Assembly: GCA_025336685.1 (NCBI GenBank)
Contig: GCA_025336685.1_4717.1
Strand: one strand, 5' to 3'
Length of the DNA: 64,000 bases
Source: Escherichia coli
GTDB lineage: Bacteria > Pseudomonadota > Gammaproteobacteria > Enterobacterales > Enterobacteriaceae
Shown: positions 1 through 64,000 of the stretch, piece by piece
Position numbering within the stretch: the stretch's first letter is position 1
How the letters are laid out: each line of letters starts with the position of its first letter
The notes under the pieces: generated by a model
What the model saw: only the letters and a program-made list of their open reading frames with translations
What the model was told of the DNA's origin: nothing
The model's database searches: none
Position numbers and translations under genes: made by a program

Positions 1-1
1 C

Positions 2-181
2 GATTCGACGATTGCGCTCGCAGCGATGCCTGCCTGGAAATGTCCGAAATGTAATACCGATATTGCTGACAATCTGCGTGACCAGAAATACTACGATCTG
101 ATTGCTTTGGATGTACCCCAGCTTTTTTTTACCCTAAACTCCGTCCAATCTCTTCAGGAGGGGATGGACGCGGTATTCTAA
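2..181 (+). CDS. partial CDS, 3' end of a gene starting left of the window (contains a CPKC Cys pair)
   Basis: Open frame runs from the window edge to TAA at 179-181; no start codon inside the window. Confidence 0.25.
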   Translation, partial: DSTIALAAMPAWKCPKCNTDIADNLRDQKYYDLIALDVPQLFFTLNSVQSLQEGMDAVF

Positions 182-243
182 TCGATCCGCGATACGGGTT
201 ACACGACGGACAACTTGTTCGTAACGATGAAAAAATCTGGGAA

Positions 244-603
244 TTGCTGTTAGCGCGTAAAGGCGACGGTGGCATGAAACTTAACATCGAAATGGGTATT
301 GCGTACGATACCATGTTTGGCTTGTACGATCGCGTCAGCGACTGGACACCGTTGAAATGGGTTGCTCAGCATCCCGCTGAAGATCCCTGGGACAGATTAG
401 GGATTAAGCCCTTAATCGAGGATTATGTTCGATTCGGTATTAAAGAGTTCATGACGCTGGATGCGTTTTTACAAGCACCGTATCCTTACGCGCAAACGGT
501 ACTCAAAATCGCACAAGACGAACTGCGGAAACGTAGTGCGGTACTGGACGACGATGAGGACAAGTTACGACGAGAAGAAGAACGTTTACGAAACGGAAAA
601 TAA
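244..603 (+). CDS. hypothetical protein (119 aa)
   Basis: Longest ORF in the left 1.1 kb; convergent with the leftward tail module; no recognisable motif. Confidence 0.35.
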   Translation: MLLARKGDGGMKLNIEMGIAYDTMFGLYDRVSDWTPLKWVAQHPAEDPWDRLGIKPLIEDYVRFGIKEFMTLDAFLQAPYPYAQTVLKIAQDELRKRSAVLDDDEDKLRREEERLRNGK

Positions 604-823
604 AATGGCGAGATTTACCAGTTTGATTGGGTTGGATATTTGGGAAACACCGGCCCGTTCGGTTATTCCTGTCAACACCGTCGGTGTGATGGGACATGGT
701 CTTGCCAAGCAGGCGTGATCGTGTGCCCGGTCTTCTTGAAGCGTACCGTAAGCAATGTCGAGATGGGTTTAAGGTGGGTGAAGTCGTATCGTATCAACAT
801 GGTGATAACGATCAACTCACTAC

Positions 824-1105
824 GTGTTGTTTCCATCAAAATCGGATTGGCGTGAAAGGCACGGCGAGTATATCGTTAACGGTTTACTGGCGTTAAAAGC
901 GTGGTTATTGGAGCTTCAGTTCGAAAGAGACGGCTTCTCATGCCGGAGTCCGGCTGAACCGTTGATTGTCGCAATTCCTCCGGTTGGTTCTGGTTGCGGT
1001 AATATCGGTTACGGACAATCTGAAACAATCCAGCCTCAATGGGTACGCGCACAAATCAAACAGTATCTTGCCACCGTGCCGAACGTTCATTTCTACTTGT
1101 TCTAA
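824..1105 (+). CDS. hypothetical protein (93 aa)
   Basis: ORF ends 17 nt before the 1122-1153 hairpin; frame assignment in 600-1105 is ambiguous. Confidence 0.2.
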   Translation: MLFPSKSDWRERHGEYIVNGLLALKAWLLELQFERDGFSCRSPAEPLIVAIPPVGSGCGNIGYGQSETIQPQWVRAQIKQYLATVPNVHFYLF

Positions 1106-1121
1106 TGCAAAGATAGCATAA

Positions 1122-1153
1122 CCCTCCTCCAACCCATCAGGGAAGGAGGAGGG
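1122..1153 (-). terminator. intrinsic terminator hairpin (9-bp CCCTCCTCC/GGAGGAGGG stem, 14-nt loop)
   Basis: Perfect stem 1122-1130/1145-1153 directly downstream of the 1171..1545 gene; minus-strand RNA continues UUAUGCU; sits between convergent genes. Confidence 0.6.
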
Positions 1154-1170
1154 AATATGCTGTTATGCTA

Positions 1171-1545
1171 TTAATGTTCGTTCCAGATGGCATCTTCCGG
1201 TGGAACAATAGGATCTTTCTTCGGCATTGATGGCACTTCATGACGATGTTTACGGAACTGTCCGTCGATAACTTCACGAAGTCGGTACGCATCAACCCAC
1301 GTTGATTTATTGAACAGCTCCAACGTCACAGTTAACCGCGTTCTTGACATTGAATAGCTTTTCTTTGCAATCAAATCGGGATAATTCAGTTGAGCGAACC
1401 ATGCCCGTATTTGTGCTTCGGTAAAAGCGATGCTGTAATAACTAAGTTTACCGTCATTAAAATCGTGCGCGTGGGTGTAACGTCCAGCGTAACGCCAAAC
1501 AAGATGCACATTCAGATCTATCCATGGTGGGGTGGTATCAGCCAT
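1171..1545 (-). CDS. hypothetical protein (124 aa)
   Basis: ORF at the distal end of the leftward tail operon, followed by the terminator hairpin. Confidence 0.5.
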   Translation of the reverse strand: MADTTPPWIDLNVHLVWRYAGRYTHAHDFNDGKLSYYSIAFTEAQIRAWFAQLNYPDLIAKKSYSMSRTRLTVTLELFNKSTWVDAYRLREVIDGQFRKHRHEVPSMPKKDPIVPPEDAIWNEH

Positions 1546-1554
1546 GTGTTACCC

Positions 1555-2124
1555 TCAACGATTTTTCATCACTTTACCCAGGCTTTCGATATTATCCCAA
1601 AAGCGATTTTTACTTGGCGCATCGCCGACGATAACCGACATCAAATCGCGACGTTCACGACTGATGATGCCCTGCGATTTCCAGATCACCATCGTCCAGC
1701 AAGCTGCCAGAACGAACAGGTGGTTAATACTCGGTTTGGTTTGTGCGATGAACGCAAGCCATGCCCAGATACCGGTGTATACTACCGTCACTAAAAAGAG
1801 AGAGATTGTTGCAACGACAACAACGAAGTTTTGGATGGCTGGCTGATTGGCGTTATCCTGAAAAGCGGTAAGATCAGGAAGATTACCTTCAACGGAACTC
1901 GTATCATCGATTTCCAATTCTTCGATTTCTTTTCGTATGTCGGGAGCTAATCCGGCATCATCAAGATGCTTCTTTAACCGCTGAATACTTAATCGTTGAC
2001 CGACAGGGATATTGATGTTGTCGTAACTATTAAGCGCATCAACCAGGGAGCGTCCGTCAACGAGAACCAAGCTCGCAGTACCCATCGTCTGCGGTTTTAT
2101 TTTGTAAAGGTCTTTTACTTTCAT
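1555..2124 (-). CDS. membrane protein (189 aa, two predicted TM helices)
   Basis: Hydrophobic segments FVVVVATISLFLVTVVYTGIWAWLAF and HLFVLAACWTMVIW; ATG preceded by GGAGGTGG. Confidence 0.5.
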   Translation of the reverse strand: MKVKDLYKIKPQTMGTASLVLVDGRSLVDALNSYDNINIPVGQRLSIQRLKKHLDDAGLAPDIRKEIEELEIDDTSSVEGNLPDLTAFQDNANQPAIQNFVVVVATISLFLVTVVYTGIWAWLAFIAQTKPSINHLFVLAACWTMVIWKSQGIISRERRDLMSVIVGDAPSKNRFWDNIESLGKVMKNR

Positions 2125-2145
2125 GTAGACACCACCTCCAACGTG

Positions 2146-4758
2146 TTATACGTCCGGCGTAAAATCAAAAGGAACGTCCGTACGAATGATATCATAACGT
2201 TTTCCTAAGAAATAGAACTCTTCGGGAACCAGACCGGGAATAATGCTATCGCCGATGAACTGTGGGTATGCCCAGATGTACTGAGTGAGTCCTTCGAACA
2301 TATCCAGGTTATTTGCGTGGTTACCCATGATACGTTTCCAGAGTTCGCGTTTATACGGTGTTTTGACATCGAACCCATAAAGCGGTGCGAGGTCTTCGCC
2401 AGGAACAAACCCCAGGTAATAGTGGATCTGACTAACCGGGAACCCAAGCGTATCTCGCGGAATGGTGATCGCTTGCTCGGCCTTGGTGACATGCGTCTCA
2501 ATAATCCAGTCGTAGCACTCCGAATAGAACCGATCGAATTTCTCTGGATTATACCACGCTTTGGGAAGATTCAGTTTCTCCGTGAACGCGTTCGACATGA
2601 TCGTCGGCAAGAACGGAAGAACGCCGGTTTTGATCTGCGTGTATTTCGATTTTACCCGATTGACTAGATTCCAGCAACTGTATCCTAATTGATCGTTGCA
2701 GAACTCAACGTAGAGATCGTAATCCCCACCCGATAATGGATTATTAATATCGCCGATGTCTGCCGCATATTTGTTGGGGTATCGGTTATTGAAAGCCAGT
2801 TTGGTTTGGTAATCGTAAATGCACGGTTTATTGTTCTTCGTGTTAATCCACCACCAGGGTTCACCCACCTGCACACAAATGTCTTGGACATGCGGGTAGA
2901 TGATATCAGCAAACGCGGTTAACACATCCCCTAACCACGCCATCGCGTGTTGGTTGCATGGCGACAACAACCAAGACGGCGGCGTATATCCGGTTGCTGC
3001 TATGTTTCCTTCCCAATCCTGCTGCGCCCACTCGAACGGGCATGCCGTGCTCATCAATTCGTAACTTAAACTGATTGTAACAGAGAAATGGTGTTTTGCA
3101 GCGTATGCGGCGAAAGCTTCATGCCATGCGATACAGGGTGGGTTGAGTACATCTGTGGTGTTCACCAGTAACTTACTCGCACTTGGTGTCCAGACAGTAT
3201 CGTAGAAATGCGACATTCCAACATAGTGCACTAATTCATCTTGATATCCCGCATAAACCAGGTTCTCAAATACGCGTTCCGGCGTGATGTTGTAATGGTC
3301 GTCATAAGCGGTTATCGCACGAAGCTCGTGTGGTGTACATTGGTGACGATTAACCGTCATTTCCTGATACACCCCATCAATAGGAAGAATCTCGAGGGTT
3401 AAACCGAGGTCGATCGGTGTTTCCAGGTAGGTCGTTTCTGTAGCACCTTCCTTATAATGTCGAGAACTCATGCTGAACATCAACGACGTGACCGATTCGA
3501 GTTCGATAGGTTCGTCAGCATAGAACCCCGCCATTGCGTCGTTGAAATCGATCGTTACGATTGCGCTTCTACCATCTTCAGAGACGTCGGTGGCGTATCG
3601 GGTTAATGAGATATACTGACGGCTATCGTCTTTGTGTACGACGGTTAAAACCGGCGGGTTTTCGGTATCCGCAAAGTTACGCTGATCGCCAGTAAACGTG
3701 ATCTTGGCTTTAAAGATCAAACCGAACAACGACGTCATGGGATCATACGCAACACAACCATGATCTAGCGTATCCGTTGTCCGCCATTCTATCCCTACCA
3801 ACCCGTTAGCGGTATGGCATCGCATATACGCATTAAGTGTCATGTCTTCACTGACAACCGCGAAGTTCTCTGTAGATTGACCGTTGATAATCCAATACAT
3901 CGGTTGCCAGAGGTTACGCGTGCCTTTTGCGTAGCGGTAGGTTGGTGCGCCTTTAGGGTTGCCGTTATTGAGATGGAATACAGCCGTACCTTGGTAATGA
4001 TCGTTCGTGTTAATCGGAACACTGTACGCGTCGCCGAGGTCCGTACGTTCGACCTTCGTGACAGTTGCGTTTTCAAACAGCCCACGTAGTGTAGGAAGAC
4101 CAATGTCATCAGGCGCGTTTTCTCGGCGAATCGCGTCCGCGATGCGGTGGGCTAGGGCGGGGTAAATGGTCTCACCCTGCTGTAGGTTTGCAAGACCTAC
4201 AAAGCGATCGGGGTTGATACCAGCAATCAATAACTCGACATCGCCCTTCGTTCTATCGTCATGGAGGTATTTCAGTCCAGTAAGATCAAGATGTTGAATT
4301 AACGACAACAGATTGTACTTACGGTTTTCAACAGTCAGTACAAGATCACCTGCCCAAACCAAACTTCCCTCATCCGCCGTTACTCTAACGGATTGGCGGC
4401 CTGTGGTAGACGTTGTTGTCGTTTTATTTAATTGTCCTTGTAGGAAGTCGGTTGCGAGGTCAAAGGCAACGCCGTAACGGTCAGCGACCGCCTGCATGAT
4501 TTCACGTAACTGGGTATCTTCTTCAATGATGATCTTGACAGGTATTCCCAAGAACGCCTTGGCGAGGTCTCGCTTAACCATCGAGACGAATACGGATTTG
4601 TAATATCGGCCTCCATCTTTCCCTTTAAAAAGAATGGAGGTTGTTTCGGGTGACGATAGAACACGTGCAAATTCAACATCGTCGAAAGTAAGAGAAAGTC
4701 CGTTTTTCTCGTTGGTTAATCTTAGTATTTCATTTTGCGCGGTTTCATGTAACTTCAT
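2146..4758 (-). CDS. tail spike/fibre-like receptor-binding protein (870 aa) with shared N-terminal anchor domain
   Basis: N-terminal ~170 aa (KRDLAKAFLGIPVKI...VWAGDL) paralogous to four other proteins in the window; large distal domain of unknown fold; TGAGG SD. Confidence 0.55.
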   Translation of the reverse strand: MKLHETAQNEILRLTNEKNGLSLTFDDVEFARVLSSPETTSILFKGKDGGRYYKSVFVSMVKRDLAKAFLGIPVKIIIEEDTQLREIMQAVADRYGVAFDLATDFLQGQLNKTTTTSTTGRQSVRVTADEGSLVWAGDLVLTVENRKYNLLSLIQHLDLTGLKYLHDDRTKGDVELLIAGINPDRFVGLANLQQGETIYPALAHRIADAIRRENAPDDIGLPTLRGLFENATVTKVERTDLGDAYSVPINTNDHYQGTAVFHLNNGNPKGAPTYRYAKGTRNLWQPMYWIINGQSTENFAVVSEDMTLNAYMRCHTANGLVGIEWRTTDTLDHGCVAYDPMTSLFGLIFKAKITFTGDQRNFADTENPPVLTVVHKDDSRQYISLTRYATDVSEDGRSAIVTIDFNDAMAGFYADEPIELESVTSLMFSMSSRHYKEGATETTYLETPIDLGLTLEILPIDGVYQEMTVNRHQCTPHELRAITAYDDHYNITPERVFENLVYAGYQDELVHYVGMSHFYDTVWTPSASKLLVNTTDVLNPPCIAWHEAFAAYAAKHHFSVTISLSYELMSTACPFEWAQQDWEGNIAATGYTPPSWLLSPCNQHAMAWLGDVLTAFADIIYPHVQDICVQVGEPWWWINTKNNKPCIYDYQTKLAFNNRYPNKYAADIGDINNPLSGGDYDLYVEFCNDQLGYSCWNLVNRVKSKYTQIKTGVLPFLPTIMSNAFTEKLNLPKAWYNPEKFDRFYSECYDWIIETHVTKAEQAITIPRDTLGFPVSQIHYYLGFVPGEDLAPLYGFDVKTPYKRELWKRIMGNHANNLDMFEGLTQYIWAYPQFIGDSIIPGLVPEEFYFLGKRYDIIRTDVPFDFTPDV

Positions 4759-4780
4759 TGAAAACCTCAGCCCTTTAGAA

Positions 4781-5422
4781 TTAGATGTACTGCTTACCGC
4801 CCACGAAGGAAGTTAGCCAGTTCCCACTGACAAGCTGTGATACCCAGCCAGGCACTGCCCTGCCATTCTGGCTCATGACGTTACCACACCAGCCAGGGAA
4901 TCCGGGACGGATATAATAGAAAGTTAAATTGTAGAGATGGCAATTCCATACCGCAACGTTATGTTTACCAGAAACCGCTTTAAAGACAAACGCAACGGGT
5001 AAAGGCGACGATAACAATTCAGTCACAGGAACGGCTGACCAGTTTGCGTTCGCGTTCCATGGTTGCCAGGTATGGCTACGCGAGTCGCAAAATACGTTAC
5101 CGTTGTTACCGCGCCCACCAGCATGCCACCACAGCGACGGACTCATGTTCTTAAGTGAGGTAAATTGCTGTGGTGGAATATTAGGAATAATAACAGGGTT
5201 GGTACCTTGCCCATGTTTCTTTTCTTTTGCGTTTACATACCCACTTATCGATTCGAGGTATTTGACACCAGGATAATTGTTCTGGACTTGTGTCGCAATA
5301 TCACGGACATCAAACGTCCAGCAGATCATGGTGTTGTAGTAAGCATCGGTGTTGTCGTACCAAGCGTTACCATCTTGTAAACGTGCGCCACTATTCGGTG
5401 TTTTATCTGTGCTTATAGCCAT
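4781..5422 (-). CDS. hypothetical tail-module protein (213 aa) with conserved C-terminal module
   Basis: C-terminal ~45 aa (RPGFPGWxGNVMSQNGRAVPGWVSQLVSGNWLTSFVGGKQY) identical to the next gene; AGGA SD. Confidence 0.5.
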   Translation of the reverse strand: MAISTDKTPNSGARLQDGNAWYDNTDAYYNTMICWTFDVRDIATQVQNNYPGVKYLESISGYVNAKEKKHGQGTNPVIIPNIPPQQFTSLKNMSPSLWWHAGGRGNNGNVFCDSRSHTWQPWNANANWSAVPVTELLSSPLPVAFVFKAVSGKHNVAVWNCHLYNLTFYYIRPGFPGWCGNVMSQNGRAVPGWVSQLVSGNWLTSFVGGKQYI

Positions 5423-5528
5423 GTTATTGTCCTATACTACGATGATTGAGATATCGAATGTCGGACGCTTGGTGCCGTCTGGTAGTACATACAGAAACAC
5501 CCACAGATAAAACAATAACTCCCATCAA

Positions 5529-6194
5529 TTAAATTGATGTTAGATACTGCTTACCTCCGACAAACGATGTCAACCAGTTCCCACTGACGAGCTGTGATAC
5601 CCAGCCAGGCACTGCCCTACCGTTCTGGCTCATCACATTACCCGCCCATCCCGGAAAACCAGGTCGGAAAATATATACTTGAATATGTGTTAAAGCGTTA
5701 TCATTACCTCCACCAACAGCAACATTACGACGTCCGGATGATGGGAAATATTCTTTTAAGAACAGGGGATCGTTTGCCAATAAAGAAGCGGGCCAAGGAT
5801 TAGCGGATGCGTCAACATCGAATTCGGTCCATCGCCATTTGCGTCCGGTATCGAACCAGGTTGACGTACCACCGCCACGCACCGCAAGATTGCGTGCATC
5901 ACGGGCACTGTATATTGATTCGATGTTTCGCCACCCACCTTTTGCGGCGTTTGCCGCATAGCAAATCGCATTACCACCATTCTTCTTTTCGTAAACGGTT
6001 CGTTTGATATGAACACGGTCGATAAACGCTTCACCGTATTTGTTGACGAGTGTTTGCGCGATATCACGAAGATCGTGCATATGAAAGGCGATGTCTTCGT
6101 TGTGGAACCACGTTGTCGGGTTCCAAACGGTGCCGTTTGGTTCGGCACACATCGATCGGATATTGTTGCGTTGATTAATCGCGATAAAGCCCAT
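5529..6194 (-). CDS. hypothetical tail-module protein (about 221 aa), paralog of 4781..5422
   Basis: Same C-terminal module with different N-terminal region; start chosen at internal ATG 6192-6194 with GAGG SD (ORF track extends to 6257 through the terminator). Confidence 0.5.
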   Translation of the reverse strand: MGFIAINQRNNIRSMCAEPNGTVWNPTTWFHNEDIAFHMHDLRDIAQTLVNKYGEAFIDRVHIKRTVYEKKNGGNAICYAANAAKGGWRNIESIYSARDARNLAVRGGGTSTWFDTGRKWRWTEFDVDASANPWPASLLANDPLFLKEYFPSSGRRNVAVGGGNDNALTHIQVYIFRPGFPGWAGNVMSQNGRAVPGWVSQLVSGNWLTSFVGGKQYLTSI

Positions 6195-6246
6195 GGTCCA
6201 CCTCGTTCCTGTTCTCGAAGGAAATTTCATACGATGACGCCATAAC

Positions 6247-6303
6247 AGCTCCCCCATCCTCCCAACCCGTAAGGGAAGGGAGGATGTAAGGGAAGGAGGA
6301 GCT
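6247..6303 (-). terminator. nested GC-rich hairpin terminator
   Basis: Inner stem CATCCTCCC/GGGAGGATG (6255-6263/6278-6286) with loop AACCCGTAAGGGAA, enclosed by AGCTCC/GGAGCT; downstream of the lipoprotein gene. Confidence 0.5.
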
Positions 6304-6309
6304 ATTTAA

Positions 6310-6813
6310 TTACTGGCTGACAACCTCAACGGAACTGGGATCGGCGATCAGCGCACGGTCGGTAGAACAATTGAAGAAGACCATGCCAACACCATCACCG
6401 TTCGAGTTCAGGGTTGAACTTACGTAAGACAATGTTGGTTTATTCATACGGTAGAAGCGTTCGTTGGTGGTGGTATTGAACCCCAGATCAACGTAGTCTT
6501 TCACCGTGGTGTACAACTGTGTGGACTCGAAAACGGTTACCGGAGAGTCAACGGTAAACTGACTACCTTCGTCCACTACCAGAACTTTATCGTTCCAGAT
6601 TTCAGTGGTTGAGAACTTCGGTTTCCAGTGTTCGAATTCCTGGGTTGCTCCCCAGCAGGAATACACAGCGAGATCGCTGTTCTTCTCAACAGGTTTTAAC
6701 CCCACCAGTTGTGTCAGGCCTTTATCCAGATTCGGTAAGCCTTCCAGTGTAGCACACCCACCCAGAGAAAGTACCATCAACATACCGAGAATAATCGCGC
6801 AAAGTTTCTTCAT
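6310..6813 (-). CDS. putative lipoprotein (167 aa)
   Basis: N-terminal MKKLCAIILGMLMVLSLGGC: signal peptide with lipobox-like LGGC; AAGGA SD. Confidence 0.55.
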   Translation of the reverse strand: MKKLCAIILGMLMVLSLGGCATLEGLPNLDKGLTQLVGLKPVEKNSDLAVYSCWGATQEFEHWKPKFSTTEIWNDKVLVVDEGSQFTVDSPVTVFESTQLYTTVKDYVDLGFNTTTNERFYRMNKPTLSYVSSTLNSNGDGVGMVFFNCSTDRALIADPSSVEVVSQ

Positions 6814-6857
6814 CGTCGGATTTCCTTATGTGTTAACGGAAGTGATTTCCATAGTAA

Positions 6858-7273
6858 TTACACAGTTTTAGGAAATTCCGGCCAATCGATATTTGGCGCG
6901 GCGTCGGTATCGATAGCCGTCACCTCGTCAATGTAATCCAAAACAGCATTAAGTTGGGCTGTTTCTTCCGGAGTCAGTTTTCGCCCGGCCCGTAATTTTA
7001 ACTGAATAAGATCAATGGAAGCCAGCGCAGAGTCAATCAGAGATTTTTTCATCTGTTCTGCCTCGGCGACGAGATCTTCGTGTTGCCGCTCGGGTTCCGG
7101 AGGTGCGGTAAACTCACCATTTGAGTATAACCAACCTATTCCAGGCGACACAGCTCCCGTATCGCTAATGCTGACCAACTGTTGATTGTCAGATACATCG
7201 AGCTCTGCTTCGCCATCGTAAACAATCGTGTTTACTACCACCCCATTTTCAATAACAGCGTATGATGTACTCA
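6858..7273 (-). CDS. tail fibre assembly protein (chaperone)
   Basis: Lies immediately after the long fibre gene; start ATG overlaps the fibre stop (ATGTAATGAGT); C-terminal region resembles phage Tfa chaperones. Confidence 0.55.
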
Positions 7274-10200
7274 TTACATAAACTCCTCGATGATGCAAAT
7301 CCCGTCAGCGCCACGCCCGCCACGCATAACGGTTCCAGTGTAACCGTTATCGTAAGCGCCGCCGCCCGAACCTCGTGCGAGGCCGTTTGACCCACCGCCA
7401 ACAGCTGCGCGACCACCGCCACCCCAATATGACGCACCCCCACCACCACATACAGGAAATGCGCCAGCCTGACCGTCATCACCATCACCACCTGAAATGC
7501 GTATATCCCCGGTACTAGGTACACCACCACCCCCACCGCCAGTGTTTGTGACAGTTGTTTTTCCTGCGCCTTGCCCACCGGGAGCAGTCAGCAGGGATGC
7601 AAATTTACTATCCCCGCCCCTGTTTCCAACTGTTGCCCCGGAACCACCAGTGCCACCAGAACCAATTACAACAGAATAACTAGTAGCCGCTACCGTTATA
7701 ACCGAAATTACTGTTGCCCCGGCCCCACCGCCAGCACCAAAAAACGTTTCGCTGTTGGAAAAAGCCTGGCAACCACCACCGCCGCCTCCACCACCGGTTA
7801 ATATTACTCTAATCCGTTTTGTTCCTTGTGTTGGGGTGTACGTCCCTGACGATGTGAAAACACGCATGTTCAGTAAACGTCCGACATATCCACTAGAATC
7901 GGCTAAACCAAGATCTTTAGCTGCTAACGTGATATTAGCTGTGCCATCGAAAGGTTTACCGTTAATCGTGCGTGCCGTCTGCAGCTTCGTGGCCGTTGCT
8001 GCGTTTCCTGACGTATTCTGGTTTCCCGCGGCGTTAACACCTGGTAGATTGATGTTCGCACTACCGTCGAAAGACACCCCACCAATGGTGCGGGCTGTCT
8101 TCAGTTTTGTCGCCGTGGCGGCATTACCGGTCGTGTCTTGGTTACCGGTGGTGTTTACCCCAGGTAGGTTGATATTGGCTGTTCCGTTAAATGAAACACC
8201 ACCAATCGTCCTTGCTGTTTGCAACTTCGTTGCGGATGCCGCATTCCCCGTGGTGTTTTGGTTACCTGTTGCATTCACGCCTGGGATGCTATCCTTAGAT
8301 GTGTAGATCTGTGCCCATTCCGACCAGTTCGAATCGGCCGCATCACGACGTGAACGTAGGTAAGCTGGAGCGTGTGCGCCTGAGGTACCTGACCACCCAA
8401 TGAGGATTTCACCTTCACCGACCGATGAAGCCCCTTTAAGATGAATGATGTTACCATAAGCGGTGGGATATCCGTTATTGTACGCTTCATACATCTGGAT
8501 GCCCGCATTGCTGCCCTGAGCCGTGTTAGCTAAGGCCGTAACACGACCTTTGGAAGCGAGAGCGTTAATACTGAAGCTAATATCCTTAGTACCGTCAAAG
8601 GCGACCCCATTAATCTTCCGTGCTGTTTGGAGTTTCGTAGCAGTAGCCGCATTACCAGAGGTACTCTGATTACCTGCTTTGTTCACGCCCGGTAAATCAA
8701 TGTTGGCTGTTCCATCAAAGGACACACCCCCTATGGTTCTCGCTGTCTGGAGTTTTGTTGCTGAACCAGCGTTTCCAGAAGTGCTTTGATTACCTGCCGC
8801 GTTGACACCCGGTAGGTCAATGCTAGCAGAACCATCAAAAGAAACTCCACCGATCGTGATCGGTGTTTTCAATTTCGTGGCTGTCGCAGCATTACCCGTC
8901 GTATTCTGATTGCCAGCAGCATTAACACCAGGTAATGCGATATCGGTCGTACCATCGAACGCAACACCACCGACTTTACGGGCGGTCTGTAGCTTGGTCG
9001 CTGTAGCCGCGTTGCCGCTGGTATTTTGCGTGCCTGCTTTATTTACGCCAGGCAAATCAATGTTCGCAGTACCATCAAAAGAAACACCCCCGATGGTTCT
9101 CGCGGTCTCAAGTTTGGTTGCGCTTCCTGCGTTTCCGCTGGTGCTTTGATTTCCCGCTGCATCAACACCTGGTAGATTGATGCTGGCCGAACCATCGAAA
9201 CTCACACCACCGATAGTAACAGCGGTTTTCAACTTCGTCGCCGTTGCTGCGTTACCGGTTGTATTTTGATTGCCTGTCGCATTAACGCCCGGTAATGCAA
9301 TATCCGCTGTTCCGTCAAAGGCAACGCCACCGATTCTACGTGCAGTTTGTAGCTTGGTTGCACTAGCAGCGTTACCGCTGGTATTCTGGGTGCCAGCTTT
9401 GTTAACACCGGGGAGATCGATATTAGCAGAACCATCGAAGCTGACGCCACCTATCGTTCTTGCAGTATCGAGTTTAGCTGCTGTGGCTGCATTATTACCC
9501 ACTTTCAGCCAATCATCCCATGGACCATCCTGGCCGTTCCATGATGCCGTTAAACTACGTACGTAAATATTGCCGGTACGTACAGTGTAACGTTGCGTTC
9601 CACCGAATTGTCCGGCAGGGAGCACTTCAAGGTAACCTGCAGCATTTGCTTCAGGGAAATTGTGGGCGACGTCCGCGTTCGTTGATACTGGTTTAGACCA
9701 AATACCCACAGACACTTCAACCGGACCGTAAGTATTCAGATTTGCGTCGGTGGGGAGCTGTCCTCGAAAACGTTGGAATTGTGTCGCCGATAACCCCAAC
9801 GTTGTTTGCATGCTTTCAATGCTGGATTGCTGAAGTAACGTCCGTGCTGTCGATGTAATCACGGTAAGCGCAACTTTATTAACACCGGTGAAATACGGGA
9901 GTTTGTCTGCTGATGTCGCTAAACCTGAAAAGGCGGTCAGTAATGCGTTAAGGGGCTGCTTCCCAGCTAACGCATTTGTTACCGTCGTTGCGAAATTAGG
10001 ATCGCTTCCTATAGCTCGAGCCAGCTTATTAAGCGTATTTAGCGTCGCTGGTGACGAGTCGATCAGCGCCGTGATCGCACGCATCACAAATTCCGTGTTG
10101 GCTATCTGTCGACTGCTATTGTTAACTGCTGCGGTGGGCGCTGCTGGCGTACCAGTGAATACAGGGCTATTAAGATCCGCCTTGAGGGCGATGAGACGTT

Positions 10201-11149
10201 TAAGCGCTTCAACATCGACTTTCAGGTTTTCCCATCCGATGAGAGAACCACCACTGTTGGCATGGTAACGGTTGTACCAGAAGTCACCGTTAACGCCTAA
10301 AAAGAATATTCCCTTCTCTTCGTTTTGTGGGCCGGAACTATTTCGTGATGCGCTGATATATTTGATTTTAATAATACCGTTAAACACCACTCCTGGGATT
10401 ATTTCGCTGCTTCCAGCTAACTGTGATACTTGGTAAATCCCCGGGGTCGCAGCTTTAACCCATGTTAAGAATTCTGTTACTCCGGCGTTACCACTGAAAT
10501 TCTTAACGTCGGTAAGTATCGCACCATAACCGAACATACCGGGCAGAGCAACTCGTCCGTTGGTACGGTCACGAATATTTGATGCGATTACAGGTAGCTG
10601 TTTACGAACATTATTAACCGCCTTAGGTGTGGCCGATTTTGTCTCATCGTCGCTATCGATGGCGTTGCTCAGGATGGTCAGCCCTCGCTTAGCAGTAGTT
10701 GCATCAGGAAGAAATGCGTTATCCAACACCTTAAGCTGTATTGCACTCGTATTACTAACAACGACATGCATCTGACAGTTAAGAACGCTGGTTGCGCCTT
10801 CGGTAGGCATAGGCTTATATCTTTCTGGTGCACTGCAGACGGCAATCAGAACACCCTTGTCGTCGTACAGACCGATCTCACGTACCCAGAACCCACCTTG
10901 ACTGGCAGGAATAATACCCTCAACGACAATCCTGGTTGTACTATCGCCATCCGCATGGATATTAGAAACTTCCCCACGATAAACTTCGTGAACAAGCGCT
11001 GTTTGGCTGGCGGTCGGGGTTGGTGTCGAGCCGTTACCATCACCAACGGCAAAGTGTGTGATTTTTAGTTTCTCACCGTCGGGAAGTAACGCAGCGGTGA
11101 TACGTTCTGCTCCTTTATCGGTAACTACCGTTTTATATGCTGTACTCAT
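7274..11149 (-). CDS. long tail fibre protein (about 1291 aa from internal Met; ORF track 1318 aa)
   Basis: About 12 degenerate ~34-aa repeats (TARTIGGVSFDGTANIDLPGVNxAGNQNTSGNAATATKLQ) typical of phage fibres; Gly-rich C-terminal domain; likely start MSTAYKTVV at 11147-11149. Confidence 0.8.
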   Translation of the reverse strand: MSTAYKTVVTDKGAERITAALLPDGEKLKITHFAVGDGNGSTPTPTASQTALVHEVYRGEVSNIHADGDSTTRIVVEGIIPASQGGFWVREIGLYDDKGVLIAVCSAPERYKPMPTEGATSVLNCQMHVVVSNTSAIQLKVLDNAFLPDATTAKRGLTILSNAIDSDDETKSATPKAVNNVRKQLPVIASNIRDRTNGRVALPGMFGYGAILTDVKNFSGNAGVTEFLTWVKAATPGIYQVSQLAGSSEIIPGVVFNGIIKIKYISASRNSSGPQNEEKGIFFLGVNGDFWYNRYHANSGGSLIGWENLKVDVEALKRLIALKADLNSPVFTGTPAAPTAAVNNSSRQIANTEFVMRAITALIDSSPATLNTLNKLARAIGSDPNFATTVTNALAGKQPLNALLTAFSGLATSADKLPYFTGVNKVALTVITSTARTLLQQSSIESMQTTLGLSATQFQRFRGQLPTDANLNTYGPVEVSVGIWSKPVSTNADVAHNFPEANAAGYLEVLPAGQFGGTQRYTVRTGNIYVRSLTASWNGQDGPWDDWLKVGNNAATAAKLDTARTIGGVSFDGSANIDLPGVNKAGTQNTSGNAASATKLQTARRIGGVAFDGTADIALPGVNATGNQNTTGNAATATKLKTAVTIGGVSFDGSASINLPGVDAAGNQSTSGNAGSATKLETARTIGGVSFDGTANIDLPGVNKAGTQNTSGNAATATKLQTARKVGGVAFDGTTDIALPGVNAAGNQNTTGNAATATKLKTPITIGGVSFDGSASIDLPGVNAAGNQSTSGNAGSATKLQTARTIGGVSFDGTANIDLPGVNKAGNQSTSGNAATATKLQTARKINGVAFDGTKDISFSINALASKGRVTALANTAQGSNAGIQMYEAYNNGYPTAYGNIIHLKGASSVGEGEILIGWSGTSGAHAPAYLRSRRDAADSNWSEWAQIYTSKDSIPGVNATGNQNTTGNAASATKLQTARTIGGVSFNGTANINLPGVNTTGNQDTTGNAATATKLKTARTIGGVSFDGSANINLPGVNAAGNQNTSGNAATATKLQTARTINGKPFDGTANITLAAKDLGLADSSGYVGRLLNMRVFTSSGTYTPTQGTKRIRVILTGGGGGGGGCQAFSNSETFFGAGGGAGATVISVITVAATSYSVVIGSGGTGGSGATVGNRGGDSKFASLLTAPGGQGAGKTTVTNTGGGGGGVPSTGDIRISGGDGDDGQAGAFPVCGGGGASYWGGGGRAAVGGGSNGLARGSGGGAYDNGYTGTVMRGGRGADGICIIEEFM
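7905..8285 (-). repeat. coding tandem repeats, block B (about 3 units) inside the long fibre gene
   Basis: Same ~34-aa unit after a ~100-aa non-repeat spacer. Confidence 0.55.
8575..9485 (-). repeat. coding tandem repeats, block A (about 9 units of ~102 bp) inside the long fibre gene
   Basis: Repeated GGVSFDG...LPGVN...TGNAATATKL units read from the translation; DNA copies are diverged. Confidence 0.6.
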
Positions 11150-11156
11150 GGTGTTT

Positions 11157-11684
11157 TTATCCTGGATAAATAGTGATGATATCACCAATGACCGTTGTGG
11201 CACCGGCGTAAAGATGAGCCGGAGATACATCGTGTTGGTTTGTCACGGTAAGATCCAATCGACCACGCCAAACCATGGAGGTATTCGCGATGGGGATAGA
11301 AATCTTTTTGGATATATCGTCACGAAAATCAATAACAGTGGCAAGGGTAACTGTATCAAAGTCAACGTCGGGGTCAAAGACGAACCCGTATTGATCTGAA
11401 ATCGCCCGAATAATCGCGTGTATAGTTGTTGTCTTAACAGACTCTAAAACGATTTTTATTGGTATTCCTAGAAATGCCTTCGCAATATCGCGTCGAGCGT
11501 AAACGATAAAACTTTCACCGTTCCACCTTGTTCCTTCATTTGCTGTGACGATCACTTTTGCCCTGTTAGCACCAGAACTTCCATCCAAGACTAATGTAAG
11601 ATCGGAGCTGTTGAATACGCTACTGTTACGTCTGTTTATCAACGACGTCAGTTCGTCTTTCCATGGCGGGTAAAGTGAACACAT
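11157..11684 (-). CDS. free-standing anchor-domain protein (about 175 aa) upstream of the long fibre
   Basis: Paralog of the N-terminal domain of the 870/590/503-aa proteins (YARRDIAKAFLGIPIKI); start MCSLYPPWKDEL with GGAGGAGGG SD. Confidence 0.5.
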   Translation of the reverse strand: MCSLYPPWKDELTSLINRRNSSVFNSSDLTLVLDGSSGANRAKVIVTANEGTRWNGESFIVYARRDIAKAFLGIPIKIVLESVKTTTIHAIIRAISDQYGFVFDPDVDFDTVTLATVIDFRDDISKKISIPIANTSMVWRGRLDLTVTNQHDVSPAHLYAGATTVIGDIITIYPG

Positions 11685-11797
11685 ATGTGCACCCTCCTCC
11701 AACATAACCAGATTAAATATATATTTCTTAAACGTGGGACACGATTCGAGATAAACGTTAACGGTCTTAACGACCGCATAAAATTCCGCGCATATTA

Positions 11798-11829
11798 CCC
11801 CTCTATCCCGACAAAGCGAGATAGAGGGG
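11798..11829 (-). terminator. intrinsic terminator hairpin (10-bp stem)
   Basis: CCCCTCTATC/GATAGAGGGG perfect stem with 12-nt loop, 12 nt downstream of the 590-aa gene stop. Confidence 0.6.
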
Positions 11830-11841
11830 AGGATAATACGA

Positions 11842-13596
11842 TTATGCTGCTACATATCCAGGCCAACGTTCTCTTGGCCAGTTTGTTGCGCCCTGTCCAA
11901 CGTTGTCCTTACCAGAAATTACGTTACTTACATCCCATCCACTCAGATCCTGATTGAACGCGGTGTTTTCGCGCATCATGAGATCGATCTTACGTAGTGA
12001 ACGGGTATTCCAGCCGGAAATGTCTTGGTTGAATGCTGTATTGTAGGCAAACATGTTAGACACGCTTTGTAACTTCGATGTGTTCCAACCACTGATGTCG
12101 CTATTGAACGACATGCTCGAGAACATGCTGCTCGCATCAACAAGGCTGTCGGTTTTCCAATTAACCAGTTTATCACCATCAAGCGCAGCGCTGCTGCTGA
12201 ACATAAAACTCATGTCGTTAACTTTGGACACATCCCATTTATCCAACCCGTTACCCACGAACGCGGGACAGGACGAGAACATATAACTCATATTAGTAAC
12301 CCGACTCACATTCCATTTACTGAAGTCGAGGTTAAGTTTCTGACACCCTAAGAAGGTTTTAGACATGTTGGTGATACGACTAACATCCCACTCTTGGATG
12401 TTGGGGTCGTTAAGTGTCGTTAAATAGTTGAACAATGTCGCTAACGACGTCCATTTCTGTGGAATCTGGTTTGGTACCGTACGAAGCGATGCGAGGTTGT
12501 TGGTTGACGGAGAGCAGAACATGCCGTTATCCCAATTTACGATCTCCGTAATTTTGGACCCTTTGATCGTCTGAGTGACGTTACCATCTTTCACCATACC
12601 TGTAGCGACGATGGTATATTCACCGGTGTCCGCATAATCGTGGGAGTAGGAGTTGTTGCTTGAGGTCTCCGTTACTTTATTCCCATCACCCCAATCGATA
12701 TTGACCTTATCCCATCCACCTAGATAGAACTGTACTTTGCCTCCGGTGGCTTTTAGGATGTATTTACCCCCATTGTCTGTATAATAACAGACGACCATCG
12801 AACCGTACAGATTACCTATCTGCCAATCATCCTTTTGCGTTATTGCGATTTGCGCCGCACCACGCTGTACGAAGAGTACCGTACGATTCTCGGCAGTCTG
12901 TAATGTGGTTATTGCCTGAGCCTTATCGTCCTCGCTAATTTCGCCAGACGCCACCAAAGCGCTTAACATCCTTTCGAAGTATTCGATCGGTAACTCGGTT
13001 CCAACAGACTTATCAACAGACGATACGGCAAGATCACCCAATGCTGCGGTGGTAGCCAACGCCAATGAACCCTTGGTCATATCTGTTTCTTGGATGTAAT
13101 GCAGTCCTGTAAGCTGGTACGCTTGAATAATAGTAATCAGGTTCAGCGTATCGTTAACGACCTGTACCTGTAAATTCCCGGACCATACATAACTGCTTTC
13201 AGCAATCGGTAGTTCGACCGACTGAATACCCGATGTTTCAAAGGTGATCTTCTTATTAAGATCGGTTTCCAGGAAATCAACCGCGAGGTCGAAATTCATG
13301 CCGTACTTTTCAGCGATGGAATCTACGATATTCTTGAAAGCAACATCGGTGCTTACGATAAAACGTAACGGAATTCCTGTAAACGCTTTAGCGATATCTC
13401 GACGAACATACGTAAGCGATTGTTCGAAGAAATAGGGACTGTTATCTCCAGGCTTGATGGTTACCTGACACGCTTCAGGATATTCAGCTGGGATGAACGA
13501 TTCGAATTTAACATCGGATTCCTTCAACGAAAGCTTGTTATTTCGGTTCACTAACGCCAGAAGATCGGCTTTCCATCCGGGGTAAACTGTAGACAT
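11842..13596 (-). CDS. receptor-binding protein: anchor domain fused to DUF285/BspA-like repeat domain
   Basis: N-terminal anchor paralog; C-terminal repeats WNVSRVTNMSYMFSSC / WDVSKVNDMSFMFSS / WNTSKLQSVSNMF match the DUF285 repeat signature; start MSTVYPGW with GGAG SD. Confidence 0.6.
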   Translation of the reverse strand: MSTVYPGWKADLLALVNRNNKLSLKESDVKFESFIPAEYPEACQVTIKPGDNSPYFFEQSLTYVRRDIAKAFTGIPLRFIVSTDVAFKNIVDSIAEKYGMNFDLAVDFLETDLNKKITFETSGIQSVELPIAESSYVWSGNLQVQVVNDTLNLITIIQAYQLTGLHYIQETDMTKGSLALATTAALGDLAVSSVDKSVGTELPIEYFERMLSALVASGEISEDDKAQAITTLQTAENRTVLFVQRGAAQIAITQKDDWQIGNLYGSMVVCYYTDNGGKYILKATGGKVQFYLGGWDKVNIDWGDGNKVTETSSNNSYSHDYADTGEYTIVATGMVKDGNVTQTIKGSKITEIVNWDNGMFCSPSTNNLASLRTVPNQIPQKWTSLATLFNYLTTLNDPNIQEWDVSRITNMSKTFLGCQKLNLDFSKWNVSRVTNMSYMFSSCPAFVGNGLDKWDVSKVNDMSFMFSSSAALDGDKLVNWKTDSLVDASSMFSSMSFNSDISGWNTSKLQSVSNMFAYNTAFNQDISGWNTRSLRKIDLMMRENTAFNQDLSGWDVSNVISGKDNVGQGATNWPRERWPGYVAA

Positions 13597-13614
13597 AAGC
13601 ACTCCAAAGTTCAT

Positions 13615-13631
13615 GGGGCGGTAACCGCCCC
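13615..13631 (-). other. short GC hairpin in the 22-nt spacer between two tail genes
   Basis: GGGGCGG-TAA-CCGCCCC perfect 7-bp stem; no U-tract follows, so attenuator or RNA-processing element rather than a clean terminator. Confidence 0.4.
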
Positions 13632-13636
13632 GTTGG

Positions 13637-16600
13637 TTAAATTGTTGGTTTAATATCGCGTAATAGGGCGATATAATAGCCTAATCCTCGGAGGATCTCC
13701 CCGCTCCAGAAACCAAAATACATTCCGTCTCTGCCGAGATTAGCACTATCTGGTGCAGGACTCCACCCACCATTCATTGCGTCATCAACGGTGTAACGGT
13801 TTATGTAGTTCTCAACGATCTCGTTATAAACATTAACAGCAACAGAATAGCCTTTATCGTTGGGATGTTCGTACAACATCGCTAACGACGCTCCGGCTAA
13901 CCATAATCCCGCCATATGACCAGTAAAGTCGTTCGGGATAAAGGTAGGGGGTTTATCCATCGGAAAATCCGTAGGAGACCGATAGGCGTTTTCCTGCTGA
14001 TACGTAAACAAGAAATCGATCCAATGACTGATGTAAGTGGATAACTTCTCAGGGACAGCCAAACCACGATCAAGCAGTCCTGCATAAAGCCTCACCGCTG
14101 AAAAGAAAGCCCTCGGCTGATAACCAGACCATGCTGTCTGATCGCCGAAGTGGTACATCGTAAAATCATTAACTTTTGATCCGCTTGGCGCATCCCAACG
14201 ATCCCACACGTACGCACTCGCACCCGGCCCTAAAACCCCGAATTTCTGATAATACCACTGTTGTGAGTCATACCAGAAATTCACAACATTCTGGATCATA
14301 AGGTCACGTCGTTCAGCCGGTACGTCCATATCCAGGAAGACCCATGGATGTTGGTAGCCGGGATAAGGCTGCCCACGCCAACTGTCGAACGTCGGTGCGT
14401 TAGGGATATAGTTGTTCGAGAACGGAATAATACCCGGAGTATAAGGCAACGGATCGAGACGCTGGTTGACAATCGTGCAATCACCAACCCGTAATGTTCC
14501 CTCCGCCTCAAAGGTTGCTTTTAACGTAAACAGCATGGTATATCCGTCATCCGTGGTGTAAGTTGACGGCGGATTGTTGATGGCGTAAAGCTTAAATACC
14601 CCTTCAGCGATATCGCTGTCATCGGGCAAGAACAAAATTTCAGTTGAGCCATCACCCCACACAGGTGCAGAAGGTTTAGGGTCAGTATCCGTGTGGTTCG
14701 GTTGATACCCCGAGAGCGTCCATCCGGTAGCCGAAAGCGTCAACGTATTTCTTGATGTGGTGGTCGGTAGCATCTGCCACCATCGCCAACCATTCGCATC
14801 TTCTACACGAACGTTGAAGTCAATCGACGCGAAATAACTGACCTGTCTTACGATCTGTTTTGCTGTTGGATTGAATTCAAATTGTCCGCCTGCCGCAGTA
14901 AGCTGCGCTTTTAAGAACAACCCATCCCAGGAATCTTCCGCCGCTTCGCTGAATTCTGTTGTGATTGCGACATCGTCTTTCCAGCCGACTTTATCGGCCG
15001 ATATCAGCACAGAACCCGTAACAGCATCACCGGTTGGTGTTGAAGCTTCATCAACCGCATCAGCAGGAATCAACGAGCCTATTTTGAAATCCCATCCTTT
15101 CGGTTCAACGCTGGAAGGTAATACCAGCTTATACGTTTTGGCTTTCGCTTCGGTTTTGTCCAAAGAAAGCGATAACGAGATCTCAACCGGAATTGCAAGG
15201 CCTGTCGTATCTTTACCTCCGCAGGTTACACGAAGAATCGATTCGCGATTTACGCGGAACGGAATGGCCTGCTGTTCGAGGTAAATTTGTGCTGAAGATG
15301 CTTGAATCACGATCCAGCCATCGGTATCACGCGTGATTGTGAACGGCGCTTTCGATGGGTATGTATACGTGTAAGCGATACCGTCGGTATCGTAACGATT
15401 GGTTCCTTTTACCTGACGGAAGAACTTATCGTTGGCGTCGATACGGGTATATTCTTCAATTGTAAACAAAGATGCCTTGTACGCTTTCTGATAGCGCTCC
15501 TGCTGCGTTAAACGGTATAAGGTGTAGGCTGATTCACAAAACCACTGTTCGGCGTCTGATGCGTTTCCCATGTAGTCTCTGGTGACTGGCACCTGGATCG
15601 GTCGGTTATGCTGACATTCATTCGTTTTAATAAGGTATCCGCCATATTCAACAGGAACACGGGGTGCCCATGCAACCAAGTAAGAACCGTTGACGGATTT
15701 ATCTTTGAGTACGATGGTGCCCACCTCATCGTCGGTACACGCTGCAAGATCGTCCCCGTCAGCACTTACGTAACGTTTTGTGCGTAACGCAACTTTCTCG
15801 ATAGGAAACACCGTACCCTTTGTATTCCAGTCAATTGTCCCATCATCATTGGTTTTGAACACGTCCGCGTTCAAATTCTGCCAGCCGAGTTTACCCTCAT
15901 AGACCTTAACAACAAGATCCGCGTATTCCCCGAACGTTGGTGCACCATGTGCTATTTTTCCAATACCGTTGGTGAATGTAACCACTGTGTCATGGAAACC
16001 ACCATGTGTTGGGTAATCGTCTTTTGCAAGAGGATAATGGGCCAACACAGGCTGTTTACCATTAACAATCCAGTTAGCGATCCAGCGTGCCGGTGTATCC
16101 GGTGGTTCAAGGCCTGCATAGAACGCTTTTATATACGCATCGAACGATGATTCTGCTAATGTAAGATAGTGCGCTTTAAGTTTGGTATCATCCGTTGTAT
16201 GACTGAATATACCAGCACCCAGAATTAACAACGACTGTCCTTCTGTTGTCGCGTCACCGTCTGGTTGTGCTTCTTGTCGTGTTGCTGCGATGAAATGGCG
16301 ATTGTTTACCATTACCCCGCTTTCATTTAACACGTAATGATCGGTTTCTGGGTTGGTAAACGTTCCTGTATTTCGGGTTAAGAAGCTTGCATGGCCATAA
16401 CCAACGAAATTAACCGGCGACGCTGTAATCATCCATTTACCGATAAGTTGGGCGACGTCGTTATAACGCTCCGATGCGGTGATTTGTTTCACGTACCAAT
16501 CTTTACGGTTGAATGTCCAAAGCAGGAAGTAATACGTGGCATTGATTTCCATTACCGGAAACGTCGGTGTTAACGGCTCCAGCGTTAAGTAGTTGCTCCA

Positions 16601-17233
16601 ATCAATCTGCCCACCAACAACCGATGGGGTAATCTCTAATAACTGACACCATTCATAACGGTCCGACACACTACTGGACGTTGCTGGTAAAGGTAACTTG
16701 TATACGCCAGTACGATTCAGATTGAATGCTTTCCTAGCTGATCCTAAATCAACATAAATACCGGATGATGCGTTTGCACTAGATGTCTCCAAAGCACCTA
16801 GCGTTGACCGATACATTGAGATGAACAGCGTATCTTTCCAGTAAGGGTTATCCTTGGTTGGTTCTAGTGCGATTTGTGCAAAGATGCTGTTCTGTGTCCC
16901 TAACTGGTATGTTGCACTTAAAGATTCTTCTGTGAAGTAACTTTCTGCAATCGCCAGATGGAACTGCTCGTTCAATAACGCGAGTGCCGCTCGACCAGAA
17001 ACCGCTTCATTACCGGTTTCTTTTTTCATGATTGCGCCGAACGGAAACAGTGTCGCGAATGACCGTTTTGGTTTATTAACCGTAACCGTCCCCGTGTAAT
17101 TTCCAACACCATCAAGTTTTTGACTATCGCCGACAGCAGTGACTGTGACGCCATCAACTGGGATATCTGTTTTGTTTAGTGCGTTGAGTTGGTCGACCAG
17201 ATCCTGTTTATCATCAGGTAAGAATGTCGTCAT
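13637..17233 (-). CDS. large tail-associated protein (1198 aa), putative tail spike
   Basis: Giant ORF immediately downstream of a free-standing anchor-domain gene (13-nt gap, GGAG SD); no motif confidently recognised. Confidence 0.5.
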   Translation of the reverse strand: MTTFLPDDKQDLVDQLNALNKTDIPVDGVTVTAVGDSQKLDGVGNYTGTVTVNKPKRSFATLFPFGAIMKKETGNEAVSGRAALALLNEQFHLAIAESYFTEESLSATYQLGTQNSIFAQIALEPTKDNPYWKDTLFISMYRSTLGALETSSANASSGIYVDLGSARKAFNLNRTGVYKLPLPATSSSVSDRYEWCQLLEITPSVVGGQIDWSNYLTLEPLTPTFPVMEINATYYFLLWTFNRKDWYVKQITASERYNDVAQLIGKWMITASPVNFVGYGHASFLTRNTGTFTNPETDHYVLNESGVMVNNRHFIAATRQEAQPDGDATTEGQSLLILGAGIFSHTTDDTKLKAHYLTLAESSFDAYIKAFYAGLEPPDTPARWIANWIVNGKQPVLAHYPLAKDDYPTHGGFHDTVVTFTNGIGKIAHGAPTFGEYADLVVKVYEGKLGWQNLNADVFKTNDDGTIDWNTKGTVFPIEKVALRTKRYVSADGDDLAACTDDEVGTIVLKDKSVNGSYLVAWAPRVPVEYGGYLIKTNECQHNRPIQVPVTRDYMGNASDAEQWFCESAYTLYRLTQQERYQKAYKASLFTIEEYTRIDANDKFFRQVKGTNRYDTDGIAYTYTYPSKAPFTITRDTDGWIVIQASSAQIYLEQQAIPFRVNRESILRVTCGGKDTTGLAIPVEISLSLSLDKTEAKAKTYKLVLPSSVEPKGWDFKIGSLIPADAVDEASTPTGDAVTGSVLISADKVGWKDDVAITTEFSEAAEDSWDGLFLKAQLTAAGGQFEFNPTAKQIVRQVSYFASIDFNVRVEDANGWRWWQMLPTTTSRNTLTLSATGWTLSGYQPNHTDTDPKPSAPVWGDGSTEILFLPDDSDIAEGVFKLYAINNPPSTYTTDDGYTMLFTLKATFEAEGTLRVGDCTIVNQRLDPLPYTPGIIPFSNNYIPNAPTFDSWRGQPYPGYQHPWVFLDMDVPAERRDLMIQNVVNFWYDSQQWYYQKFGVLGPGASAYVWDRWDAPSGSKVNDFTMYHFGDQTAWSGYQPRAFFSAVRLYAGLLDRGLAVPEKLSTYISHWIDFLFTYQQENAYRSPTDFPMDKPPTFIPNDFTGHMAGLWLAGASLAMLYEHPNDKGYSVAVNVYNEIVENYINRYTVDDAMNGGWSPAPDSANLGRDGMYFGFWSGEILRGLGYYIALLRDIKPTI

Positions 17234-17246
17234 TATTTACTCCGCC

Positions 17247-18077
17247 TTAATCGTAACTGAAATAAAGTTTGCTGCTGACGCCGCTATCGGAATGAGGTTT
17301 TAATACCAGAACAGAGCTTCCGAACGACGGAAGTATCGGAACATTTAAATCGTTTGCGTCGGCAACTTTTCCGTTATAAACGACACTGGCTGTTGTGATA
17401 AGTTCCCAAGCTAAGGCATAACTCATTGAAATCAGTGAAGAGGCTAAACGGAATGCGTTGTATCCTTCAGGAGAATCTCCAACCGACAATGAACGTATCG
17501 CATCTTGCGGTGGTAAATTTAGCTTGATGCCGTAGGTGCTAAACGTGTGGAAATCCCCTTGTTTACTATCTTCTGGATAGTAAGAGGTTAGCGGTTCTCG
17601 CACCGTAATCAGTTCGCTAATATCGGTATTTACCGCTTTTCGTGCGAGGAATTGAAACGTACCGTACCACGATGCTGATGCATCAGAACGAATAGGAACA
17701 GTTATGGTTTTCTCGCCGCTTTCAAATTCAATCTGTGTCGCTAACGTTGAAGAATCAAAGATCGTTAAATCGATCTTCAACCCATACTTCTTAAACAGCT
17801 GCGTTAAGCAGTCTGCTATAGTCGTCATATCAGCAACGACAATAAAAGGTTGGTGTTTGATAAAGAGCTTATTAATGTCTCGACGTTGAAGATAAACCTG
17901 CACGGGGTCTTCGATATAGTAAGTCGATTGTGATGTGGGGACTATAGAAAGGCGTAACCGACCTGATGCACCATACCAGGCTGGCGTTAGCGTAATGTCT
18001 GACGGGGATAATGGGTGCTGGAGGTCGGTGTTTATTTTAGATAACACTTCCTCTTGCCATGATGCTTCAGGATACAT
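17247..18077 (-). CDS. free-standing anchor-domain protein (276 aa)
   Basis: Diverged paralog of the anchor domain (YLQRRDINKLF...); TGAGG SD; first gene after the 18163-18190 terminator. Confidence 0.45.
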   Translation of the reverse strand: MYPEASWQEEVLSKINTDLQHPLSPSDITLTPAWYGASGRLRLSIVPTSQSTYYIEDPVQVYLQRRDINKLFIKHQPFIVVADMTTIADCLTQLFKKYGLKIDLTIFDSSTLATQIEFESGEKTITVPIRSDASASWYGTFQFLARKAVNTDISELITVREPLTSYYPEDSKQGDFHTFSTYGIKLNLPPQDAIRSLSVGDSPEGYNAFRLASSLISMSYALAWELITTASVVYNGKVADANDLNVPILPSFGSSVLVLKPHSDSGVSSKLYFSYD

Positions 18078-18162
18078 GCTGACCTCATAGATGATCGTTG
18101 ATAGGAAAGAGACCTAATTCATACCATGGGAACCTCAAAAAAAAAACAAAAAATAGGAAAAC

Positions 18163-18190
18163 GGTGCTCATCCCTAAAAGGATGAGCACC
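18163..18190 (-). terminator. rho-independent terminator
   Basis: Perfect 11-bp stem GGTGCTCATCC/GGATGAGCACC, loop CTAAAA, followed on the minus strand by a long U-tract (plus-strand A-run 18137-18160). Confidence 0.8.
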
Positions 18191-18211
18191 GCGTACCGTT
18201 ATATCGAATGA

Positions 18212-18790
18212 TTAGTAAGGAATCAGATCGTTAAGCTTTTCTTCTTCGATGACAAAGAAGTTGTTCTGGTCGTCTAAATCTGTTAACAGGACTTGTCCGA
18301 CAGTAAAGCACGTGCCACCCTTCTTAGGCATCCATACCGGCTCATTTGTTACCTTATCGGGATACCATTTGAAACGATTGGTATCCAAGAAGAACGCTGC
18401 TTTGTTCACTTTATCCGTTGATCGGTAACTTACTAACGCTGGCCACTCAATCCAGGTATTTGTGCACGGCACATGTAAAGGATACCATGCACGCCAGCGT
18501 TTGCCTGGCTTGTTAGGATCAACCCAATACTCGGCAGTCAATACAGCATCTTTATAATGTTTCTGTATTAACATTTCGAGCACAAGCTCATTGCCTTTTG
18601 ATGAATCTAAAGTCACTTCAGCCATATAAAGAGATTTAGGTAATCCAGACTGTTTTGCGGGTGGTATTACGACACCGGTAACCAACGGTCTGCTCGGCTT
18701 ACGCTTCTGTTCTTTCCGATGTGTGTAAAGGAATAGCCCGATAGCTGCGGCAACAAGTATAATAAACAACACTACCTTAATCCAATTCAT
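18212..18790 (-). CDS. membrane-anchored hypothetical protein (192 aa)
   Basis: N-terminal hydrophobic helix VVLFIILVAAAIGLFLY; 4-nt overlap with the upstream gene. Confidence 0.45.
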   Translation of the reverse strand: MNWIKVVLFIILVAAAIGLFLYTHRKEQKRKPSRPLVTGVVIPPAKQSGLPKSLYMAEVTLDSSKGNELVLEMLIQKHYKDAVLTAEYWVDPNKPGKRWRAWYPLHVPCTNTWIEWPALVSYRSTDKVNKAAFFLDTNRFKWYPDKVTNEPVWMPKKGGTCFTVGQVLLTDLDDQNNFFVIEEEKLNDLIPY

Positions 18791-19536
18791 TCGTCAATAT
18801 CTCCTTCTACAAACAGAGTCAATTTGATTTCAGGATCATAGAACATAGTAATCACACCATCTTGCTCTACTGAACGTTGCGCTGTCCATATTAACTGTTC
18901 ATCCCGAATATCAAATTTATGCCGCTCATCACTCACCACGGCTTCCGCATCAACGTAATGGTAAACATCACCGAGAGGGTTCTCAATCCAACCACGTACC
19001 ATCAAACGTTCTTTTTGTTTACGTGTAAAGAAGCGATAAGGATCTTCGCACGTGCGCCATACATCCCCGTTCCCGCTGACCAGCTCATCATAAACTTTAG
19101 AGAGTTCGTCAGGTACCGGAATCAAAATGTTATCTTGATAGTTCGACCAGAAACGACGTACATCTTGGATCAGCTCATCGTCCTGCAGTTTGATTACCGC
19201 GTCACTATGATCGATTTTAACAGTATCGATATCAAGACGGGTAAACGGAAGAGCGTCTAGGTTTACCGCAACGACATCGATCCGATCATGATGAACATAA
19301 ACCCACCCATCAAACCACCGGTAACCATCAGCTTGATATAGCGTTGTGTGATATCTGACGACGCTGATGTCTTCGAACGATTCTAATAAGGCTTTAGCTG
19401 CTAAAAGCGGTGAAAAGTTCTTTGATTGTCCTGGTTTACGTATCTCTTCTTTGATGAACAATTTACCAAGCAGTGGGTGTTCGATAACAAAACCACAGGA
19501 AAGCATGATGCTTCCTTGATAGCGAGGTTCTTGCAT
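18787..19536 (-). CDS. hypothetical protein (249 aa)
   Basis: ORF with GAGGAA SD. Confidence 0.45.
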   Translation of the reverse strand: MQEPRYQGSIMLSCGFVIEHPLLGKLFIKEEIRKPGQSKNFSPLLAAKALLESFEDISVVRYHTTLYQADGYRWFDGWVYVHHDRIDVVAVNLDALPFTRLDIDTVKIDHSDAVIKLQDDELIQDVRRFWSNYQDNILIPVPDELSKVYDELVSGNGDVWRTCEDPYRFFTRKQKERLMVRGWIENPLGDVYHYVDAEAVVSDERHKFDIRDEQLIWTAQRSVEQDGVITMFYDPEIKLTLFVEGDIDE

Positions 19537-19654
19537 TTCCTATTCCTCAAACAAATGATTGTCTTTTACGCGACATGATTACAAGTACACAGGTTACTGA
19601 ATTTCTGTAAGAATTAATTTTCGTAAACTAAAAGAAAATGTATCCGTGTTTCCT

Positions 19655-19691
19655 GGTTCTTCCCCTCCACAGCCTCAGGAAGAGAAGAACC
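19655..19691 (-). terminator. terminator hairpin
   Basis: Stem GGTTCTTC/GAAGAACC around a CCTCC-containing loop, after the 82-aa gene; minus-strand RNA continues U-rich. Confidence 0.5.
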
Positions 19692-19711
19692 GTTTGCTAA
19701 GTTGTTATGTA

Positions 19712-19960
19712 TTAAAATGCATTGATTGGACTGTTCAATGCTTTATCACGGATTTGAATCGCCGCCAGCATTGCTTTCTGGTACGAATCGTAAGCATCAA
19801 CAGAAACAGTCGTATCAACCAATTCCTTTAATACTGATTCAGCCGCTTTTACGCGGACGCGGAACTTGGTGATTGCATTATCTTTGTTACGATAAACCGT
19901 GATGTGGTGCAGCGGTTGAACTTTGGTTTTAACGGATTTAGTTGCTTTGATCGTTTTCAT
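19712..19960 (-). CDS. hypothetical protein (82 aa)
   Basis: ORF flanked by terminators on both sides; AAGGAAA SD. Confidence 0.4.
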   Translation of the reverse strand: MKTIKATKSVKTKVQPLHHITVYRNKDNAITKFRVRVKAAESVLKELVDTTVSVDAYDSYQKAMLAAIQIRDKALNSPINAF

Positions 19961-20014
19961 GGTGATTTCCTTCTTTATTAGGATGATTACATTTAGTCAG
20001 TTTAACAGCATAAA

Positions 20015-20039
20015 CCCTTCCTGCTTTACGCAGGAAGGG
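20015..20039 (-). terminator. intrinsic terminator hairpin
   Basis: CCCTTCCTGC/GCAGGAAGGG perfect 10-bp stem, loop TTTAC, followed on the minus strand by UUUAUGCUG. Confidence 0.7.
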
Positions 20040-20053
20040 CATACGGATTTGTT

Positions 20054-20551
20054 TTACGCGTGTCGTCGTTTACCAAAGAAAATATGATTGTCTACCACGG
20101 TGATATTGGTAGCATGTTTTCTGAAATGTTTAGGGCGAAGATGTTTCGCGTTAAAGAATACGGCTCCTCGTGTTGGATCGGCTTTACGGTAAGCAACAAT
20201 GTCGTTATTGCGCAATGTTGCGACCTCTCGTGCTATCGCTCTTGCCCGCTCAAAAGCGGCACGATCGCGTATGACAATTCGTTGTTGTCTTGCCCAGGGG
20301 AATTGACCTCTTTGCAGTACGACGTCTCTGACGTTCGTAGGGAATCGGTAGTCCATAGATCGATTATGTATTAAAAACGCCACGGAGTATTGCCCTTTTA
20401 CAGATTCGCCTCTGGCTTCCATATACACAGCGCATGCGACGATCTCTTTCCGGCAATCGATTCTAGGTCCTGCGTTCACCGATGCTTGACTTAACGGTGC
20501 GATAAGCAACATAACAAGCCCTAAAACCAACGTGTGTAAAATACCTTGCAT
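20054..20551 (-). CDS. SleB-like cell-wall hydrolase with N-terminal signal/anchor (candidate endolysin)
   Basis: Hydrophobic N-terminus GILHTLVLGLVMLLIAPLSQA, then CAVYMEARGES...VAFLIHNR...VVLQRGQF resembling the SleB hydrolase family; start at Met18 with GAGG SD (ORF track extends to 20602). Confidence 0.6.
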   Translation of the reverse strand: MQGILHTLVLGLVMLLIAPLSQASVNAGPRIDCRKEIVACAVYMEARGESVKGQYSVAFLIHNRSMDYRFPTNVRDVVLQRGQFPWARQQRIVIRDRAAFERARAIAREVATLRNNDIVAYRKADPTRGAVFFNAKHLRPKHFRKHATNITVVDNHIFFGKRRHA

Positions 20552-20805
20552 CTTAATTAACCTCACGATAAGGTGCTGTCCACTGGCGTCTTGATAACGC
20601 ATCCCGTCTATCGGGTTATTCTATTCAGCGGGCAGCAGGTTAGCGTCAGATGTTTGCCCGACATCCACGACAGAAATAAACGGTACTGAAAATACGGTCT
20701 CCTCTGGTTTGGCAATAAACATAACGTTGGATAACAGAACCCATTTCCCGCATCCAACGCGGTAAAGGTGTACATCGTTTGAATTCATATAGTTTCTCAA
20801 AGATG

Positions 20806-21108
20806 TTAACCTCTACCGTCGAGCCACAAGTTGTATTTCTCACGAGCGTCGGGATCGCGATAGATGCGACGATACCTTAATTCCGGTAATAATCCGGTTC
20901 GCACTAACTCATCCGTTAACTTTCTACGACGTTCTACGCCGTTATGGATACGACGTAACTCACGAAAGTTAAGCGGTGTTTGTTTCATTAGAACCCCCAT
21001 TACGATCGGGCGATGATCAATTTCATACAGCGATAATACCCCACGTATTTCATCTAATACCCGCTCGCGATCGATTAGTATTCGATCATGATATTTTAAT
21101 TGTTCCAT
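20806..21108 (-). CDS. hypothetical protein (100 aa)
   Basis: ORF in the lysis-like cassette; no motif. Confidence 0.35.
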   Translation of the reverse strand: MEQLKYHDRILIDRERVLDEIRGVLSLYEIDHRPIVMGVLMKQTPLNFRELRRIHNGVERRRKLTDELVRTGLLPELRYRRIYRDPDAREKYNLWLDGRG

Positions 21109-21134
21109 AACAGTCGCTCTCGTTTCAGGGGGAG

Positions 21135-21338
21135 TTAAGTATTGTGTTTATTCCTACCTACATTCCTCAACAGTGTAACGATAACGAATACCGCCACCAT
21201 CAAGAAGACGAACCATAACCCGACATTAATTCGGGCGGCTGGTACATCCACCATAAGGAGCATCGTCCCACAAAACCCAAGGACTATCCATACTAACATC
21301 ATCCCTATCAACCCCCGCAGCAACTTAAGCCAGATCAT
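21135..21338 (-). CDS. small membrane protein (67 aa), holin candidate
   Basis: Two hydrophobic helices (LIGMMLVWIVLGFCGTMLLMV and LWFVFLMVAVFVIVTLL); start preceded by TAAGGAGGAG. Confidence 0.4.
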   Translation of the reverse strand: MIWLKLLRGLIGMMLVWIVLGFCGTMLLMVDVPAARINVGLWFVFLMVAVFVIVTLLRNVGRNKHNT

Positions 21339-21511
21339 AAACTCCTCCTTACTTTCTCTGATAAAGCGACGATTCTAATTTTAGAAACATCCCTAATGCG
21401 AATGCGAGTAATGACGCACGTACCCACATACCTCCTTGAAAACTGTTGTACAACATAAAGACCAGAGCGATGCCGCCCATATGCAGGCGGCACTTATCGA
21501 ACAATGTTGGT

Positions 21512-21721
21512 TTATACATAGGAGATTAAACGTTGAATGATTTTTACTTTGCCTTTGCCTGGACCTTTCTTGCGACGATTCAATAGACGGATACGGTTTC
21601 CAATTACGGAATCGCCGTCATAATCAGCACGCAACTGTGGTGGGAGAGCAAGATGTTCGCGATTGACACCCGGGTTGTTATAAAAACGATTGAAACTTAA
21701 AAGATGGTTAGTTGGAATCAT
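21512..21721 (-). CDS. small basic protein with RRKKGPGKGK motif
   Basis: Shares the motif (I/L)xxRxx(K/R)KKGPxKGK with three small ORFs at 39.9-40.4 kb; ORF-track start is TTG, first ATG at 21719-21721. Confidence 0.4.
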   Translation of the reverse strand: MIPTNHLLSFNRFYNNPGVNREHLALPPQLRADYDGDSVIGNRIRLLNRRKKGPGKGKVKIIQRLISYV

Positions 21722-21739
21722 TGTATTGACCTTATTCAA

Positions 21740-22090
21740 TTATTTACCAAGATAGAGGTATTCGCCACCCTGAATAACACCGGTTGATGGGTCAACCAGT
21801 ATGCGAACCCGCGCGTAGGTCTTGAAAGAGGGATTGAAAACTTCGAAGTCAGCCACTTTCAATTTCACGCTGGGGTTGGTAGGGTTTTTAACTCCTGGAA
21901 GTTCTTTCGGTAATCCGAAGTCGACTCCATATTCTTCAAGGTCTGCTGGTGTCATGCTCTCCATGGCCATGTAGATTGCTTTTGCTTTATCGTAAACCTC
22001 TGGGCTATCCAGCAACCCAGCCTGCGCTGAACCGACAACACTACCGAACAGAATAGCAACAGCAACAAACAATTTAGTTAACGTTTTCAT
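21740..22090 (-). CDS. secreted/periplasmic protein (116 aa)
   Basis: N-terminal signal peptide MKTLTKLFVAVAILFGSVVGSAQA. Confidence 0.5.
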   Translation of the reverse strand: MKTLTKLFVAVAILFGSVVGSAQAGLLDSPEVYDKAKAIYMAMESMTPADLEEYGVDFGLPKELPGVKNPTNPSVKLKVADFEVFNPSFKTYARVRILVDPSTGVIQGGEYLYLGK

Positions 22091-22126
22091 GATATTTTCC
22101 TCGAAAGTAAAATGTTACAATACCTA

Positions 22127-22549
22127 TTAACGTACGGCTGCTACGCTGTTAGCGCATGCCTGAATATCATCGGTATTTACGATGATGGTTTCGTTAAACG
22201 CACGAATGCGTGCGCGACGGGCTTCTTTAAGGCTGGCGATTGCGTTAGCAGCTTGATCTGTATTCGCAAGGCTAATAACCGGGATCAAACGCATGTCAGG
22301 ACTGCAGATATTCAATGCTTGGTATACACGGCCGTTGATTCCTACGGTATCAGACATCGGATAGTGCGCACGGCATTGAAATTGACCCATGACAACAAGC
22401 GAACGATCGGAGATACCAATCTGATAACGACCGTCTTCGCTGTAGGTGTAACAGTTATTCCCACGAGCCATCCAGTTAGCTTGTGCTTGTGCACTAACAA
22501 AAGCCAGGGTAGCGACGATAGCGAATGCGATATTTTTGAACAGTTTCAT
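22127..22549 (-). CDS. secreted/periplasmic protein (about 141 aa)
   Basis: Signal peptide MKLFKNIAFAIVATLAFVSAQAQA from the internal ATG at 22547-22549. Confidence 0.5.
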   Translation of the reverse strand: MKLFKNIAFAIVATLAFVSAQAQANWMARGNNCYTYSEDGRYQIGISDRSLVVMGQFQCRAHYPMSDTVGINGRVYQALNICSPDMRLIPVISLANTDQAANAIASLKEARRARIRAFNETIIVNTDDIQACANSVAAVR

Positions 22550-22585
22550 GATAAAGATCCTTATTGAAATAAAATCGGTATAAAG

Positions 22586-22601
22586 CCCCCCATTTAGGGG
22601 G
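22586..22601 (-). terminator. short terminator hairpin
   Basis: CCCCC-ATTTA-GGGGG followed on the minus strand by a U-rich run. Confidence 0.4.
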
Positions 22602-22607
22602 ACCTGA

Positions 22608-22925
22608 TTAGTTTGCACTTAAGAAATGACCCAGAACCGTTACGATTGGAAACAGTCCCGTAACCGTATTATCGCCAGAAAACATCATCTTTGAGTCGTT
22701 AACGGTGATGAAACGGATGTCGGTTGCAGACCCATCGATAGCGACAAAACGCATCGAGTTCGGTGGAAGATCCTCAACAACTTCCACGAGGTGTTCACGA
22801 TTTTCAAAGGCTTCTTTAACACGACGCATGAAACGAATCAATGTTCCTTCAGCGTCGGCTTCCAAATGACCTAAGATATCGCGATTATTACGAATAGCGA
22901 ATACAGCCATTTTAAACATACACAT
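22608..22925 (-). CDS. hypothetical protein (105 aa)
   Basis: ORF with AAGAGGA SD; conserved 17-mer and a 12-bp hairpin lie upstream. Confidence 0.45.
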   Translation of the reverse strand: MCMFKMAVFAIRNNRDILGHLEADAEGTLIRFMRRVKEAFENREHLVEVVEDLPPNSMRFVAIDGSATDIRFITVNDSKMMFSGDNTVTGLFPIVTVLGHFLSAN

Positions 22926-22998
22926 CTTGACATCCTCTTATATTGGATTGCTTGCTAATAATTCAAGGTGAAGCCAATGACTCCATTGCTTCACCTAG

Positions 22999-23015
22999 GT
23001 AATATAGCCGTGAAA
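22999..23015. promoter_or_regulatory. conserved 17-mer GTAATATAGCCGTGAAA, copy 1
   Basis: Exact copy of the 17-mer at 53145-53161; both lie within about 100 nt upstream of a leftward gene; ACTCACGT octamer nearby in both. Confidence 0.35.
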
Positions 23016-23029
23016 ATTAATGCATTGAC

Positions 23030-23986
23030 TCACGTCTTTGCTACATGGGGCTGAATCTCGTCGATGCGTTTAACCACAACCTCAGGGAAAAGTTGGAGGA
23101 TTTCATCAGGTGGTGTCGTACCTTCTGTCCAACGATAACGTTCAACCTTTTCGATGCGTGGACTCCCTCCGACATCAGCGATACGAAAGATACAGGCGAT
23201 ACCTAAATCGAAACATACGCTGTAAATATCTTCCGTGCCCCCTTTATCGGCAAGTATTTTCGCAAAATGCTCGTTATCAGGAAGAATGGCTAAATTACGG
23301 ATACACCAAACATTATCACCCATTTCTTCAAGTTTTGGGTAGGTTAAAGTGTGTCCGTAGCATGTTAACCATCGATGATTTTCTAGGCGGAAGTCCTTAT
23401 CTCCTGGCCGATAACCCAGTATCACCTCGGTGTAGAAGAGATTAGGCATATTGAGCAGTTCTCTAATCGTTGGACCGGTATGCTCCCAGAGACAGATTTG
23501 TTTACGGTCTATATCGTAATCTGTGACGTTACTCACCTCCCAACTTATCGTAAGTTCATCGACAACGTGCCAACCTAAAGCATGTTCACCACCAAGCAGA
23601 TTAACAATAGCTGCTATCTCGTGCTTGTCAAATACCCCCAAATTCTGCGGTGGTTGCATCGTACGTAATGGCTCCCATAACGCACTGTAATCATAGAGCA
23701 AATGACGACACAGACTTTTTGTTAAGGGGGTATGTTCAGTAAACAGTGGGAGAATCACTGTATCCAACAATGGACGTAATGGATGATTGTCGGGTGGCAA
23801 CGAAGCGTATAGCCGACTTTCCTTTTTAGGAATGTCGTAACCAAACCCGTAACGCTCCGAAATGAGAGCAATCAACACTTTTGCTATGCGATTACGCAGC
23901 ATGCGATGGATATCATCCGTGTAACAGAATTTCGGTCTATTACCAGAAACGAAGGTGAAGTATCTGGGCGTTAGCGCAGCCATCAT
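23030..23986 (-). CDS. hypothetical protein (318 aa)
   Basis: ORF, no motif. Confidence 0.5.
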   Translation of the reverse strand: MMAALTPRYFTFVSGNRPKFCYTDDIHRMLRNRIAKVLIALISERYGFGYDIPKKESRLYASLPPDNHPLRPLLDTVILPLFTEHTPLTKSLCRHLLYDYSALWEPLRTMQPPQNLGVFDKHEIAAIVNLLGGEHALGWHVVDELTISWEVSNVTDYDIDRKQICLWEHTGPTIRELLNMPNLFYTEVILGYRPGDKDFRLENHRWLTCYGHTLTYPKLEEMGDNVWCIRNLAILPDNEHFAKILADKGGTEDIYSVCFDLGIACIFRIADVGGSPRIEKVERYRWTEGTTPPDEILQLFPEVVVKRIDEIQPHVAKT

Positions 23987-23993
23987 CTTTCCC

Positions 23994-24440
23994 TCAATCT
24001 AAATAGTACGTGATGGAAAGGTCTTTTCCATCGAACACGATATCCGTGCAGTCATGGACCGTCGGTAATACCATTTTGGCGGCTACTGGAACGTACGCCT
24101 GCAACTCCATGAAGTTATCCATACGGAATGCACGACGCACCATCAGCGGCGTTAGTGTAAACGTTACGCTGACGTTACCACCTGAGGTCAAGTGCATTAT
24201 CGCATGCCCATGATCGCACCAACAATGGTTTTCGATCCATCCGGTGTAAATCAGAATATTTTTATCTTCGTCGTAATAAGCAATGCCAGTCTGCTTTAAA
24301 CGGCTGGTAAACCGAGAGGCTTGCTCGTAGCCCGCACGCAACATTCGAGCAACCAAACGGGTATTGTTAGCGATTCGATTCTGTTCGTTGGTTTTTGTGG
24401 TTTTGAAAAGTTCGATACGTTCTGCTTTTGTAATTTGCAT
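23994..24440 (-). CDS. hypothetical protein (148 aa)
   Basis: ORF, no motif. Confidence 0.45.
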   Translation of the reverse strand: MQITKAERIELFKTTKTNEQNRIANNTRLVARMLRAGYEQASRFTSRLKQTGIAYYDEDKNILIYTGWIENHCWCDHGHAIMHLTSGGNVSVTFTLTPLMVRRAFRMDNFMELQAYVPVAAKMVLPTVHDCTDIVFDGKDLSITYYLD

Positions 24441-24445
24441 GATTA

Positions 24446-24859
24446 CTAACCTAATGAATTGTGTTTAAATAATTGGATGTATGGGGTACCGAATAAAGGA
24501 CTGTATGAATGTATTCGGTTCTCCTCTGATTCGTAATACTCGATAGGCCACGATATTGGTTTAGGTAGACGATCTAATGCTTGCAACACAGCGAGTTTAA
24601 CGCTATTACTTTCGATCGGATACGGAAGTACCGTTGACGAACAGAACACACGTGTTCGATGTAAATAAATGAGATGCTGTTGTAGCTTAGACAAACGCCT
24701 ACGCTTGATTAAGAAACTGGCTACGCGACAATCGGGGTGATCGTAGTGATAGCGCATGGTGTCGAAATAAACCTGTTCTCCTTTAACAATGAGGTATTTA
24801 ATCGCGTGTATGAATGAATAACGACGTAGTTCTCCATCAGCCAACATAACACGGATCAT
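24446..24859 (-). CDS. hypothetical protein (137 aa)
   Basis: ORF, no motif. Confidence 0.45.
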   Translation of the reverse strand: MIRVMLADGELRRYSFIHAIKYLIVKGEQVYFDTMRYHYDHPDCRVASFLIKRRRLSKLQQHLIYLHRTRVFCSSTVLPYPIESNSVKLAVLQALDRLPKPISWPIEYYESEENRIHSYSPLFGTPYIQLFKHNSLG

Positions 24860-25458
24860 TACTTAGGCTCCAGAATCGGTCCGAACAACCAGAAAGTCAG
24901 ACGTTGGTAGATCTGTTCGATGACAGCGGATTCTGTTTGCTCTTCCCACGATTTCCCTTTCTTATACTTTATTTCTGGCGGAATATCGCCAGTGTAAACG
25001 TACCCCGTTGAGAAATCCCACACCAATCGTTTACCGAAAGCGGGTAAGAACACCTCTTCGAATCTGAACGCTTTCGAATTCCAATGCAGCAATTGATCGG
25101 ATTCAACACGTAATGCTTTATTACGTTTGCTCGGCATGTTTCCGAAGTACTGAACGATGGCTGACTTCATAACCCGATCAGCGAAGTCTTTGGCTTCAGC
25201 CTCATCGAGGGGAGGCAGGTGATGTGACAGATTTAGCTTGCGTTGTTCGATATCGATCTTACGCATTGCTTTAATTAAATCGCCGGGGGTAATTTTACCC
25301 TTATGTCCTTCCTGCCGATGTATGAAGCATCCCTGGAATAACACGCAAAGCTCTTGAGGCGCGGTACTTTCCATTCGTCCATAAGCAACGATCACCGAAC
25401 GACGACGGTCGATAACTTCACGGATAAACCGCGGCTCAGTAATACTCACCACTGTCAT
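24859..25458 (-). CDS. hypothetical protein (199 aa)
   Basis: ORF, no motif. Confidence 0.45.
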   Translation of the reverse strand: MTVVSITEPRFIREVIDRRRSVIVAYGRMESTAPQELCVLFQGCFIHRQEGHKGKITPGDLIKAMRKIDIEQRKLNLSHHLPPLDEAEAKDFADRVMKSAIVQYFGNMPSKRNKALRVESDQLLHWNSKAFRFEEVFLPAFGKRLVWDFSTGYVYTGDIPPEIKYKKGKSWEEQTESAVIEQIYQRLTFWLFGPILEPK

Positions 25459-25502
25459 TTAAAGCCCTCTTTATCTTTTTCCATTTCTCTTTACATAACC
25501 AA

Positions 25503-26228
25503 TTAAGACGTCGCCATCTTATCTTCCAGAGACTTCTTCGGTAAACCATGGATAACTCCTTCCGGGGTTAAGAACACACAGTCCGGATTCTGCGTTCGTG
25601 AGCGGTCGTCTGGACTGTTCAACGAGAACAGCAACGCAGAAATACCTTTTGTCCGATTTAATGCCGCTACGATCACGTCAAGCTGTCGCAGCGCATCCGA
25701 CACGGTTCGATGAGGAACAATACGTGACTGTTTGAAGCTGGCTAACCGCCAAGTCTCGAACAAACAACGCAGTTTAAACACGTCGGACGGAATAGCAGTA
25801 GATCCCTGTTCGATAACCTCAACACGATCAGCTTCAGGATAACCTACAGCAACCGCACTAAAGTGTCGTACCCCATTATGAAAATCATCGATAGATGCTT
25901 CGGCGTATTTACATACCGTGCCAGAAACGACCATCACTTTTGCTAAACCGCGATAATTGATCGTCAATGGAATACGAAATACGCGCAAAGCATGTTCTGG
26001 ATTTAATGAGACGTCGTTAACCTTTGTTGCGGTCAACTTACCACGCTCGTAACGTGCGGTGAACGGCAGCCCGTCATAAACGGGATTAATCACAACGCCC
26101 CCTGGGGAGGCGTTAGCGTTAAGATGGACATTAAGCCAATCGGATACTTCCTGTCTACTAGTTACGATTAACATAAAACGGTCCTCCATTTCTTTTCCTT
26201 CATTCATGGCGCATATCTTCCAAATCAT
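25503..26228 (-). CDS. hypothetical protein (241 aa)
   Basis: ORF, no motif. Confidence 0.45.
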   Translation of the reverse strand: MIWKICAMNEGKEMEDRFMLIVTSRQEVSDWLNVHLNANASPGGVVINPVYDGLPFTARYERGKLTATKVNDVSLNPEHALRVFRIPLTINYRGLAKVMVVSGTVCKYAEASIDDFHNGVRHFSAVAVGYPEADRVEVIEQGSTAIPSDVFKLRCLFETWRLASFKQSRIVPHRTVSDALRQLDVIVAALNRTKGISALLFSLNSPDDRSRTQNPDCVFLTPEGVIHGLPKKSLEDKMATS

Positions 26229-26850
26229 CCTTTTGTTTTGTAAATTCTGATTGCTTGCGATAAACCTCCCATGCGTCGTATAAACCGTAAAAGTTCAAAT
26301 GGCGTGCATTTAAGTTAACGGTGAATTCTTCCACAGAGGCAAAATCCGAACGAAGCATCGAATGGAAGGTGTCATCTCCAGTGCAGCCTCCGTATCCTTC
26401 ACCCTGATAGACCAAAAGCTGGTGAGGTTGGATACGTGCGGCAACCAATGCAGCTTGTGGTTCGTCGTAAGGCGGCCATGACAGTAGAATAACGTCGTAC
26501 TGTGAAAGATCGATGTTTGTGTAGTCGGCTTGCTGAATGTCCTCGATAAACGGGTGGGGATGTAATTCCGTATCGTAAGCGGTAATGTCCTCAACACCAA
26601 GTTTACGCAACACATAGGTCAGGTAACCCGTCCCACAACCCAGGTCAGCGACACGTCGCCCGTAACAGATGTTCGCTAACTGGAGCGCAGTATCCATGGT
26701 TAACAACGACCATCCAACGCGTTGTGTGTATTCTTCACGTACATCCCATTGTTGATGGAACGTCATGGGTTCTATGATATTAGCAAGCTGCTGGTACGGC
26801 AACGGCATTTTGGTTTCGCCTTGCGTGAGTAAAGCAATAACATCGTTCAT
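26200..26850 (-). CDS. class I SAM-dependent methyltransferase
   Basis: Motif I VADLGCGTGYLT, acidic residue after strand 2 (AYDTE), and a PPY tetrad (LLSWPPY) after strand 4; start MNDVIALL with AGGAAA SD. Confidence 0.6.
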   Translation of the reverse strand: MNDVIALLTQGETKMPLPYQQLANIIEPMTFHQQWDVREEYTQRVGWSLLTMDTALQLANICYGRRVADLGCGTGYLTYVLRKLGVEDITAYDTELHPHPFIEDIQQADYTNIDLSQYDVILLSWPPYDEPQAALVAARIQPHQLLVYQGEGYGGCTGDDTFHSMLRSDFASVEEFTVNLNARHLNFYGLYDAWEVYRKQSEFTKQKDDLEDMRHE

Positions 26851-26873
26851 TTTGTTTCCTTTTATCAGCATAA

Positions 26874-26894
26874 ACCCTCCCATACCGGGAGGGT
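26874..26894 (-). terminator. intrinsic terminator hairpin
   Basis: ACCCTCCC/GGGAGGGT stem, 5-nt loop, followed on the minus strand by UUUAUGCUG. Confidence 0.6.
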
Positions 26895-26898
26895 ACGA

Positions 26899-27327
26899 TT
26901 ATTCATTTTCAATAACTTTAAGATTCGGTGTGCCGAGCGTTTTCTTCACCAACGCCTCAGCAATGCGTTTCTCGATGAAATCGGTCGAATTGCTTCCGTC
27001 TATCGTACGCATATCACCACGGAAATTGTTGAAGACCATAAACAAATCACACCCGTCGATAGGTATCGCAAGATCATAACTGACTTGTGATGCGGTGAAA
27101 TGGACGCCAACGACAACGGCGGGAACGAATTCAACCGCCGTGTTATCCCCTTCTTCTCCGGTTCCGAATGGAAGTTCAACACGATCGCCGATAGAGAATT
27201 GAGTGACATCATTAATTGCGTTCGTTAATGCAATTCGTTGCATGTTAGCGATATTTTCATTATTCGCATCACAAGGTAGATCCAGGACTTCTTCCAATGT
27301 GAAGAATTTACGATCGAACCAGCTCAT
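26899..27327 (-). CDS. hypothetical protein (142 aa)
   Basis: ORF, no motif. Confidence 0.45.
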   Translation of the reverse strand: MSWFDRKFFTLEEVLDLPCDANNENIANMQRIALTNAINDVTQFSIGDRVELPFGTGEEGDNTAVEFVPAVVVGVHFTASQVSYDLAIPIDGCDLFMVFNNFRGDMRTIDGSNSTDFIEKRIAEALVKKTLGTPNLKVIENE

Positions 27328-27328
27328 G

Positions 27329-27862
27329 TTAATCTCCTTTGTGTTTTACGGACGATGTTAACCACGATGATCTTACAGTGAAACCCTCGGATTCATAGAA
27401 CGCCTGGGCTTCATCGTTATCGGCACGAACATCCAGGCCGATAGAATGACCACCACACTGGTAAGCGATGTTACGTGCTTCATTCATCAAGGCGTGACCG
27501 ATACCGCGCCCGCGATATTCGGGTTTTACAATAATCGATGTAACGTCATGAATGCCCATATGGCTCTCTGCGCTCACTTCCAAGAGGCCCACCGGCGTCG
27601 AAACGATAGCGTCGATCATAACGACCAGCATTGCGGCGTCCGGTAAACGCTTTTCTAATTCTAAGGAATCATATTCACGTTTTAAATCGGGAATATTCCC
27701 AAACATAAACGTGGTGCCCCACGCCTCCGATTCCGCATCATCGAGAATACGGTACAGTTCACGAATCTGTTGTTTATGTGGATAAAGATGTGGATCAGCG
27801 ACCGTCGAGGTGCTAATGCAAAAGAACGGTCGTTCGTTAATAACCAGTGTTTTGATGCTCAT
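27329..27862 (-). CDS. GNAT-family N-acetyltransferase
   Basis: Acetyl-CoA binding motif RGRGIGHALM and C-terminal AQAFYESEGF. Confidence 0.7.
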   Translation of the reverse strand: MSIKTLVINERPFFCISTSTVADPHLYPHKQQIRELYRILDDAESEAWGTTFMFGNIPDLKREYDSLELEKRLPDAAMLVVMIDAIVSTPVGLLEVSAESHMGIHDVTSIIVKPEYRGRGIGHALMNEARNIAYQCGGHSIGLDVRADNDEAQAFYESEGFTVRSSWLTSSVKHKGD

Positions 27863-28365
27863 GCTAAAATTCCTTCATTACCTAACAGTCGATTACGATG
27901 ACGTCGGTACATTTGACAAAGTGTTGTAATTTGATAAAGTTTGTTGTAACGTACTTCGATACGTTTTTGCACCTCTTTCCACGGAAGTTTATCGTATTGC
28001 CGATAACGATGGATTTCATTCAACATCCGAAGACGCGTAGGATCGGTATTCTTTATTGTTACGAGCTTCACGCGTTGGTATCCGCGCTGCAACCCCGATT
28101 CCGAATACGTAATGCCGAACTCATCCTGAATGATAGTAATGATCTCCCGCCATCGGCGCTTCTCACCGTCACGTAAATGGACAACCCGCGATAAGATATC
28201 GTTCCGATTACGATGACTCAGTTTAATGTTAAGCATTGAAGCAATCGCGCTGATTGCTCTCTGACTCCGTCCTAACGCATCACCGATCTCTTTCGATGTC
28301 ATGACGCCAGCGTTTCGGCGTATGAATGCGATTTCGGTTGTTGTGTATTCTTTACCTGCTGCCAT
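27859..28365 (-). CDS. Myb/SANT-like DNA-binding protein, paralog 6 (168 aa)
   Basis: Repeat pattern (Y/W)xxxExxxL...EIGDALGRSxxAIS and a third Trp-spaced repeat; member of the six-gene tandem family. Confidence 0.5.
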   Translation of the reverse strand: MAAGKEYTTTEIAFIRRNAGVMTSKEIGDALGRSQRAISAIASMLNIKLSHRNRNDILSRVVHLRDGEKRRWREIITIIQDEFGITYSESGLQRGYQRVKLVTIKNTDPTRLRMLNEIHRYRQYDKLPWKEVQKRIEVRYNKLYQITTLCQMYRRHRNRLLGNEGILA

Positions 28366-28829
28366 TTTTTACCACGTGTGTTATAATAGTAACGCTGACA
28401 AAGATGTGTGTGATGGTACTCCCGTTTGAACTCGACGTTGATAATGCGAGTAACTTCTCTCCATCTGACCCCTTCATGTCGCAGTGCTGTGATACGGTCT
28501 GAAATTTTGCACCATTCATCTGGGTCGTATCGTCGCAGTTTATGGCGTCGTATTACGGAGGCGACACTCGCTCTCGATCGGCCAAGATGGTTTGACAGTT
28601 GTTTAACCGAGTATCTGTGGATATTGTCGCGAATATAGGAAATCTCGTTGTTCGTATATGCCTCATTGGTTCTTGACGAAGGGAACAACATATACAACTT
28701 ATTCTTAATCGCGCTTTCTGTGCGTTGAAATACCGTAGTCAAATCACTAACTGGTGGTCTGGGTATCTGATCCGCGTAACTCTCAAGGCGTGAGAGTTCC
28801 TCATCTGTCCAGCGACGATACTTGCGCAT
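28299..28829 (-). CDS. Myb/SANT-like DNA-binding protein, paralog 5
   Basis: RRWTDEELSRL...LSNHLGRSRASVASV; start MRKYRRW with AAAGGAG SD (ORF track extends to 28913). Confidence 0.5.
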   Translation of the reverse strand: MRKYRRWTDEELSRLESYADQIPRPPVSDLTTVFQRTESAIKNKLYMLFPSSRTNEAYTNNEISYIRDNIHRYSVKQLSNHLGRSRASVASVIRRHKLRRYDPDEWCKISDRITALRHEGVRWREVTRIINVEFKREYHHTHLCQRYYYNTRGKKWQQVKNTQQPKSHSYAETLAS

Positions 28830-29304
28830 GGGCAACTCCTTTGTTTTTCGTGTAATAGCACCAACGTTGATACAACGCATGTTTATTCGTTGTAATCCCA
28901 AATTTAACAACAACGTCGTATGTGATAATATTCCAATTTTGGGTAACGTTAAGTCGTTCCGCGATAAACGCGATAATCGCTTCCCGTTCTTGCTTGGTTA
29001 ACGCACGACGAATTCCATTAAGTCGTATAAACTGACGAACCGAGTCATACGAACGGTTTAAATCATACGCAATCTCTCGCAATGATTTTTGTTTGATTAC
29101 AGACTTGATGTACGTTCGTTCCGCTTCCGTATACGGCCGATGCTTCTGACGTTGACGTATTCCCAAGCGTCCTAGACGCGCGTCGACGCTAGCGCGTGTT
29201 CGTCCTGCCTGTTGCGCGATTTCATCAATCGTCAGCGACGTGTTCAAATACAGATGCGTAACATCTTTCAGCTCGTCGTCACGCCATGGTTGAGATCGTC
29301 TCAT
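28801..29304 (-). CDS. Myb/SANT-like DNA-binding protein, paralog 4
   Basis: QPWRDDELKDV...IAQQAGRTRASVDARL...LREIAYDLNRSYDSV; AGAGGAG SD. Confidence 0.5.
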   Translation of the reverse strand: MRRSQPWRDDELKDVTHLYLNTSLTIDEIAQQAGRTRASVDARLGRLGIRQRQKHRPYTEAERTYIKSVIKQKSLREIAYDLNRSYDSVRQFIRLNGIRRALTKQEREAIIAFIAERLNVTQNWNIITYDVVVKFGITTNKHALYQRWCYYTKNKGVAHAQVSSLDR

Positions 29305-29782
29305 CTTGGACTCCTCTTTTCTTTCTATGATGCCACCAACGCTGATAGACAGCTTGCTTCGTCCGCGTTATACCAAAATGCGCATTAACCCGTTCAGCGA
29401 TATGGTACCAATCCTGCGTTTCTTCTAACAACGCATCAACGAAAGCTATGAAGATCTTAGTATCATCCTCGCTTAACCGCTTGAAACCATGGCGGTGTGC
29501 TATTGTTCGAATACTGTTTGGATCTCTGTTTAAATCGCGTGCGAGCTGTTTGTAACTTTTGTGCTTACAGTGTAGTCTGATATGTTCCAATTCGTCGGCG
29601 CTGAAACGTTTATGTGGTTTACGGCGTTCAACGTTTAAGTGCATCAACCTCGATTTAATTGCACCGTACGTTGTTTCCATGATTTCTGCGATTTCACGGA
29701 TTTTTAATTTCGGGTGACGGTAGTACAATTTCAACAACTGTTCATCGTACTCACGATTCCATCGTCGTACTGGAGGTTTCAC
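29279..29782 (-). CDS. Myb/SANT-like DNA-binding protein, paralog 3
   Basis: RRWNREYDEQLL...IAEIMETTYGAI...LARDLNRDPNSI; GTG start 2 nt after the upstream stop. Confidence 0.45.
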   Translation of the reverse strand: MKPPVRRWNREYDEQLLKLYYRHPKLKIREIAEIMETTYGAIKSRLMHLNVERRKPHKRFSADELEHIRLHCKHKSYKQLARDLNRDPNSIRTIAHRHGFKRLSEDDTKIFIAFVDALLEETQDWYHIAERVNAHFGITRTKQAVYQRWWHHRKKRGVQDETISTMA

Positions 29783-29784
29783 AA

Positions 29785-30264
29785 CTAGATTTCTCCTGTT
29801 CTACGCGTTTTTAATGCTTGAGTGTAGTAGAGTGTATGAACACCACTTAACGTGTAATGGGTGTTAAATTCGTTATTGATGATATTCTGTATTCTCTCCC
29901 AGGTTCTGTTCTCTTTTCTAAGCGCATGTATTCGGTGATAAATCATCTCTCGACGTTGCGCTTTGCAAGCAACAATACCGTAACGGTAGCAGAGTTTAGC
30001 GATTGCGTCCACGCTACGATTGAACATTACCGCGGCTTCTTTCACGCTGTGCGTCTTGAGATAATCGGCTAACATCACGCGTTCTTCGAAACAACAATAG
30101 CGATGACGCGACATGAGTTTCCAGCGCTTGCGATTACGGTTAATTCGACCTTGAACCGAACCTTCTGTTCGACCAAGCCGTTCCGCAATCTCTTGCATCG
30201 GTATACCGTTTCGGTACAGGGTAATCAACATCGCATCTTCTTCGGGTGTCCAGTCCTTGACCAT
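29785..30264 (-). CDS. Myb/SANT-like DNA-binding protein, paralog 2
   Basis: WTPEEDAMLITLYRNGIPMQEIAERLGRTEGSVQGRINRNRKRW: near-canonical Myb repeat with three spaced Trp. Confidence 0.55.
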   Translation of the reverse strand: MVKDWTPEEDAMLITLYRNGIPMQEIAERLGRTEGSVQGRINRNRKRWKLMSRHRYCCFEERVMLADYLKTHSVKEAAVMFNRSVDAIAKLCYRYGIVACKAQRREMIYHRIHALRKENRTWERIQNIINNEFNTHYTLSGVHTLYYTQALKTRRTGEI

Positions 30265-30276
30265 AGTACCACCCCA

Positions 30277-32940
<2,664 letters not shown>

Positions 32941-32999
32941 ATTGTCGTTTCCTCCATACGAAACCAAAAAATTGTCAAAATGTACATCGGCATAACACC

Positions 33000-33027
33000 C
33001 GTGTCCGCCCGCGATGGGAGGGACACG
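33000..33027 (-). terminator. terminator-like hairpin
   Basis: CGTGTCC...GGACACG outer stem with inner CCC/GGG pairing, between the 210-aa gene and the membrane-protein gene. Confidence 0.45.
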
Positions 33028-33047
33028 AGCAATACGCTTTTATTTCT

Positions 33048-33680
33048 TCAAGACTTCACAACACATTCGACTTCGTCGTTCATATAGGCTTCGTATAAAG
33101 ACAGCACTTCCTTCATTTTAATTTCAGGTAGCGCGACGGAACGAATCGCTTTCAGGATATTCCGTGTTTGATGGTGTTTAGCCTTCGCCTCACGCAGTTT
33201 ACAGAATTGACGGATACAGGTATTAACTTTACCGCCTTCCGCACGTTCGAGGGCGACATGCAGTTTCAGATCCAGTAATACTTCCGTGAGTTCCTGGGTG
33301 GCAGGATCGTTACGAATAAGTCGCACCGTCCGTTCATCCGGATTCAGCATCGTAAGGTACTGAAGCTTGATCTGCTCGGGTACGGGTTTCGTGTTCATCA
33401 TGATGGTGTCAAACTGTTCCTTAACATCCAACTCATTGAACACATAACGTTCGATGTGTACGACGTGCGCTTTTCCTGACTCACCGTAAACCGCCATCGC
33501 ACGATAGTCATCGAACAACACGACATACATCAGATCTTGTTCCGGTCCGGTGGTACCATCGATGAGCTTCGGTGCATACTCCTTAAAGAAGCCGCAACGA
33601 ACCGCTTCATCCGGCATGATCGTCCACGCTTTAACGGGTTGCTTTACGAGTTCCATGTAACACCTCATCAAGATTATCAC
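33048..33680 (-). CDS. hypothetical protein (210 aa)
   Basis: ORF, no motif. Confidence 0.45.
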   Translation of the reverse strand: MIILMRCYMELVKQPVKAWTIMPDEAVRCGFFKEYAPKLIDGTTGPEQDLMYVVLFDDYRAMAVYGESGKAHVVHIERYVFNELDVKEQFDTIMMNTKPVPEQIKLQYLTMLNPDERTVRLIRNDPATQELTEVLLDLKLHVALERAEGGKVNTCIRQFCKLREAKAKHHQTRNILKAIRSVALPEIKMKEVLSLYEAYMNDEVECVVKS

Positions 33681-33951
33681 TTACACCTGGCGGTACCACG
33701 ATACCGGTACGAATCACAGCAGCAACTTCCTGCATGCCTTTACCCTTCAACGCATATGTTTCATGTACCACATTACGTCGAGTCGTTAATCCAACAAATT
33801 TACATACCACCATGTTGTTTTCTGAAAGATAAGCGGTGTCGAGTTCACCGTGCAACAATTCTTTTTCTTTGGTATCAATGCCTAATAACGCAATTTGATA
33901 AGCAGAAAGTTTCCAATAACGCATGTTATCACCCAAACTGTTAAGAAGCAT
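33631..33951 (-). CDS. hypothetical protein (106 aa)
   Basis: ORF overlapping its neighbours by 50 and 11 nt; start uncertain. Confidence 0.35.
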   Translation of the reverse strand: MLLNSLGDNMRYWKLSAYQIALLGIDTKEKELLHGELDTAYLSENNMVVCKFVGLTTRRNVVHETYALKGKGMQEVAAVIRTGIVVPPGVSDNLDEVLHGTRKATR

Positions 33952-34357
33952 CCTGTTTAATGTTGATGACTATTTCCGTTCGAACCGGATTGGTCAGTAC
34001 GGCCTGCATGCGTTCAAGCATCATTGGGTTATCCGTAACTACCACATCGGCGTAACACATTGGATGACTTTCGAACGCTTCGGTGTCGCTTACTAACAGA
34101 ACACCCATCACATTTACGTATTGCGGTATGCGACCACGAATGCGTTGCCACATGTCTTGAGTAAGGTCTTCGCTTTCTAACGCAACCACGACAACAGGAC
34201 TGATATTTACCGGGAAACGCGGATGTACCGTGCGGCGAAACGTTATCCAGCTTTCGATGTGGGATAATGCAAGTTCGAGAGAACAACATTTTGGAGAAAT
34301 CTGTATGTTTATTTGCTGAATCAATGAAAGGGGGTTTTGTACAGTCTCTTCAGCCAT
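33941..34357 (-). CDS. hypothetical protein (138 aa)
   Basis: ORF, no motif. Confidence 0.4.
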   Translation of the reverse strand: MAEETVQNPLSLIQQINIQISPKCCSLELALSHIESWITFRRTVHPRFPVNISPVVVVALESEDLTQDMWQRIRGRIPQYVNVMGVLLVSDTEAFESHPMCYADVVVTDNPMMLERMQAVLTNPVRTEIVINIKQDAS

Positions 34358-35335
34358 TTACTTTTTCCTGAAAATCAATGTCGGTAAGCCGTTTCTTACA
34401 GCATAATACAACACTAAGAGGTTAATCTTGCCTGCGGATACCGTAAGCATTTTACGACGACGTGGTAAACTAACCGGTACGGTAGATGCCATCGTCGCAC
34501 TGTTCTTGAACGTTTGGGAATAACGTCGCAGCGACGCTTCACCTAACAACGGAAGGAAAAGATCCTCGGTAAGAATATCATCGCAGATATACGTAATCGC
34601 AAGTAACGACGGATTCCACTCGTTCAGGAACTCGAAAATCTCGTTTGCGATACCCAGTGCGTTATTGGGAAGCGGAACCTCACGAACGTATTTCTGATTG
34701 CCTTTATCCAGCAGGATTCTCGACATACAGTAGTCGTGGATTATACCCGCAACGTCATCCGCTGTCTCAGCATTCTGCATCAATGCTTGCGCTTCTTCCC
34801 AAGCCAGCTGACGTTTTGTTTCGTAATAGGTTGGTTTCAAAACCGCGTAAAAATCATGGATTAAACGACCAACGTCGCCACGGGTTTTCTCAGCCAGCGC
34901 GATTGCGTACGCTTTCTTCTCCGCATCCGTTAAGATCTGATTACGCCACAGTTCATATTCGTCTAACAGCTCGGTGTATTTGGCGGTCCAGTCAGAGGAA
35001 AGATAATAACCGATGCTATCAATCAACGCCTTCGTTAAAACACCCAGACGTTCGCGTCTCGGATCGACCGACGGCTCATAGACGAAAGGCAGCTTCGGTT
35101 TTTCAAAACCGCTGGCTACGACGGTATCTGAAAAAGCGTTCGCGAAAACACCCATCGGTTTCCATGACGTGAGGAGATCCTGATACAGCATCGGATGAAC
35201 GTTATTAATCGCTGTGAATTTATCGTCGAAAAGACTCACGCTTGGATGTTCGGCATTCGCAAGTTCAAAATAAATTATTTCGAGCAACGCCTTTACCGCA
35301 TCGCGTGTCTTATCGATAGGGCCAACAGAAGCCAT
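34358..35335 (-). CDS. hypothetical protein (325 aa)
   Basis: ORF, no motif. Confidence 0.45.
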   Translation of the reverse strand: MASVGPIDKTRDAVKALLEIIYFELANAEHPSVSLFDDKFTAINNVHPMLYQDLLTSWKPMGVFANAFSDTVVASGFEKPKLPFVYEPSVDPRRERLGVLTKALIDSIGYYLSSDWTAKYTELLDEYELWRNQILTDAEKKAYAIALAEKTRGDVGRLIHDFYAVLKPTYYETKRQLAWEEAQALMQNAETADDVAGIIHDYCMSRILLDKGNQKYVREVPLPNNALGIANEIFEFLNEWNPSLLAITYICDDILTEDLFLPLLGEASLRRYSQTFKNSATMASTVPVSLPRRRKMLTVSAGKINLLVLYYAVRNGLPTLIFRKK

Positions 35336-35349
35336 GTAAAATATCCTCG

Positions 35350-35616
35350 TTAAAAAGTACCCATGATCGATAGGGCAATATGGTCTTTATTCGCACGCGC
35401 TTGTAACGACATATCGAGACCGCTTTTCTTAATATGCCAACGTGCCACCAGTTCCGGTTGGTCAACGGAATACAACCCTTCTCGATGTTGATTCAACCAT
35501 TTAGCAATCGGATGCAATTTATCGGGATTGACCACACCCAATTCCAAGCCGCCAGGTGTTAATGGTTTAGAATAAAAGTCAAGTGCGTTCCGTAAAAAGT
35601 CATCCTCGATGTTCAT
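35350..35616 (-). CDS. hypothetical protein (88 aa)
   Basis: ORF; ATGA overlap with the upstream small ORF. Confidence 0.4.
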   Translation of the reverse strand: MNIEDDFLRNALDFYSKPLTPGGLELGVVNPDKLHPIAKWLNQHREGLYSVDQPELVARWHIKKSGLDMSLQARANKDHIALSIMGTF

Positions 35617-35729
35617 CGTAGCATACCTACCATGCCAATTACAGCAAACAGTACGCCGACGGCGCTATACGCAAGCAGCGCTTTAGCAACCCAAGATTTT
35701 ATTTCCGTAAGCTCGTCATTATTTACCAT
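35613..35729 (-). CDS. small hydrophobic protein (38 aa), below the ORF-track size cut-off
   Basis: ATG at 35727-35729 preceded by GGGGTGAGAT; encodes a single TM-like segment (SAVGVLFAVIGMVGML); stop overlaps the next start (ATGA). Confidence 0.35.
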   Translation of the reverse strand: MVNNDELTEIKSWVAKALLAYSAVGVLFAVIGMVGMLR

Positions 35730-35780
35730 ATCTCACCCCGTTATGTTATTGTCTGATCTCATACCTTTACCTAAGCGTAT

Positions 35781-35799
35781 CCCCGCCATTAAGACGGGG
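35781..35799 (-). terminator. short hairpin, possible terminator
   Basis: CCCCG-CCATTAAGA-CGGGG downstream of the 124-aa gene; weak U-tract. Confidence 0.35.
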
Positions 35800-35805
35800 T
35801 GCTTA

Positions 35806-36180
35806 TCACCAGAGACGATTACCTTCCTCGTCCCACCAAGCAAACGCTTGTGTCGACCCAAATGCGTTAGGGCGTAATGCCATGCCCTTACGGTCAACGA
35901 TTAACCGCAACTCAGTACCGAACCATTCAATCGAGATAAACAAACCCTTCCGAATGATTGCTTGATAACCTGATAGCCGTTCAAAGAGTCGTTGAAAATT
36001 CTCATCATGTTCACACGACACTAATGCTTCTGAATAGCGCCGCATCGATCTTGCGTCAGCGGGTAAACGTGTTTTACAGTCCCACCATAACACAGCGTAC
36101 ATCAATGCGGCATTACGCAATCGTAGTGATTGAACCGGTGTTAATTGTCGTCCTTCAACATCGTCGATGATAACGTACAT
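35806..36180 (-). CDS. hypothetical protein (124 aa)
   Basis: ORF, no motif. Confidence 0.4.
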   Translation of the reverse strand: MYVIIDDVEGRQLTPVQSLRLRNAALMYAVLWWDCKTRLPADARSMRRYSEALVSCEHDENFQRLFERLSGYQAIIRKGLFISIEWFGTELRLIVDRKGMALRPNAFGSTQAFAWWDEEGNRLW

Positions 36181-36413
36181 TGCGTCTTATTCCGCGTTTG
36201 TTTCCTTAACATGGACACATTCCGCATCGATCGTCACACCGGTAGAACGATGGGTCTCGTTGGGAGAATCAAATCCGCTATTGAACAACATAGCGAACGT
36301 GTTATTATCCATACGAGCAAAGGTCTCCGCAATACGATCGGGATGAAAATCGGTGCGGTTGATGGTCGATTTCACAAAAACTCCTATAAACAATTTAATT
36401 ATTGGTATTAAGA

Positions 36414-36899
36414 TTAAAGCAGGATCTGCGGACAGCAACATGATTCGTAACCACCTTCATGCGGTAACGTATTGCTGGTGTCAGGCCAGACAAGCTGAAT
36501 GCCCGCAACTTTTTTACCATATCGAGCGACAGCAGCTATCGCATACACTTCATTGAAGGATTCAATATCTTCAATTTCGCGTACGTCGAGACGCAACGTT
36601 TCGCCTGTACCCTTCAAAGTCAGATTGCCGTCGAACGCACCTAACGGGATGGTCTTTGCCTTCACCATGAAGTTACCCAGCTTGTTGATTGCTGAACCAA
36701 GGGCAGGGCAGTAACCGGACACGAAGATTTCCGGCATCCCATGTTCGGTTAGACCAACAGTATACATAAAGCCGGGCTCGTCGCTTCCCTCATCAGGAGC
36801 GACACCGACAATAGCCCACTGCTTTTTCTCGATATATTCTTCGACAAAATCGTCCAGTTTTGAAAAATTGTTTTCATTAAGTTTAACTGTGTTACTCAT
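36414..36899 (-). CDS. hypothetical protein (161 aa)
   Basis: ORF, no confident motif. Confidence 0.4.
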   Translation of the reverse strand: MSNTVKLNENNFSKLDDFVEEYIEKKQWAIVGVAPDEGSDEPGFMYTVGLTEHGMPEIFVSGYCPALGSAINKLGNFMVKAKTIPLGAFDGNLTLKGTGETLRLDVREIEDIESFNEVYAIAAVARYGKKVAGIQLVWPDTSNTLPHEGGYESCCCPQILL

Positions 36900-37173
36900 G
36901 TTCTTTATCCTTTAATGCGTTTTCTAACCAACGGACATAACTTTCACGATAAATATGAATATGTCTTTTACCGTCGCGAAAGTTAGGGTCAATAAGATGA
37001 ATCGCAGCATGGGTTGAGGTAGCCGCATGCTGCAAATGTTTTCGTGTTAATCGTCCACGTTTTACCCAGCGTTGAATATACCGTGCGTCTGCTGCAAGAC
37101 AGGTATGTTCATCGATGAAAGGCACCAATACCTGAACGATGCTACCGTAATACACCATCGAACTGTTGAACAT
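36892..37173 (-). CDS. hypothetical protein (93 aa)
   Basis: ORF, no motif. Confidence 0.4.
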   Translation of the reverse strand: MFNSSMVYYGSIVQVLVPFIDEHTCLAADARYIQRWVKRGRLTRKHLQHAATSTHAAIHLIDPNFRDGKRHIHIYRESYVRWLENALKDKEHE

Positions 37174-37203
37174 CTGCGTCTCCGTGCAAATGGATGGGGC
37201 GGA

Positions 37204-37512
37204 TTAGTGAAGAATTACTGTTTGCGATCCGTTCTCGTATTCAGCAAGTAACTCGTCGTACCGACGATCAACTGTCTTGATCGCATTATCAATCTCCGAC
37301 ATGTCTGATGCCGTAGATCGTTTCGCTTCCAGTCGATATACTAACGCATCACGCATACCCTCGGCTGCAGCGAGTTCACAGGTTGCTTGATGTTTATTAT
37401 CCGAAAAGACGAAGAACGGTTTGTTTTCTTCATCAGCCAAGAAGTAGTCACGAATCGCAACCAACCTTTCTTCTGGAACCAGTTCACAATTGTTTTCGTT
37501 CATTTTCATCAT
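37204..37512 (-). CDS. hypothetical protein (102 aa)
   Basis: ORF, no motif. Confidence 0.4.
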   Translation of the reverse strand: MMKMNENNCELVPEERLVAIRDYFLADEENKPFFVFSDNKHQATCELAAAEGMRDALVYRLEAKRSTASDMSEIDNAIKTVDRRYDELLAEYENGSQTVILH

Positions 37513-37517
37513 CTCTC

Positions 37518-37844
37518 TTAAAGTTTTAACGTATTGACGCCGCTTATAAAGGCGTTGATTTCATTGTCGATGTTACCGGTTTGTTCGATAATCTTCTCCA
37601 CCATCAATCTTGGTTTGTTGTATGCGATACATACAGCATCGGGACCATTTCCATACATGCTAGCGACGTAAATCCGAAGTTCTTTTAAACGATCGAGTAA
37701 CAACTGTGTGACATCCAGAACTTCTTCTGTGGCGGTCCGTGTGTTACAATCGCGTAACTTATGCTCTAACAGTGACGTCGCGGCATCGAGCATGGATGTG
37801 TATTTACGGTAGTTATAGATATCAATCATGGCTGTCTGATTCAT
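37518..37844 (-). CDS. hypothetical protein (108 aa)
   Basis: ORF, no motif. Confidence 0.4.
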   Translation of the reverse strand: MNQTAMIDIYNYRKYTSMLDAATSLLEHKLRDCNTRTATEEVLDVTQLLLDRLKELRIYVASMYGNGPDAVCIAYNKPRLMVEKIIEQTGNIDNEINAFISGVNTLKL

Positions 37845-37855
37845 ACATACGTTAC

Positions 37856-38515
37856 TTATTTGTCAGGGTCTGGAAAATAGTAATATCGCCAATACAACAT
37901 AGCAATCGCATTTCTTATTCGACGCGCCTCGAAACGACGGCCGAGAAAGGACTTGTAACAAGAATCGCGAACCATAAACAACTCATGGCTCGATATCATC
38001 AGAACCACGATCTCTCTTATATACGAATTGCAGCACTCGATAAACGGATCTGTATCGTACGTATATTTCCTGGCACTACCTATCCCCAACTCTCTATTTA
38101 ACTCACGACAGTTTATCAAAGACTTCGCACAACTGATAAGCCGGACGAAGTCCCGTAAATTGCGGCGAAAGCAAAAATGTCGCCAGGTTCTTAGTGCGTT
38201 ATGTAGCGGACCTAGGATATCTATTCCGATTTTTACAATGTCCGCATCTTTCTTTAATACTTTTTTGTAATACTTCCTATCGTTCGATAATCCATTAAAC
38301 TCATAATTACAATTATATAGCTTATTCGTGCATTCAACCATCTCGTCGATGTATGATAAGAAGTAGTCCACTAATCTAACTGCTTTGTTATCGTCGTACT
38401 GTTCAGTCAGCAGGCGAAGCTGGAGTAGTCGTTTTCGGAAGCGGCGAATACGCCATTGCCACCAAAACCATCGAATATCCCGAATAGGTTTTACTGTCTC
38501 TGTATTAGAGTTCAT
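37856..38515 (-). CDS. hypothetical protein (219 aa), AT-rich block
   Basis: ORF in a lower-GC segment; Trp/Arg-rich N-terminus. Confidence 0.4.
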   Translation of the reverse strand: MNSNTETVKPIRDIRWFWWQWRIRRFRKRLLQLRLLTEQYDDNKAVRLVDYFLSYIDEMVECTNKLYNCNYEFNGLSNDRKYYKKVLKKDADIVKIGIDILGPLHNALRTWRHFCFRRNLRDFVRLISCAKSLINCRELNRELGIGSARKYTYDTDPFIECCNSYIREIVVLMISSHELFMVRDSCYKSFLGRRFEARRIRNAIAMLYWRYYYFPDPDK

Positions 38516-39149
38516 CGTTATTGATACCCTCTATTAGTTGTACCGCAACCTCTCTTTCGGTGTTGTAAAAGAACTTGCGATGGAACCGAACAAGAAGCCT
38601 TTCAAATTTACGTTGCACGATCTTTTTGCGTTCGATATGGCCCAGGGAGAGCAAAGCACCCATGCAACGTACCGCCTGTTCAAGAACTTGTTTCGCGGTA
38701 TCATGATCATCCGGCAACGGTAAATCTTCTTCGTCGTCTTTAGCGATAAGACGTCTAATGATGTTATCGATGCGTATCTCATCGCCGTTAATAAAAGCAC
38801 CTTTCTCCCATTCATCAAACCGTTGATGGATTTGACGTTGTAGGTTGGCCCTATCTTCCGTTAACTCTTTCAACTGGTTTTCTAAGTTGAATACGGTACG
38901 GCGATCTGTTTCAGTGAATCTTTCCGACTCTTTATACCACCAATCATTACGTGCCAGTAAATCGTTGACACGCGATACCATCCGACGACATTCACCAACA
39001 AGTCCATCACCATTCGGTAACTCTGTGCCGAAATAACATTTGTATTTATAACGCGTAACACGGATTAAACGTTTCGCTAGAAAACCTTGTTTTTCCAGTT
39101 TCTTCTTCAGCTGTATGTATTTCTCTTCTTTTGTTTCCATTAATTCCAT
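38505..39149 (-). CDS. hypothetical protein (214 aa), AT-rich block
   Basis: ORF, no motif. Confidence 0.4.
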   Translation of the reverse strand: MELMETKEEKYIQLKKKLEKQGFLAKRLIRVTRYKYKCYFGTELPNGDGLVGECRRMVSRVNDLLARNDWWYKESERFTETDRRTVFNLENQLKELTEDRANLQRQIHQRFDEWEKGAFINGDEIRIDNIIRRLIAKDDEEDLPLPDDHDTAKQVLEQAVRCMGALLSLGHIERKKIVQRKFERLLVRFHRKFFYNTEREVAVQLIEGINNDEL

Positions 39150-39538
39150 GATGTTGTACCTCGTTCAGCAATCAGGAGGGTCGTGGTTGTGCTTTTCACT
39201 AATCTATTAAAGTCTTGATATATCCGCCTGAGGGATGATTTCAAATTGCAATAACGGTTGAAATAAACCTTCAGGTCATCTTTTGTCACCGTCTCCGTAT
39301 TTATTTTCGTAGAAACACCGAGATCGATAAACTCTTTTCTTAATTGGGATAATTCGTCAAGAAGTCGATGATGGCTTAGATAAATAATAGATTTATCGGA
39401 TAACAACTCGCCGGTTATCCGGCTCTGGCGTTCATCGAGATATTGGAGCCGCCATTCAATTCGCTTACGTAATTTATCAAGTAAATCAACAAAAGCGGTA
39501 TAGCTGTTAACGGCTAGGTTAACTTGACTCGCTATCAT
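39140..39538 (-). CDS. hypothetical protein (132 aa), AT-rich block
   Basis: ORF, no motif. Confidence 0.4.
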   Translation of the reverse strand: MIASQVNLAVNSYTAFVDLLDKLRKRIEWRLQYLDERQSRITGELLSDKSIIYLSHHRLLDELSQLRKEFIDLGVSTKINTETVTKDDLKVYFNRYCNLKSSLRRIYQDFNRLVKSTTTTLLIAERGTTSWN

Positions 39539-39885
39539 TCCACATTCTCCGTTATATGCTTTAAACTGTTACGTATACTTCTCAATCGATGGTTAAATCC
39601 GGAACGATAACATTTCCGTTCAAACCGTGCCGCTCGCGATTTATTCGCCTGATGAAGCTGTTCGTTCACCTGCGACGCTATACGTAAACGCCGCAATAAA
39701 GACCTCAGCCGAACGACAACCAACGGCTGTTCTTTTACCTTCTCTAGTTTGAGTAAATCGTCAATACGAAACTTTATTTCGATAATCTGATTCCTGTTTT
39801 TGCGGTACTGATGAATATACCAACATCGACGAAAATAGGCGATGCTAAACATAGGGTAGGTCCTTTTCAACGCCACCTCCAACAA
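39535..39885 (-). CDS. hypothetical protein (116 aa), AT-rich block
   Basis: ORF, basic, no motif. Confidence 0.4.
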   Translation of the reverse strand: MLEVALKRTYPMFSIAYFRRCWYIHQYRKNRNQIIEIKFRIDDLLKLEKVKEQPLVVVRLRSLLRRLRIASQVNEQLHQANKSRAARFERKCYRSGFNHRLRSIRNSLKHITENVE

Positions 39886-40070
39886 TAAAACGGATTAGGT
39901 GCTTTATGGTATTTATAAATACCCACTTTCTTCCGTCTGCCTTTACCCGGTCCTCGTTTAATACGTTTGTTATAAACACGACCCAAATATCGAGTGACGA
40001 TAGATCGGGATAAATACATCGGATCGATATAATCCAGAGTACCCGCTTCTGTTTCTTCGAGACATTGCAT
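39867..40070 (-). CDS. small basic protein with KRGPGKGRRKK motif
   Basis: Paralog of the 21512..21721 product (DYxD...RxxxxKRGPGKGRR). Confidence 0.4.
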   Translation of the reverse strand: MQCLEETEAGTLDYIDPMYLSRSIVTRYLGRVYNKRIKRGPGKGRRKKVGIYKYHKAPNPFYCWRWR

Positions 40071-40096
40071 ACGTAACTCCTCTTTCCTCTAAGAAG

Positions 40097-40300
40097 TCAA
40101 TCCAGCATAAGCCATGGCATCGCTTTCGCGATAGAATCCACCGCAGCATTTGCTATCCTTCGTTCAGTCGTTGGTACCACATGCGCCACGAACCGTTTCC
40201 CTTTATTGCAACCTTTCTTGTGTTTTCCTTTGACCAAACGAACACCAATCATGTCGTTGATAACATGATTTAGTATGTGGCGCTGTAGAGAATTAATCAT
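40097..40300 (-). CDS. small basic protein with HKKGCNKGKR motif
   Basis: Same family; first ATG at 40298-40300 (ORF track starts at GTG 40303). Confidence 0.4.
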   Translation of the reverse strand: MINSLQRHILNHVINDMIGVRLVKGKHKKGCNKGKRFVAHVVPTTERRIANAAVDSIAKAMPWLMLD

Positions 40301-40439
40301 CACTTTTACTCCAGGCAGAGAAGATTCTTGGTTTTAGTTCTATCTGTCCGCATATCCAGGTGTATCTCCATTTACCTTTACGAGGACCTTTCTTATTTTT
40401 AACACCTATCAGAATACGATAAGGGTATGACCAAGCCAT
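40293..40439 (-). CDS. small basic protein (48 aa) with NKKGPRKGKW motif, below the ORF-track cut-off
   Basis: ATG 40437-40439 preceded by AGGAG with 6-nt spacing; stop overlaps the next gene start; same KKGPxKGK motif. Confidence 0.4.
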   Translation of the reverse strand: MAWSYPYRILIGVKNKKGPRKGKWRYTWICGQIELKPRIFSAWSKSDD

Positions 40440-40469
40440 TCTAAACTCCTAAAATAAATCTCGATATTC

Positions 40470-40796
40470 TTAATGCAATTGCTTCTTAAAACCTAATTTA
40501 AGAAGCGTCATTCTCTTGTCGATGGTATCTAAGGCTTCCAGCAAGGATTTACGCTGCTCCTTTGTAAGCATATCGACGCGTAGACGTTCGTTAATTTCTG
40601 CTTTAAGTTGTATAGGAAGGGTTTGTGTAAGTATGCTATCAGCCTCCATCTCGTAACTATTTTTCGGTATGGGTAATGCTTCAGTAACGCCAGTGAGATA
40701 AAAACCGATAATGGTTACTCGTTTATCCATTGCTTCTAACAGTTCAGAACTTACTTCATCCACGATAGTTCTCCGTATTAGGGTGGGCGTACCCAC
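40470..40796 (-). CDS. hypothetical protein (108 aa)
   Basis: ORF immediately upstream of thyA exon 2. Confidence 0.4.
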   Translation of the reverse strand: MGTPTLIRRTIVDEVSSELLEAMDKRVTIIGFYLTGVTEALPIPKNSYEMEADSILTQTLPIQLKAEINERLRVDMLTKEQRKSLLEALDTIDKRMTLLKLGFKKQLH

Positions 40797-40810
40797 CCTC
40801 AGTTGTTAAT

Positions 40811-41107
40811 TTATACCGCCACCTTAGCCTTGATAGCAGGGTGTGATTGATAACCGACGAATACAAAGTCTTCGTAGCGGTAATCCGTAATACTTTCCGG
40901 TTTACGTACGATTGTTAGCTTCGGTAATGGATACGGCTCACGACTAAGTTGCTCTTTAACCTGTTCGAAATGGTTGTGATAGATGTGGCAATCCCCACCC
41001 GTCCACACGAACTCACCAACGTCCATATTCAACTGCTGGGCAAGCATATGCGTTAGCAACGAATATGATGCGATGTTGAATGGAACACCTAAAAATACGT
41101 CAGCACT
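40811..41107 (-). CDS. thyA: thymidylate synthase, exon 2 (C-terminal 98 aa)
   Basis: Begins [15 protein letters not shown] and ends PAIKAKVAV, matching the ThyA C-terminus; joins in frame to exon 1 (...LSCQLYQR|SADVFLG). Confidence 0.85.
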
Positions 41108-42214
41108 CATTCTGTTCAGATAAGGTCGTTAATCTTATCCCGTTAAAATAACAGCTGTAGATTATCTCTACAGTTCGGACTATATCACGATCTCCTTCCC
41201 TGGAGACCCCTCCCGTTTCACACCCACTTGGGCGTTACGCTACTCATCACTATTTTTATTCATCCGTTTAGTGCTTTCGCTAGTCTCTGGGCATTCTTCT
41301 ACAAGTCTGTACGATTCAAATTTGGGATTTTTACTACCTAATCGATAAAGTATCGTTGCCGGAACAACACCTAACTGCCGAGCCGCCTCAGTTAAAGAGA
41401 CATACTGAATTCCGTCGATTTCCACTTTACGTGCTGTAGTGGGAATCTTCCCCTTATTCACTTCGGCAAGACGACGTCGCGTCTCTTCTGTATGGTGTCG
41501 CCCATAGAACGAATTCTTTTCCCCGGTTCGGGTTTTTGCAAACTCTGATATCTTTCGACGAGTTTCTTCGCCAACCTTTACACCTAGGCGTCTAGCCCTA
41601 GACGCCGCGATGTTTTCGGGAGTGCATACTTTTCGCCGAATGAGTTCACGTGTTTCCGGTGTATGTGTTCGACCATACATCCCGTTACGTTCGCCCGGAT
41701 TGCCATGAACAGCGCGCCTTTGTTCAGGCGACATCGAAGCGAATCGATCGTTAACGACTTTAGTTATTTTCTCGATTATGTCATCGCGACGTGGGTTTCT
41801 CGATAAATTATCACCGCCTAAAGCACCTTTCCCGATATTGAGAGATGCTTCTTCCGGGATGCTATCGATATACACCTGCTCTAAAGCGTATGCCTCTTCT
41901 CGGGTACTACATTCATCGATATCCACGGTGATAAATCCACCACGGTTATGGATATCTTGTAATTTAGCGTTGTGGTGAGAACCATTACGCAAAGCCGATC
42001 TGTGCGTAGCTAACCGCTGATTAATGTTCCCGGTGCTACCAACATAGACATCGCCGTCTTGAGTACATAACCGATATACTACTGGTTTTTTCATACTGCC
42101 TCCTTTAAAAGAGAGACAGACTTGTAGAAGGTTAGCAACGGATTAGCCCGTAGGCTTTCCCGTTTTAAGGAGGTTATTCGACGTAGCTCACGCTACGAAG
42201 GCGCAGTTGCGTTT
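41108..42214 (-). mobile_element. group I self-splicing intron (1107 nt) interrupting thyA, carrying a homing endonuclease gene
   Basis: Exon 1 ends in U (CAGCGU), intron ends in G (AAUG) before exon 2; P7 strands CCAGAGACUAG (plus 41279-41289) and GAUAUAGUCC (41177-41186); P9 hairpin CUGUAGA-GAUAA-UCUACAG (41155-41173); P8-like hairpin GGUCUCC...GGAGAUC. Confidence 0.8.
41240..42094 (-). CDS. intron-encoded GIY-YIG homing endonuclease, I-TevI-like
   Basis: N-terminal VYRL...DVYVGST GIY-YIG module with conserved Arg/Glu; repeated NGMYGRTHTPETR / NSFYGRHHTEETR NUMOD3-like motifs; C-terminal HTH; AAAGGAGG SD inside the intron. Confidence 0.8.
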   Translation of the reverse strand: MKKPVVYRLCTQDGDVYVGSTGNINQRLATHRSALRNGSHHNAKLQDIHNRGGFITVDIDECSTREEAYALEQVYIDSIPEEASLNIGKGALGGDNLSRNPRRDDIIEKITKVVNDRFASMSPEQRRAVHGNPGERNGMYGRTHTPETRELIRRKVCTPENIAASRARRLGVKVGEETRRKISEFAKTRTGEKNSFYGRHHTEETRRRLAEVNKGKIPTTARKVEIDGIQYVSLTEAARQLGVVPATILYRLGSKNPKFESYRLVEECPETSESTKRMNKNSDE

Positions 42215-42937
42215 ACGCTGGTAAAGCTGACAGGATAAAGCACGTGTTGGTACGTTATGCGCATTCAACCAAAGTTCTGTTTCACTGCGTCGTACATCAT
42301 CCGTAACCCACTGGGTTCTTAATACGTCGTTGCGCTGGACATAATCAACGCGTTCATCGAGTGTGAGTTCGTGGGTATAGAACTGATAGAATGAATGGCA
42401 CGGAGCGAGATGCATATCGTCTAAATCACCTACGTTCCATGCGCTAACGATGATCCGTCGAGAATCAGGATCTTCTTTAAGCTGACGCATCACGTTTGCA
42501 ATCTGATCGTGATGTCTAACATACACGAGGTGTTTTAGCATACCGTCATTAAGAATGCCGAAATATTCATAGCCGCGTTGCATCAACTCACGAGTACGTT
42601 CTGTATCGTGCGGAACAACCACTTTATAGTCGATCCATTCCCGCCATTGTTTGCCGTAAATCGGTCCTAGATTCCCTTCTTCGTCAGCCCATTCATTCCA
42701 GATACGAACACCGTTATCTTGAAGATAAGCAACGTTTGTGTCGCCGTTAAGAAACCAGAGCAGTTCGTGGATAACGCTCTTAAGGTGAATCTTCTTGGTG
42801 GTTACCAGCGGAAATCCTTTCTTCAAGTCAAAACGCATCTGACGTCCGAATACGGAACGGGTCCCGGTCCCCGTGCGGTCGGCTTTATCGCGACCGTTAT
42901 CCATGATGTCTTGCAAAAGGTCCAAATACTGTTTCAT
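42215..42937 (-). CDS. thyA: thymidylate synthase, exon 1 (N-terminal 241 aa)
   Basis: [12 protein letters not shown]...DRTGTGT...[12 protein letters not shown]...[23 protein letters not shown]...LSCQLYQR: ThyA motifs including the catalytic Cys loop; the ORF-track frame runs on into the intron. Confidence 0.85.
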
Positions 42938-43146
42938 TTTAATCCTCTAAGTGTTTCAAGTAGTTCCTGAAATTTATAACGATATTTAGAATCACTTAAC
43001 GTGTAGCAGCAACCACGTAACACGTTATACGCGTAATCAGCTTGTAAACCACGAACCTTCGGATCCAATGATAGATTCAATGACGCGTCATCAAAAATCC
43101 ACGCTTCAATGTTCTTCTTAGATTCCTTCGTTAACATCGTTTTCAC
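42934..43146 (-). CDS. hypothetical protein (70 aa)
   Basis: ORF overlapping the thyA start by 4 nt. Confidence 0.35.
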
Positions 43147-43268
43147 CTCGTCGTAAAAGTAAATAGAGTTTTGTCGAGACGCCCTAATTACTTACAACGT
43201 AGGTTCTCCTGGCTTCAGAGAATTCTTAAAATCCGTTAGTTTTGATAGATAGGATAAGACGGCATAAA

Positions 43269-43289
43269 AGCCTCCCATTACGGGAGGCT
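43269..43289 (-). terminator. intrinsic terminator hairpin
   Basis: AGCCTCCC/GGGAGGCT 8-bp stem, loop ATTAC, followed on the minus strand by UUUUAUGCCG. Confidence 0.65.
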
Positions 43290-43301
43290 CCATCAATCAA
43301 C

Positions 43302-43850
43302 TTACTTCACGAGAACAGTGAATTCGAGAACGTAAATAGTCTCGTCATCCATCGGATTTGTCGTGGTATAACCAACAAAGCAATAACCCATATCCGCGAT
43401 AAAATCGCTAAGTTTATCAACATCGCCTACATTGATACGATCATCAACAGACAGACGACATTTACGGGTTATACCACATCCGCGAGGAACACCGGATAAC
43501 ACGGATAGGAAATGCGCGATCCGGTTATTGGTTGCGAACTGTGCATAATCGCCGTAGCGTTTAAGGTCCTTCATCGCAACCTCGACAGCCATACGACGAC
43601 CAGGCGCTACGTATTCAGTGTACGCATACGCTGCGATCGTACGACGATCTTCAGTCAGGTAAGTATTCCCATCAGGATGGTAGCTCTCGATTGTTCCGTC
43701 TTCATAGGTGACGTTTACAACAGGTGCACCGTACTCGTCGCGACCGAATTCAATCTTGCATTTATCCGAAAGCGGTAGAATCGTACACGGTTTTGCGTTG
43801 TTCTCATCGGGGAGATTATAACCGCTCATCATTTTCAAAAAGATAGACAT
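43302..43850 (-). CDS. hypothetical protein (182 aa), paralog A
   Basis: Shares MS(I/V)xxK(M/V)M...NNAKP...IEFxRD...TIAxYAY...VK with the next gene; GAGGT SD. Confidence 0.45.
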   Translation of the reverse strand: MSIFLKMMSGYNLPDENNAKPCTILPLSDKCKIEFGRDEYGAPVVNVTYEDGTIESYHPDGNTYLTEDRRTIAAYAYTEYVAPGRRMAVEVAMKDLKRYGDYAQFATNNRIAHFLSVLSGVPRGCGITRKCRLSVDDRINVGDVDKLSDFIADMGYCFVGYTTTNPMDDETIYVLEFTVLVK

Positions 43851-43936
43851 AATAGAACCTCATGATAATAGATAATAGAAATGATAGATAGTACAACAAA
43901 TTGAGGAGGTATTATCCCACCCCCTCGTAGGGATTA

Positions 43937-44470
43937 CTACTTAACGATCGCGATGATTTTGCCGCTCGCACCGGCGTAATATGCTGTTAATTTACCAGTA
44001 AACAACTCTTGTAAAAGACGATTTACATGACTAACAAAGTTAGGGTTGTCTGATTTTACAAACTCGATATTGCGCGTTTGTTTTATATCACGATCGATTA
44101 AGCGTATTTCCAACAACGCACAAATAAGGCGATCGTCAAGTTTACCACTTGTATCCAACACTTCCCCATACGTCGTAGCACGGACGTCCGCATACATACG
44201 GTCAACATCATCCTTCCCAAAACCACAGGAATAGGCATACGTTGCGATGGTATTACCATTGTCCATCACATAAACGTTACCGCCTGGGTAATCGATAAAT
44301 CGTTGATCCTTATCGCCATGAGCGACGAACTCCAGTGTCGGTCTACCTAGTGAATCACGATTGAATTCGATTGTGGTCAAACGGTCAGGTACCACATGCA
44401 ACGTAAACGGTTTCGCATTGTTACGATCGCTAGTATCACAGTTAGCCATTACTTTTACAATAACACTCAT
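43937..44470 (-). CDS. hypothetical protein (177 aa), paralog B
   Basis: Paralog of 43302..43850. Confidence 0.45.
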   Translation of the reverse strand: MSVIVKVMANCDTSDRNNAKPFTLHVVPDRLTTIEFNRDSLGRPTLEFVAHGDKDQRFIDYPGGNVYVMDNGNTIATYAYSCGFGKDDVDRMYADVRATTYGEVLDTSGKLDDRLICALLEIRLIDRDIKQTRNIEFVKSDNPNFVSHVNRLLQELFTGKLTAYYAGASGKIIAIVK

Positions 44471-44544
44471 GTTTTATTCCTTAGTAGTCCTAGTAGTAGT
44501 ATTGAGGAATTTCACCTCATTAGATAGTCTATTTTGGTAATGTT

Positions 44545-44844
44545 TTACTGAAACAGGACATTAAATTCGACAAGATACCCATCGGATCTATCACCACGAT
44601 AACGGTTGCAGAAAACGCCGAATTTCATCAAGAACTCACATAACTCTTCGGCTTTGTATAACGGAATACGATTTTCGTCGAACAGAGGGCACTTATGGCT
44701 AACCCGCTCCGACGAATCAACGCAACACAAATAAAGAAGGAACCGAACGATAGCTCGGTTCTTAGTGAAGCTCTCGAATTCACCTGCGGTTCTGAACTCA
44801 TCGAGGAGCTTTGTCGTTTTCTTCAATCGTTCACGATCAAGCAT
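44545..44844 (-). CDS. hypothetical protein (99 aa)
   Basis: ORF; C-terminal EFNVLFQ loosely resembles the C-termini of the two preceding paralogs. Confidence 0.4.
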   Translation of the reverse strand: MLDRERLKKTTKLLDEFRTAGEFESFTKNRAIVRFLLYLCCVDSSERVSHKCPLFDENRIPLYKAEELCEFLMKFGVFCNRYRGDRSDGYLVEFNVLFQ

Positions 44845-44866
44845 GTTAACCTCAATACGAACATAA

Positions 44867-44898
44867 CCCTCCTCCTTCCCTGATGGGTTGGAGGAGGG
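44867..44898 (-). terminator. intrinsic terminator hairpin, loop-inverted copy of the 1122-1153 element
   Basis: Same 9-bp CCCTCCTCC/GGAGGAGGG stem and flanks (cataa ... aatatgct) as 1122-1153, but the 14-nt loop is the reverse complement. Confidence 0.6.
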
Positions 44899-44907
44899 AA
44901 TATGCTA

Positions 44908-45222
44908 TTATTCTGCTTTAGGCGATGAACCGTTCTTTTTGAAGTCGGATTCGTATTTCACGTTAGAATCGAGAACCTCACGAACGGTTTTATCCGTACA
45001 ACCACGGGCGATGTATGCATTAAGATCGTCGCGTAATTTACGCATTGTTGTTTTATCCGCATCAGAAACATCTGACTTGGTAAGACGGAACGCAATCGCA
45101 TCACGAATTTTATTCAACATTGCTGGGTTATTACGCTGTTCTGCAAATACCGCTTTGATGAACTTATCGCTATCTTTCGAAGCGATGGCTGCATCAAGAA
45201 TCTCAATATGCTTTTCAGACAT
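44908..45222 (-). CDS. hypothetical protein (104 aa)
   Basis: ORF, no motif. Confidence 0.4.
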   Translation of the reverse strand: MSEKHIEILDAAIASKDSDKFIKAVFAEQRNNPAMLNKIRDAIAFRLTKSDVSDADKTTMRKLRDDLNAYIARGCTDKTVREVLDSNVKYESDFKKNGSSPKAE

Positions 45223-45273
45223 CTTCTTTCCTTTATTAAACGATCATCGTCATATTCATTGCGCAGGGTGCTA

Positions 45274-46599
45274 TCACTTCAGAAGCTTAGACATCGCCAT
45301 GCTTCGCGCTAACGCAACATCATACGCATCCATGATCGCGTCACCGATAGCGGTATGACGGATCAGCGGAATACCCATGTCTGGATACTCTTTGGTGCCT
45401 AAGATGGATACCGGTTTGTCTTGATACGCAGCAATCATCGAACGGATATCCTGAACCTGGTTATAACGACAAACTGGCTTAAAGCCCGCTTTACGGAACC
45501 AATGCTCTAATTGAGGCCAATCTGTTTCACCGCGAGCAAGATAATAGAAGGTATCCTTACCGTAGTATTCAGTCATTTTGTCACGAATACTGTTGACGAA
45601 CGCATTTACTTCGGTGATGGCTTCTTTATAACCCATTGCCTTACAATGTTGAAAACAATAGTCGCGCGCTTCCTTTGGTGCTTTGGTTTGCCACCATTCT
45701 ACTGTTGATTCACTGATACGACCACCGTCAGCGATTTGACCATGAACGTCAGGGAAGATATCTATACGCGGACCGTTAACAATGGATTCTGGATTAGCCA
45801 GATCGAAGAACACGATACCGATTTCCAGCAATACTCCATTCTTTTCCAGACTAAGGTTTTCAACATCTAAACAAAATGCAGGCTTCTCTACCGCTAACGG
45901 CTCGAACGAATGGTTGCTGGTATCCGATTCGGTTTTAAGTTCGACGACAACCGGATCGGTATCCGTAGGTTTCAGTTCTACTACAGCATCATCGAGTCCC
46001 GATAACGAAAAATAGTCTTCGAAGAAATCGGGTATCGTCATGCCATGCAAATTGATATCGCAATCTTCCAACCATTGCTTCAACTGGTGCTCACCGGCAT
46101 GAATCGCTAAACGACATGGTCCGGAACGATCATCTAGCGCTGCATCGATCCAGAAGAAAGCGCGTATAAGTAAGTAAGGATTGTACTCCGCGATGATTTC
46201 TTGGCTAGCCGAGAAATCGTACACCATTAGTTGTGTTATTCCCTTACGAGTGTTATACGGATCAACTTTCAATCGACGCACTATTTCTTCTACGAATTCC
46301 AACGCACGCGTGTACGATGTGGACCCACCTTGTTCATACGAACATATACCCGTCAAAAGTTCCTTATAGGACGCATATGGAACCATAGGCGATAATTTGT
46401 ACGACAGTTCAGTATTGTAATTATCGCATAATTTCTTCGGGGCGATAGCATCCTGTATCGCTGTAATAAACGCCGGTCCATCAATATCAAACAACCATCC
46501 TTGACGCCGGTATGCAGTGTATCGTAATAACGCACCGATAACTGCCTGGGGCGGTGTATATTCTTTTCCGTTAATTTCAAACAGTAGTTTGCTCATCAT
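45274..46599 (-). CDS. putative DnaQ-like (DEDDh) 3'-5' exonuclease domain protein (441 aa)
   Basis: C-terminal half has Exo I-like FCLDVENL (D-x-E) and Exo III-like RHTAIGDAIMDAYD (H-x4-D); N-terminal half unknown. Confidence 0.55.
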   Translation of the reverse strand: MMSKLLFEINGKEYTPPQAVIGALLRYTAYRRQGWLFDIDGPAFITAIQDAIAPKKLCDNYNTELSYKLSPMVPYASYKELLTGICSYEQGGSTSYTRALEFVEEIVRRLKVDPYNTRKGITQLMVYDFSASQEIIAEYNPYLLIRAFFWIDAALDDRSGPCRLAIHAGEHQLKQWLEDCDINLHGMTIPDFFEDYFSLSGLDDAVVELKPTDTDPVVVELKTESDTSNHSFEPLAVEKPAFCLDVENLSLEKNGVLLEIGIVFFDLANPESIVNGPRIDIFPDVHGQIADGGRISESTVEWWQTKAPKEARDYCFQHCKAMGYKEAITEVNAFVNSIRDKMTEYYGKDTFYYLARGETDWPQLEHWFRKAGFKPVCRYNQVQDIRSMIAAYQDKPVSILGTKEYPDMGIPLIRHTAIGDAIMDAYDVALARSMAMSKLLK

Positions 46600-46611
46600 A
46601 ACACCTTTTCA

Positions 46612-46947
46612 TTATTCTGGTTTATCTGTTGTCAGGCCGAGTCCGGTCAATATCACGTAGTCGTACCAAGCTTTTACTTTCGCTTTCGCTTCATCTAAAC
46701 TATCGGTGTTGATGTGCGGAAACTCATCGTTGATTGGGAAAGGTAAATCACAGTCGTAGCTTGTATAATCCTTCCAACCTTTCCACTCGATAGTTAGAGA
46801 ACCAAAAACGGTCTCAGCAACAACGTGGTTATAGCGACATTCTTCACATGGCGAGCGCTCTTCCGACCAAACAAGCTCATGCTGCGCTAAAAGTTGTTGT
46901 ACGACCGATAATGGTTGCTCTTCATTAAGTTCGATAATGTCTATCAC
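46612..46947 (-). CDS. hypothetical protein (111 aa)
   Basis: ORF, no motif. Confidence 0.4.
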   Translation of the reverse strand: MIDIIELNEEQPLSVVQQLLAQHELVWSEERSPCEECRYNHVVAETVFGSLTIEWKGWKDYTSYDCDLPFPINDEFPHINTDSLDEAKAKVKAWYDYVILTGLGLTTDKPE

Positions 46948-47540
46948 CGTATACCCTCCTTTTCCTTATCGTAATTACTACACATATTGACAAACGCAGT
47001 ATTATCAGACAGCATGCTAACCATCTGACGGATTGCGTCCAACGGTTCAAGTTTAGGATTGATTGATTCACCGGTCAACGCGCTTATTGCTCGTGTGATC
47101 TCAGCCAAATCAACGTTCGGGTCTTTATCATCAATGATGAGCAGACTCTTCGCTGGTTTCTGACGACGTTTGATGATTAACAAATACGTGACAAGGTTCT
47201 CACGCCAAGCGTCAGAATCCAGATTGCGTATTACGGTTAACGCGCGACGCTCTTCCGCCCATGATGGTTTCTCACGGATAACGGGCATGTAAGATAATTG
47301 CTCAGCAAGCCCTTTCAAACTGACACGGTTGGTGCCACCAGGATGCTCACTAATCCGCAACATCTCGGTTAACAGACGGACATATGCGGTTGTTGTAGAA
47401 ACACCCCGCAGCGGCAGGAACAAATTATGTCCCGGAACCCCATCATGACTCAGCGGTGCGATATACGCCATGAATTGACGGATATCGTCATCGGTCTGTT
47501 CTCCAGCAACGAACTTAAACGCTTCACGTAGAACGCTCAC
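46944..47540 (-). CDS. hypothetical protein (198 aa)
   Basis: ORF, no motif. Confidence 0.4.
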   Translation of the reverse strand: MSVLREAFKFVAGEQTDDDIRQFMAYIAPLSHDGVPGHNLFLPLRGVSTTTAYVRLLTEMLRISEHPGGTNRVSLKGLAEQLSYMPVIREKPSWAEERRALTVIRNLDSDAWRENLVTYLLIIKRRQKPAKSLLIIDDKDPNVDLAEITRAISALTGESINPKLEPLDAIRQMVSMLSDNTAFVNMCSNYDKEKEGIR

Positions 47541-47826
47541 TACGAAGTCTCCTTAATGTTTCTTTTATATGCAATCTCTTCGGCAAGTACAGACGTTTGT
47601 ATAGATCAATTAACAGATAACGCATAACAGAAGCGACCACCAGGTATTCACCTTCAGCTTCCGAATAACGTATCATGTTAATTGGGTAATTCAAATAAGA
47701 ATAAGAAAAGAGATCATCGTTGGTAAGGTGATGATCTTCAAGATACTGACGAAACAATTTTGCTAAGGCATCGTACTCCATTCCGTAGTAACACAACGAC
47801 ACCTGTCTTGCAGATAGTCGTTTCAT
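47524..47826 (-). CDS. hypothetical protein (100 aa)
   Basis: ORF, no motif. Confidence 0.4.
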   Translation of the reverse strand: MKRLSARQVSLCYYGMEYDALAKLFRQYLEDHHLTNDDLFSYSYLNYPINMIRYSEAEGEYLVVASVMRYLLIDLYKRLYLPKRLHIKETLRRLRSERST

Positions 47827-48665
47827 GCTGGGTTACCTTTTAGTTTTCCACGTATCATGTCGACAACGCGTGAGGGATCAGAAATAACATTGGCGATAAG
47901 ATGATCGATAGGTAGGTCGAGAACGATTTTCTTCAGCTGGAAAGCCGTATCTTTACGACGCACGCCGTAGAACACGCCATCTTTAAACACAACCTCGTAC
48001 GAAATGGGGAGCTGGCTAATAACCGTGTTAGCGTAATCACCCAACCACATCGACCCCGCCATCAGATGCGCACAAACCGCATGACTAATACGCACATCTT
48101 TGTTCTTCCGGCTAACGTCTTTGGTTTTCGACATGGTAACCAGAAGTTCACCGATCTTACTCAGCATATCGTCGTATACCCCAAAGAACTTAATCAGTTG
48201 TCGGGCACCTAACGATATATACGTTTCTCGCGGTAAGACACAACACACCTGCGGTAACGTTCCAACCCCATAGACACAACTGTAGGGTGATAATGGGAGC
48301 AAATCAGCAACCGCGTTCTTGATGTTGTTATACTCAACGATATCGTTGAACGGCGAAAGCCCTTTCGTAATCGGTTTATCAATCGCCACATCAAACTCCG
48401 CGAACGTCCATGCTGCTTTACGGGGTTCCCCTTTCTTGTACGGTGGGGCCAGTACCGCAACAACACGAAGTCGATATTCGTGTGTATCGCGTAGCTTAAG
48501 TTGGATACCCTCATCGTCGCCTTCACGCACAAGTGAGTAGCGGCTCGCGCAACCATCACAGGCCACCGTTGGTTCGTGTTGACCGTATGCTGCAAGCATT
48601 GGTTTACTAAGATCTTTATCACAGTGTTTACAATGATGATCCTGTTCCTGATAACTGATTTTCAC
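47823..48665 (-). CDS. hypothetical protein with N-terminal zinc-ribbon-like Cys pairs (280 aa)
   Basis: CKHC...(21 aa)...CDGC at the N-terminus. Confidence 0.4.
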   Translation of the reverse strand: MKISYQEQDHHCKHCDKDLSKPMLAAYGQHEPTVACDGCASRYSLVREGDDEGIQLKLRDTHEYRLRVVAVLAPPYKKGEPRKAAWTFAEFDVAIDKPITKGLSPFNDIVEYNNIKNAVADLLPLSPYSCVYGVGTLPQVCCVLPRETYISLGARQLIKFFGVYDDMLSKIGELLVTMSKTKDVSRKNKDVRISHAVCAHLMAGSMWLGDYANTVISQLPISYEVVFKDGVFYGVRRKDTAFQLKKIVLDLPIDHLIANVISDPSRVVDMIRGKLKGNPA

Positions 48666-48680
48666 ATCAGGGCTCCTTTG

Positions 48681-49637
48681 TTAATGTAATACGCGATCTA
48701 CTGGAATTGTCGAAGCGTTGCTGGCGGACAGATTCGTTGCTTTACGATCGGGACTGAATCGACGAGCGTTCTCTTCATGGTAGTTAACAGGGTTGTCCTG
48801 TTTCAGCAATTCTATTGCTTCATCAAACGCTAATTCCCTATAACCCTTTGGATATAGGAACAGAGGTTCGTCAATATCCAACCCTTTAACAAACTCATGC
48901 GACAACCAAACGCTACCATCGGCACTGTAAAGAACAGGCTCAACATCATAATCCAAAACGTATTGATACCAGTAATTAAACAGTTGGGCGATCCATCGAT
49001 TACGTAATAAATAATCGATTACGACCGCACTACGCACGCTATGGCACCAGCCGATCTTACCGTCAACTCTCTGTAACAATGTACCGTCATTTGCTTGGTG
49101 GATGACAGCATTAAATAACCAGGCAAGATCGGTTGCGAAAAGTGCCGCTTCTTGAATATCGCTAATGTAGCGCACAGGTATCGTCAGATGAGTGCGGTAA
49201 TGCGCCATCGCTTCTTCGTAGTTGTCTCCTTCGATACAGAGAATACCATTTGACGACAGATGCCCCTGATTCAATGACTGGCTGATATAAAGATCAGCGA
49301 TCGCGTTAATATGTTCGACGGTACCCAAGGTTAATTCGGACATAAAACGATCAACGTCAACAGACATCGATGTACCGGAAATGAACGGATTGGCTGGGCG
49401 AGCCGTATTAGAGAAAATGATCGACCAGATCGCTTCGTGTTTTTCATCCGATGGGACAAACGAAATATGACGTTCTGCACTATTATCATCAACAGATACT
49501 TCTACTGTTTTCAAACAGCTAGTACAAACATAACACGTGTTCGGCAACGGCATATCCGAAAACATATCGTAACGAATTGTCGCAATTGAAATATCGTGTC
49601 CGCAGTGAGGGCATGTGGTATCAATAAGTGTTCTCAT
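48681..49637 (-). CDS. hypothetical protein with N-terminal zinc-ribbon-like Cys pairs (318 aa)
   Basis: CPHC...(25 aa)...CYVCTSC at the N-terminus. Confidence 0.4.
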   Translation of the reverse strand: MRTLIDTTCPHCGHDISIATIRYDMFSDMPLPNTCYVCTSCLKTVEVSVDDNSAERHISFVPSDEKHEAIWSIIFSNTARPANPFISGTSMSVDVDRFMSELTLGTVEHINAIADLYISQSLNQGHLSSNGILCIEGDNYEEAMAHYRTHLTIPVRYISDIQEAALFATDLAWLFNAVIHQANDGTLLQRVDGKIGWCHSVRSAVVIDYLLRNRWIAQLFNYWYQYVLDYDVEPVLYSADGSVWLSHEFVKGLDIDEPLFLYPKGYRELAFDEAIELLKQDNPVNYHEENARRFSPDRKATNLSASNASTIPVDRVLH

Positions 49638-49903
49638 TGTTGAATTCCTTTTGATAAGAATAACTGTATATCGGTAAACTGTTCTTTAGGAACATCGTCG
49701 GCAGCCGTTAGAACCTCAGGGCCGTGTTCGTTGAGGTAAGCTTCTCGTTGAAGATGATAAAGTCGATTGGCTTCTTGGAACTCAGTGTCCGTCATGTAAA
49801 CCAACTTAAACTTCGAACGTTTATTCGGATTATATCTCTTATTACGTTTCTTTGGTTTCTTCGCCATAATAGCCTCGTGAAGGTGGATGGGTGTACCATC
49901 CAC
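49634..49903 (-). CDS. hypothetical protein (89 aa)
   Basis: ORF, basic N-terminus. Confidence 0.4.
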   Translation of the reverse strand: MDGTPIHLHEAIMAKKPKKRNKRYNPNKRSKFKLVYMTDTEFQEANRLYHLQREAYLNEHGPEVLTAADDVPKEQFTDIQLFLSKGIQQ

Positions 49904-49914
49904 CTTCCTCCATG

Positions 49915-50436
49915 TTAAAGTGCGTTCATTTCTTCAGGTGTGCGTACAGTGCGCGTGTTGGGATCGACCATTGCTGGTACGCCCGCAGGACATTTACGGA
50001 CATCAATCCGCATCTCCGGCTCGATCGGACGAACGCGATACGTTTTACCATCGTCGGTTAACACCGAAATGGTCAACGCTTGGTTCAATTCATTAACGAA
50101 GTTCACCAAACGCTGCTGCCCGCCTGTCGACCAGAAGTTAAGATCGGTTTCTCCGCTGAAATAACTGATTCCTTCGGCGGTCCCAATCGTGATTTTAACG
50201 ATGCCTGGATAGTCACGAAGAAGGGGTGCCTGATAACCTTCATCTTCCGTATCCAATTTTACCCACGCGCCTCCCGTAGACAAGCAGTTAACTTCCAAGG
50301 CGGTTGGCGCACTGACTTCTGCCGATGACCAGGTATACATCGTACCTAGTTTAGCGTGTCCGGTTTCCAGCTCACTGTAATCCCAAGCGTGTGCTGATGC
50401 TGTAATAAAGAGGGCTGCAAGAAACAACTTTTTCAT
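49915..50436 (-). CDS. secreted/periplasmic protein (173 aa)
   Basis: Signal peptide MKKLFLAALFITASAHA. Confidence 0.5.
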   Translation of the reverse strand: MKKLFLAALFITASAHAWDYSELETGHAKLGTMYTWSSAEVSAPTALEVNCLSTGGAWVKLDTEDEGYQAPLLRDYPGIVKITIGTAEGISYFSGETDLNFWSTGGQQRLVNFVNELNQALTISVLTDDGKTYRVRPIEPEMRIDVRKCPAGVPAMVDPNTRTVRTPEEMNAL

Positions 50437-50491
50437 TCTTTTCGATTCCTATTAAAAGTGACCGATTTCTGTGGTCAGGATTGCTAATACA

Positions 50492-50953
50492 TTAAATCCG
50501 GTTTTGTTTCCGTATTGCACGGTTACGTTTACGTTCTTGGTCTTTGACAGTACCAAGAAACTTCCTTAATTCTGACGGTTGGAGCGTACCCTCACGTACC
50601 ACGCCGTTTTGTTCGATATGGTAAGACCAATAACCAACTTCAGCTGTTAAAGATAACGTTGTTGGTTGCACGTCGGGCAGCGATCGAGGTGAGAAAATAA
50701 AGAGTAATTCAAAAGGCGTTTCTCGGCTGATGGTGGGACGGATACTAACGTCAAGCCCCTCCCATCGCTGCGGCTTAAATATTCCTCCAGCGGCGACGAT
50801 TGTCTCCGAGCGTTGGTCTACAAGCTCAGCTAATTCACGATCGTCATTGAAATAAATATCGTGAAGGATATCTGTGTCGATAAAAAACCCGCGATCGGAA
50901 TCGTGACGAACAATTGAATTCTTCATTCTAACGCCTTTGTTGTTTGTTTTCAT
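50492..50953 (-). CDS. hypothetical protein (153 aa)
   Basis: ORF, no motif. Confidence 0.4.
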   Translation of the reverse strand: MKTNNKGVRMKNSIVRHDSDRGFFIDTDILHDIYFNDDRELAELVDQRSETIVAAGGIFKPQRWEGLDVSIRPTISRETPFELLFIFSPRSLPDVQPTTLSLTAEVGYWSYHIEQNGVVREGTLQPSELRKFLGTVKDQERKRNRAIRKQNRI

Positions 50954-51000
50954 GTCCTATACGAACACGAAAAACCGTTAATTTTTACCTTGGTTGCGTG

Positions 51001-51288
51001 TTAAAATTCCACACCGCGACCGGTCATCGACGAAGGAACCGTGCGATAATAGAAGTAGATGTAATGGTCGCGATGGCTAAAATAGTTTTTGCAAGCATAG
51101 AACTCTCCAGATCCAATGAATGATTTAATACGTGTGACTTGAGGGTGTCGTTCGATTAGCGCTCGTAGGACGATTTCCATTTGGTGTGCGCTCAAGCCTG
51201 GTCGAGCTGCGACATGATAATGAAGCTCCTTAAGAAATCGTTTCCAGGGTTCGGGTTGTGTCGACGATCGAGACATCGTTATCTCCAT
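51001..51288 (-). CDS. hypothetical protein (95 aa)
   Basis: ORF, no motif. Confidence 0.4.
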   Translation of the reverse strand: MEITMSRSSTQPEPWKRFLKELHYHVAARPGLSAHQMEIVLRALIERHPQVTRIKSFIGSGEFYACKNYFSHRDHYIYFYYRTVPSSMTGRGVEF

Positions 51289-51314
51289 AGCAGGTACCGG
51301 TAACGCGGCATAAA

Positions 51315-51332
51315 CCCTCCCCGAAGGGAGGG
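51315..51332 (-). terminator. intrinsic terminator hairpin
   Basis: CCCTCCC-CGAA-GGGAGGG followed on the minus strand by UUUAUGCCG. Confidence 0.6.
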
Positions 51333-51342
51333 CGGTTAATGA

Positions 51343-51900
51343 TTACTCCATCCATACTTCTTCGTCGTAATGATTTTCTATCGCATTACGCCAAAAACGT
51401 ACGGTGTCCAAACTAATCGGTGCGTAAAAGTGTTGGTCAACGCCTACATTAAGTCCGTTGGCCTTCGCTAACATACAGCGATGAATGTGCCCGAATAGAT
51501 TGAAGTAGCCTGGGTTTCTTTCGCTGGGCTTATGGCATAGCCAGTAGGATTCGTCATTGCTAATCGGCAATACCAGCGGATGTTCATAAACAGCAGCAAA
51601 CCCCATACCGAGCAGTTTATCACGCCACGCGTCGAAGCTTAATCCTGTCGCTTTGTATGCGTCTTCGTCCCAATTCCCCATTACCAATTGAACCTGGATA
51701 TCAGAACGAATGGCTTCCACGAACTCGAACTTACCCCAATCACCTAAATGCCACAACACACTGTTCTTTGGAAGATTGTTGATGGCTTTCAGCATATGCT
51801 GGTTCATATCGGCGACGCTTGCGAACGGACGGCGTGAATACGTCCATGTACGCTCGCTATCAAAATGGGTATCCGATATAAAGAAGATGGGTGAGGTCAT
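51343..51900 (-). CDS. calcineurin-like metallophosphoesterase
   Basis: Signature motifs ISDTHFD, GDWG, GNWD and GHIH in canonical order. Confidence 0.7.
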   Translation of the reverse strand: MTSPIFFISDTHFDSERTWTYSRRPFASVADMNQHMLKAINNLPKNSVLWHLGDWGKFEFVEAIRSDIQVQLVMGNWDEDAYKATGLSFDAWRDKLLGMGFAAVYEHPLVLPISNDESYWLCHKPSERNPGYFNLFGHIHRCMLAKANGLNVGVDQHFYAPISLDTVRFWRNAIENHYDEEVWME

Positions 51901-52379
51901 CGATTTAATTGCTCCAGAAATGCACGACCCGATTTACTTGCTTTTAAATGTTGTTCTGCGGAAGTAAGCAGAAGATCGGTTGGTGTGAATGCAGCGCTAC
52001 CTTTCCACGCCGTTTTCAGTTTACCCTTTTCGATACTGAACTGAATCAGTTGTTGGGTACCGAAGTTAAGCGTGTTCGTTGCGGCGCTAAATACACCACC
52101 CATCATGCTGTAACCAAAGACTTTCACATTTTCCGTGTAGAAGTCATTGTCGATCAATTTGTTCTGGAGCTCGAGTTGGTCGGACGGCAGTAATCCCCCA
52201 TCAAAGACACTTAAAATACCAGCCAGGCGATACATACTCACCTTCCCTGCAACGCCCACCACGTAATTGCCATACACGGTTTCTTCCAGTTTAGCAACAA
52301 CGGTGCGATCGTCGGAGGTTTTCATCGAAACCTCAATACCATCACCAACTTCTGTCAACGTTAAATCAACGATACTCAT
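51897..52379 (-). CDS. hypothetical protein (160 aa)
   Basis: ORF between the phosphoesterase and HD genes. Confidence 0.4.
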   Translation of the reverse strand: MSIVDLTLTEVGDGIEVSMKTSDDRTVVAKLEETVYGNYVVGVAGKVSMYRLAGILSVFDGGLLPSDQLELQNKLIDNDFYTENVKVFGYSMMGGVFSAATNTLNFGTQQLIQFSIEKGKLKTAWKGSAAFTPTDLLLTSAEQHLKASKSGRAFLEQLNR

Positions 52380-52401
52380 TCATTATTCTCCGCTTTCATG
52401 T

Positions 52402-53088
52402 TTAACACATGATTTCACCATGTTTCTTTTCAACATACGTATAAACGTCATCCAAATAAGCAATGAGTTTATCCCGATTTGCACAAAGCGATTTAATCGC
52501 CGCAATCTCTTTCATATAAAGCTGCTGACCTAACGCCGGATAAGTAATCCAAGCATAGCCGTCAGGCGCAAATTTAGAAATAAGATAATCGGCGGTTTCC
52601 TGTAATGCGAACTCTTTACTCATCTGACCGTAACGATGTTCGATTGCACGGATACCAAAACGTTCACTATCCAGACGACCCATATCCGCCAAACGAAGCA
52701 CCTGAGAAGCAACCGAGCTACGTGGACCGGAGTATGAGGCACGGTGTTCAGCAATAAGTACACGTATCTCCTCGATGTCTTCTGGTGTGAAAATATGTTG
52801 CTCGTTACGAAGCAGGATAACCGCTGCACGAATACCCCCGATGAGGTGGTGGTATGTTCTGTTTTCATGGCATGCAATATCGTGCATAAAAGCGGCAGTT
52901 AATAGACGACGACGTTCCGTGGGTCTGATGATGCCAACCACATCGGCAAGCTCATTTGCCAGTTCAACAACAGCAAGCACATGTTCTTCTTGATGGGCAA
53001 GATCGTTCTTCTGAATATTTTCAATTACTTCAGCGCGAGTTTCCTGAGATAAGAAATTTAAACAATCCAACGAATATAAAGATTTCAT
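52402..53088 (-). CDS. HD-domain phosphohydrolase
   Basis: HQEEHVLAV...AAFMHDIACH gives the H...HD metal-binding signature. Confidence 0.6.
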   Translation of the reverse strand: MKSLYSLDCLNFLSQETRAEVIENIQKNDLAHQEEHVLAVVELANELADVVGIIRPTERRRLLTAAFMHDIACHENRTYHHLIGGIRAAVILLRNEQHIFTPEDIEEIRVLIAEHRASYSGPRSSVASQVLRLADMGRLDSERFGIRAIEHRYGQMSKEFALQETADYLISKFAPDGYAWITYPALGQQLYMKEIAAIKSLCANRDKLIAYLDDVYTYVEKKHGEIMC

Positions 53089-53144
53089 CGCACGTACCTC
53101 TTTGAATCGGTAGATAGATTAATAGATATTGATTACTCACGTAA

Positions 53145-53161
53145 GTAATATAGCCGTGAAA
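53145..53161. promoter_or_regulatory. conserved 17-mer GTAATATAGCCGTGAAA, copy 2, in the divergent intergenic region
   Basis: Identical to 22999-23015; overlapped by a 6-bp hairpin ATTACT-CACGTA-AGTAAT; ACTCACGT octamer at 53135-53142. Confidence 0.35.
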
Positions 53162-53240
53162 GGATTTGTGTTGGTCCGTTTCGATGCCCATCGTATTTTA
53201 TGGATTGTCGAATGACGTCATTTTAAGGGACATCCCCGAC

Positions 53241-53276
53241 CTCCTCCCCACACCTTTCCAGGGGAGGAGTTTTATC
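53241..53276 (+). terminator. plus-strand terminator-like hairpin in the leader of the SNF2 gene (attenuator or small-RNA terminator)
   Basis: CTCCTCCCC/GGGGAGGAG 9-bp stem, 11-nt loop, followed by TTTTATC; sits 30 nt upstream of the SNF2 start. Confidence 0.45.
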
Positions 53277-53304
53277 ATACTTTTCTATTAATTCGAGCGC
53301 GATT

Positions 53305-55386
53305 ATGTTGGATAGAATCAATCGTTTAATGAACCGAATGACGGTTAAAAATCAGAGTAACAATACCGTGCATATCGGGGGTATCGATGCGTGGCGTCTT
53401 TCAGATGACATTCAGCGAATATGGGGTACCTCCCGATTTATGAAGCACATGTTTCGTAATTTTTCTTCTAGTGGGCTCAGTCTCCACAACTTTTACCTCC
53501 CCGATTTCGTTTATATTCTCGAAACGATCATCGAGGCAAAGAATACCCGTAGCAACAAACGCATGCTGAAACACCTTATCGAGATACTACTACAGGAAAC
53601 ATGGTTGCAAAATACCACCATCGAGCAGCCCGCAATCCTCGATAAAGCACGCATGAACAAAATGCTAACGCTCTCTCTGTTCGATTATCAAGATGAGTTC
53701 ATCGACATCTATAACCGTAACGTACCTAAATACCGACTGAAAGGATACGTGTGTGCGATGGGTGCAGGTGCCGGTAAAACGATCACAGCGCTGGCATTAA
53801 GCGCCGCAATGAACGTCGATGTATTTGTGGTCTGCTGTCCTAAGAACACCATGCGTTCAGCATGGCAATCCGATGTAAACAAAGCCATCGTTGATCCTGC
53901 AACAGAAACCGCGTTCTGGTCAGACACAATGCCACCATCACAGCTGCAGAAAAGCGATAAGTACTATTTTCTACATTACGAATCGATGGGCTTATTAAAC
54001 GATGTGATGATCAAGCATAAACGCACAGCGAAGCGCGTTCTTATTGTTGTTGACGAAAGCCATAACTTCAACGACAAGAACAGCCAACGTTCCCAGCGAC
54101 TGGTTGATCTTGTACAGACAATGCGTCAGACCATGAATGCGGATGTGCACGTCTTGTTTATGTCAGGTACCCCTGTTAAACAGATGGGTTCTGAGATGAT
54201 CCCATGTTTAGGTTGTATCGATCCGATGTTCCAAGGACAGGTGGTCGATAGCTTCAAAGCAATTTACGGTTTAACCAGCAGCCGTGCTAACGATATCCTC
54301 AGACATCGTCTTGGGTTCATGATGCATGTCGTACCTAAAGAGGCTTACCGTAAAACCCGTCCGGAAGTTCAGGATGTTTACGTGAAGCTTCCTAATGGTA
54401 GCGATTATACCATCTCGAGCATTCGTGACGACATGGCGATATTTGTACGCGATCGGGCGAAGTATTACAAGGATAACTGGGGACATTACCGAAAGATTTT
54501 TGATGATGCCTTGGACTACTATCGTAAGACTATTCGTACCGACGGAGAACGTAAAGAGCTATCTCGATACGAATCGATTGTTGCGCGTTTCCAGAAAGGT
54601 TACGATCCCGTCAGAGACAAAGACGATGCGATGTTCTGCAGCGCGTTTGAAAAACGTTCCATCATGCCAGTTCTTCCTTCTGATTTAAGGGTTGCTTTCA
54701 AAGACGCCAAGAGCGTCATCAAGTACGTTGGGTTGAAAATTCAGGGTGAAGCATTGGCCCGTGTTCTGGGCGCAGCGCGCATTCGGTGTCATGTCGACAT
54801 GGTGGAATACATCGACTTCGAAGGGTACATCAATAACGCCGAAGCCAAAGTGTTGATCTTCACGTCGTACGTTCAGGTGGTTGAACGCGTCGATAACATG
54901 CTTCGTGATGCGGGCTTCTTACCGGAACCCATTTACGGGAAGACCAACAAAAACATCAACCAAATACTTGCCCGTCTACGCGACGATCCTGACAGCGGTC
55001 CCGCTATCGCAACCTTTGATAGCTTAGCTGAAGGGGTTCCGATGCTGATGTGTAATGTGGGTCTCTTCTTGAACAACCCGTGGCGTTCATCCGATGAAAT
55101 CCAAGCCATCAGCCGTCTCGACCGTGTAGGGCAAACGCAACCTGTTCGGATTTATCGTTTCATGTTAGATACGGGAAGCGAGGGTAACGTTTCTACCCGT
55201 AGTCACGAAATCATGGAGTTAAGTCGACAGCTTGTTGAAGAAATCACGGGCGTCAAATATGTAGTGAACAAGCAAGATGATGTTAACTTGCAAGAAACGT
55301 TGGCGATGGAAGGATACGATCAATACGTTACCGTAAACGCCACGGAATACGATATTAAACCACGACCTGCGTTCTTGGAATGGTAA
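53305..55386 (+). CDS. SNF2-family (SF2) helicase/ATPase
   Basis: DYQDEF motif, Walker A GAGAGKT, Walker B VVDESHNF, SGTP motif III, C-terminal helicase domain. Confidence 0.8.
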   Translation: MLDRINRLMNRMTVKNQSNNTVHIGGIDAWRLSDDIQRIWGTSRFMKHMFRNFSSSGLSLHNFYLPDFVYILETIIEAKNTRSNKRMLKHLIEILLQETWLQNTTIEQPAILDKARMNKMLTLSLFDYQDEFIDIYNRNVPKYRLKGYVCAMGAGAGKTITALALSAAMNVDVFVVCCPKNTMRSAWQSDVNKAIVDPATETAFWSDTMPPSQLQKSDKYYFLHYESMGLLNDVMIKHKRTAKRVLIVVDESHNFNDKNSQRSQRLVDLVQTMRQTMNADVHVLFMSGTPVKQMGSEMIPCLGCIDPMFQGQVVDSFKAIYGLTSSRANDILRHRLGFMMHVVPKEAYRKTRPEVQDVYVKLPNGSDYTISSIRDDMAIFVRDRAKYYKDNWGHYRKIFDDALDYYRKTIRTDGERKELSRYESIVARFQKGYDPVRDKDDAMFCSAFEKRSIMPVLPSDLRVAFKDAKSVIKYVGLKIQGEALARVLGAARIRCHVDMVEYIDFEGYINNAEAKVLIFTSYVQVVERVDNMLRDAGFLPEPIYGKTNKNINQILARLRDDPDSGPAIATFDSLAEGVPMLMCNVGLFLNNPWRSSDEIQAISRLDRVGQTQPVRIYRFMLDTGSEGNVSTRSHEIMELSRQLVEEITGVKYVVNKQDDVNLQETLAMEGYDQYVTVNATEYDIKPRPAFLEW

Positions 55387-55391
55387 TTAAG

Positions 55392-55419
55392 AAGCTCTGT
55401 CTGATGTCAGACAGAGCTT
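55392..55419 (+). terminator. intrinsic terminator hairpin (13-bp stem)
   Basis: AAGCTCTGTCTGA/TCAGACAGAGCTT perfect stem after the SNF2 stop, followed by TATGCCGTGTTTGTT. Confidence 0.65.
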
Positions 55420-55485
55420 TATGCCGTGTTTGTTACAAAATCGTATGGCGTATATGCGTTGTACTTATTAAATAGGACAGAATAC

Positions 55486-56937
55486 ATGAAACTCAAACAA
55501 AGCTGGAAAGACGAACTTCTTGCGTTAGTAAATAGCAAAAACAGTTTACAGCTGACATTAGCCGACGTAAAATTTGAACTAACTGAACCGGTAAGCGAAG
55601 TGCCCGGAACGGTTACTGTTACGATCAAACCGAACGATGATAGCCGTTACTTTAACGAGCAGTCTCTGACCTACATCCGTCGAGACATCGCTAAAAACTT
55701 CACCGGGATCCCGTTACGGGTTATCGTTAAAAATGATACTGCCGTAAAGGATATCATCAACACGATCGCTGAACGTTACGGATTGGTATTTGACACAACC
55801 GTCGACTTCCTCGAATCCGAGCTGAATAAACAAATTACGTTCGCAGACACCGGTATTAAAGACATCACGGTTCCGGTTGCAAACACGTCTTATGTTTGGG
55901 CTGGTAATCTTCAGTTCAACATTGCTAACGATACGTTAAGCTTGATTACGATCATCAAGCAAACCGATCTTACGAATCTGGTTTATCTGGATGGTGTTGA
56001 AGCTGATACAACGGGATCGTTACTATTAGCAACGACCTCGGTTATCGACGAAAACGGAAATACCGAAACAACTGAAGGTGTCCTTGACGCAGCGCACTTC
56101 CAGAATGTCCTGAACGTCATGGTTCGTTATGGTGATATTACCAACGAACAAATGCAACAAGCAATGCAGACAATTAACCAAAGCGAAGACGTTCGTAGAG
56201 TAGAGGTGAGATCATACGGTGACGCCGAATTACTGGTAACCACCAAGAAAGATTGGGCTATCGGCAGCCTTAAGGGTGCTATGGTTGTTGGACGCGCTTC
56301 ACCTAAACCGATCCAATACGTTCTTAAAACAAAAGGCGGCAGCATTATATTATCATTAGATGGTTGGACAAATGTTTCCATCGATTGGGGTGATGGGAAT
56401 AAGACGACGGAGGACTCAGTCGATAATGAATATCGGCACACCTATGCGGACACTACAGAACGTACGATCGTCGCTACGGGTACCCCTACCAACGTTGAAG
56501 ATACAGAGGTACAGCAAAGCTTCACCGGTGGTAACATCACTGAAATCGTTGACTGGAACAACGGATTACCTAAGGCCCCATCATTACCTGCGGCGAACAG
56601 TTTAACTAAGGTTCCTAATTATATCCCGGCATACTGGACATCGTTAGAAGGTATGTTTACACGATGCAGCGTTATTAACGACGTGAACATCACCAAATGG
56701 AACACCCGCAACATTACTTCAATGAAGGACCTCTTCTACGGTTGCGCTGCGTTCAACCAACCGATCGGTTCGTGGGATGTTTCGTCTGTTAAGAATATCG
56801 ACAATATGTTGTCTGGATGCTTCGCGTTCAATCAGGATCTGAGTGGTTGGACATTCCCGGCAGGCACTTCACACATCAACTACGACGGCATGACCGCCGT
56901 GTGGAGTACTGAACACAAACCACACTTCGCTGAGTAA
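55486..56937 (+). CDS. receptor-binding-like protein: anchor domain fused to DUF285/BspA-like repeats, encoded outside the tail module
   Basis: N-terminal anchor paralog (YIRRDIAKNFTGIPLRVI); C-terminal WNTRNITSMKDLFYGC / WDVSSVKNIDNMLSGC repeats; start MKLKQSWKDEL with AGGA SD. Confidence 0.6.
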   Translation: MKLKQSWKDELLALVNSKNSLQLTLADVKFELTEPVSEVPGTVTVTIKPNDDSRYFNEQSLTYIRRDIAKNFTGIPLRVIVKNDTAVKDIINTIAERYGLVFDTTVDFLESELNKQITFADTGIKDITVPVANTSYVWAGNLQFNIANDTLSLITIIKQTDLTNLVYLDGVEADTTGSLLLATTSVIDENGNTETTEGVLDAAHFQNVLNVMVRYGDITNEQMQQAMQTINQSEDVRRVEVRSYGDAELLVTTKKDWAIGSLKGAMVVGRASPKPIQYVLKTKGGSIILSLDGWTNVSIDWGDGNKTTEDSVDNEYRHTYADTTERTIVATGTPTNVEDTEVQQSFTGGNITEIVDWNNGLPKAPSLPAANSLTKVPNYIPAYWTSLEGMFTRCSVINDVNITKWNTRNITSMKDLFYGCAAFNQPIGSWDVSSVKNIDNMLSGCFAFNQDLSGWTFPAGTSHINYDGMTAVWSTEHKPHFAE

Positions 56938-56956
56938 AAAAAAATAGTTAGCATAT

Positions 56957-56989
56957 CTTCCTCCCTACCCATAACGGGCGGGGAGGAAG
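56957..56989. terminator. bidirectional terminator between convergent genes
   Basis: CTTCCTCCC/GGGAGGAAG stem with 15-nt loop; A9 run on one side and TTTATG on the other gives a U-tract on both strands. Confidence 0.65.
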
Positions 56990-57006
56990 GTTTATGTGGC
57001 TATGAC

Positions 57007-57345
57007 TTAGAACCAGAGTTCTTTCATGAGGTAGGCTTCCATATCGTAGATAAGCCACTCGTCAGGAATTTCTAAAGGATCGTCTTCGGTTAAGGTCAGC
57101 ATGTGCAGGGCGAACGCACGCTTAATATCGTTCAGCAGTTTCTCGTCGTCGTAACCTTCGGGTAGTTTACGGTCTACCAGTTGGGTTTGTTTATAGACAG
57201 CACAGAACGCTTCAGGGCTATGTTTGTCCATCGGAAATTGTTCGGCGGCCTGGACCATCGTCAACGTCCAGCTTACAACATTGTAACGCTCACCGTTAAT
57301 TTCACTGAACTGATCATCGATTAAACAGATTTGTTGTACGTTCAT
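57007..57345 (-). CDS. hypothetical acidic protein (112 aa)
   Basis: ORF, D/E-rich. Confidence 0.4.
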   Translation of the reverse strand: MNVQQICLIDDQFSEINGERYNVVSWTLTMVQAAEQFPMDKHSPEAFCAVYKQTQLVDRKLPEGYDDEKLLNDIKRAFALHMLTLTEDDPLEIPDEWLIYDMEAYLMKELWF

Positions 57346-58235
57346 TCATTTTCTCCATTCTTATCTTGGTCGCAATCGCACTCTTCGACGTCTTTCTTAC
57401 TTAAACGTAAGACACCAAGTGCGGCATGCTTGAGTTCTTGCAACGCGCTTTTCAGCTGACCTTCTTCATCGAAATCAAAATACTTCTCGTTGTAGCTTAA
57501 TGCTGGAATCATATTTACGAGAGGCTCGATGGCAGGCATCAACATTTCAATAACAACCTTAGGATCAACAAAGCGTTCAAACCCTTCAGGAAGTTTGCTT
57601 ACCACAACTTTATCGTTCTTGATGAAGAATTTGTTCTTGAACAAATCGTCAAGAATAGCGTTCTCTTCATCCGTACGTTTTGCGTGAGGACGATCGATCA
57701 TCTGCACAAACACATCACTCAACGCTTCAGGCAAGGTCGGATTTTCACGAAGAGAAGTTCCAGCCGGAATTTCAATATCGATCTTTGCCCACTCAACAAC
57801 CTGGTGATCTCGTGTGTAGATAACATCGACTTCCCATGCCAGGCCGTCCGGACTTTCTACGGTGTAGCGTGTTTTCGCCTGACCTTCCGGAGCCATACGC
57901 TCGATAGCATCAAACATCTCGACTGGAATTTCGACTTCGCTTTCCGTTGCATCGCCTGGACCACGATACACCTTCGTGGTCATGATGTATTTCGGTTCTT
58001 CGTTATCGATCTGTATAGCTCGTGCTCGTACTTGACCTTTCACACCACCAACGGCCGTGTTATCAAACAACCATTGATGTTGCACCATATGTTCGATTTT
58101 TGATGCTACTTGACGAAGACGCTCAACACCATCCTCAGCCAGTTTACCAAAGAAGACCAGCTCACGTTCCTGCTGTGTCTCACCACTTAACATCATTAAA
58201 TTGGCGATTTGTTTCACGCCTCTTACTTTTGACAT
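57342..58235 (-). CDS. hypothetical protein (297 aa)
   Basis: ORF with GGAG SD, acidic. Confidence 0.45.
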   Translation of the reverse strand: MSKVRGVKQIANLMMLSGETQQERELVFFGKLAEDGVERLRQVASKIEHMVQHQWLFDNTAVGGVKGQVRARAIQIDNEEPKYIMTTKVYRGPGDATESEVEIPVEMFDAIERMAPEGQAKTRYTVESPDGLAWEVDVIYTRDHQVVEWAKIDIEIPAGTSLRENPTLPEALSDVFVQMIDRPHAKRTDEENAILDDLFKNKFFIKNDKVVVSKLPEGFERFVDPKVVIEMLMPAIEPLVNMIPALSYNEKYFDFDEEGQLKSALQELKHAALGVLRLSKKDVEECDCDQDKNGENE

Positions 58236-58250
58236 ATATGCTCCGGTTGT

Positions 58251-58272
58251 AAGGGCCTGCTTCGAGGCCCTT
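58251..58272 (-). other. intergenic hairpin
   Basis: AAGGGCCT-GCTTCG-AGGCCCTT 8-bp stem between the helicase and the next gene; no U-tract. Confidence 0.35.
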
Positions 58273-58303
58273 CATTGATTTTTGATTCCACCAAACGCTA
58301 TCG

Positions 58304-59878
58304 TTACAATTCAAAATCTTCATCGATAACGCGCTGGGTAAGCACTTTGTCGCTGAAGAACTCCACCTTGCGCTGATGGTATTTACGATGCGCTTCGATA
58401 GAAGTACATACCAGATACCAGAAGGTTGGCGTCATTCCTTCAAACTTCCCTTTCAGCTGACGCAGTCGCCCCAACACCTGAATGTTACCGGTTCGTGACC
58501 CCATCGCTAACGTCATGAACGCCATCACCAAGTCAGGAAGGTCGATGCCCGTACCTGCCGATTTCACCGTCGTAACGCTAATATCGTTATCCAACAAGAC
58601 CATGAAATCTTCTTCAGCCGTATAAGGACCGATCTCTAACTCAGGAATACGTTCACTGAGATAATGCGACAACGACTTACACATATCAACGGTTGCACAA
58701 TACACCAGCATCTTCATACCTTCCTGATACTGGTTCATGAAACCTTTGATGATAACCGTATAGATAAAGTTGAAATACGCGAGTTTGAGCTGCTTGTTCT
58801 TCATGATAGACTGTTCGAATATCGTGTGAGAATAAGAACCCCCAAACCCTTTGTATCTGACTTTATCTGTACTACGTAGTCGATACGTCACGGCATTTAC
58901 CGCAATGTATTTCTTGTATTCGCCTTTCGCATAACGGGCTTCTTTCGGATACATCAAATACAACATCCGCTCGATGAACGGATCATCGGACACCGCCGTT
59001 GCTGACAGATAGATGATTTCCGGAATACTAGCGTAACACTTGACCTTAAACAAGAAATGCAATGCTTCATGGCACTCGTCATGAATCAGAAGGCCTATGC
59101 CGGTCTTTTCCCAAAACTCAGCGGGATGAAAGGCATACGGCGCAACGCAGTTATTCTTCTCGTAGTCCGCAATATAACGTTGGAACATGTTCAAGGAGAA
59201 CAATGCGATTTTGAAGTCGAGTTCACCTTGTTCAACCAAGGTTTGAAACTCCAACATACTGTAACGAGGAATGTCGGGATGCGGTGGATCCTCCTTAGCG
59301 TTCCCGCGTATCTCGATAACGTCCCCTGGTTCCATCCCGAAGAAGTTCAGCAGTGAGCTTCGCCAACCTGGCATGTATCTCGGCGACAGAATGATACCCG
59401 TCCGTACACCGCGTCGGAAGGTAATCTCCTGCGACATGGCCGTTTTTCCCGACCCTGTTTGAGCGGTGTTTAGACTCATTCTGAAGGGGGTATCCTTACC
59501 CCCATTCATGTACTCCAACCATTCTTGCTGATCTTCACGCCATGGGAACTTCCATTTCTTTACGAACTCCACTTCTTTACCTGGTGCCGGATCGTGATAA
59601 ACGATTTCCAACCACTCTTTTCGTATCCCTCGGGAAAAGATAAAATCCAAAAACGATTTCAACTGTTCGCGGAGTAAGTATACCTCGCTATAATCGCTTC
59701 TCGCTGCGGCATACGTGTTTATGGTATCGGTAACCATTCTCCGTGTACGAGGGTCGCGCCGTTTCCTCAGATGCAAACAACGGTCTCGAAGGTAATGGCC
59801 GATAAGATGGGCAAATCGAAGTCCGTATCCGCTCAGCTTCATGCCATGCGAGAAGACGTCGATACGAGCTAACTTCAT
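58304..59878 (-). CDS. SF2 DExH-box helicase (524 aa)
   Basis: Walker A AQTGSGKT, Walker B LIHDECHE, motif III LSAT, C-terminal helicase domain. Confidence 0.7.
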   Translation of the reverse strand: MKLARIDVFSHGMKLSGYGLRFAHLIGHYLRDRCLHLRKRRDPRTRRMVTDTINTYAAARSDYSEVYLLREQLKSFLDFIFSRGIRKEWLEIVYHDPAPGKEVEFVKKWKFPWREDQQEWLEYMNGGKDTPFRMSLNTAQTGSGKTAMSQEITFRRGVRTGIILSPRYMPGWRSSLLNFFGMEPGDVIEIRGNAKEDPPHPDIPRYSMLEFQTLVEQGELDFKIALFSLNMFQRYIADYEKNNCVAPYAFHPAEFWEKTGIGLLIHDECHEALHFLFKVKCYASIPEIIYLSATAVSDDPFIERMLYLMYPKEARYAKGEYKKYIAVNAVTYRLRSTDKVRYKGFGGSYSHTIFEQSIMKNKQLKLAYFNFIYTVIIKGFMNQYQEGMKMLVYCATVDMCKSLSHYLSERIPELEIGPYTAEEDFMVLLDNDISVTTVKSAGTGIDLPDLVMAFMTLAMGSRTGNIQVLGRLRQLKGKFEGMTPTFWYLVCTSIEAHRKYHQRKVEFFSDKVLTQRVIDEDFEL

Positions 59879-61881
59879 AACGTGAATACATCCTCCGGTT
59901 TAGGTTCTTTGCGCGGTAAAAGCATGTAGTCGATCGGATGATCCGGCTTCATGGTTGGGATATAACTGTTCGGGTTTTGGAACGCATCCAGCTGCTCTTG
60001 GTGAGCGAACTTCATACTCAAGGAGCGCATGTTCATGTTCTTCTTGAAGGTACTGAAGTATCGTGTTGTTCCCTGTTTCGGCATGCGATAATCTTTCGTG
60101 TGTGGTGAACGAATCATGCTAGCGTAGAGAATAACATCGAGATGCGAAAGGTTCATTCGCAGACGCTGGGCACACAGGCGATGCCAATAGTACAGCACGT
60201 TTGCAACTTCTTCCGGTGTAGCTTCGTCTTCCGAGAGGAATCCGGCACTGAAAGAACCTTTCCCGAATTTGAACTCACGTTCGATTTCTTTTGCGTACTC
60301 CATCATGTTTTTGTGGATTAACGGCATCTGGAATAACGTACGTGAATTGTCCCAGTGTTTCAAGTCGAAAATCACAATCCCGTCAGACGTCACTTCCCAG
60401 CTATGGCGTTTAAGATAACGGATAAACGCTTTACTCGGTACAACAGGACGTCCGCAGAAATCGAAATTGACTTTGAGCTTACGATAGCTTTCATCTTTCC
60501 TGTCGTAAATCTCCATATCGCAAAGCGTCATGTTAAACAGACGCTGTGGTATCAGCGAACTGATTTCTTCCGCTTCAGCTACATCGTACAACATGTTCGC
60601 AAGACCTAACTTCATCTTAATCAACACGTGTTTACCTTTCAGCTCACGTGCGAGTTTGATGTCGTTCATGTTCTGGCTGTAGCGAAGGATATGTTGATAT
60701 TCCGGTGGGATTGGTGCTGTGGATACCGTTGACGAACCATCGTGGTGTTTGGTAGAAAGAATGTTCTGCGTTACCTGTTGCGAGCAGGTACGTGCTGCAC
60801 CATCACCGACATTATCAGTCAATGCGAAGTTATGGCTCAATTCACCATAACACGTCGTGCATACCCCAGCAGGATCGGGATGATGACAATAGTTAACGGA
60901 GCGCATGCGTACCGTCGTGCCGATCAATTCTTTCATGTGTGGTTGTATCGCTACCAACGAACCGTCATCACGAATAATGAATCGACCGTGGAAGCCGCGT
61001 AGGTCGGTCTCATCACGGATTGGCATCGGGATGGCCTCTCTACTACCACAATCACCAGGATGTAGTCGTTGCACAACCGCTGTCGCTATCTGAAGTTCGC
61101 GACCGAAATATTCGGACTTTTTAATCTGCTCTTTGTTGAACAGCAGCGATTTCGCCGCAGAACGACTTTCTTTCAAGCTGTCAGGAAGAGAGATCAAACC
61201 GGCTGCATACGACCGCATTACCGGATCGCGGAATATCTCGGAGTTAATATCGGTCAAGAATCCACGCATCCCAATACACTGTAGCACCTGCCCAATCGAA
61301 ACGTGTTCGGTTCTTACCGCACGTGCGATAGGGTTTGCATGTAACGTTTTATCGGTGCTCAGTACCTTTGTCAATTTCTTGTATGCGCTTTCGATACCTT
61401 CGCGGGTGGGTTCCGCTTCAGCGATGATTTTCTTAACTTCAGGGTGTACAGTAATCTGATAAAAATCGTCCGCACAAATAGTTGTTACGTATTCCTCCAA
61501 CGCATACGTAAAGAAGTTATACACATTGTTAAACATATCGAACAATGCTTTCCAGAGAACCTCACGATTCTCTTGTGGGTAAGCATACATGCATTGACGA
61601 TACGCTGCGCTTTGCAACGCAACCGACGAACCAGCAGTAAACTTGCGTTTATCCACCAGGTTCTCTTTTGTCAATGGTGTCTCAGGATACATGCGATGCA
61701 CAGACCAGTGCATGTAACTAAAGAAAATGCGTCGTGCGCGCAATTCATGAACGCCATCGTCCATCTCGATATATACACGGTCGTTAGGCTGTGCCCACTC
61801 GAATACCTCATCAACCGGCCAGTGCATAAGCTCGCGTGCCCTCACACGACGTTTCGTGGTGGTCGTCTGTGTTGTAGTCAT
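59875..61881 (-). CDS. large hypothetical protein (668 aa), replication/recombination-associated by context
   Basis: 4-nt overlap with the helicase gene; basic Thr-rich N-terminus; no polymerase or primase motif recognised. Confidence 0.45.
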   Translation of the reverse strand: MTTTQTTTTKRRVRARELMHWPVDEVFEWAQPNDRVYIEMDDGVHELRARRIFFSYMHWSVHRMYPETPLTKENLVDKRKFTAGSSVALQSAAYRQCMYAYPQENREVLWKALFDMFNNVYNFFTYALEEYVTTICADDFYQITVHPEVKKIIAEAEPTREGIESAYKKLTKVLSTDKTLHANPIARAVRTEHVSIGQVLQCIGMRGFLTDINSEIFRDPVMRSYAAGLISLPDSLKESRSAAKSLLFNKEQIKKSEYFGRELQIATAVVQRLHPGDCGSREAIPMPIRDETDLRGFHGRFIIRDDGSLVAIQPHMKELIGTTVRMRSVNYCHHPDPAGVCTTCYGELSHNFALTDNVGDGAARTCSQQVTQNILSTKHHDGSSTVSTAPIPPEYQHILRYSQNMNDIKLARELKGKHVLIKMKLGLANMLYDVAEAEEISSLIPQRLFNMTLCDMEIYDRKDESYRKLKVNFDFCGRPVVPSKAFIRYLKRHSWEVTSDGIVIFDLKHWDNSRTLFQMPLIHKNMMEYAKEIEREFKFGKGSFSAGFLSEDEATPEEVANVLYYWHRLCAQRLRMNLSHLDVILYASMIRSPHTKDYRMPKQGTTRYFSTFKKNMNMRSLSMKFAHQEQLDAFQNPNSYIPTMKPDHPIDYMLLPRKEPKPEDVFTL

Positions 61882-62026
61882 TATTGCTTTCCGATTTAAA
61901 TGGTTTTATCATACGGTTTACCAAATCCGTTGGACTTTACTATCGTTGTGATAGCATCGGGAATCCCTTCCCTTAGGTTATGTAGGTGTTAATATATCTC
62001 CACTGCTGTCGTAAAGGTCAGCAGCA

Positions 62027-62512
62027 TTATCCAGCTTCCTGTTGTAAAGCGTATGGATCCATAGCGTCTGACATATTCGCAAAAACGGTGAGAATAAACC
62101 CCTTTATCTGTCTCACCTCGGTTACACGAAGCCCTTTATCATTACGGTATACGTTTTCTTCACCGACCAACTTCGGCCTGACAGCATAAACCCCATCAAC
62201 AAACGGGAATGTCGGATACGGATAAACGCCGATACGAATGATGTTTGGGTAATCACCTCGAAGGTCACGCCCAAATGTATCTACTCTACCGTAAACCGTT
62301 CCATCCACACCCTCCACTTCAATGAGATCATTTCGAATATCCTGAAATAGCTGCTCTAACGTGTCGGCGGGGTACGTATATGCGACACCTAACGCTGGAT
62401 CCTCAATGGTTTTGACACTGAATCCGTTAAGCCAAACAATCTGTTCATCCGCCCATGTTTCTTCATATACCGTTAATCCATCGCCGTATATGTTGGCGTG
62501 TGCTATCTCCAT
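62027..62512 (-). CDS. hypothetical protein (161 aa)
   Basis: ORF with GAGGAAA SD. Confidence 0.45.
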   Translation of the reverse strand: MEIAHANIYGDGLTVYEETWADEQIVWLNGFSVKTIEDPALGVAYTYPADTLEQLFQDIRNDLIEVEGVDGTVYGRVDTFGRDLRGDYPNIIRIGVYPYPTFPFVDGVYAVRPKLVGEENVYRNDKGLRVTEVRQIKGFILTVFANMSDAMDPYALQQEAG

Positions 62513-62626
62513 AATCTCATTTCCTCTTATACGTTAGGATAGATGACATGTTGGATATACGTTGCCTTTGCATATATTGCTTTATTTCCGTCAGAAATAA
62601 CGGAAAATAAAAACAACGACATAGTT

Positions 62627-62656
62627 CCCTCCCACCTCCACACGGGAGAGGGAGGG
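62627..62656 (-). terminator. intrinsic terminator hairpin
   Basis: CCCTCCC/GGGAGGG stem with nested CTCC/GGAG pairing, followed on the minus strand by a U-rich run. Confidence 0.55.
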
Positions 62657-62669
62657 TTAGTCATGTTTA

Positions 62670-63035
62670 TTACTCTATGCTGTCTTCTTCAGCACAATCC
62701 TCTTCGGAACCGTCGAACGTTTTCTGCACCGCGGTGGTATCCCAGTTGGCGGCGTAATCAGCCATCGCTTCGCGCAACGCTTCTTCACCAGCATCACCGG
62801 CCAGGTCAAGCACAACCAAACCTTGCGCGACGTTTTGAGCGACTGTATCAATAACGGTTGCATCTTCTTCAAAACTACGTACCGGTTCAATGGTGCCTAC
62901 ATCAACAGCATAGTTCGTGGTCGCTGTAAGCACGGCGACTTGTAGCGCATCGCTATTATCATCATCATGCAATGCTGCTTCAATACCGATTGGACGGGCC
63001 AGTTCTTGCAGTGTTAATTTGCGAATTAAGTTCAT
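62670..63035 (-). CDS. strongly acidic small protein (121 aa), DNA-mimic candidate
   Basis: About 27 Asp/Glu versus 6 Lys/Arg (HDDDNSD, FEED, SEEDCAEEDSIE). Confidence 0.45.
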   Translation of the reverse strand: MNLIRKLTLQELARPIGIEAALHDDDNSDALQVAVLTATTNYAVDVGTIEPVRSFEEDATVIDTVAQNVAQGLVVLDLAGDAGEEALREAMADYAANWDTTAVQKTFDGSEEDCAEEDSIE

Positions 63036-63068
63036 TATGTTTTTCCTCAGGTGAATGTTAGCGATCGT

Positions 63069-63416
63069 TTAAAACTTTAAAACTTTTTCGATACGATGGT
63101 TGACAAGTTCATTGAACGATTCTTCAACTTGTTCAATAATTTCATCAACGTCGATATCTAATTGTTGGGGTTGGATAACATGCTCTTTCATGGTTTCTAG
63201 CCAGTATTCGGCTTTAACCATAACGTTAGCTACTTGTTCAACCTGACTACGTATGTCGACGATCTGACAGTCAGGATTTTTAATGTCGATGATGTGTCCA
63301 TGATGATTGATAAAACCTAGCTTATTCGTTGCTTTTACTGCATCGCGGGCAAGTTCTTGCAGGATTAAATTATTTACGTAGTTCACTGCTATGGAACGAT
63401 TTTCTTTATCACTCAT
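63069..63416 (-). CDS. hypothetical acidic protein (115 aa)
   Basis: ORF with AGAGGA SD; shares an LQELAR motif with the previous gene. Confidence 0.4.
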   Translation of the reverse strand: MSDKENRSIAVNYVNNLILQELARDAVKATNKLGFINHHGHIIDIKNPDCQIVDIRSQVEQVANVMVKAEYWLETMKEHVIQPQQLDIDVDEIIEQVEESFNELVNHRIEKVLKF

Positions 63417-63496
63417 ACCAGGGATCCTCTTTTTAAGTCTTCACATTCTAGTGTTAAGCAGTTAAAATAAACCGTCCCTTTAATCAGCATAAACAT

Positions 63497-63525
63497 CCTC
63501 CTCCCACCACATGGGTAGGAGGAGG
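63497..63525 (-). terminator. intrinsic terminator hairpin
   Basis: CCTCCTCC/GGAGGAGG 8-bp stem, 13-nt loop, followed on the minus strand by AUGUUUAUGCUG. Confidence 0.6.
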
Positions 63526-63536
63526 CGTAATATACA

Positions 63537-63947
63537 TCAGAAAGGAGGACGATCTTTAAATTCTAGCAACGTGTCTTCGAAGCAAGCGATGAGTTCAGAC
63601 TGCAATTCTGTTCGGCCTTGTTCACCGAAAAGTTCCAGCAACATTAACCCCCGAGCGGTCTTCGTAGCAACCTCTTCGCAGATACAGAGATTGTGGACTT
63701 CATCATCGTCAACATCTTTACGTAACTGTGCCGCAATGGGCTTAAGATTGCCGTTTTCATCGTATTCGTCACGAAATGCATCATAAGCCGCATCGATGTT
63801 CGCTATCCGTGTCAATCCTTCAGAATCCCGCCAGTCTCGATATAATCCAAGCAGACGGTTATGATTCTTCGTTTTGATGTTCGGTGCCGGAAGGTTGCGT
63901 AACAGATGTGGTGTAATCCTTGCTATAACGCTATCCGAATGGTCCAT
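63537..63947 (-). CDS. hypothetical protein (136 aa)
   Basis: ORF, acidic C-terminal half. Confidence 0.4.
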   Translation of the reverse strand: MDHSDSVIARITPHLLRNLPAPNIKTKNHNRLLGLYRDWRDSEGLTRIANIDAAYDAFRDEYDENGNLKPIAAQLRKDVDDDEVHNLCICEEVATKTARGLMLLELFGEQGRTELQSELIACFEDTLLEFKDRPPF

Positions 63948-64000
63948 CGTTTACCTCGCTAGCTTTCGCAGTCATCTGCGTCGATGATTTGTCCACCGGC

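What the first reader, a model, noticed from the sequence alone, without database searches (positions are those of the whole stretch)
37518..40796. AT-richer block of about ten small unknown ORFs next to the intron-bearing thyA
By eye GC drops to about 35-40% here (for example 38221-38340 and 39301-39420) against about 48% in flanking genes. The block contains only small ORFs with no recognisable enzymatic motifs, including the KKGPxKGK trio. Composition and content suggest a horizontally acquired or fast-evolving accessory (host-takeover or anti-defence) segment.
Basis: partly seen in the sequence, partly recalled or inferred. Interest (0 to 1): 0.45.

Follow-up and report, generated by a model that had tools for sequence, protein, structure and literature searches.

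The report
Genus-specific small-gene block in Goslar-like phage
The AT-richer stretch is a real but ordinary run of nine small genes of unknown function, mostly for basic proteins, found only in Goslar-like nucleus-forming jumbo phages; it sits in the same place in every relative examined and changes by recombination and gene-sized insertions or deletions, so it is not a recent foreign acquisition.

Summary
The window is a ~92-93% nucleotide relative of E. coli jumbo phage Goslar (Chimalliviridae). The block 37518-40796 holds nine minus-strand ORFs of 48-219 aa. GC is 41.2% against 45.6% for the window. That is the lowest stretch of its size in the window and has the most deviant codon usage, but the drop is about 4-5 points, not 10. 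All nine ORFs show dN/dS below 1. None hits Pfam, PHROGs, NCBIfam, PADLOC or PDB. Homologues were found only on contigs that, where length or context is known, are Goslar-like (~235-250 kb).

The block is syntenic and equally AT-rich (40.5-41.5%) in all 11 relatives examined, so recent horizontal acquisition is not supported. "Fast-evolving accessory" is supported:
- ORF D (39140-39538) is a present/absent cassette.
- ORF B lost its N-terminal module by two independent in-frame deletions.
- One relative carries an extra HTH gene.
- The window is a recombinant of two lineages.

The KKGPxKGK trio is real and has a fourth paralogue at 21512-21739. AlphaFold places the motif at the tip of a beta-hairpin. 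Six of nine proteins have pI above 9. Function is untested; nucleic-acid binding or host/phage-process modulation is my inference. Ordinary overall, with modest interest.

The parts
37518..37844 (-). ORF A, 108 aa, acidic (pI 5.3); orthologue of Goslar gp134
   Evidence: It is 90-97% identical in close relatives and 60-66% in L008 and L012. dN/dS is 0.12-0.16. No family hit.
37856..38515 (-). ORF B, long form, 219 aa, basic (pI 9.6, charge +15). It has a variable N-terminal module of about 95 aa and a conserved C-terminal domain of about 110 aa.
   Evidence: The long form occurs in the window, L007, L008 and L014. Two different in-frame internal deletions give 122-aa (Goslar-type) and 131-aa (L012) short forms. 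Short alleles have dN/dS 0.16-0.42. Only 4 clusters match among 1.84 billion representative proteins.
38505..39149 (-). ORF C, 214 aa, all-helical; orthologue of Goslar gp135; the most constrained gene of the block
   Evidence: dN/dS is 0.07-0.10. Homologues occur only in Goslar-like phages or contigs. The AF2 single-sequence model has an N-terminal three-helix bundle, mean pLDDT 69. Foldseek and PDB sequence searches gave nothing significant.
39140..39538 (-). ORF D, 132 aa, basic, 39% GC: a present/absent gene cassette
   Evidence: Absent from Goslar, L003-L005 and L008. Present in the same slot in L007 and L009-L013 at 75-99% aa identity. The junctions keep the ATGA start/stop overlap with E. 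dN/dS is 0.22-0.64. No match in 50,697 phage records.
39535..39885 (-). ORF E, 116 aa from TTG (105 aa from the ATG at 39852), very basic (pI 10.9, charge +17); orthologue of Goslar gp136
   Evidence: dN/dS is 0.26-0.41.
39867..40070 (-). ORF F, 67 aa, KRGPGKGR motif; orthologue of Goslar gp137
40097..40303 (-). ORF G, 68 aa (67 aa from the ATG at 40300), KKGCNKGK motif; orthologue of the Goslar CDS with locus tag HOV27_xxxxx (YP_009820823)
   Evidence: The AF2 model built with the family alignment is helix, beta-hairpin, helix, with the motif in the hairpin loop (residues 27-35), pLDDT 83-84 over residues 21-40.
40293..40439 (-). ORF H, 48 aa, KKGPRKGK motif; orthologue of Goslar gp139
   Evidence: dN/dS is 0.04-0.29.
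40470..40796 (-). ORF I, 108 aa from GTG (more likely 97 aa from the GTG at 40763, as annotated in Goslar gp140 and as in L008)
   Evidence: It is 96-97% identical to the Goslar group but only 69-70% to L007. This marks a recombination breakpoint near 40070-40100.
21512..21739 (-). Fourth KKGPxKGK paralogue (J), 75 aa, KKGPGKGK, outside the block
43263..43289 (-). G+C-rich hairpin followed by TTTTATGCC, upstream of gp142-thyA-block: candidate terminator plus TATG-type promoter
   Evidence: Goslar annotates a terminator at the homologous place. The TATG late-promoter motif of the phiKZ non-virion RNA polymerase is described in PMC4666361. Its function here is inferred.
32968..33047 (-). Next hairpin plus GTTATGCC unit downstream: inferred end of the ~10-kb transcription unit that contains the block
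   Evidence: Inferred.
41095..42230 (-). Insertion that splits thyA: intron with an I-TevI-like GIY-YIG homing endonuclease gene (41240-42094). It adjoins the block but is not part of it.
   Evidence: Absent from Goslar, L003-L005 and L007-L012; present in L013.

Best explanation
The block is a resident, genus-restricted accessory gene cassette of Goslar-like chimalliviruses (nucleus-forming jumbo phages).

Shown:
- It consists of nine tightly packed minus-strand genes, several with overlapping start and stop codons, immediately downstream of thyA.
- The genes are real and under purifying selection.
- They encode small proteins enriched in Arg, Lys, Leu and Ile and poor in Ala, Gly and Pro. 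The modelled ones are helical (C) or helix-hairpin-helix (G).
- Three of them, plus one paralogue elsewhere, share an invariant [KR][KR]G[PC]x[KR]G[KR] motif.
- The low GC is an old, stable property of these small lineage-specific genes. It comes from amino-acid composition (GC1, GC2) as well as synonymous usage (GC3). It follows the window-wide rule that short genes are AT-richer.
- The block diversifies within the Goslar-like gene pool by homologous recombination between co-circulating lineages, by gain or loss of whole-gene cassettes at translationally coupled junctions (D; the HTH ORF in L008), and by in-frame deletion of a module (B).

Inferred:
- The block is probably read as part of one ~10-kb transcription unit (about 43.27 kb to 33.0 kb), because I found no candidate promoter or terminator unit inside it.
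- The basic members (B, D, E, F, G, H) most likely act by binding nucleic acid or acidic partner proteins, as dispensable modulators of host or phage processes. In the KKGPxKGK proteins a basic beta-hairpin loop would be the contact element.
For: - Identity of the phage: 92.6% nucleotide identity to Goslar over 65% of the query, with orthologues gp134-gp140.
- Composition. GC correlates with gene length across the window (Spearman 0.48, p=2e-6). The block is 40.5-41.5% GC in all 11 relatives, against 43-46% for their flanks.
- Coding status: dN/dS 0.03-0.64 for all nine ORFs.
- Restriction to the genus: with genomic contexts.
- No family or PDB hit.
- Variation: D and B states occur in all four combinations. 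There are two independent in-frame B deletions. L008 has an extra HTH ORF.
- Mosaic origin: B-F are 98-100% aa identical to L007, whereas G-I are 96-100% identical to the Goslar group and I is about 70% to L007.
- Charge: R+K is 18.3% against 11.2%, and 6 of 9 proteins have pI above 9, against 34% of window genes.
- Motif: 4 occurrences where about 1e-3 would be expected from residue frequencies (my estimate). It is kept in all four paralogue types; within F, G and H only minor substitutions occur among orthologues, and synonymous sites differ between paralogues.
- Structure: the AF2 hairpin model.
- Transcription: no hairpin-TATGC unit and no CACGGCTATATTAC motif inside the block.
Against: - There is no functional evidence of any kind. 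Nucleic-acid binding rests on charge, composition and a medium-confidence model (pLDDT 72, pTM 0.31).
- A, C and I are acidic or neutral, so one mechanism need not cover all nine genes.
- hhalign does not support homology of F, G and H beyond the 13-17-residue motif (probabilities 4-11%). The 'family' could be convergent.
- The single-operon reading depends on consensus-like motifs whose function in Goslar-like phages has not been shown.
- GC3 is only marginally lower than in other small genes (p=0.07).
- Only 64 kb of this genome and 12-21 kb of each relative were compared.
Confidence: 0.6

Rival explanations
1. Anti-defence island: some or all of the ORFs inhibit host immune systems. The variable parts (D, the N-terminal module of B, the L008 HTH gene) would reflect an arms race.
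For: - The genes are small, lineage-restricted and relatively fast-evolving, with presence/absence and modular variation.
- An HTH gene is inserted in the block in one relative, reminiscent of Aca regulators.
- Chimalliviruses are known to carry additional anti-defence genes (abstract of PMC13309987, listed).
Against: - No similarity to any characterised protein.
- No anti-defence protein library was available.
- C, G, H and I are as constrained as core genes in some comparisons (dN/dS 0.03-0.10 against Goslar), which is not typical of arms-race genes.
- The HTH ORF is in only one of 12 genomes.
Confidence: 0.2
2. A recently and horizontally acquired foreign segment (genomic island).
For: Lowest GC and most deviant codon usage in the window. 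A homing-endonuclease-bearing intron lies next to it.
Against: - Same position, order and GC in all 11 relatives, including the ~86% nucleotide outgroup L008.
- Homologues only in Goslar-like phages.
- No flanking repeats or mobility genes were noted. The endonuclease belongs to the thyA intron, which is polymorphic independently of the block.
- Even D, the only gene missing from Goslar, has 73-82% identical alleles in the same slot in other lineages.
Confidence: 0.05
3. Early host-takeover cluster: genes expressed from the injected genome by the virion RNA polymerase, shutting off or redirecting host functions.
For: - Small basic proteins of unknown function are typical of early takeover genes in large lytic phages (general knowledge).
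- 175 of 249 Goslar genes are already expressed at 5 min after infection (PMC10541120), so early expression is likely a priori.
- AT-rich early promoters are reported for phiKZ-like phages (PMC11512511).
Against: - No conserved AT-rich or other promoter-like motif was found inside or immediately upstream of the block.
- The nearest upstream signal is a hairpin plus TATGC. In phiKZ, TATG marks late promoters of the non-virion polymerase.
- The genes are co-oriented with, and downstream of, a nucleotide-metabolism gene.
- The per-gene Goslar RNA-seq table was not available.
Confidence: 0.12
4. Mostly non-functional DNA: spurious or decaying ORFs in an AT-rich spacer.
For: No homologues with known function. 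B is shortened in most relatives, and that ORF is unannotated in Goslar.
Against: - All ORFs stay open in 11 relatives, with dN/dS well below 1, including the short B alleles (0.16-0.42) and D (0.22-0.64).
- The indels are in-frame or whole-gene and keep start/stop coupling.
Confidence: 0.03

Closest known systems
Goslar gp134-gp140 (NC_048170, 129024-131585), annotated 'hypothetical protein'
   Same: They are direct orthologues of A, C, E, F, G, H and I, in the same order and position between the DUF4262 gene and thyA, with the same ~41% GC.
   Different: The window also has ORF D (absent in Goslar) and the long 219-aa form of B. Goslar has an unannotated 122-aa in-frame-deleted form. The window's thyA carries an intron with a homing endonuclease gene that Goslar lacks.
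Variable (accessory) genome region of Chimalliviridae, as defined by Prichard et al. 2023 (PMC10299810); by analogy, the hyperplastic regions of T4-like phages (general knowledge)
   Same: A run of small genes specific to one lineage, lying outside the core gene blocks, with content that varies between relatives.
   Different: I did not map the block onto the published core-block coordinates. Here the block is embedded in a unit with a conserved metabolic gene (thyA) and is stable in position across the genus.
Beta-ribbon 'arm' DNA binders (HU/IHF) and AT-hook peptides
   Same: The KKGPxKGK proteins are small and basic. They have a Gly/Pro-containing motif flanked by Lys/Arg, which is predicted to sit at the tip of a beta-hairpin. 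This is a resemblance in principle only.
   Different: There is no RGRP core, so they are not AT-hooks. There is no match to the HU/IHF family or fold. The Pro is replaced by Cys, Tyr or Val in the G subfamily. DNA binding is untested.
Anti-CRISPR/anti-defence loci with an associated HTH (Aca) gene
   Same: Clusters of small, unrelated, fast-changing ORFs. One relative (L008) carries an HTH gene in the block.
   Different: No homology to known anti-defence proteins was detected. The HTH gene is absent from the window and from the 10 other relatives. No functional test was possible.

Membership tests
Goslar-like (Goslarvirus) accessory gene block | Lies in a Goslar-like genome at the position of gp134-gp140 | tested here: met
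   92.6-93% nucleotide identity and collinearity with NC_048170.
Goslar-like (Goslarvirus) accessory gene block | Genes have no homologues outside the lineage (not core Chimalliviridae genes) | tested here: met
   tblastn against 50,697 phage records finds only Goslar (C) or nothing (D). Searches of 5.8 billion and 1.84 billion proteins return homologues only on contigs that, where length or context is known, are Goslar-like (~235-250 kb) (contexts). A, E and I were not searched individually.
Goslar-like (Goslarvirus) accessory gene block | Gene content varies between close relatives | tested here: met
   D present or absent, B long or short (two deletion types), an extra HTH ORF in L008.
Horizontally acquired genomic island | Composition deviates from the genome | tested here: met
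   41.2% against 45.6% GC, and the most deviant codon usage of 84 gene runs. The deviation is modest.
Horizontally acquired genomic island | Absent from close relatives | tested here: not met
   Present, syntenic and equally AT-rich in all 11 relatives.
Horizontally acquired genomic island | Homologues in an unrelated donor lineage, or flanking mobility signatures | tested here: not met
   No homologue outside Goslar-like phages. The only mobile element nearby is the thyA intron, which varies independently. A dedicated search for flanking repeats was not run.
Anti-defence (Acr/Aca-like) locus | Similarity to a characterised anti-defence protein | tested here: inconclusive
   No hit in Pfam, PHROGs, NCBIfam or PDB. 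No dedicated anti-defence library was available. PADLOC covers defence systems, not counter-defence.
Anti-defence (Acr/Aca-like) locus | Conserved associated HTH regulator | tested here: not met
   An HTH ORF is found only in L008 (HTH_23, 25.0 bits against a cut-off of 24.6). There is none in the window.
Anti-defence (Acr/Aca-like) locus | Inhibits a defence system | not testable with these tools
   This needs plating assays on strains that carry defined defence systems.
AT-hook DNA-binding motif | Arg-Gly-Arg-Pro core flanked by basic residues | tested here: not met
   The motif is [KR][KR]-G-[PCY]-x-K-G-[KR]. No RGRP occurs in any of the 50 aligned members.
HU/IHF-type beta-arm proteins | Bac_DNA_binding fold or family membership | tested here: not met
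   No Pfam hit. Foldseek of the G model against the PDB gives no match with E below 0.5. The family profile has no hit against PDB sequences. Only the hairpin with a basic tip is shared.
Early (virion-RNA-polymerase) host-takeover cluster | Own early promoter, and expression in the first minutes of infection | tested here: inconclusive
   No recurring promoter-like motif in or just upstream of the block, but Goslar promoters are not defined.

The most novel reading that the evidence does not exclude
The KKGPxKGK proteins (F, G, H here and J at 21512-21739) would be a previously undescribed family of very small (41-96 aa) proteins, restricted to Goslar-like nucleus-forming phages and kept as four paralogues per genome. 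Their invariant G-x-x-K-G loop at the tip of a beta-hairpin would insert into DNA or RNA. They would act as phage-specific nucleoid- or RNA-associated factors, for example compacting or marking host or phage nucleic acid around the phage nucleus. The neighbouring protein B would carry a swappable N-terminal module that tracks a variable host target.
Probability: 0.15. Interest if true: 0.5.

Novelty: new member of a known kind. Interest (0 to 1): 0.25.

Why it matters
Goslar is the E. coli model for nucleus-forming jumbo phages, and most of its accessory genes have no assigned role. This analysis adds little that is conceptually new, but it gives concrete handles:
- It shows that the low-GC block is native to the genus rather than imported.
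- It identifies which genes are dispensable in nature (D, and the N-terminal module of B) and which are tightly constrained (C, G, H).
- It points out an unannotated but conserved ORF in the Goslar reference genome.
- It defines a four-member family of small basic proteins with a testable contact loop.

These are sensible first targets for knock-down, localisation and binding experiments in a tractable host.

Tried and rejected
- Megablast of the region against complete E. coli genomes and against PLSDB plasmids: no match.
- Scan of GTDB representative genomes with the neighbouring 325-aa protein: no relative.
- Family scans in Pfam, PHROGs, NCBIfam and PADLOC: nothing significant.
- PDB sequence searches for B, C, E and the KKGP profile: nothing significant.
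- Foldseek of the C and G models against the PDB: only generic coiled-coil or small alpha/beta matches, all with E above 0.4.
- Profile-profile comparison (hhalign) of all block genes and neighbours: no paralogy beyond the short motif. The first attempt timed out.
- Weak BLAST similarity of D to the ORF at 24446-24859: a 27-residue match, rejected.
- Possible internal duplication in B: one 27-residue match at E=0.006, not convincing.
- Rfam at gathering threshold and at E up to 1, and ARAGORN: no RNA gene, and the thyA intron itself is not recognised.
Only Goslar had two matching loci. Uninformative.
- My loose hairpin-plus-TATG scan was no better than shuffles overall (32 against 23-38). Only the long-stem TTATGC units seen by eye in intergenic regions are used.
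- Sigma-70-like promoters are under-represented (17 against 27 expected), so they give no information.
- Goslar per-gene RNA-seq supplement: not held.
- Literature search for gp134-gp140 of Goslar: no relevant data. The hits refer to PhiPA3 gene numbers.

Full report
**What the window is.** Megablast of 37000-41200 against 50,697 phage records finds one real relative: Escherichia phage vB_EcoM_Goslar (237 kb, Goslarvirus). The match is 92.6% identical over 65% of the query. All other hits are 35-86-bp matches to the thymidylate synthase (td) gene of T4-like phages. Goslar is a nucleus-forming jumbo phage of the Chimalliviridae (papers listed). The Goslar annotation shows the homologous stretch as gp134-gp140, all 'hypothetical protein', lying between a DUF4262 gene (gp131) and thymidylate synthase (gp141).

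**Checking the observation.**
- The block 37518-40796 has 41.2% GC against 45.6% for the window.
- Among all windows of the same length (mean 45.6%, sd 1.9%) it sits at the 0.25% quantile. The minimum (41.0%) starts at 37501.
The block as a whole is about 41%, not 35-40%, and the flanks are 44-47%, not 48%.
- Using a greedy gene set (93% coverage), block genes have 41.3% GC against 46.0% for the rest. GC1, GC2 and GC3 are each 4.4-5.4 points lower.
- The block has the largest synonymous-codon distance of 84 contiguous gene runs of equal length.
- Its genes are AT-richer than the 59 other small genes (Mann-Whitney p=4e-4). For GC3 alone the difference is marginal (p=0.07).
- Across the window, GC rises with gene length (Spearman 0.48, p=2e-6). 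Other isolated small ORFs are equally low: 42934-43146 at 37.1%, 47524-47826 at 38.6% and 63069-63416 at 36.5%.

It is partly an instance of a genome-wide tendency of small genes.

**Anatomy.** There are nine minus-strand ORFs, not ten:

| ORF | Coordinates | Length |
|---|---|---|
| A | 37518-37844 | 108 aa |
| B | 37856-38515 | 219 aa |
| C | 38505-39149 | 214 aa |
| D | 39140-39538 | 132 aa |
| E | 39535-39885 | 116 aa |
| F | 39867-40070 | 67 aa |
| G | 40097-40303 | 68 aa |
| H | 40293-40439 | 48 aa |
| I | 40470-40796 | 108 aa (probably 97 aa from the GTG at 40763, as in Goslar and L008) |

- Gaps between genes are at most 30 bp, and several starts overlap the preceding stop (B/C, C/D, D/E, G/H).
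- The proteins are enriched in Arg (10.3% against 5.9%), Lys (8.0% against 5.3%), Leu and Ile, and depleted in Ala, Gly and Pro.
- Six of the nine have pI above 9 (B +15, E +17, F +11, G and H +8, D +5), against 34% of window genes.
- None has a significant hit in Pfam, PHROGs, NCBIfam or PADLOC, nor in PDB sequences.
- No RNA family and no tRNA is present.

**Are they genes?** I compared the window with six further Goslar-like contigs: L003 from IMG/VR, and L004, L005, L007 and L008 from metagenomes, plus Goslar itself. I later added L009-L014. Every ORF stays open in every genome that carries it. Pairwise Nei-Gojobori dN/dS is below 1 throughout:
- C: 0.07-0.10
- G and H: 0.03-0.29
- A: 0.12-0.16
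- I: 0.10-0.22
- B, E and F: 0.26-0.53
- D: 0.22-0.64
- Flanking genes gp126, gp131, gp132 and thyA: 0.04-0.12

They are real genes. Several are under weaker constraint than their neighbours.

**Distribution.**
- tblastn of C finds only Goslar, and D finds nothing, among the phage records.
- In 5.8 billion proteins, D has 11 homologues and C has 8, all without names or Pfam domains. Those with a known long contig lie on contigs of about 237-246 kb, or in E. coli assemblies.
- B matches only four 50%-identity clusters among 1.84 billion representatives.
- Contexts retrieved for D and B homologues are all the same Goslar-like neighbourhood.
- This fits the report that Goslar-like phages are known from one isolate plus 59 'persistent' phage genomes in Enterobacteriaceae assemblies (bioRxiv 10.1101/2024.12.31.630880).
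- No match was found in complete E. coli genomes, PLSDB plasmids or GTDB representatives.

**Synteny and variation.** The block is in the same place and order in all 11 relatives. Its GC is 40.5-41.5% in each, against 43-46% for their flanks. Low GC is therefore an old, stable trait, and recent import is not supported. The content does vary, in five ways.

1. *D is a cassette.* It is absent from Goslar, L003-L005 and L008. It is present in the same slot in L007 (99% aa) and in L009-L013 (75-78% aa). The junction keeps the ATGA overlap with E and only rewrites the first few codons of C.
2. *B has long and short forms.* The long form (219-230 aa) occurs in the window, L007, L008 and L014.
   - Goslar, L003-L005, L009-L011 and L013 have a 122-aa form beginning MKLNRTVWDIRSFWYRYWFNRNLRD.
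   - L012 has a 131-aa form beginning MMTNSNTEAQTLAGPSHNVLRTWRHFCFRRNLRD.
   - These are two different in-frame internal deletions of the same N-terminal module of about 95 residues.
   - The short alleles are still constrained (dN/dS 0.16-0.42), yet the ORF is not annotated in the Goslar RefSeq record.
3. *All four combinations of D presence or absence with B long or short exist*, which implies recombination.
4. *L008 has an extra 91-aa ORF* between thyA and I, with a marginal HTH_23 match.
5. *The window itself is mosaic.* B, D, E and F are 99-100% aa identical to L007 with dS about 0, and C is 98% identical with dS about 0.1. G, H and I are 96-100% identical to the Goslar group, and I is only about 70% identical to L007 (dS 0.92). 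This puts a breakpoint near 40070-40100.

Indels of similar size also occur outside the block. [quoted passage not shown]

**The KKGPxKGK proteins.**
- The pattern [KR][KR]G[PC]x[KR]G[KR] occurs four times in the window's ORFs: in F, G and H, and in a fourth small gene at 21512-21739 (J, 75 aa).
- From the residue frequencies I estimate about 1e-3 chance occurrences in a proteome of this size.
- The motif is kept in every orthologue with only minor substitutions, including the divergent L008.
- A profile search recovers 89 proteins of 41-96 aa in the four subfamilies. None has a Pfam domain, and the few that are named come from E. coli, Salmonella and Enterobacter assemblies.
- Synonymous positions differ between paralogues, so the constraint is on the peptide, not the DNA.
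- Only G-x-x-K-G is strictly invariant. The Pro is Cys, Tyr or Val in the G subfamily.
- AlphaFold2 with the 50-sequence family alignment models G as helix (4-18), strand (21-26), loop (27-35, the motif), strand (36-41), helix (44-60). Mean pLDDT is 72, rising to 83-84 over the hairpin; pTM is 0.31.
- Foldseek finds no significant PDB match.
- hhalign does not support homology beyond the motif. 'Family' here means a shared motif in a shared predicted structural position.
- The motif is not an AT-hook (no RGRP core), and these are not HU/IHF proteins. The resemblance to basic beta-arm binders is an analogy only.

**Other structure evidence.** C modelled from a single sequence is all-helical. 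It has a moderately confident N-terminal three-helix bundle (mean pLDDT 69). Foldseek matches only generic coiled coils.

**Transcription (inferred).**
- Many intergenic regions in the window carry a G+C-rich hairpin followed directly by (T)TTATGC. Examples are at 11791-11829, 20009-20039, 26869-26894, 32968-33047, 43263-43289, 44845-44907, 51309-51332 and 63488-63525.
- Goslar annotates a terminator at the homologue of the 43263-43289 hairpin.
- In phiKZ, TATG is the late-promoter motif of the non-virion RNA polymerase, with the G as start site (PMC4666361).
- None of these units lies between 43263 and 33047. Nor does the other recurring intergenic motif, CACGGCTATATTAC, which occurs exactly at 22999 and 53145.
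- I therefore infer that the block is read through from upstream of gp142-thyA as part of a unit of about 10 kb. This needs transcript mapping.
- Sigma-70-like sites are fewer than in shuffles.
- Goslar RNA-seq shows 175 of 249 genes expressed by 5 min after infection (PMC10541120). The per-gene table was not available.

**Explanation and rivals.** The best-supported account is a resident, genus-specific accessory cassette of small proteins, mostly basic.
- Its low GC reflects its protein composition and the general AT bias of short lineage-specific genes.
- It diversifies by recombination, cassette gain and loss, and in-frame module deletion within the Goslar-like gene pool.
- That the basic members bind nucleic acid or acidic partners, and modulate host or phage processes, is my inference.
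- An anti-defence role (about 0.2) and an early host-takeover role (about 0.12) remain open sub-hypotheses.
- Recent horizontal acquisition (about 0.05) and non-coding DNA (about 0.03) are disfavoured by synteny, conserved composition and purifying selection.
- I found no experimental information on Goslar gp134-gp140 in the library.

**Verdict.** This is an ordinary feature of a large lytic phage genome, already present (as hypothetical proteins) in the Goslar reference. It has a few useful details:
- the D cassette;
- the modular deletions of B;
- an unannotated conserved ORF in Goslar;
- a four-member family of small basic hairpin proteins.

Interest is 0.25. I class it as a new member of a known kind.

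Noticed in passing
window 41095-42230 (minus strand), with exons at 42188-42937 and 40811-41110: thyA is split by a 1136-bp insertion that Goslar and 10 of the 11 relatives examined across thyA lack; L013 has a similar one. It encodes a 284-aa GIY-YIG + NUMOD3 + I-TevI-DNA-binding-domain homing endonuclease. The two exons cover Pfam thymidylate synthase positions 1-159 and 169-266. A 35-86-bp stretch at the 3' end of the insertion (41108-41193) matches the td gene region of many T4-like phages at 97% (35 bp) or 79% (86 bp). This suggests an intron related to the T-even td/I-TevI intron, shared between unrelated E. coli phages. Rfam does not recognise it.
   Followed up: partly
window minus strand: 11791-11829, 20009-20039, 26869-26894, 32968-33047, 43263-43289, 44845-44907, 51309-51332, 56952-56986, 63488-63525; plus strand: 55394-55423; strand not determined: 1106-1170: A recurring intergenic unit: a G+C-rich hairpin, often CCTCC/GGAGG-rich, followed directly by (T)TTATGC. 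It looks like a terminator fused to a TATG-type promoter, as described for the phiKZ non-virion RNA polymerase (PMC4666361). My automated scan with loose criteria was not above shuffles; only the long-stem cases are convincing.
   Followed up: partly
window 22999-23012 and 53145-53158 (minus strand): An exact 14-mer, CACGGCTATATTAC, sits within a longer shared context (TTTCACGGCTATATTACYTA) in two intergenic regions upstream of minus-strand genes. It is a candidate promoter of another class. No further exact copies occur in the 64 kb.
   Followed up: partly
L001 6857-7225 (minus strand in the locus) = NC_048170 about 129362-129730: The Goslar RefSeq record leaves a 366-bp gap between gp134 and gp135. 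The gap holds a conserved 122-aa ORF, the short form of B, which is under purifying selection in eight genomes (dN/dS 0.16-0.42). It is probably a missed gene.
   Followed up: yes
L008 4667-4942 (plus strand in the locus), between thyA and ORF I: An extra 91-aa ORF with a C-terminal helix-turn-helix (HTH_23, 25.0 bits against a cut-off of 24.6; also weak Sigma70_r4 and Mor matches). It is present only in this divergent relative.
   Followed up: partly
window about 43205-43210 and 33924-33958 (empty sites): Relatives carry additional genes that the window lacks. One is a ~290-aa DUF7448 protein upstream of thyA (L009-L013; an insertion of about 0.9 kb at the same place in L003, L004, L007 and L008). 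The other is a D12-class adenine methyltransferase gene or fragments downstream of gp125 (L009-L012; about 0.85 kb extra in L005 and L007). The neighbourhood as a whole is an indel hotspot.
   Followed up: partly
window 21512-21739 (minus strand): A fourth KKGPxKGK paralogue (75 aa, KKGPGKGK) lies 18 kb from the trio. In relatives it varies at the N-terminus, with forms of 47, 63, 64, 69, 83 and 96 aa.
   Followed up: yes
window 11231-11841: A 611-bp stretch without an ORF of 45 aa or more, between two large minus-strand genes. It begins (in the coding sense) with a 13-bp-stem hairpin followed by TAATATGC. I did not examine it further.
   Followed up: no

What the first reader, a model, noticed from the sequence alone, without database searches (positions are those of the whole stretch)
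39867..40439. Three tandem KKGPxKGK small basic genes, one below standard ORF-calling size
Products of 67, 68 and 48 aa carry KRGPGKGRRKK, HKKGCNKGKR and NKKGPRKGKW respectively. The 48-aa gene is missing from the ORF track (under 60 aa) but has an excellent SD (AGGAG, 6-nt spacing) and its stop overlaps the next start. The three are likely co-translated as an operon.
Basis: seen in the sequence. Interest (0 to 1): 0.5.

Follow-up and report, generated by a model that had tools for sequence, protein, structure and literature searches.

The report
Small basic early genes, Goslar-like phage
Three tiny, very basic genes downstream of thymidylate synthase in a Goslar-like jumbo phage are real and conserved, share a Lys/Gly/Pro-rich loop with a fourth gene 19 kb away, are found only in this phage lineage, and have no demonstrated function.

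Summary
Three minus-strand ORFs (P1 39867-40070, 67 aa; P2 40097-40303, 68 aa; P3 40293-40439, 48 aa) each carry [KR][KR]G[PC]x[KR]G[KR]. A fourth carrier (P4, 21512-21721) lies 19 kb away. The motif occurs 4 times against about 0.005 expected.

The window is a ~93% relative of the nucleus-forming jumbo phage Goslar, which already annotates all four as hypothetical proteins. Across 10 genomes:
- P3 is intact in 10/10 (pN/pS 0.19).
- P2 keeps its N-terminal half and motif in 10/10 but loses its C-terminus twice (pN/pS 0.33).
- P1 is degraded or absent in 3 and compromised in a fourth (pN/pS 0.51).

Published Goslar RNA-seq places all four in the nucleus-independent (early) transcript class. Virion mass spectrometry does not detect them. 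Pfam, PHROGs, a PDB sequence search, an exhaustive HMMER scan of 1.84 billion proteins (P2) and fold searches (P3) find no relatives outside Goslar-like phages.

AlphaFold predicts P3 as a long beta-hairpin with the motif at its tip. My best reading is early, non-virion accessory proteins that bind nucleic acid through this basic loop. That function is inferred, not shown. This is an ordinary but genuine lineage-specific mini-protein family of modest interest.

The parts
40293..40439 (-). P3, 48-aa basic protein (Goslar gp139 ortholog). Predicted beta-hairpin with the motif at its tip.
   Evidence: ORF. Ortholog intact in 10/10 genomes, pN/pS 0.19. AlphaFold: strands 4-14 and 24-34, loop 15-23, pLDDT about 85 for residues 11-30.
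40371..40394 (-). P3 motif KKGPRKGK
   Evidence: Invariant in all relatives apart from one final K-to-R change, with synonymous codon changes in L005 and L135.
40446..40450 (-). Shine-Dalgarno AGGAG of P3, 6 nt before the ATG
   Evidence: Read directly from the sequence.
40097..40303 (-). P2, 67/68-aa basic protein (ortholog of the Goslar CDS between gp137 and gp139). ATG at 40300, GTG at 40303. Overlaps the P3 stop.
   Evidence: Orthologs at 66-97% identity. pN/pS 0.33. C-terminus lost in L135 and L136. Orphan in an exhaustive search.
40196..40219 (-). P2 motif KKGCNKGK (Cys replaced by Tyr or Val in some relatives)
39867..40070 (-). P1, 67-aa basic protein (Goslar gp137 ortholog). Fastest evolving and dispensable.
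   Evidence: pN/pS 0.51. Remnant in L004, absent in L006 and L136. Aligns with P4 over 36 columns, hhalign 87%.
39936..39959 (-). P1 motif KRGPGKGR
   Evidence: Variants KRGPAKGK, KRGPGKRK, GPGKDK and GPGKSR in relatives.
40077..40082 (-). Shine-Dalgarno GAGGAG of P1, 6 nt before the ATG
   Evidence: Read directly from the sequence.
21512..21721 (-). P4, the fourth family member (Goslar gp102 ortholog): 69 aa from the ATG at 21721, with conserved ADYDGD followed by IRLLNRRKKGPGKGKVKIIQRLISYV.
   Evidence: It is the only other motif carrier in the whole 237-kb Goslar genome.

Best explanation
SHOWN: these are genuine protein-coding genes of a Goslar-like, nucleus-forming jumbo phage. They belong to a lineage-restricted set of four mini-proteins of 48-69 aa with pI above 10, each carrying one copy of a conserved Lys/Arg-Gly-Pro-x-Lys-Gly-Lys loop. 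The three tandem genes lie in a long leftward transcription unit downstream of thymidylate synthase. In Goslar, all four orthologs are transcribed in the nucleus-independent, early (EPI-vesicle) class and are not detected in virions. P3 and P2 overlap stop-to-start. P3 is the constrained core member. P1 and the C-terminal half of P2 are dispensable.

INFERRED: the motif forms the exposed, flexible, positively charged tip of a hairpin or loop. This is predicted with moderate confidence only for P3, as a long two-stranded beta-ribbon with one aromatic and hydrophobic face. I propose that the proteins act as early accessory factors that bind nucleic acid (host or phage DNA, or RNA) through this loop, in the manner of minor-groove or backbone-binding basic turns and beta-arms. 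The hydrophobic face would be buried by self-association or by pairing with the co-translated neighbour (P3 with P2). The nucleic-acid target and the biological role are not established.
For: Coding and selection: intact orthologs, pN/pS 0.19-0.51, and synonymous-only changes within the motif codons.

Motif: 4 observed against 0.005 expected, and exactly four carriers in the whole Goslar genome. The motif is the most conserved block in P3, P2 and P4.

Family links: P1-P4 hhalign 87% over 36 columns, and P3-P4 72% over 20 columns. Each profile's best non-self hits among 5,329 ORFs are the other members.

Structure: the P3 AlphaFold model is a beta-hairpin with the motif as the tip loop, pLDDT about 85 in its centre. 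The non-significant Foldseek hits are dominated by small DNA- or RNA-binding hairpin modules.

Charge: net +8 to +11, pI 10.1-11.0.

Expression: Goslar RNA-seq shows read densities like the neighbours, with log2 fold change about 0 to +1.3 under ChmA knockdown, against -4 to -7 for structural genes (10.1101/2023.09.20.558163, Supplementary Table 2).

Not in virions: absent from the Goslar virion LC-MS/MS table (10.64898/2026.04.21.720040, Table S4).

Operon layout: Shine-Dalgarno sites, stop-start overlap and no internal terminators.
Against: No homology to any nucleic-acid-binding family was found in Pfam, PHROGs or PDB sequences. Fold searches are non-significant or empty.

The hairpin is predicted only for P3, using an alignment that mixes the paralogs. 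P2 modelled poorly (pLDDT 56), with the motif region disordered between two helices. Hydrophobic periodicity of the flanks differs between members, so the structural context may not be shared.

High positive charge is equally compatible with binding acidic proteins or membranes. Translation has not been shown directly; the virion MS absence is uninformative about expression, and Lys/Arg-rich mini-proteins give poor tryptic peptides. P2's link to the others is the 8-residue motif alone.
Confidence: 0.4

Rival explanations
1. The loop is a short linear motif for a protein target. The mini-proteins would be early host-takeover inhibitors, or adaptors that dock on an acidic surface of a host protein or of phage machinery such as the nuclear shell or import apparatus, as many small early phage proteins do.
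For: They are in the early, nucleus-independent transcript class and are not in virions. The motif is kept while the flanks diverge or are deleted, as expected for a portable binding motif. The structural context appears to differ between members. The family is lineage-restricted and deletion-prone, as is typical of accessory host-interaction genes.
Against: No partner is known and no similarity to any characterised inhibitor was found. A very high net positive charge with aromatic residues beside the loop is more typical of nucleic-acid binders. Nothing here separates this reading from the main explanation.
Confidence: 0.25
2. They are membrane-active cationic mini-proteins, for example lysis accessories of the cationic-peptide type that permeabilise the envelope.
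For: P4 lies about 900 bp from an endolysin gene (20054-20602, phrog_938) and next to a 67-aa ORF with strongly hydrophobic, transmembrane-like segments (21135-21338). The P3 model is an amphipathic, Trp/Tyr/Arg-rich hairpin. P1 ends in FYCWRWR.
Against: All four are transcribed in the early class, not with late or lysis genes. The triplet sits among nucleotide-metabolism and replication genes, not lysis genes. None of the four has a hydrophobic segment or signal peptide (read from the sequences).
Confidence: 0.07
3. They are decaying remnants of larger genes, such as homing-endonuclease fragments next to the mobile-element-ridden td gene, and are not functional in their own right.
For: The region is deletion-prone: P1 is lost or degraded in three relatives and P2 truncated in two. 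td next door carries an intron-like insert with a GIY-YIG gene here and an intein in L009. One HNH_3 endonuclease in IMG/VR has KKGPRKGK in a similar strand-loop-strand setting that resembles P4 and P2.
Against: Purifying selection, intact Shine-Dalgarno sites and start codons, and dozens of intact variants. P3 is intact in 10/10 genomes. Maximum-sensitivity HMM searches against all Goslar and window ORFs hit no endonuclease or other large gene. No catalytic His-Me residues are present.
Confidence: 0.05
4. The conserved element is a DNA or RNA signal that happens to be translated, not a protein motif.
For: All copies are purine-rich (AAGAAAGGT...AAAGG.AAA).
Against: Paralogs and orthologs differ by synonymous codons at Gly, Pro, Lys and Arg positions while the amino acids are kept. 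Rfam finds nothing, either at gathering thresholds or at E<=1.
Confidence: 0.02

Closest known systems
Basic minor-groove or backbone-binding turn motifs (AT-hook GRP core; SPKK/SPRK turns of histones). Recalled from general knowledge.
   Same: A short Lys/Arg-rich segment punctuated by Gly and Pro, in small, highly basic proteins. This is a plausible way for a flexible loop to contact DNA.
   Different: There is no G-R-P core and no S/T-P-K-K. Pfam gives no AT_hook hit. The motif occurs once per protein and, in P3, at the tip of a structured hairpin and not in a disordered tail. No binding data exist.
Beta-ribbon arms of HU/IHF-type nucleoid proteins. Recalled from general knowledge.
   Same: The P3 model is a long two-stranded beta-ribbon with a basic, Pro-containing tip.
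   Different: There is no helical dimerisation body, the protein is half the length, there is no Bac_DNA_binding Pfam hit, and there is no fold match.
Small early host-takeover proteins of lytic phages (for example the 50-70 aa T7 and T4 early proteins). General knowledge.
   Same: Size, early expression class, non-virion, lineage-restricted, dispensable in part, and clustered among other small orphan genes.
   Different: No sequence or structural similarity to any characterised example, and no known target.
phrog_32989, a family of 54-82 aa proteins of uncultured (mostly aquatic) viruses ending in ...GATGTQRYRIKKGPNKGKIL
   Same: Small size, and the same KKGPxKGK block preceded by Y-R-I, as in P3.
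   Different: The motif is at the extreme C-terminus after a helical-looking N-terminal part. hhalign aligns only the 10-12 motif columns. P1-P3 do not hit this PHROG. Its function is also unknown.
HNH_3 / His-Me finger endonuclease from IMG/VR (L043, L089, L091) with ...GYGKMNMRFKKGPRKGKVKSALAHRVAL...
   Same: An identical loop sequence between two strand-like segments. The downstream KGKVK...(H/Q)R(V/L) resembles P4 and P2.
   Different: The Goslar proteins lack the whole catalytic HNH and zinc-binding part. There is no HMM similarity to Goslar's own HNH genes and no Pfam hit.

Membership tests
Goslarvirus KKGPxKGK mini-protein group (defined here: gp102, gp137, gp139 and the CDS between gp137 and gp139) | 45-75 aa, pI above 10, with a single [KR][KR]G[PCYV]x[KR]G[KR] block flanked by hydrophobic segments | tested here: met
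   All three finding ORFs and P4 meet it. There are exactly four such ORFs in the Goslar genome.
Goslarvirus KKGPxKGK mini-protein group | Similarity beyond the motif itself (common descent) | tested here: inconclusive
   P1-P4 87% over 36 columns. P3-P4 72% over 20 columns. P3-P1 11%, P3-P2 9%, P2-P4 4%, P2-P1 0.3%. A motif-only match to an unrelated family already gives 50-80%. So only P1-P4 is reasonably supported, and P2 is not.
AT-hook (Pfam PF02178) | G-R-P core flanked by Arg/Lys | tested here: not met
   No GRP tripeptide in any of the four. No Pfam hit at E<=10.
HU/IHF (Bac_DNA_binding) | A domain of about 90 aa with a helical dimer body and beta-arms | tested here: not met
   No Pfam hit. 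The proteins are 48-69 aa. No fold match.
KOW / ribosomal L24-like | Match to the KOW motif profile | tested here: not met
   No Pfam hit at E<=10 for P1-P3 or at E<=1 for P4.
HNH_3 / His-Me finger homing endonuclease | Catalytic His...Asn...His/Asn beta-beta-alpha-metal motif and Cys/His zinc ligands | tested here: not met
   These are absent from the sequences. No Pfam hit. hmmsearch --max against all Goslar and window ORFs hits no HNH gene.
Glutamyl-tRNA synthetase N-terminal segment (tRNA-synt_1c) | HIGH motif and a significant match to the catalytic-domain profile | tested here: not met
   The P2 profile hits only 2 GluRS chains, at E=0.17 and 1.1. There is no Pfam tRNA-synt_1c hit, and the His of HIGH is absent. 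I treat this as chance.
Methyl-CpG-binding domain (MBD) | Significant fold or sequence match to the MBD wedge | tested here: not met
phrog_32989 | Match to the PHROG profile | tested here: not met
   P1-P3 have no PHROG hits at E<=10, and P4 does not hit it. hhalign is motif-only.
Virion or inner-body proteins of chimalliviruses | Detected in purified virions | tested here: not met
   The accessions of all four Goslar orthologs are absent from Table S4 of 10.64898/2026.04.21.720040, while the adjacent td is present. Caveat: these proteins give poor tryptic peptides.

The most novel reading that the evidence does not exclude
The KKGPxKGK loop could be a portable, lineage-specific signal or DNA-binding tip. 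It would let early mini-proteins act at the phage's compartmentalised genome, either as tiny histone-like DNA binders inside the EPI vesicle or phage nucleus, or as a nuclear-localisation-like tag recognised by the shell or import machinery. This would be a previously unrecognised class of compartment-associated mini-proteins in nucleus-forming phages.
Probability: 0.07. Interest if true: 0.75.

Novelty: new member of a known kind. Interest (0 to 1): 0.3.

Why it matters
If the basic loop really mediates nucleic-acid or compartment binding, these would be the smallest such factors described for nucleus-forming jumbo phages. They would also be easy to study, since P3 is short enough to synthesise chemically. 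They are early-class, non-virion and partly dispensable, which fits candidates for host takeover or for early genome handling before the phage nucleus forms, a stage that is still poorly understood. As the evidence stands, the result is mainly an annotation gain. It confirms that a 48-aa gene below common ORF cut-offs is real and is the most constrained of the set. It links four "hypothetical proteins" of Goslar by one motif. It also shows that the family is an orphan confined to Goslar-like phages.

Tried and rejected
1. Pfam and PHROG scans of P1-P4 gave only sub-threshold noise: ICMT, DUF7439 and phrog_33538.
2. tblastn against 50,697 GenBank phages found only Goslar. IMG/VR held only Goslar and a near-identical contig.
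3. Word-indexed searches of 5.8 billion proteins with P2, with P3 and with a motif-centred family profile returned only the four ortholog groups from contigs of about 235-250 kb.
4. An exhaustive HMMER search of 1.84 billion representatives with the P2 profile returned 3 hits, all P2 variants.
5. Profiles against PDB sequences gave only a GluRS look-alike for P2, at E=0.17. The colinear spacing of G-x-R and G-x-F-V was tempting, but Pfam's GluRS model does not match, so I rejected it as chance. P4 and the core profile gave nothing.
7. A back-translated motif scan of IMG/VR showed the motif recurs in unrelated proteins (Mu-type portal, an HNH_3 endonuclease, phrog_32989). The similarity is motif-only and circular.
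8. The idea that these are fragments of Goslar's own HNH or other genes got no support.
9. Structured RNA or tRNA under the finding: none.
10. Hydrophobic-moment analysis to decide helix versus strand for the flanks was inconclusive.
11. Literature searches for these Goslar genes found no functional study. The tools replace the string for the gene number between gp137 and gp139 with 'xxxxx', so that name could not be searched cleanly. The only co-occurrence with Goslar was PhiPA3's unrelated gene of that number.

Full report
WHAT IS THERE

The window is about 93% identical at the DNA level to Escherichia phage vB_EcoM_Goslar (Goslarvirus), a nucleus-forming jumbo phage. The finding's three ORFs lie on the minus strand:
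- P1: 39867-40070, 67 aa.
- P2: 40097-40303, 68 aa from GTG. The ATG one codon in gives the 67-aa form seen in all relatives.
- P3: 40293-40439, 48 aa.

The quoted motif strings are correct. P3 has AGGAG 6 nt before its ATG, and its stop overlaps the P2 start. P1 has GAGGAG 6 nt upstream. All three are strongly basic, with pI 10.1-10.7. Goslar's RefSeq record already annotates all three, including the 48-aa one, as hypothetical proteins: gp137, the next CDS, and gp139.

IS THE MOTIF MORE THAN CHANCE?

[KR][KR]G[PC].[KR]G[KR] occurs four times in the six-frame translation, always in a small minus-strand ORF, against 0.005 expected in Markov-2 simulations. The fourth carrier, P4 (21512-21721, 69 aa from its ATG), is the Goslar gp102 ortholog. 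A scan of the complete 237-kb Goslar genome finds exactly these four and no others, even with relaxed patterns. The copies use different synonymous codons, so the repeat is at the protein level.

ARE THEY REAL GENES?

I assembled nine relatives: Goslar, seven metagenome or SRA contigs and one NCBI assembly contig. P2 identity runs from 97% down to 66% in full-length relatives, and the truncated L135 form (P0093) is more divergent still.

Nei-Gojobori pN/pS summed over all pairs is 0.19 for P3, 0.33 for P2 and 0.51 for P1, compared with 0.20-0.25 for the flanking genes. Several motif codon columns vary only synonymously.

Presence and absence across the ten genomes:
- P3 is intact in 10/10. It is 48 aa in eight, 51 aa in L135, and called with a 45-aa N-terminal extension in L005.
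- P2 keeps its N-terminal half and motif in 10/10. It has lost its C-terminal helix twice independently: a 79-nt deletion in L135 fuses it to out-of-frame P1 sequence, and a larger deletion in L136 removes everything down to the gp134 ortholog.
- P1 is intact in six. In L135 it keeps its own ATG and frame with a 12-nt in-frame deletion, but loses its upstream spacer and Shine-Dalgarno site. It is a deleted, frameshifted remnant in L004, and absent in L006 and L136.

So all three are coding. P3 is the constrained member, and the block is an accessory, deletion-prone region.

EXPRESSION CONTEXT

No terminator-like site lies on the minus strand between about 43,900 and 39,420. Sigma-70-like sites are not enriched, as expected for a phage with its own RNA polymerases.

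Published Goslar RNA-seq (10.1101/2023.09.20.558163, Supplementary Table 2) shows reads on all four orthologs at densities like their neighbours. Under ChmA knockdown, which blocks formation of the phage nucleus, their log2 fold change is about 0 to +1.3. Structural and late genes fall by 4-7 log2 units. The four genes therefore belong to the nucleus-independent, early (EPI-vesicle) class, as does td.

None of the four appears in the Goslar virion LC-MS/MS table (10.64898/2026.04.21.720040, Table S4), although td does. This is weak evidence, because Lys/Arg-rich mini-proteins give few usable tryptic peptides.

RELATIVES AND FAMILIES

Nothing was found outside Goslar-like phages:
- Pfam and PHROGs gave no hits.
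- GenBank phages contained only Goslar, and IMG/VR only Goslar and a near-identical contig.
- Searches of 5.8 billion proteins, including a motif-centred profile, returned 91 hits. All were 41-72-aa orthologs of the four genes, on contigs up to about 250 kb, with no names or domains.
- An exhaustive HMMER scan of 1.84 billion representatives with the P2 profile returned three proteins, all P2 variants.

Among themselves, P1 and P4 align over 36 columns (hhalign 87%), and P3 and P4 over 20 columns (72%). P2 matches the others only across the 8-residue motif, at 0.3-9%. A motif-only match to an unrelated family already scores 50-80%, so only the P1-P4 relationship is reasonably supported. In a maximum-sensitivity search of all 5,329 ORFs of Goslar plus the window, each profile's best non-self hits are the other members, and no large gene is hit.

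STRUCTURE

AlphaFold on P3, using a family alignment, gives a long beta-hairpin: strands 4-14 and 24-34, with NKKGPRKGK as the tip loop and pLDDT about 85 for residues 11-30. Read from the sequence, alternate residues put Tyr/Ile/Val and Trp/Tyr on one face. That implies self-association or a partner; this is my inference.

P2 modelled poorly, with pLDDT 56 and the motif region disordered between two helices. Hydrophobic periodicity of the flanks differs between members. A common hairpin is therefore not established.

THE MOTIF ELSEWHERE

A back-translated scan of IMG/VR shows KKGPxKGK recurs, flanked by strand-like sequence, in three unrelated settings:
- Mu-type portal proteins.
- One HNH_3 / His-Me endonuclease.
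- A large family of 54-82-aa proteins of uncultured viruses (phrog_32989, function unknown).

This suggests a generally favourable basic turn. It is not evidence of homology.

MOST LIKELY MECHANISM

What is shown: a real, early-class, non-virion, lineage-restricted set of mini-proteins whose most conserved feature is one basic Gly/Pro loop.

What is inferred: the loop is an exposed, flexible, cationic tip that contacts nucleic acid, and P3 needs a partner for its hydrophobic face, possibly the translationally coupled P2. I put this at about 0.4.

Rival explanations:
- A protein-targeting short linear motif, as in a host-takeover inhibitor or compartment adaptor (0.25).
- Membrane-active or lysis-accessory peptides (0.07). 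This is suggested only by P4's position near an endolysin and a transmembrane-like ORF, and it is contradicted by the early expression.
- Decaying gene remnants (0.05), contradicted by selection and.
- A nucleic-acid signal instead of a protein motif (0.02), contradicted by the synonymous variation and by Rfam.

NOVELTY AND VERDICT

The ORFs themselves are already annotated in Goslar. The searchable literature contains no functional study and no description of the shared motif. This is a new, small orphan family of a familiar general kind: small, basic, early accessory proteins of a lytic phage. Interest is modest, at 0.3. The most novel reading not excluded is that these are compartment-associated DNA-binding or targeting mini-proteins of a nucleus-forming phage. 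I give that about 7%.

Noticed in passing
window 40811-42937 (minus strand); insert about 41111-42187; ORF 41240-42094: The thymidylate synthase gene is split into a 249-aa N-terminal ORF (42188-42937) and a 99-aa C-terminal ORF (40811-41110). The ~1.08-kb insert carries a 284-aa GIY-YIG-type ORF, whose L005 ortholog hits Pfam GIY-YIG, NUMOD3 and, faintly, I-TevI_DNA-bd. Goslar, L004, L006, L007, L008, L135 and L136 have an intact 339-aa td. L005 has the same insert. L009 instead has td with an intein (Hint + LAGLIDADG). Rfam finds no group I intron here, even at E<=1.
   Followed up: partly
window 20054-22618 (minus strand): P4 lies in a cluster with an endolysin (20054-20602, phrog_938), a 67-aa ORF that is hydrophobic almost throughout and looks like a two-TM holin-type protein (21135-21338), and two ORFs with N-terminal signal-peptide-like segments (21740-22090, 22127-22618). 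This may be a lysis cassette. No PHROG hits apart from the endolysin.
   Followed up: partly
IMG/VR loci L019-L133 (e.g. L027 1527-, L036 2109-): There is a large family of 54-82-aa proteins of uncultured viruses ending in ...EVEIGATGTQRYRIKKGPNKGKIL (phrog_32989, unknown function), with the same KKGPxKGK block at the extreme C-terminus. The genomic context was not examined.
   Followed up: partly
window 40097-40300 (P2), residues 33-67: The P2 profile's best PDB hit is the conserved GGxFVLRIEDTD...AI..M.WLGLD segment of glutamyl-tRNA synthetase (5h4v_A, E=0.17). The spacing of an upstream G-x-R matches the HIGH-motif region. It is not significant and Pfam does not support it, so I judged it chance.
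   Followed up: partly
window 39970-40149 (minus strand, alternative frame across the P2/P1 junction); L135 4001-4240: A 59-aa alternative-frame ORF spanning the P2 end and the P1 start has no evidence of use in the window. Its sequence becomes the C-terminus of the P2 fusion protein created by a 79-nt deletion in L135.
   Followed up: yes
L004 1170-1454; L006 1061-1345: Two relatives carry an extra 94-aa gene between td and the gp140 ortholog. Its C-terminal part looks like a helix-turn-helix (GMSGKEVAMRYGVTPPCVTQIV). It is absent from the window and from Goslar, which is further evidence that this is a variable accessory region.
   Followed up: no
L005 2577-2858: In L005 the P3 ortholog is called as a 93-aa protein with a 45-aa N-terminal extension that has no counterpart in the other genomes. 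Whether translation starts at the upstream Met or the internal one is unknown.
   Followed up: no
Goslar record and literature tools: The tools replace the gene number between gp137 and gp139 with 'xxxxx' in locus tags, search terms and paper text, so that name cannot be searched directly. The only paper with both that token and Goslar refers to PhiPA3's unrelated gene of the same number.
   Followed up: yes
Goslar td (ortholog of window 40811-42937): Thymidylate synthase is detected in purified Goslar virions by LC-MS/MS, at an estimated 14-32 copies (Table S4 of 10.64898/2026.04.21.720040). That is unexpected for a nucleotide-metabolism enzyme.
   Followed up: no
protein database hits P0087, P0088, P0091: Some P4 orthologs are labelled as Salmonella, E. 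coli or Enterobacter proteins. This fits complete Goslar-like lytic phage genomes being present in bacterial isolate assemblies, as described in recent papers that mention Goslar.
   Followed up: no

Follow-up and report, generated by a model that had tools for sequence, protein, structure and literature searches.

Mobile group I introns with homing endonucleases are a well-known kind of element, and thymidylate synthase genes have supplied two paradigms, the T4 td intron with I-TevI and the Bacillus thyA introns with I-BmoI (B. mojavensis) and its counterpart in phage SPbetaL1 (locus L103). I-TevI is encoded in the P6a loop of its intron and cleaves 23/25 nt upstream of its own insertion site. 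I-BmoI is without a zinc finger, and the position of its ORF in the intron differs from that of I-TevI (PMC5009752). Among the nucleus-forming jumbo phages, PhiPA3 has an intron endonuclease, gp210, that lies in a virion RNA polymerase subunit gene (Birkholz et al. 2024, PMC11620839), unlike the thyA element described here, and that nicks the vRNAP gene according to the legend of a review figure. In literature searches no description of a thyA intron came up for jumbo or Goslar-like phages.

The host of the present element, which lies on the minus strand of a 64-kb stretch of DNA (the window), is a Goslar-like jumbo phage of Escherichia coli, nucleus-forming and of chimallivirus type. The sequence makes it very probable that thyA of this phage is interrupted by a mobile group I intron belonging to the T4 td/Bacillus thyA family (subgroup IA2) and bearing its own homing endonuclease gene, a further example of such an element (Table 1).

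An interrupted thymidylate synthase gene

The exon 1 ORF (42937..42188) is ThyA-like through LSCQLYQR, with U at 42215 as the final exon base, and beyond this point it encodes KRNCAFVA followed by a UGA stop at 42190..42188. The preliminary description had placed the break here and the resumption of ThyA at 41107, and reading frames, the two Pfam halves and colinearity with thyA of phage Goslar, which is uninterrupted, agree on both positions. Joining exons 1 and 2 gives a 339-aa protein that is colinear with the Goslar protein and matches Pfam Thymidylat_synt from 1 to 266 of 266 positions in one continuous match of 391.5 bits, in keeping with the proposal that the gene is a spliced join and not two ORFs. 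The insert measures exactly 1107 nt, the exons together 1020 nt, the length of Goslar thyA, whose DNA is 93% identical. The insert is missing from the Goslar, L100 and L101 alleles of thyA.

We fixed the splice boundaries by protein colinearity, by the U.G and terminal-G rules and by comparison with 16 homologous introns; the exon 1 end at U (42215) and the intron end at G (41108) are those given in the preliminary description. A DNA alignment to Goslar could not be used to place the splice sites to the base because the 30 nt on either side are too diverged. Shifting both sites by one base (exon 1 ending ...GUA, intron ending ...UGA) would yield the same mRNA, yet it breaks the U.G and terminal-G rules. 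An intein was ruled out because the insert is out of frame and reaches a stop after 8 codons.

Table 1 Features of the interrupted thyA locus (window coordinates)
Feature	Coordinates	Strand	Remarks
thyA exon 1	42215..42937	-	241 codons, end ...CAG CGU = QR; Thymidylat_synt positions 1-159; colinear with Goslar codons 1-241
Intron-linked exon 1 flank	42215..42247	-	contains predicted cleavage motif CAGCG at -6..-2
Predicted group I intron, td-like subgroup IA2, 1107 nt	41108..42214	-	starts AAACGC, ends ...AGAAUG; covariation in 13 homologues, custom covariance-model match
P1	42201..42218	-	exon GCGU + intron A (42218..42214) with internal guide UGCGC (42205..42201); U.G wobble at 5' splice site
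P2 hairpin CGUAGC-GUGA-GCUACG	42182..42197	-	compensatory changes in 6/6 pairs; loop holds exon 1 frame stop UGA 42190..42188
P3 5' strand CCUCCU	42173..42168	-	J3/4 next; compensatory changes in 5/6 pairs, 98.7% of cells paired
P4	42163..42159 / 42142..42138	-	conserved
P5 UACG hairpin	42156..42145	-	
P6 5' strand GC	42136..42135	-	P6 conserved; P3-P6 5' block is 42135..42173
P6a 5' strand CUUCUACAAGUC	42119..42130	-	partner is 41307..41296, across the ORF
Predicted hairpin CUGUCUCU...GGAGGCAG	42096..42119	-	buries endonuclease Shine-Dalgarno; MFE -10.2 kcal/mol, z -2.9
Predicted homing endonuclease gene, 284 aa	41240..42094	-	GIY-YIG, NUMOD3 repeats, C-terminal I-TevI-type helix-turn-helix; Pfam PF01541, PF07460, PF20987
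P6a 3' strand GACUUGUAGAAG	41307..41296	-	inside endonuclease ORF
P6 3' strand GC	41292..41291	-	inside endonuclease ORF
P7 5' strand GACUA	41285..41281	-	within CCAGAGACUAG of the preliminary description, inside ORF; invariant 13/13
P7.1 CACUA/UAGUG	41273..41248	-	accompanied by conserved GAGUAG; support mainly from L011 comparison
P7.2 ACGCCC-AAGU-GGGUGU	41235..41220	-	6/6 pairs compensatory
P3 3' strand GGGAGG	41214..41209	-	
P8 GGUCUCC/GGAGAUC	41208..41189	-	6/7 pairs compensatory; J8/7 follows
P7 3' strand UAGUC	41182..41178	-	within GAUAUAGUCC of the preliminary description; partner of GACUA
P9 CUGUAGA/UCUACAG	41173..41155	-	99-100% paired, compensatory changes
P9.1	41152..41142	-	99-100% paired, compensatory changes
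P9.2	41140..41118	-	99-100% paired, compensatory changes
Terminal G (omega G) of intron	41108	-	G-ending in 16/16 family members
thyA exon 2	40811..41107	-	98 codons + stop, start AGU GCU GAC = SAD; Thymidylat_synt positions 169-266; colinear with Goslar codons 242-339
Intron-linked exon 2 flank, predicted endonuclease binding region	41078..41107	-	

Structure and covariation of the intron

The elements P1 to P9.2 are backed by an alignment of 13 homologous introns from which the ORFs were deleted, with compensatory changes in 56 of the 81 pairs. Over these homologues the named structure pairs 89.6% of cells compared with 35-41% in slid controls. This contrast is inflated, since the window sequence served for drawing the structure, a bias that touches the compensatory counts less. 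The covariation score was 0.626, against 0.10-0.15 in the controls, and was reached by none of 500 shuffles. P5, P6a and P7.1 paired in only 65-74% of alignment cells (P7.1 in 65%), figures that understate their support because MAFFT partly misregistered these variable hairpins; P6a forms 12 perfect pairs in the window, and 11 of its 12 columns carry a compensatory change despite the slippage.

The P3/P7 pseudoknot core from P3 to P8, including the guanosine-binding helix P7, is supported by the alignment of the 13 homologues, as is the IA signature of P7.1 (more weakly) and P7.2 between P7 and P3' together with the P9.1 and P9.2 extensions; the peripheral IA elements (P7.1, GAGUAG and P7.2) span 41220..41273. 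Both P7 strands and the P9 hairpin, which the preliminary description had named, were located. At the 5' end, the U.G wobble of P1 occurs in 13/13 sequences and the P1 helix is 100% paired, the intron +1 base covaries with a guide base in 16/16 introns (a P1 extension), and all 16 family members have an in-frame stop inside the first 9 intron codons. For P10, the first two bases of exon 2 covary with the guide-adjacent bases in most of the 16 introns, the exceptions being L103 and SL2, and this covariation follows the type of Ser codon, AGY versus UCN.

A covariance scan had been suggested as a check, with the lack of a group I core to count as refutation, and its outcome depended on the model. 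The Rfam group I model (Intron_gpI, RF00028) gave no match, either over the whole window at gathering thresholds or over 40900-42400 at E<=10. An authentic T4-type td intron scored 36.2 bits with RF00028, under the gathering score of 50, so we take the miss to be a false negative of a general model. The Rfam scan of the window returned only chance snoRNA and frameshift matches. We built a covariance model, R1, from ten unrelated td-family cores, excluding the window. R1 gave a single significant match in the 64-kb window (128 kb of searched strand), at 41245..41153 on the minus strand with 73.7 bits and an E value of 2.4e-17, which contains the block from the P3 3' strand to the P7 3' strand (41178..41214). 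A second match at 9580-9644 scored 7.4 bits (E 3.7), as expected by chance, and the intron-less alleles gave no R1 match. Together with the covariation in the 13 homologues, the R1 match upholds the earlier reading of a 1107-nt group I intron on the coding strand of thyA.

The endonuclease and its relatives

The GIY-YIG ORF (42094..41240) has its own Shine-Dalgarno sequence, as described before: its AUG is directly preceded by AAAGGAGGCAGU. The product matches PF01541 (46.7 bits), PF07460 (51.4 bits) and TIGR01453 (84.1 bits, cutoff 56), with a PF20987 match of 25.8 that is slightly below the cutoff of 27; residues 182-254 match PDB 1i3j (E 2.4e-9), and Y7, Y17, R27, H31, H40, E72 and N86 are invariant across 30 homologues. 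An I-TevI-type zinc finger was not found. The CKCG...CGKC segment of I-TevI aligns to Cys-free sequence, and the protein has only four Cys residues, scattered and without a CxxC. Many of the enzyme's relatives are encoded by genuinely free-standing genes next to an uninterrupted thyA.

The gene lies in the P6a loop, and the final 68 nt of its ORF double as P6a', P6', P7 and P7.1 segments. As had been noticed for the P7 5' strand, the 3' end of the ORF thus overlaps the ribozyme core, its stop codon (41242..41240) being downstream of P6a', P6', the P7 5' strand and P7.1. The hairpin predicted at 42096..42119 may have a regulatory role; analogous hairpins, with different sequences, are found in L104, L027 and L015.

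Insertion between QR and S is common to 16 diverse thyA genes, including those of the published phages Joad, SL2 and SPbetaL1, and is the I-BmoI/SPbeta-type thyA site. In the Bacillus thyA introns the site, between Arg and Ser of ...QRS/..RARS, is identical to that of the window, and the G at -2 likewise occupies the central position of the Arg codon. The SPbeta-group phage beta22 presumably shares exactly this insertion site. Our placing of the I-BmoI site is deduced from SPbetaL1 together with an oligonucleotide of PMC3664794. The SPbetaL1 enzyme is 38.5% identical to that of the window, both having GIY-YIG, NUMOD3 and helix-turn-helix regions and no zinc finger, and the SPbetaL1 intron has a td-family core (R1 match of 33 bits). 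The two differ in the upstream motif, GCCCG in Bacillus and CAGCG in the window, and in host, the window element residing in an enterobacterial jumbo phage, and the window ORF is in P6a like that of I-TevI, unlike that of I-BmoI.

A further comparison is with other chimalliviruses, the nucleus-forming jumbo phages Joad/RisingSun of Erwinia (gp188-190) and the phiKZ-like Pseudomonas phages SL2, PA02 and OMKO1. All have the same site and introns of the same family (R1 78-88 bits) whose sequences are only distantly related, and their endonucleases, also of one family, are 35-44% identical to that of the window. In SL2 the ORF is downstream of P9, in the P9.1 region, whereas that of the window is in P6a. 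Their records annotate separate CDSs and no intron.

The preliminary description had likened the arrangement to that of T4 td and the enzyme to I-TevI, and each comparison stands in part. The window shares with T4 td the gene, the intron subgroup, the core motifs (UAAACGGGGAAC, AAUGCCUAACGACUA, GAGUAG, CAAGUG and GAUAUAGUC) and the ORF in the P6a loop, and over the last 35 nt it is identical to T4-type td introns at 34/35 positions, against about 40% outside. The insertion site does not correspond: T4-type L003 and loci L064 and L068 insert between FLG and LPF, and the window intron follows QR, 7 codons (21 nt) upstream. The internal guide is different too (UGCGC versus the GCCUA type), as is P1. 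The endonuclease belongs with I-TevI to the GIY-YIG/NUMOD3/helix-turn-helix family, with a homologous DNA-binding domain (1i3j), but it is without the zinc finger and only 29% identical to I-TevI, compared with 38.5% for the SPbeta-type enzyme.

Proposed splicing and homing, and rival explanations

From sequence we infer self-splicing, the cleavage position and homing. In the proposed mechanism the transcript would fold into P1-P9.2, and an external guanosine would attack after the U of ...CAGCGU (42215), which is U.G-paired with the internal guide UGCGC. In the next step the terminal G (41108) would dock and exon 1 be ligated to AGUGCU..., giving the predicted junction ...UACCAGCGU joined to AGUGCUGAC... 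and restoring the active-site motif and a full-length 339-aa thymidylate synthase. Ribosomes arriving from exon 1 would halt at the UGA of the P2 loop, ahead of the catalytic core. By analogy with I-BmoI and I-TevI, the endonuclease would bind intron-less thyA DNA mostly on the exon 2 side, and its cut would fall within the Gln-Arg codons (CAGCG, G at -2), a few bases upstream of the insertion; repair off an intron-plus copy would carry over the intron together with the flanking exon sequence to the broken genome.

The locus could also be read as a gene split without splicing, in which a free-standing GIY-YIG gene has entered thyA and the halves, 249 aa and 99 aa, are translated apart and assemble into an active enzyme, the second starting at the AUG with which the intron ends. 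ORF-calling programs and public records do list the halves separately (for example Joad gp188 and gp190), and the free-standing endonuclease relatives beside uninterrupted thyA genes lend it some colour. But the non-coding sequence flanking the ORF forms a conserved ribozyme rich in compensatory changes, a structure that the mere insertion of a gene would not preserve; no Shine-Dalgarno sequence precedes the AUG at 41110, where the sequence reads UAUCUGAACAGAAUG; and the break would part the adjacent active-site residues R and S and append KRNCAFVA to the exon 1 product. We give this reading a very slight chance. That the insert is a former group I intron that has lost splicing, leaving thyA a pseudogene and dTMP to be supplied by the host, is highly unlikely in our estimate. 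The general Rfam model fails to recognize the core, and the case for splicing is argued from sequence; against decay, however, the core helices are all intact, as are the terminal G, the U.G pair and P7 and J8/7, which are invariant. The exons, too, have stayed open and are conserved across five intron-plus alleles that have diverged elsewhere, and the endonuclease ORF is unbroken and retains its catalytic residues.

A direct orthologue of the T4 td intron and I-TevI, acquired from a T-even phage at the T4 site, would explain the near-identical last 35 nt and the ORF in the P6a loop, and E. coli is host to phages of both kinds. The insertion 21 nt upstream of the T4-type site, the different guide type, the low identity over the rest of the intron and a divergent endonuclease without a zinc finger leave this reading practically negligible; for both the insertion site and the endonuclease, orthology with T4 td is refuted. 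The terminal 35 nt at the 3' end possibly originated by recombination. A mobile td/thyA-family intron with its own endonuclease gene is the reading that we retain.

The exon flanks show a pattern expected of homing. Although the five intron-plus Goslar-like alleles differ pairwise at 53-138 of 1020 exon positions, the first 30 nt of exon 2 have at most 1 mismatch among them, and each of three intron-less alleles mismatches the intron-plus sequence at 15-19 of these 30 positions. The exon 1 flank differs from Goslar at 12/30 nt and is near-identical among the five intron-plus alleles. Near-identical intron-plus flanks and strongly different intron-less flanks are the expectation under homing. 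CAGCG is the predicted cleavage motif of the window enzyme, by analogy with CNNNG for I-TevI and NNNNG for I-BmoI (PMC5009752), and its counterpart of the I-TevI CNNNG sits at -6..-2. In intron-less alleles the segment reads SCMLLARSQDTVLGT (Goslar), SCMLTARSQDALLGT (L101) and ...SCDTVLGK (L100), and the C of the CNNNG motif is lost in Goslar and L101. The persisting intron-less alleles may have rewritten a normally near-invariant ThyA active-site segment to escape cleavage or binding. We put forward, as a tentative and rather unlikely possibility, that the intron and its endonuclease take part in a continuing conflict between Goslar-like nucleus-forming phages that infect the same cell, involving target escape, nucleus import and module exchange. 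The endonuclease would then be a weapon whose effect is set by import into a rival's phage nucleus, as has been shown for PhiPA3 gp210, and the intron a mosaic, its site and enzyme being of I-BmoI type, the position of its ORF of T4 type and its 3' end T4-identical. If true, the mosaic would show module exchange between unrelated E. coli phages.

For annotation, thyA should be recorded here as a spliced join and the endonuclease as an intron ORF; in public entries for Joad, SL2, SPbetaL1 and the Goslar-like contigs of Salmonella and E. coli assemblies, such genes are recorded as two thymidylate synthase fragments or as hypothetical proteins, and introns of this class will escape Rfam-based pipelines. 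The td/thyA intron family now reaches Goslar-like jumbo phages, and the I-TevI and I-BmoI paradigms appear as the two extremes of a single family, widespread and recombining, whose two insertion sites are 21 nt apart. With intron-plus and several divergent intron-less alleles in near-identical phage backgrounds, these phages offer a system for studying homing, target escape and the import of an endonuclease into the phage nucleus.

A Goslar-like phage with an interrupted thyA gene

The window is syntenic with Escherichia phage vB_EcoM_Goslar (MK327938, 92316-153638), with approximately 90–93% DNA identity over 92% of the window length, and thus represents a Goslar-like jumbo phage. Published work treats Goslar as one of the nucleus-forming chimalliviruses. 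Its thyA gene (Goslar_00141) is uninterrupted and, at 1,020 nt, has exactly the combined length of exons 1 and 2 in the window. The coordinates in the preliminary description are right to the base. Once joined, the exons encode a 339-amino-acid protein that covers positions 1–266 of the 266-position Pfam profile in one stretch (391.5 bits).

Coordinates of the thyA segments, the endonuclease gene and two thyA introns of different layout
Feature	Position	Strand	Remarks
thyA first ORF	42937..42188	-	Pfam Thymidylat_synt positions 1-159
thyA second ORF	41110..40811	-	Pfam Thymidylat_synt positions 169-266
thyA exon 1	42937..42215	-	723 nt
thyA exon 2	41107..40811	-	297 nt
Endonuclease ORF between the thyA halves	42094..41240	-	284 aa; GIY-YIG, NUMOD3 and I-TevI DNA-binding domains
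Predicted hairpin burying the endonuclease Shine–Dalgarno sequence	42119..42096	-	-10.2 kcal/mol, z -2.9
QR|S thyA intron, locus L013	1441-2613		core before ORF; ORF downstream of P9 (P9.1 region), not in P6a
QR|S thyA intron, Pseudomonas phage SL2 (L102)	1216-2380		core before ORF; ORF downstream of P9 (P9.1 region), not in P6a

The endonuclease scored 84.1 bits against NCBIfam TIGR01453 ('group I intron endonuclease', cutoff 56). The residues that do not vary among 30 homologues (Y7, Y17, R27, H31, H40, E72 and N86) are all retained, and the C terminus matches the solved DNA-binding domain of the T4 td intron endonuclease I-TevI (1i3j, E = 2.4e-9). Identity is 38.5% to the enzyme of Bacillus phage SPbetaL1 and 43–44% to enzymes of phiKZ-like phages. 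The Shine–Dalgarno sequence previously ascribed to this ORF was confirmed as GGAGG, six bases before the AUG. Hairpins of other sequence occupy the place of the predicted window hairpin in Erwinia phage Joad (L104) and in loci L027 and L015. A regulatory role is described for I-TevI and, by analogy, the window hairpin may be regulatory as well.

Searching the literature for a thyA intron in Goslar-like or other jumbo phages returned no description, and public records of related phages are annotated as split genes. The window element is a further case of a well-known kind, the mobile thyA group I intron.

The window differs from Goslar elsewhere too. In the tail module, a 590-amino-acid ORF with DUF7941 and DUF285 (BspA-like repeat) domains (11842-13614, minus strand) forms a clean insertion of 1.7 kb. 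The ORF resembles the adjoining 182-amino-acid ORF at 11157-11705 in its N terminus and may represent an additional paralogue for host range or receptor binding. Four stretches left unmatched by blastn against the syntenic part of Goslar (5669-6190, 38165-38519, 39139-39531 and 45894-46607) lie inside ORFs of 242, 219, 132 and 441 amino acids, respectively, none of which looked homing-endonuclease-like by eye. Goslar segment 121395-122105 (Goslar_00120) is without counterpart at around 30600 in the window. Many overlapping, offset blastn matches (65–82% identity) between 7900-9750 and Goslar 99500-101400, a 'tail fiber repeat protein' gene, indicate an internally repetitive, more diverged tail-fibre region.

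Fold and predicted splice sites of the group I intron

Three independent lines of evidence, namely homologous introns, covariation and an independent covariance model, support the earlier claim that the insert is a group I intron. Among related loci reached through homologues of the window endonuclease, 16 have widely divergent thyA genes that are interrupted by a homologous intron between the same codons, (Y/F/L/M)(Q/M)R|S. One of the 16 is on a separate 259-kb phage contig (L011), and others are from phages already published, namely Erwinia Joad, Pseudomonas SL2 and Bacillus SPbetaL1.

For covariation, we aligned 13 introns after deleting their ORFs (alignment A2) and drew a td-type P1–P9.2 structure on the window sequence. 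Paired cells amounted to 89.6%, compared with 35–41% when the 3' partners were slid by 1–3 columns, and both sides had changed in 56 of 81 pairs. The covariation score was 0.626 versus 0.10–0.15, and none of 500 shuffles reached the observed values. Helices P2, P3, P7.2, P8, P9, P9.1 and P9.2 were 91–100% paired, with compensatory changes at nearly every position, and P7 (GACUA/UAGUC) was invariant. Pairing was lower in P5, P6a and P7.1 (65–74%), partly because MAFFT misaligned these length-variable hairpins; the window P6a has 12 perfect pairs across the ORF (42130..42119 with 41307..41296). The overlap of the ORF 3' end with P7 also held, as its last 68 nt double as P6a', P6', the P7 5' strand and P7.1.

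The Rfam scan proposed in the preliminary description was negative, with no Intron_gpI (RF00028) match in the window at gathering thresholds and none at E ≤ 10 in a 1.5-kb sub-search. As controls, two authentic T4-type td introns (L002 and L003) scored 36.2 bits against the model's own gathering score of 50. RF00028 is therefore a poor detector of the td subgroup, its silence is uninformative and Rfam is not a valid test for this intron. We built a covariance model of the P7.2–P9 core (R1) from ten family members (alignment A3), excluding the window, its Goslar-like relatives and L011. Across the entire window, R1 had a single significant match, on the minus strand at 41245..41153 (73.7 bits, E = 2.4e-17); it also matched the other intron-containing loci, with no match in intron-less alleles or loci with free-standing endonuclease genes.

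Both proposed intron ends were borne out. The last exon 1 base, U42215, forms a U·G pair with the internal guide UGCGC (42205..42201), a wobble present in 13 of 13 sequences, and the terminal intron base is G in all family members. Shifting the boundary by one base, the only alternative giving the same mRNA, breaks both rules. In 16 of 16 introns, intron position 1 (A or U) covaries with the nucleotide before GCGC, and exon 2 bases 1–2 covary with the same guide-adjacent bases in most members, as predicted for P10. There are two intron types: those of the form A...ACU-GCGCC have the Ser codon AGY, and those of the form U...NGA-GCGCC have UCN. Continuing from exon 1 into the intron, the reading frame ends within the P2 tetraloop, at UGA 42190..42188; every family member has an in-frame stop ahead of the catalytic core, no later than the ninth intron codon. 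From homology and comparative evidence, we infer that the window element splices, cleaves and homes.

Comparison with the td and I-BmoI systems

The proposed likeness to T4 td stands for the position of the ORF in the P6a loop, but not for the insertion site or the enzyme. T4-type td introns lie between FLG and LPF, a site shared by L064 and L068, whereas in the window the intron follows QR, 21 nt (seven codons) further upstream. T4-type I-TevI is only 29% identical to the window endonuclease, which is of the I-BmoI type and lacks the I-TevI zinc finger.

The insertion site is of the type used by I-BmoI, the Bacillus thyA intron endonuclease, for which a substrate oligonucleotide, GANNNNG(-2)N9-CATGGCCTTGGGAAATCCCTTCAAT, places insertion between Arg and Ser codons (PMC3664794). 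SPbetaL1 exon 2 matches this substrate, and at the SPbetaL1 junction, GCC CGU|AGU, positions -6..-2 read GCCCG, the cleavage motif published for I-BmoI (PMC5009752). I-TevI requires C1 and G5 of CNNNG and I-BmoI only G5, and their introns occupy different gene positions and hold their ORFs at different places (PMC5009752). With an I-BmoI-type site and enzyme and a T4-type ORF position, the window element therefore combines both.

The 3' end of T4-type td introns, from P9.2 to the terminal G, is identical to the window at 34 of 35 positions (41108-41142, minus strand), whereas the rest is only around 40% identical. Because P9.2 covaries freely in other members, this identity suggests that an intron segment, of only 35 nt, was exchanged between E. 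coli phages, which would make the intron a recombinant mosaic.

Separately, the 3.5-kb viral locus L068 has two td-family core matches (475-566 and 2071-2155; 60.6 and 62.6 bits), one of them upstream of the thyA segment bearing the T4-site intron; this gene, or its vicinity, may hold a second intron.

Endonuclease family and thyA alleles

Of 94 loci with a relative of the endonuclease, 73 have it beside or within thyA. In many of these (for example, L031, L020, L033 and L037), its gene is free-standing next to an uninterrupted thyA, which it immediately adjoins on the same or converging strand, as in most viral-contig relatives (L020–L096). R1 detected no intron core in the four such loci scanned. 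The family appears tied to thyA with or without an intron, and since the endonuclease occurs in different loops of one intron family as well as free-standing, the gene moves independently of the ribozyme.

We compared eight Goslar-like thyA alleles, five with the intron (window, L004, L007, L008 and L009) and three without (Goslar, L100 and L101). Intron-plus alleles differ from the window at 53–138 of 1,020 exon positions, and their endonucleases by up to 22% in protein. Exon 2 has at most one difference in its first 30 nt, and exon 1 few in its last 30. Intron-less alleles differ from them at 15–19 of the first 30 exon 2 nucleotides, and also from each other; Goslar and L101 have a further 11–12 differences in the last 30 exon 1 positions. 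The normally conserved SCQLYQR|SADVFLGV is changed in intron-less alleles to SCMLLARSQDTVLGT, SCMLTARSQDALLGT or SCQLYQRSCDTVLGK. An intron moving together with a short co-converted tract of exon would be expected to leave this pattern, which also fits divergence of the surviving intron-less alleles in the predicted endonuclease recognition region. In Goslar and L101, the CNNNG motif no longer has its C (GCAAG and GCGAG) but keeps G at -2.

A related jumbo-phage ThyA clade (P0123-P0240), from phage contigs of approximately 220 kb in assemblies of Salmonella, Shigella and E. coli, has 90% mean column identity, and its active-site segment, where the intron inserts, takes several discrete forms (FYMMRSNDYLLGAPFNV, FYMMRSNDVALGKPFNI, FFLMRSNDVFLGLPFNI and QLYQRSCDYFLGGSFNV). 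Such polymorphism is unusual for this motif, and the variation may reflect escape from cleavage.
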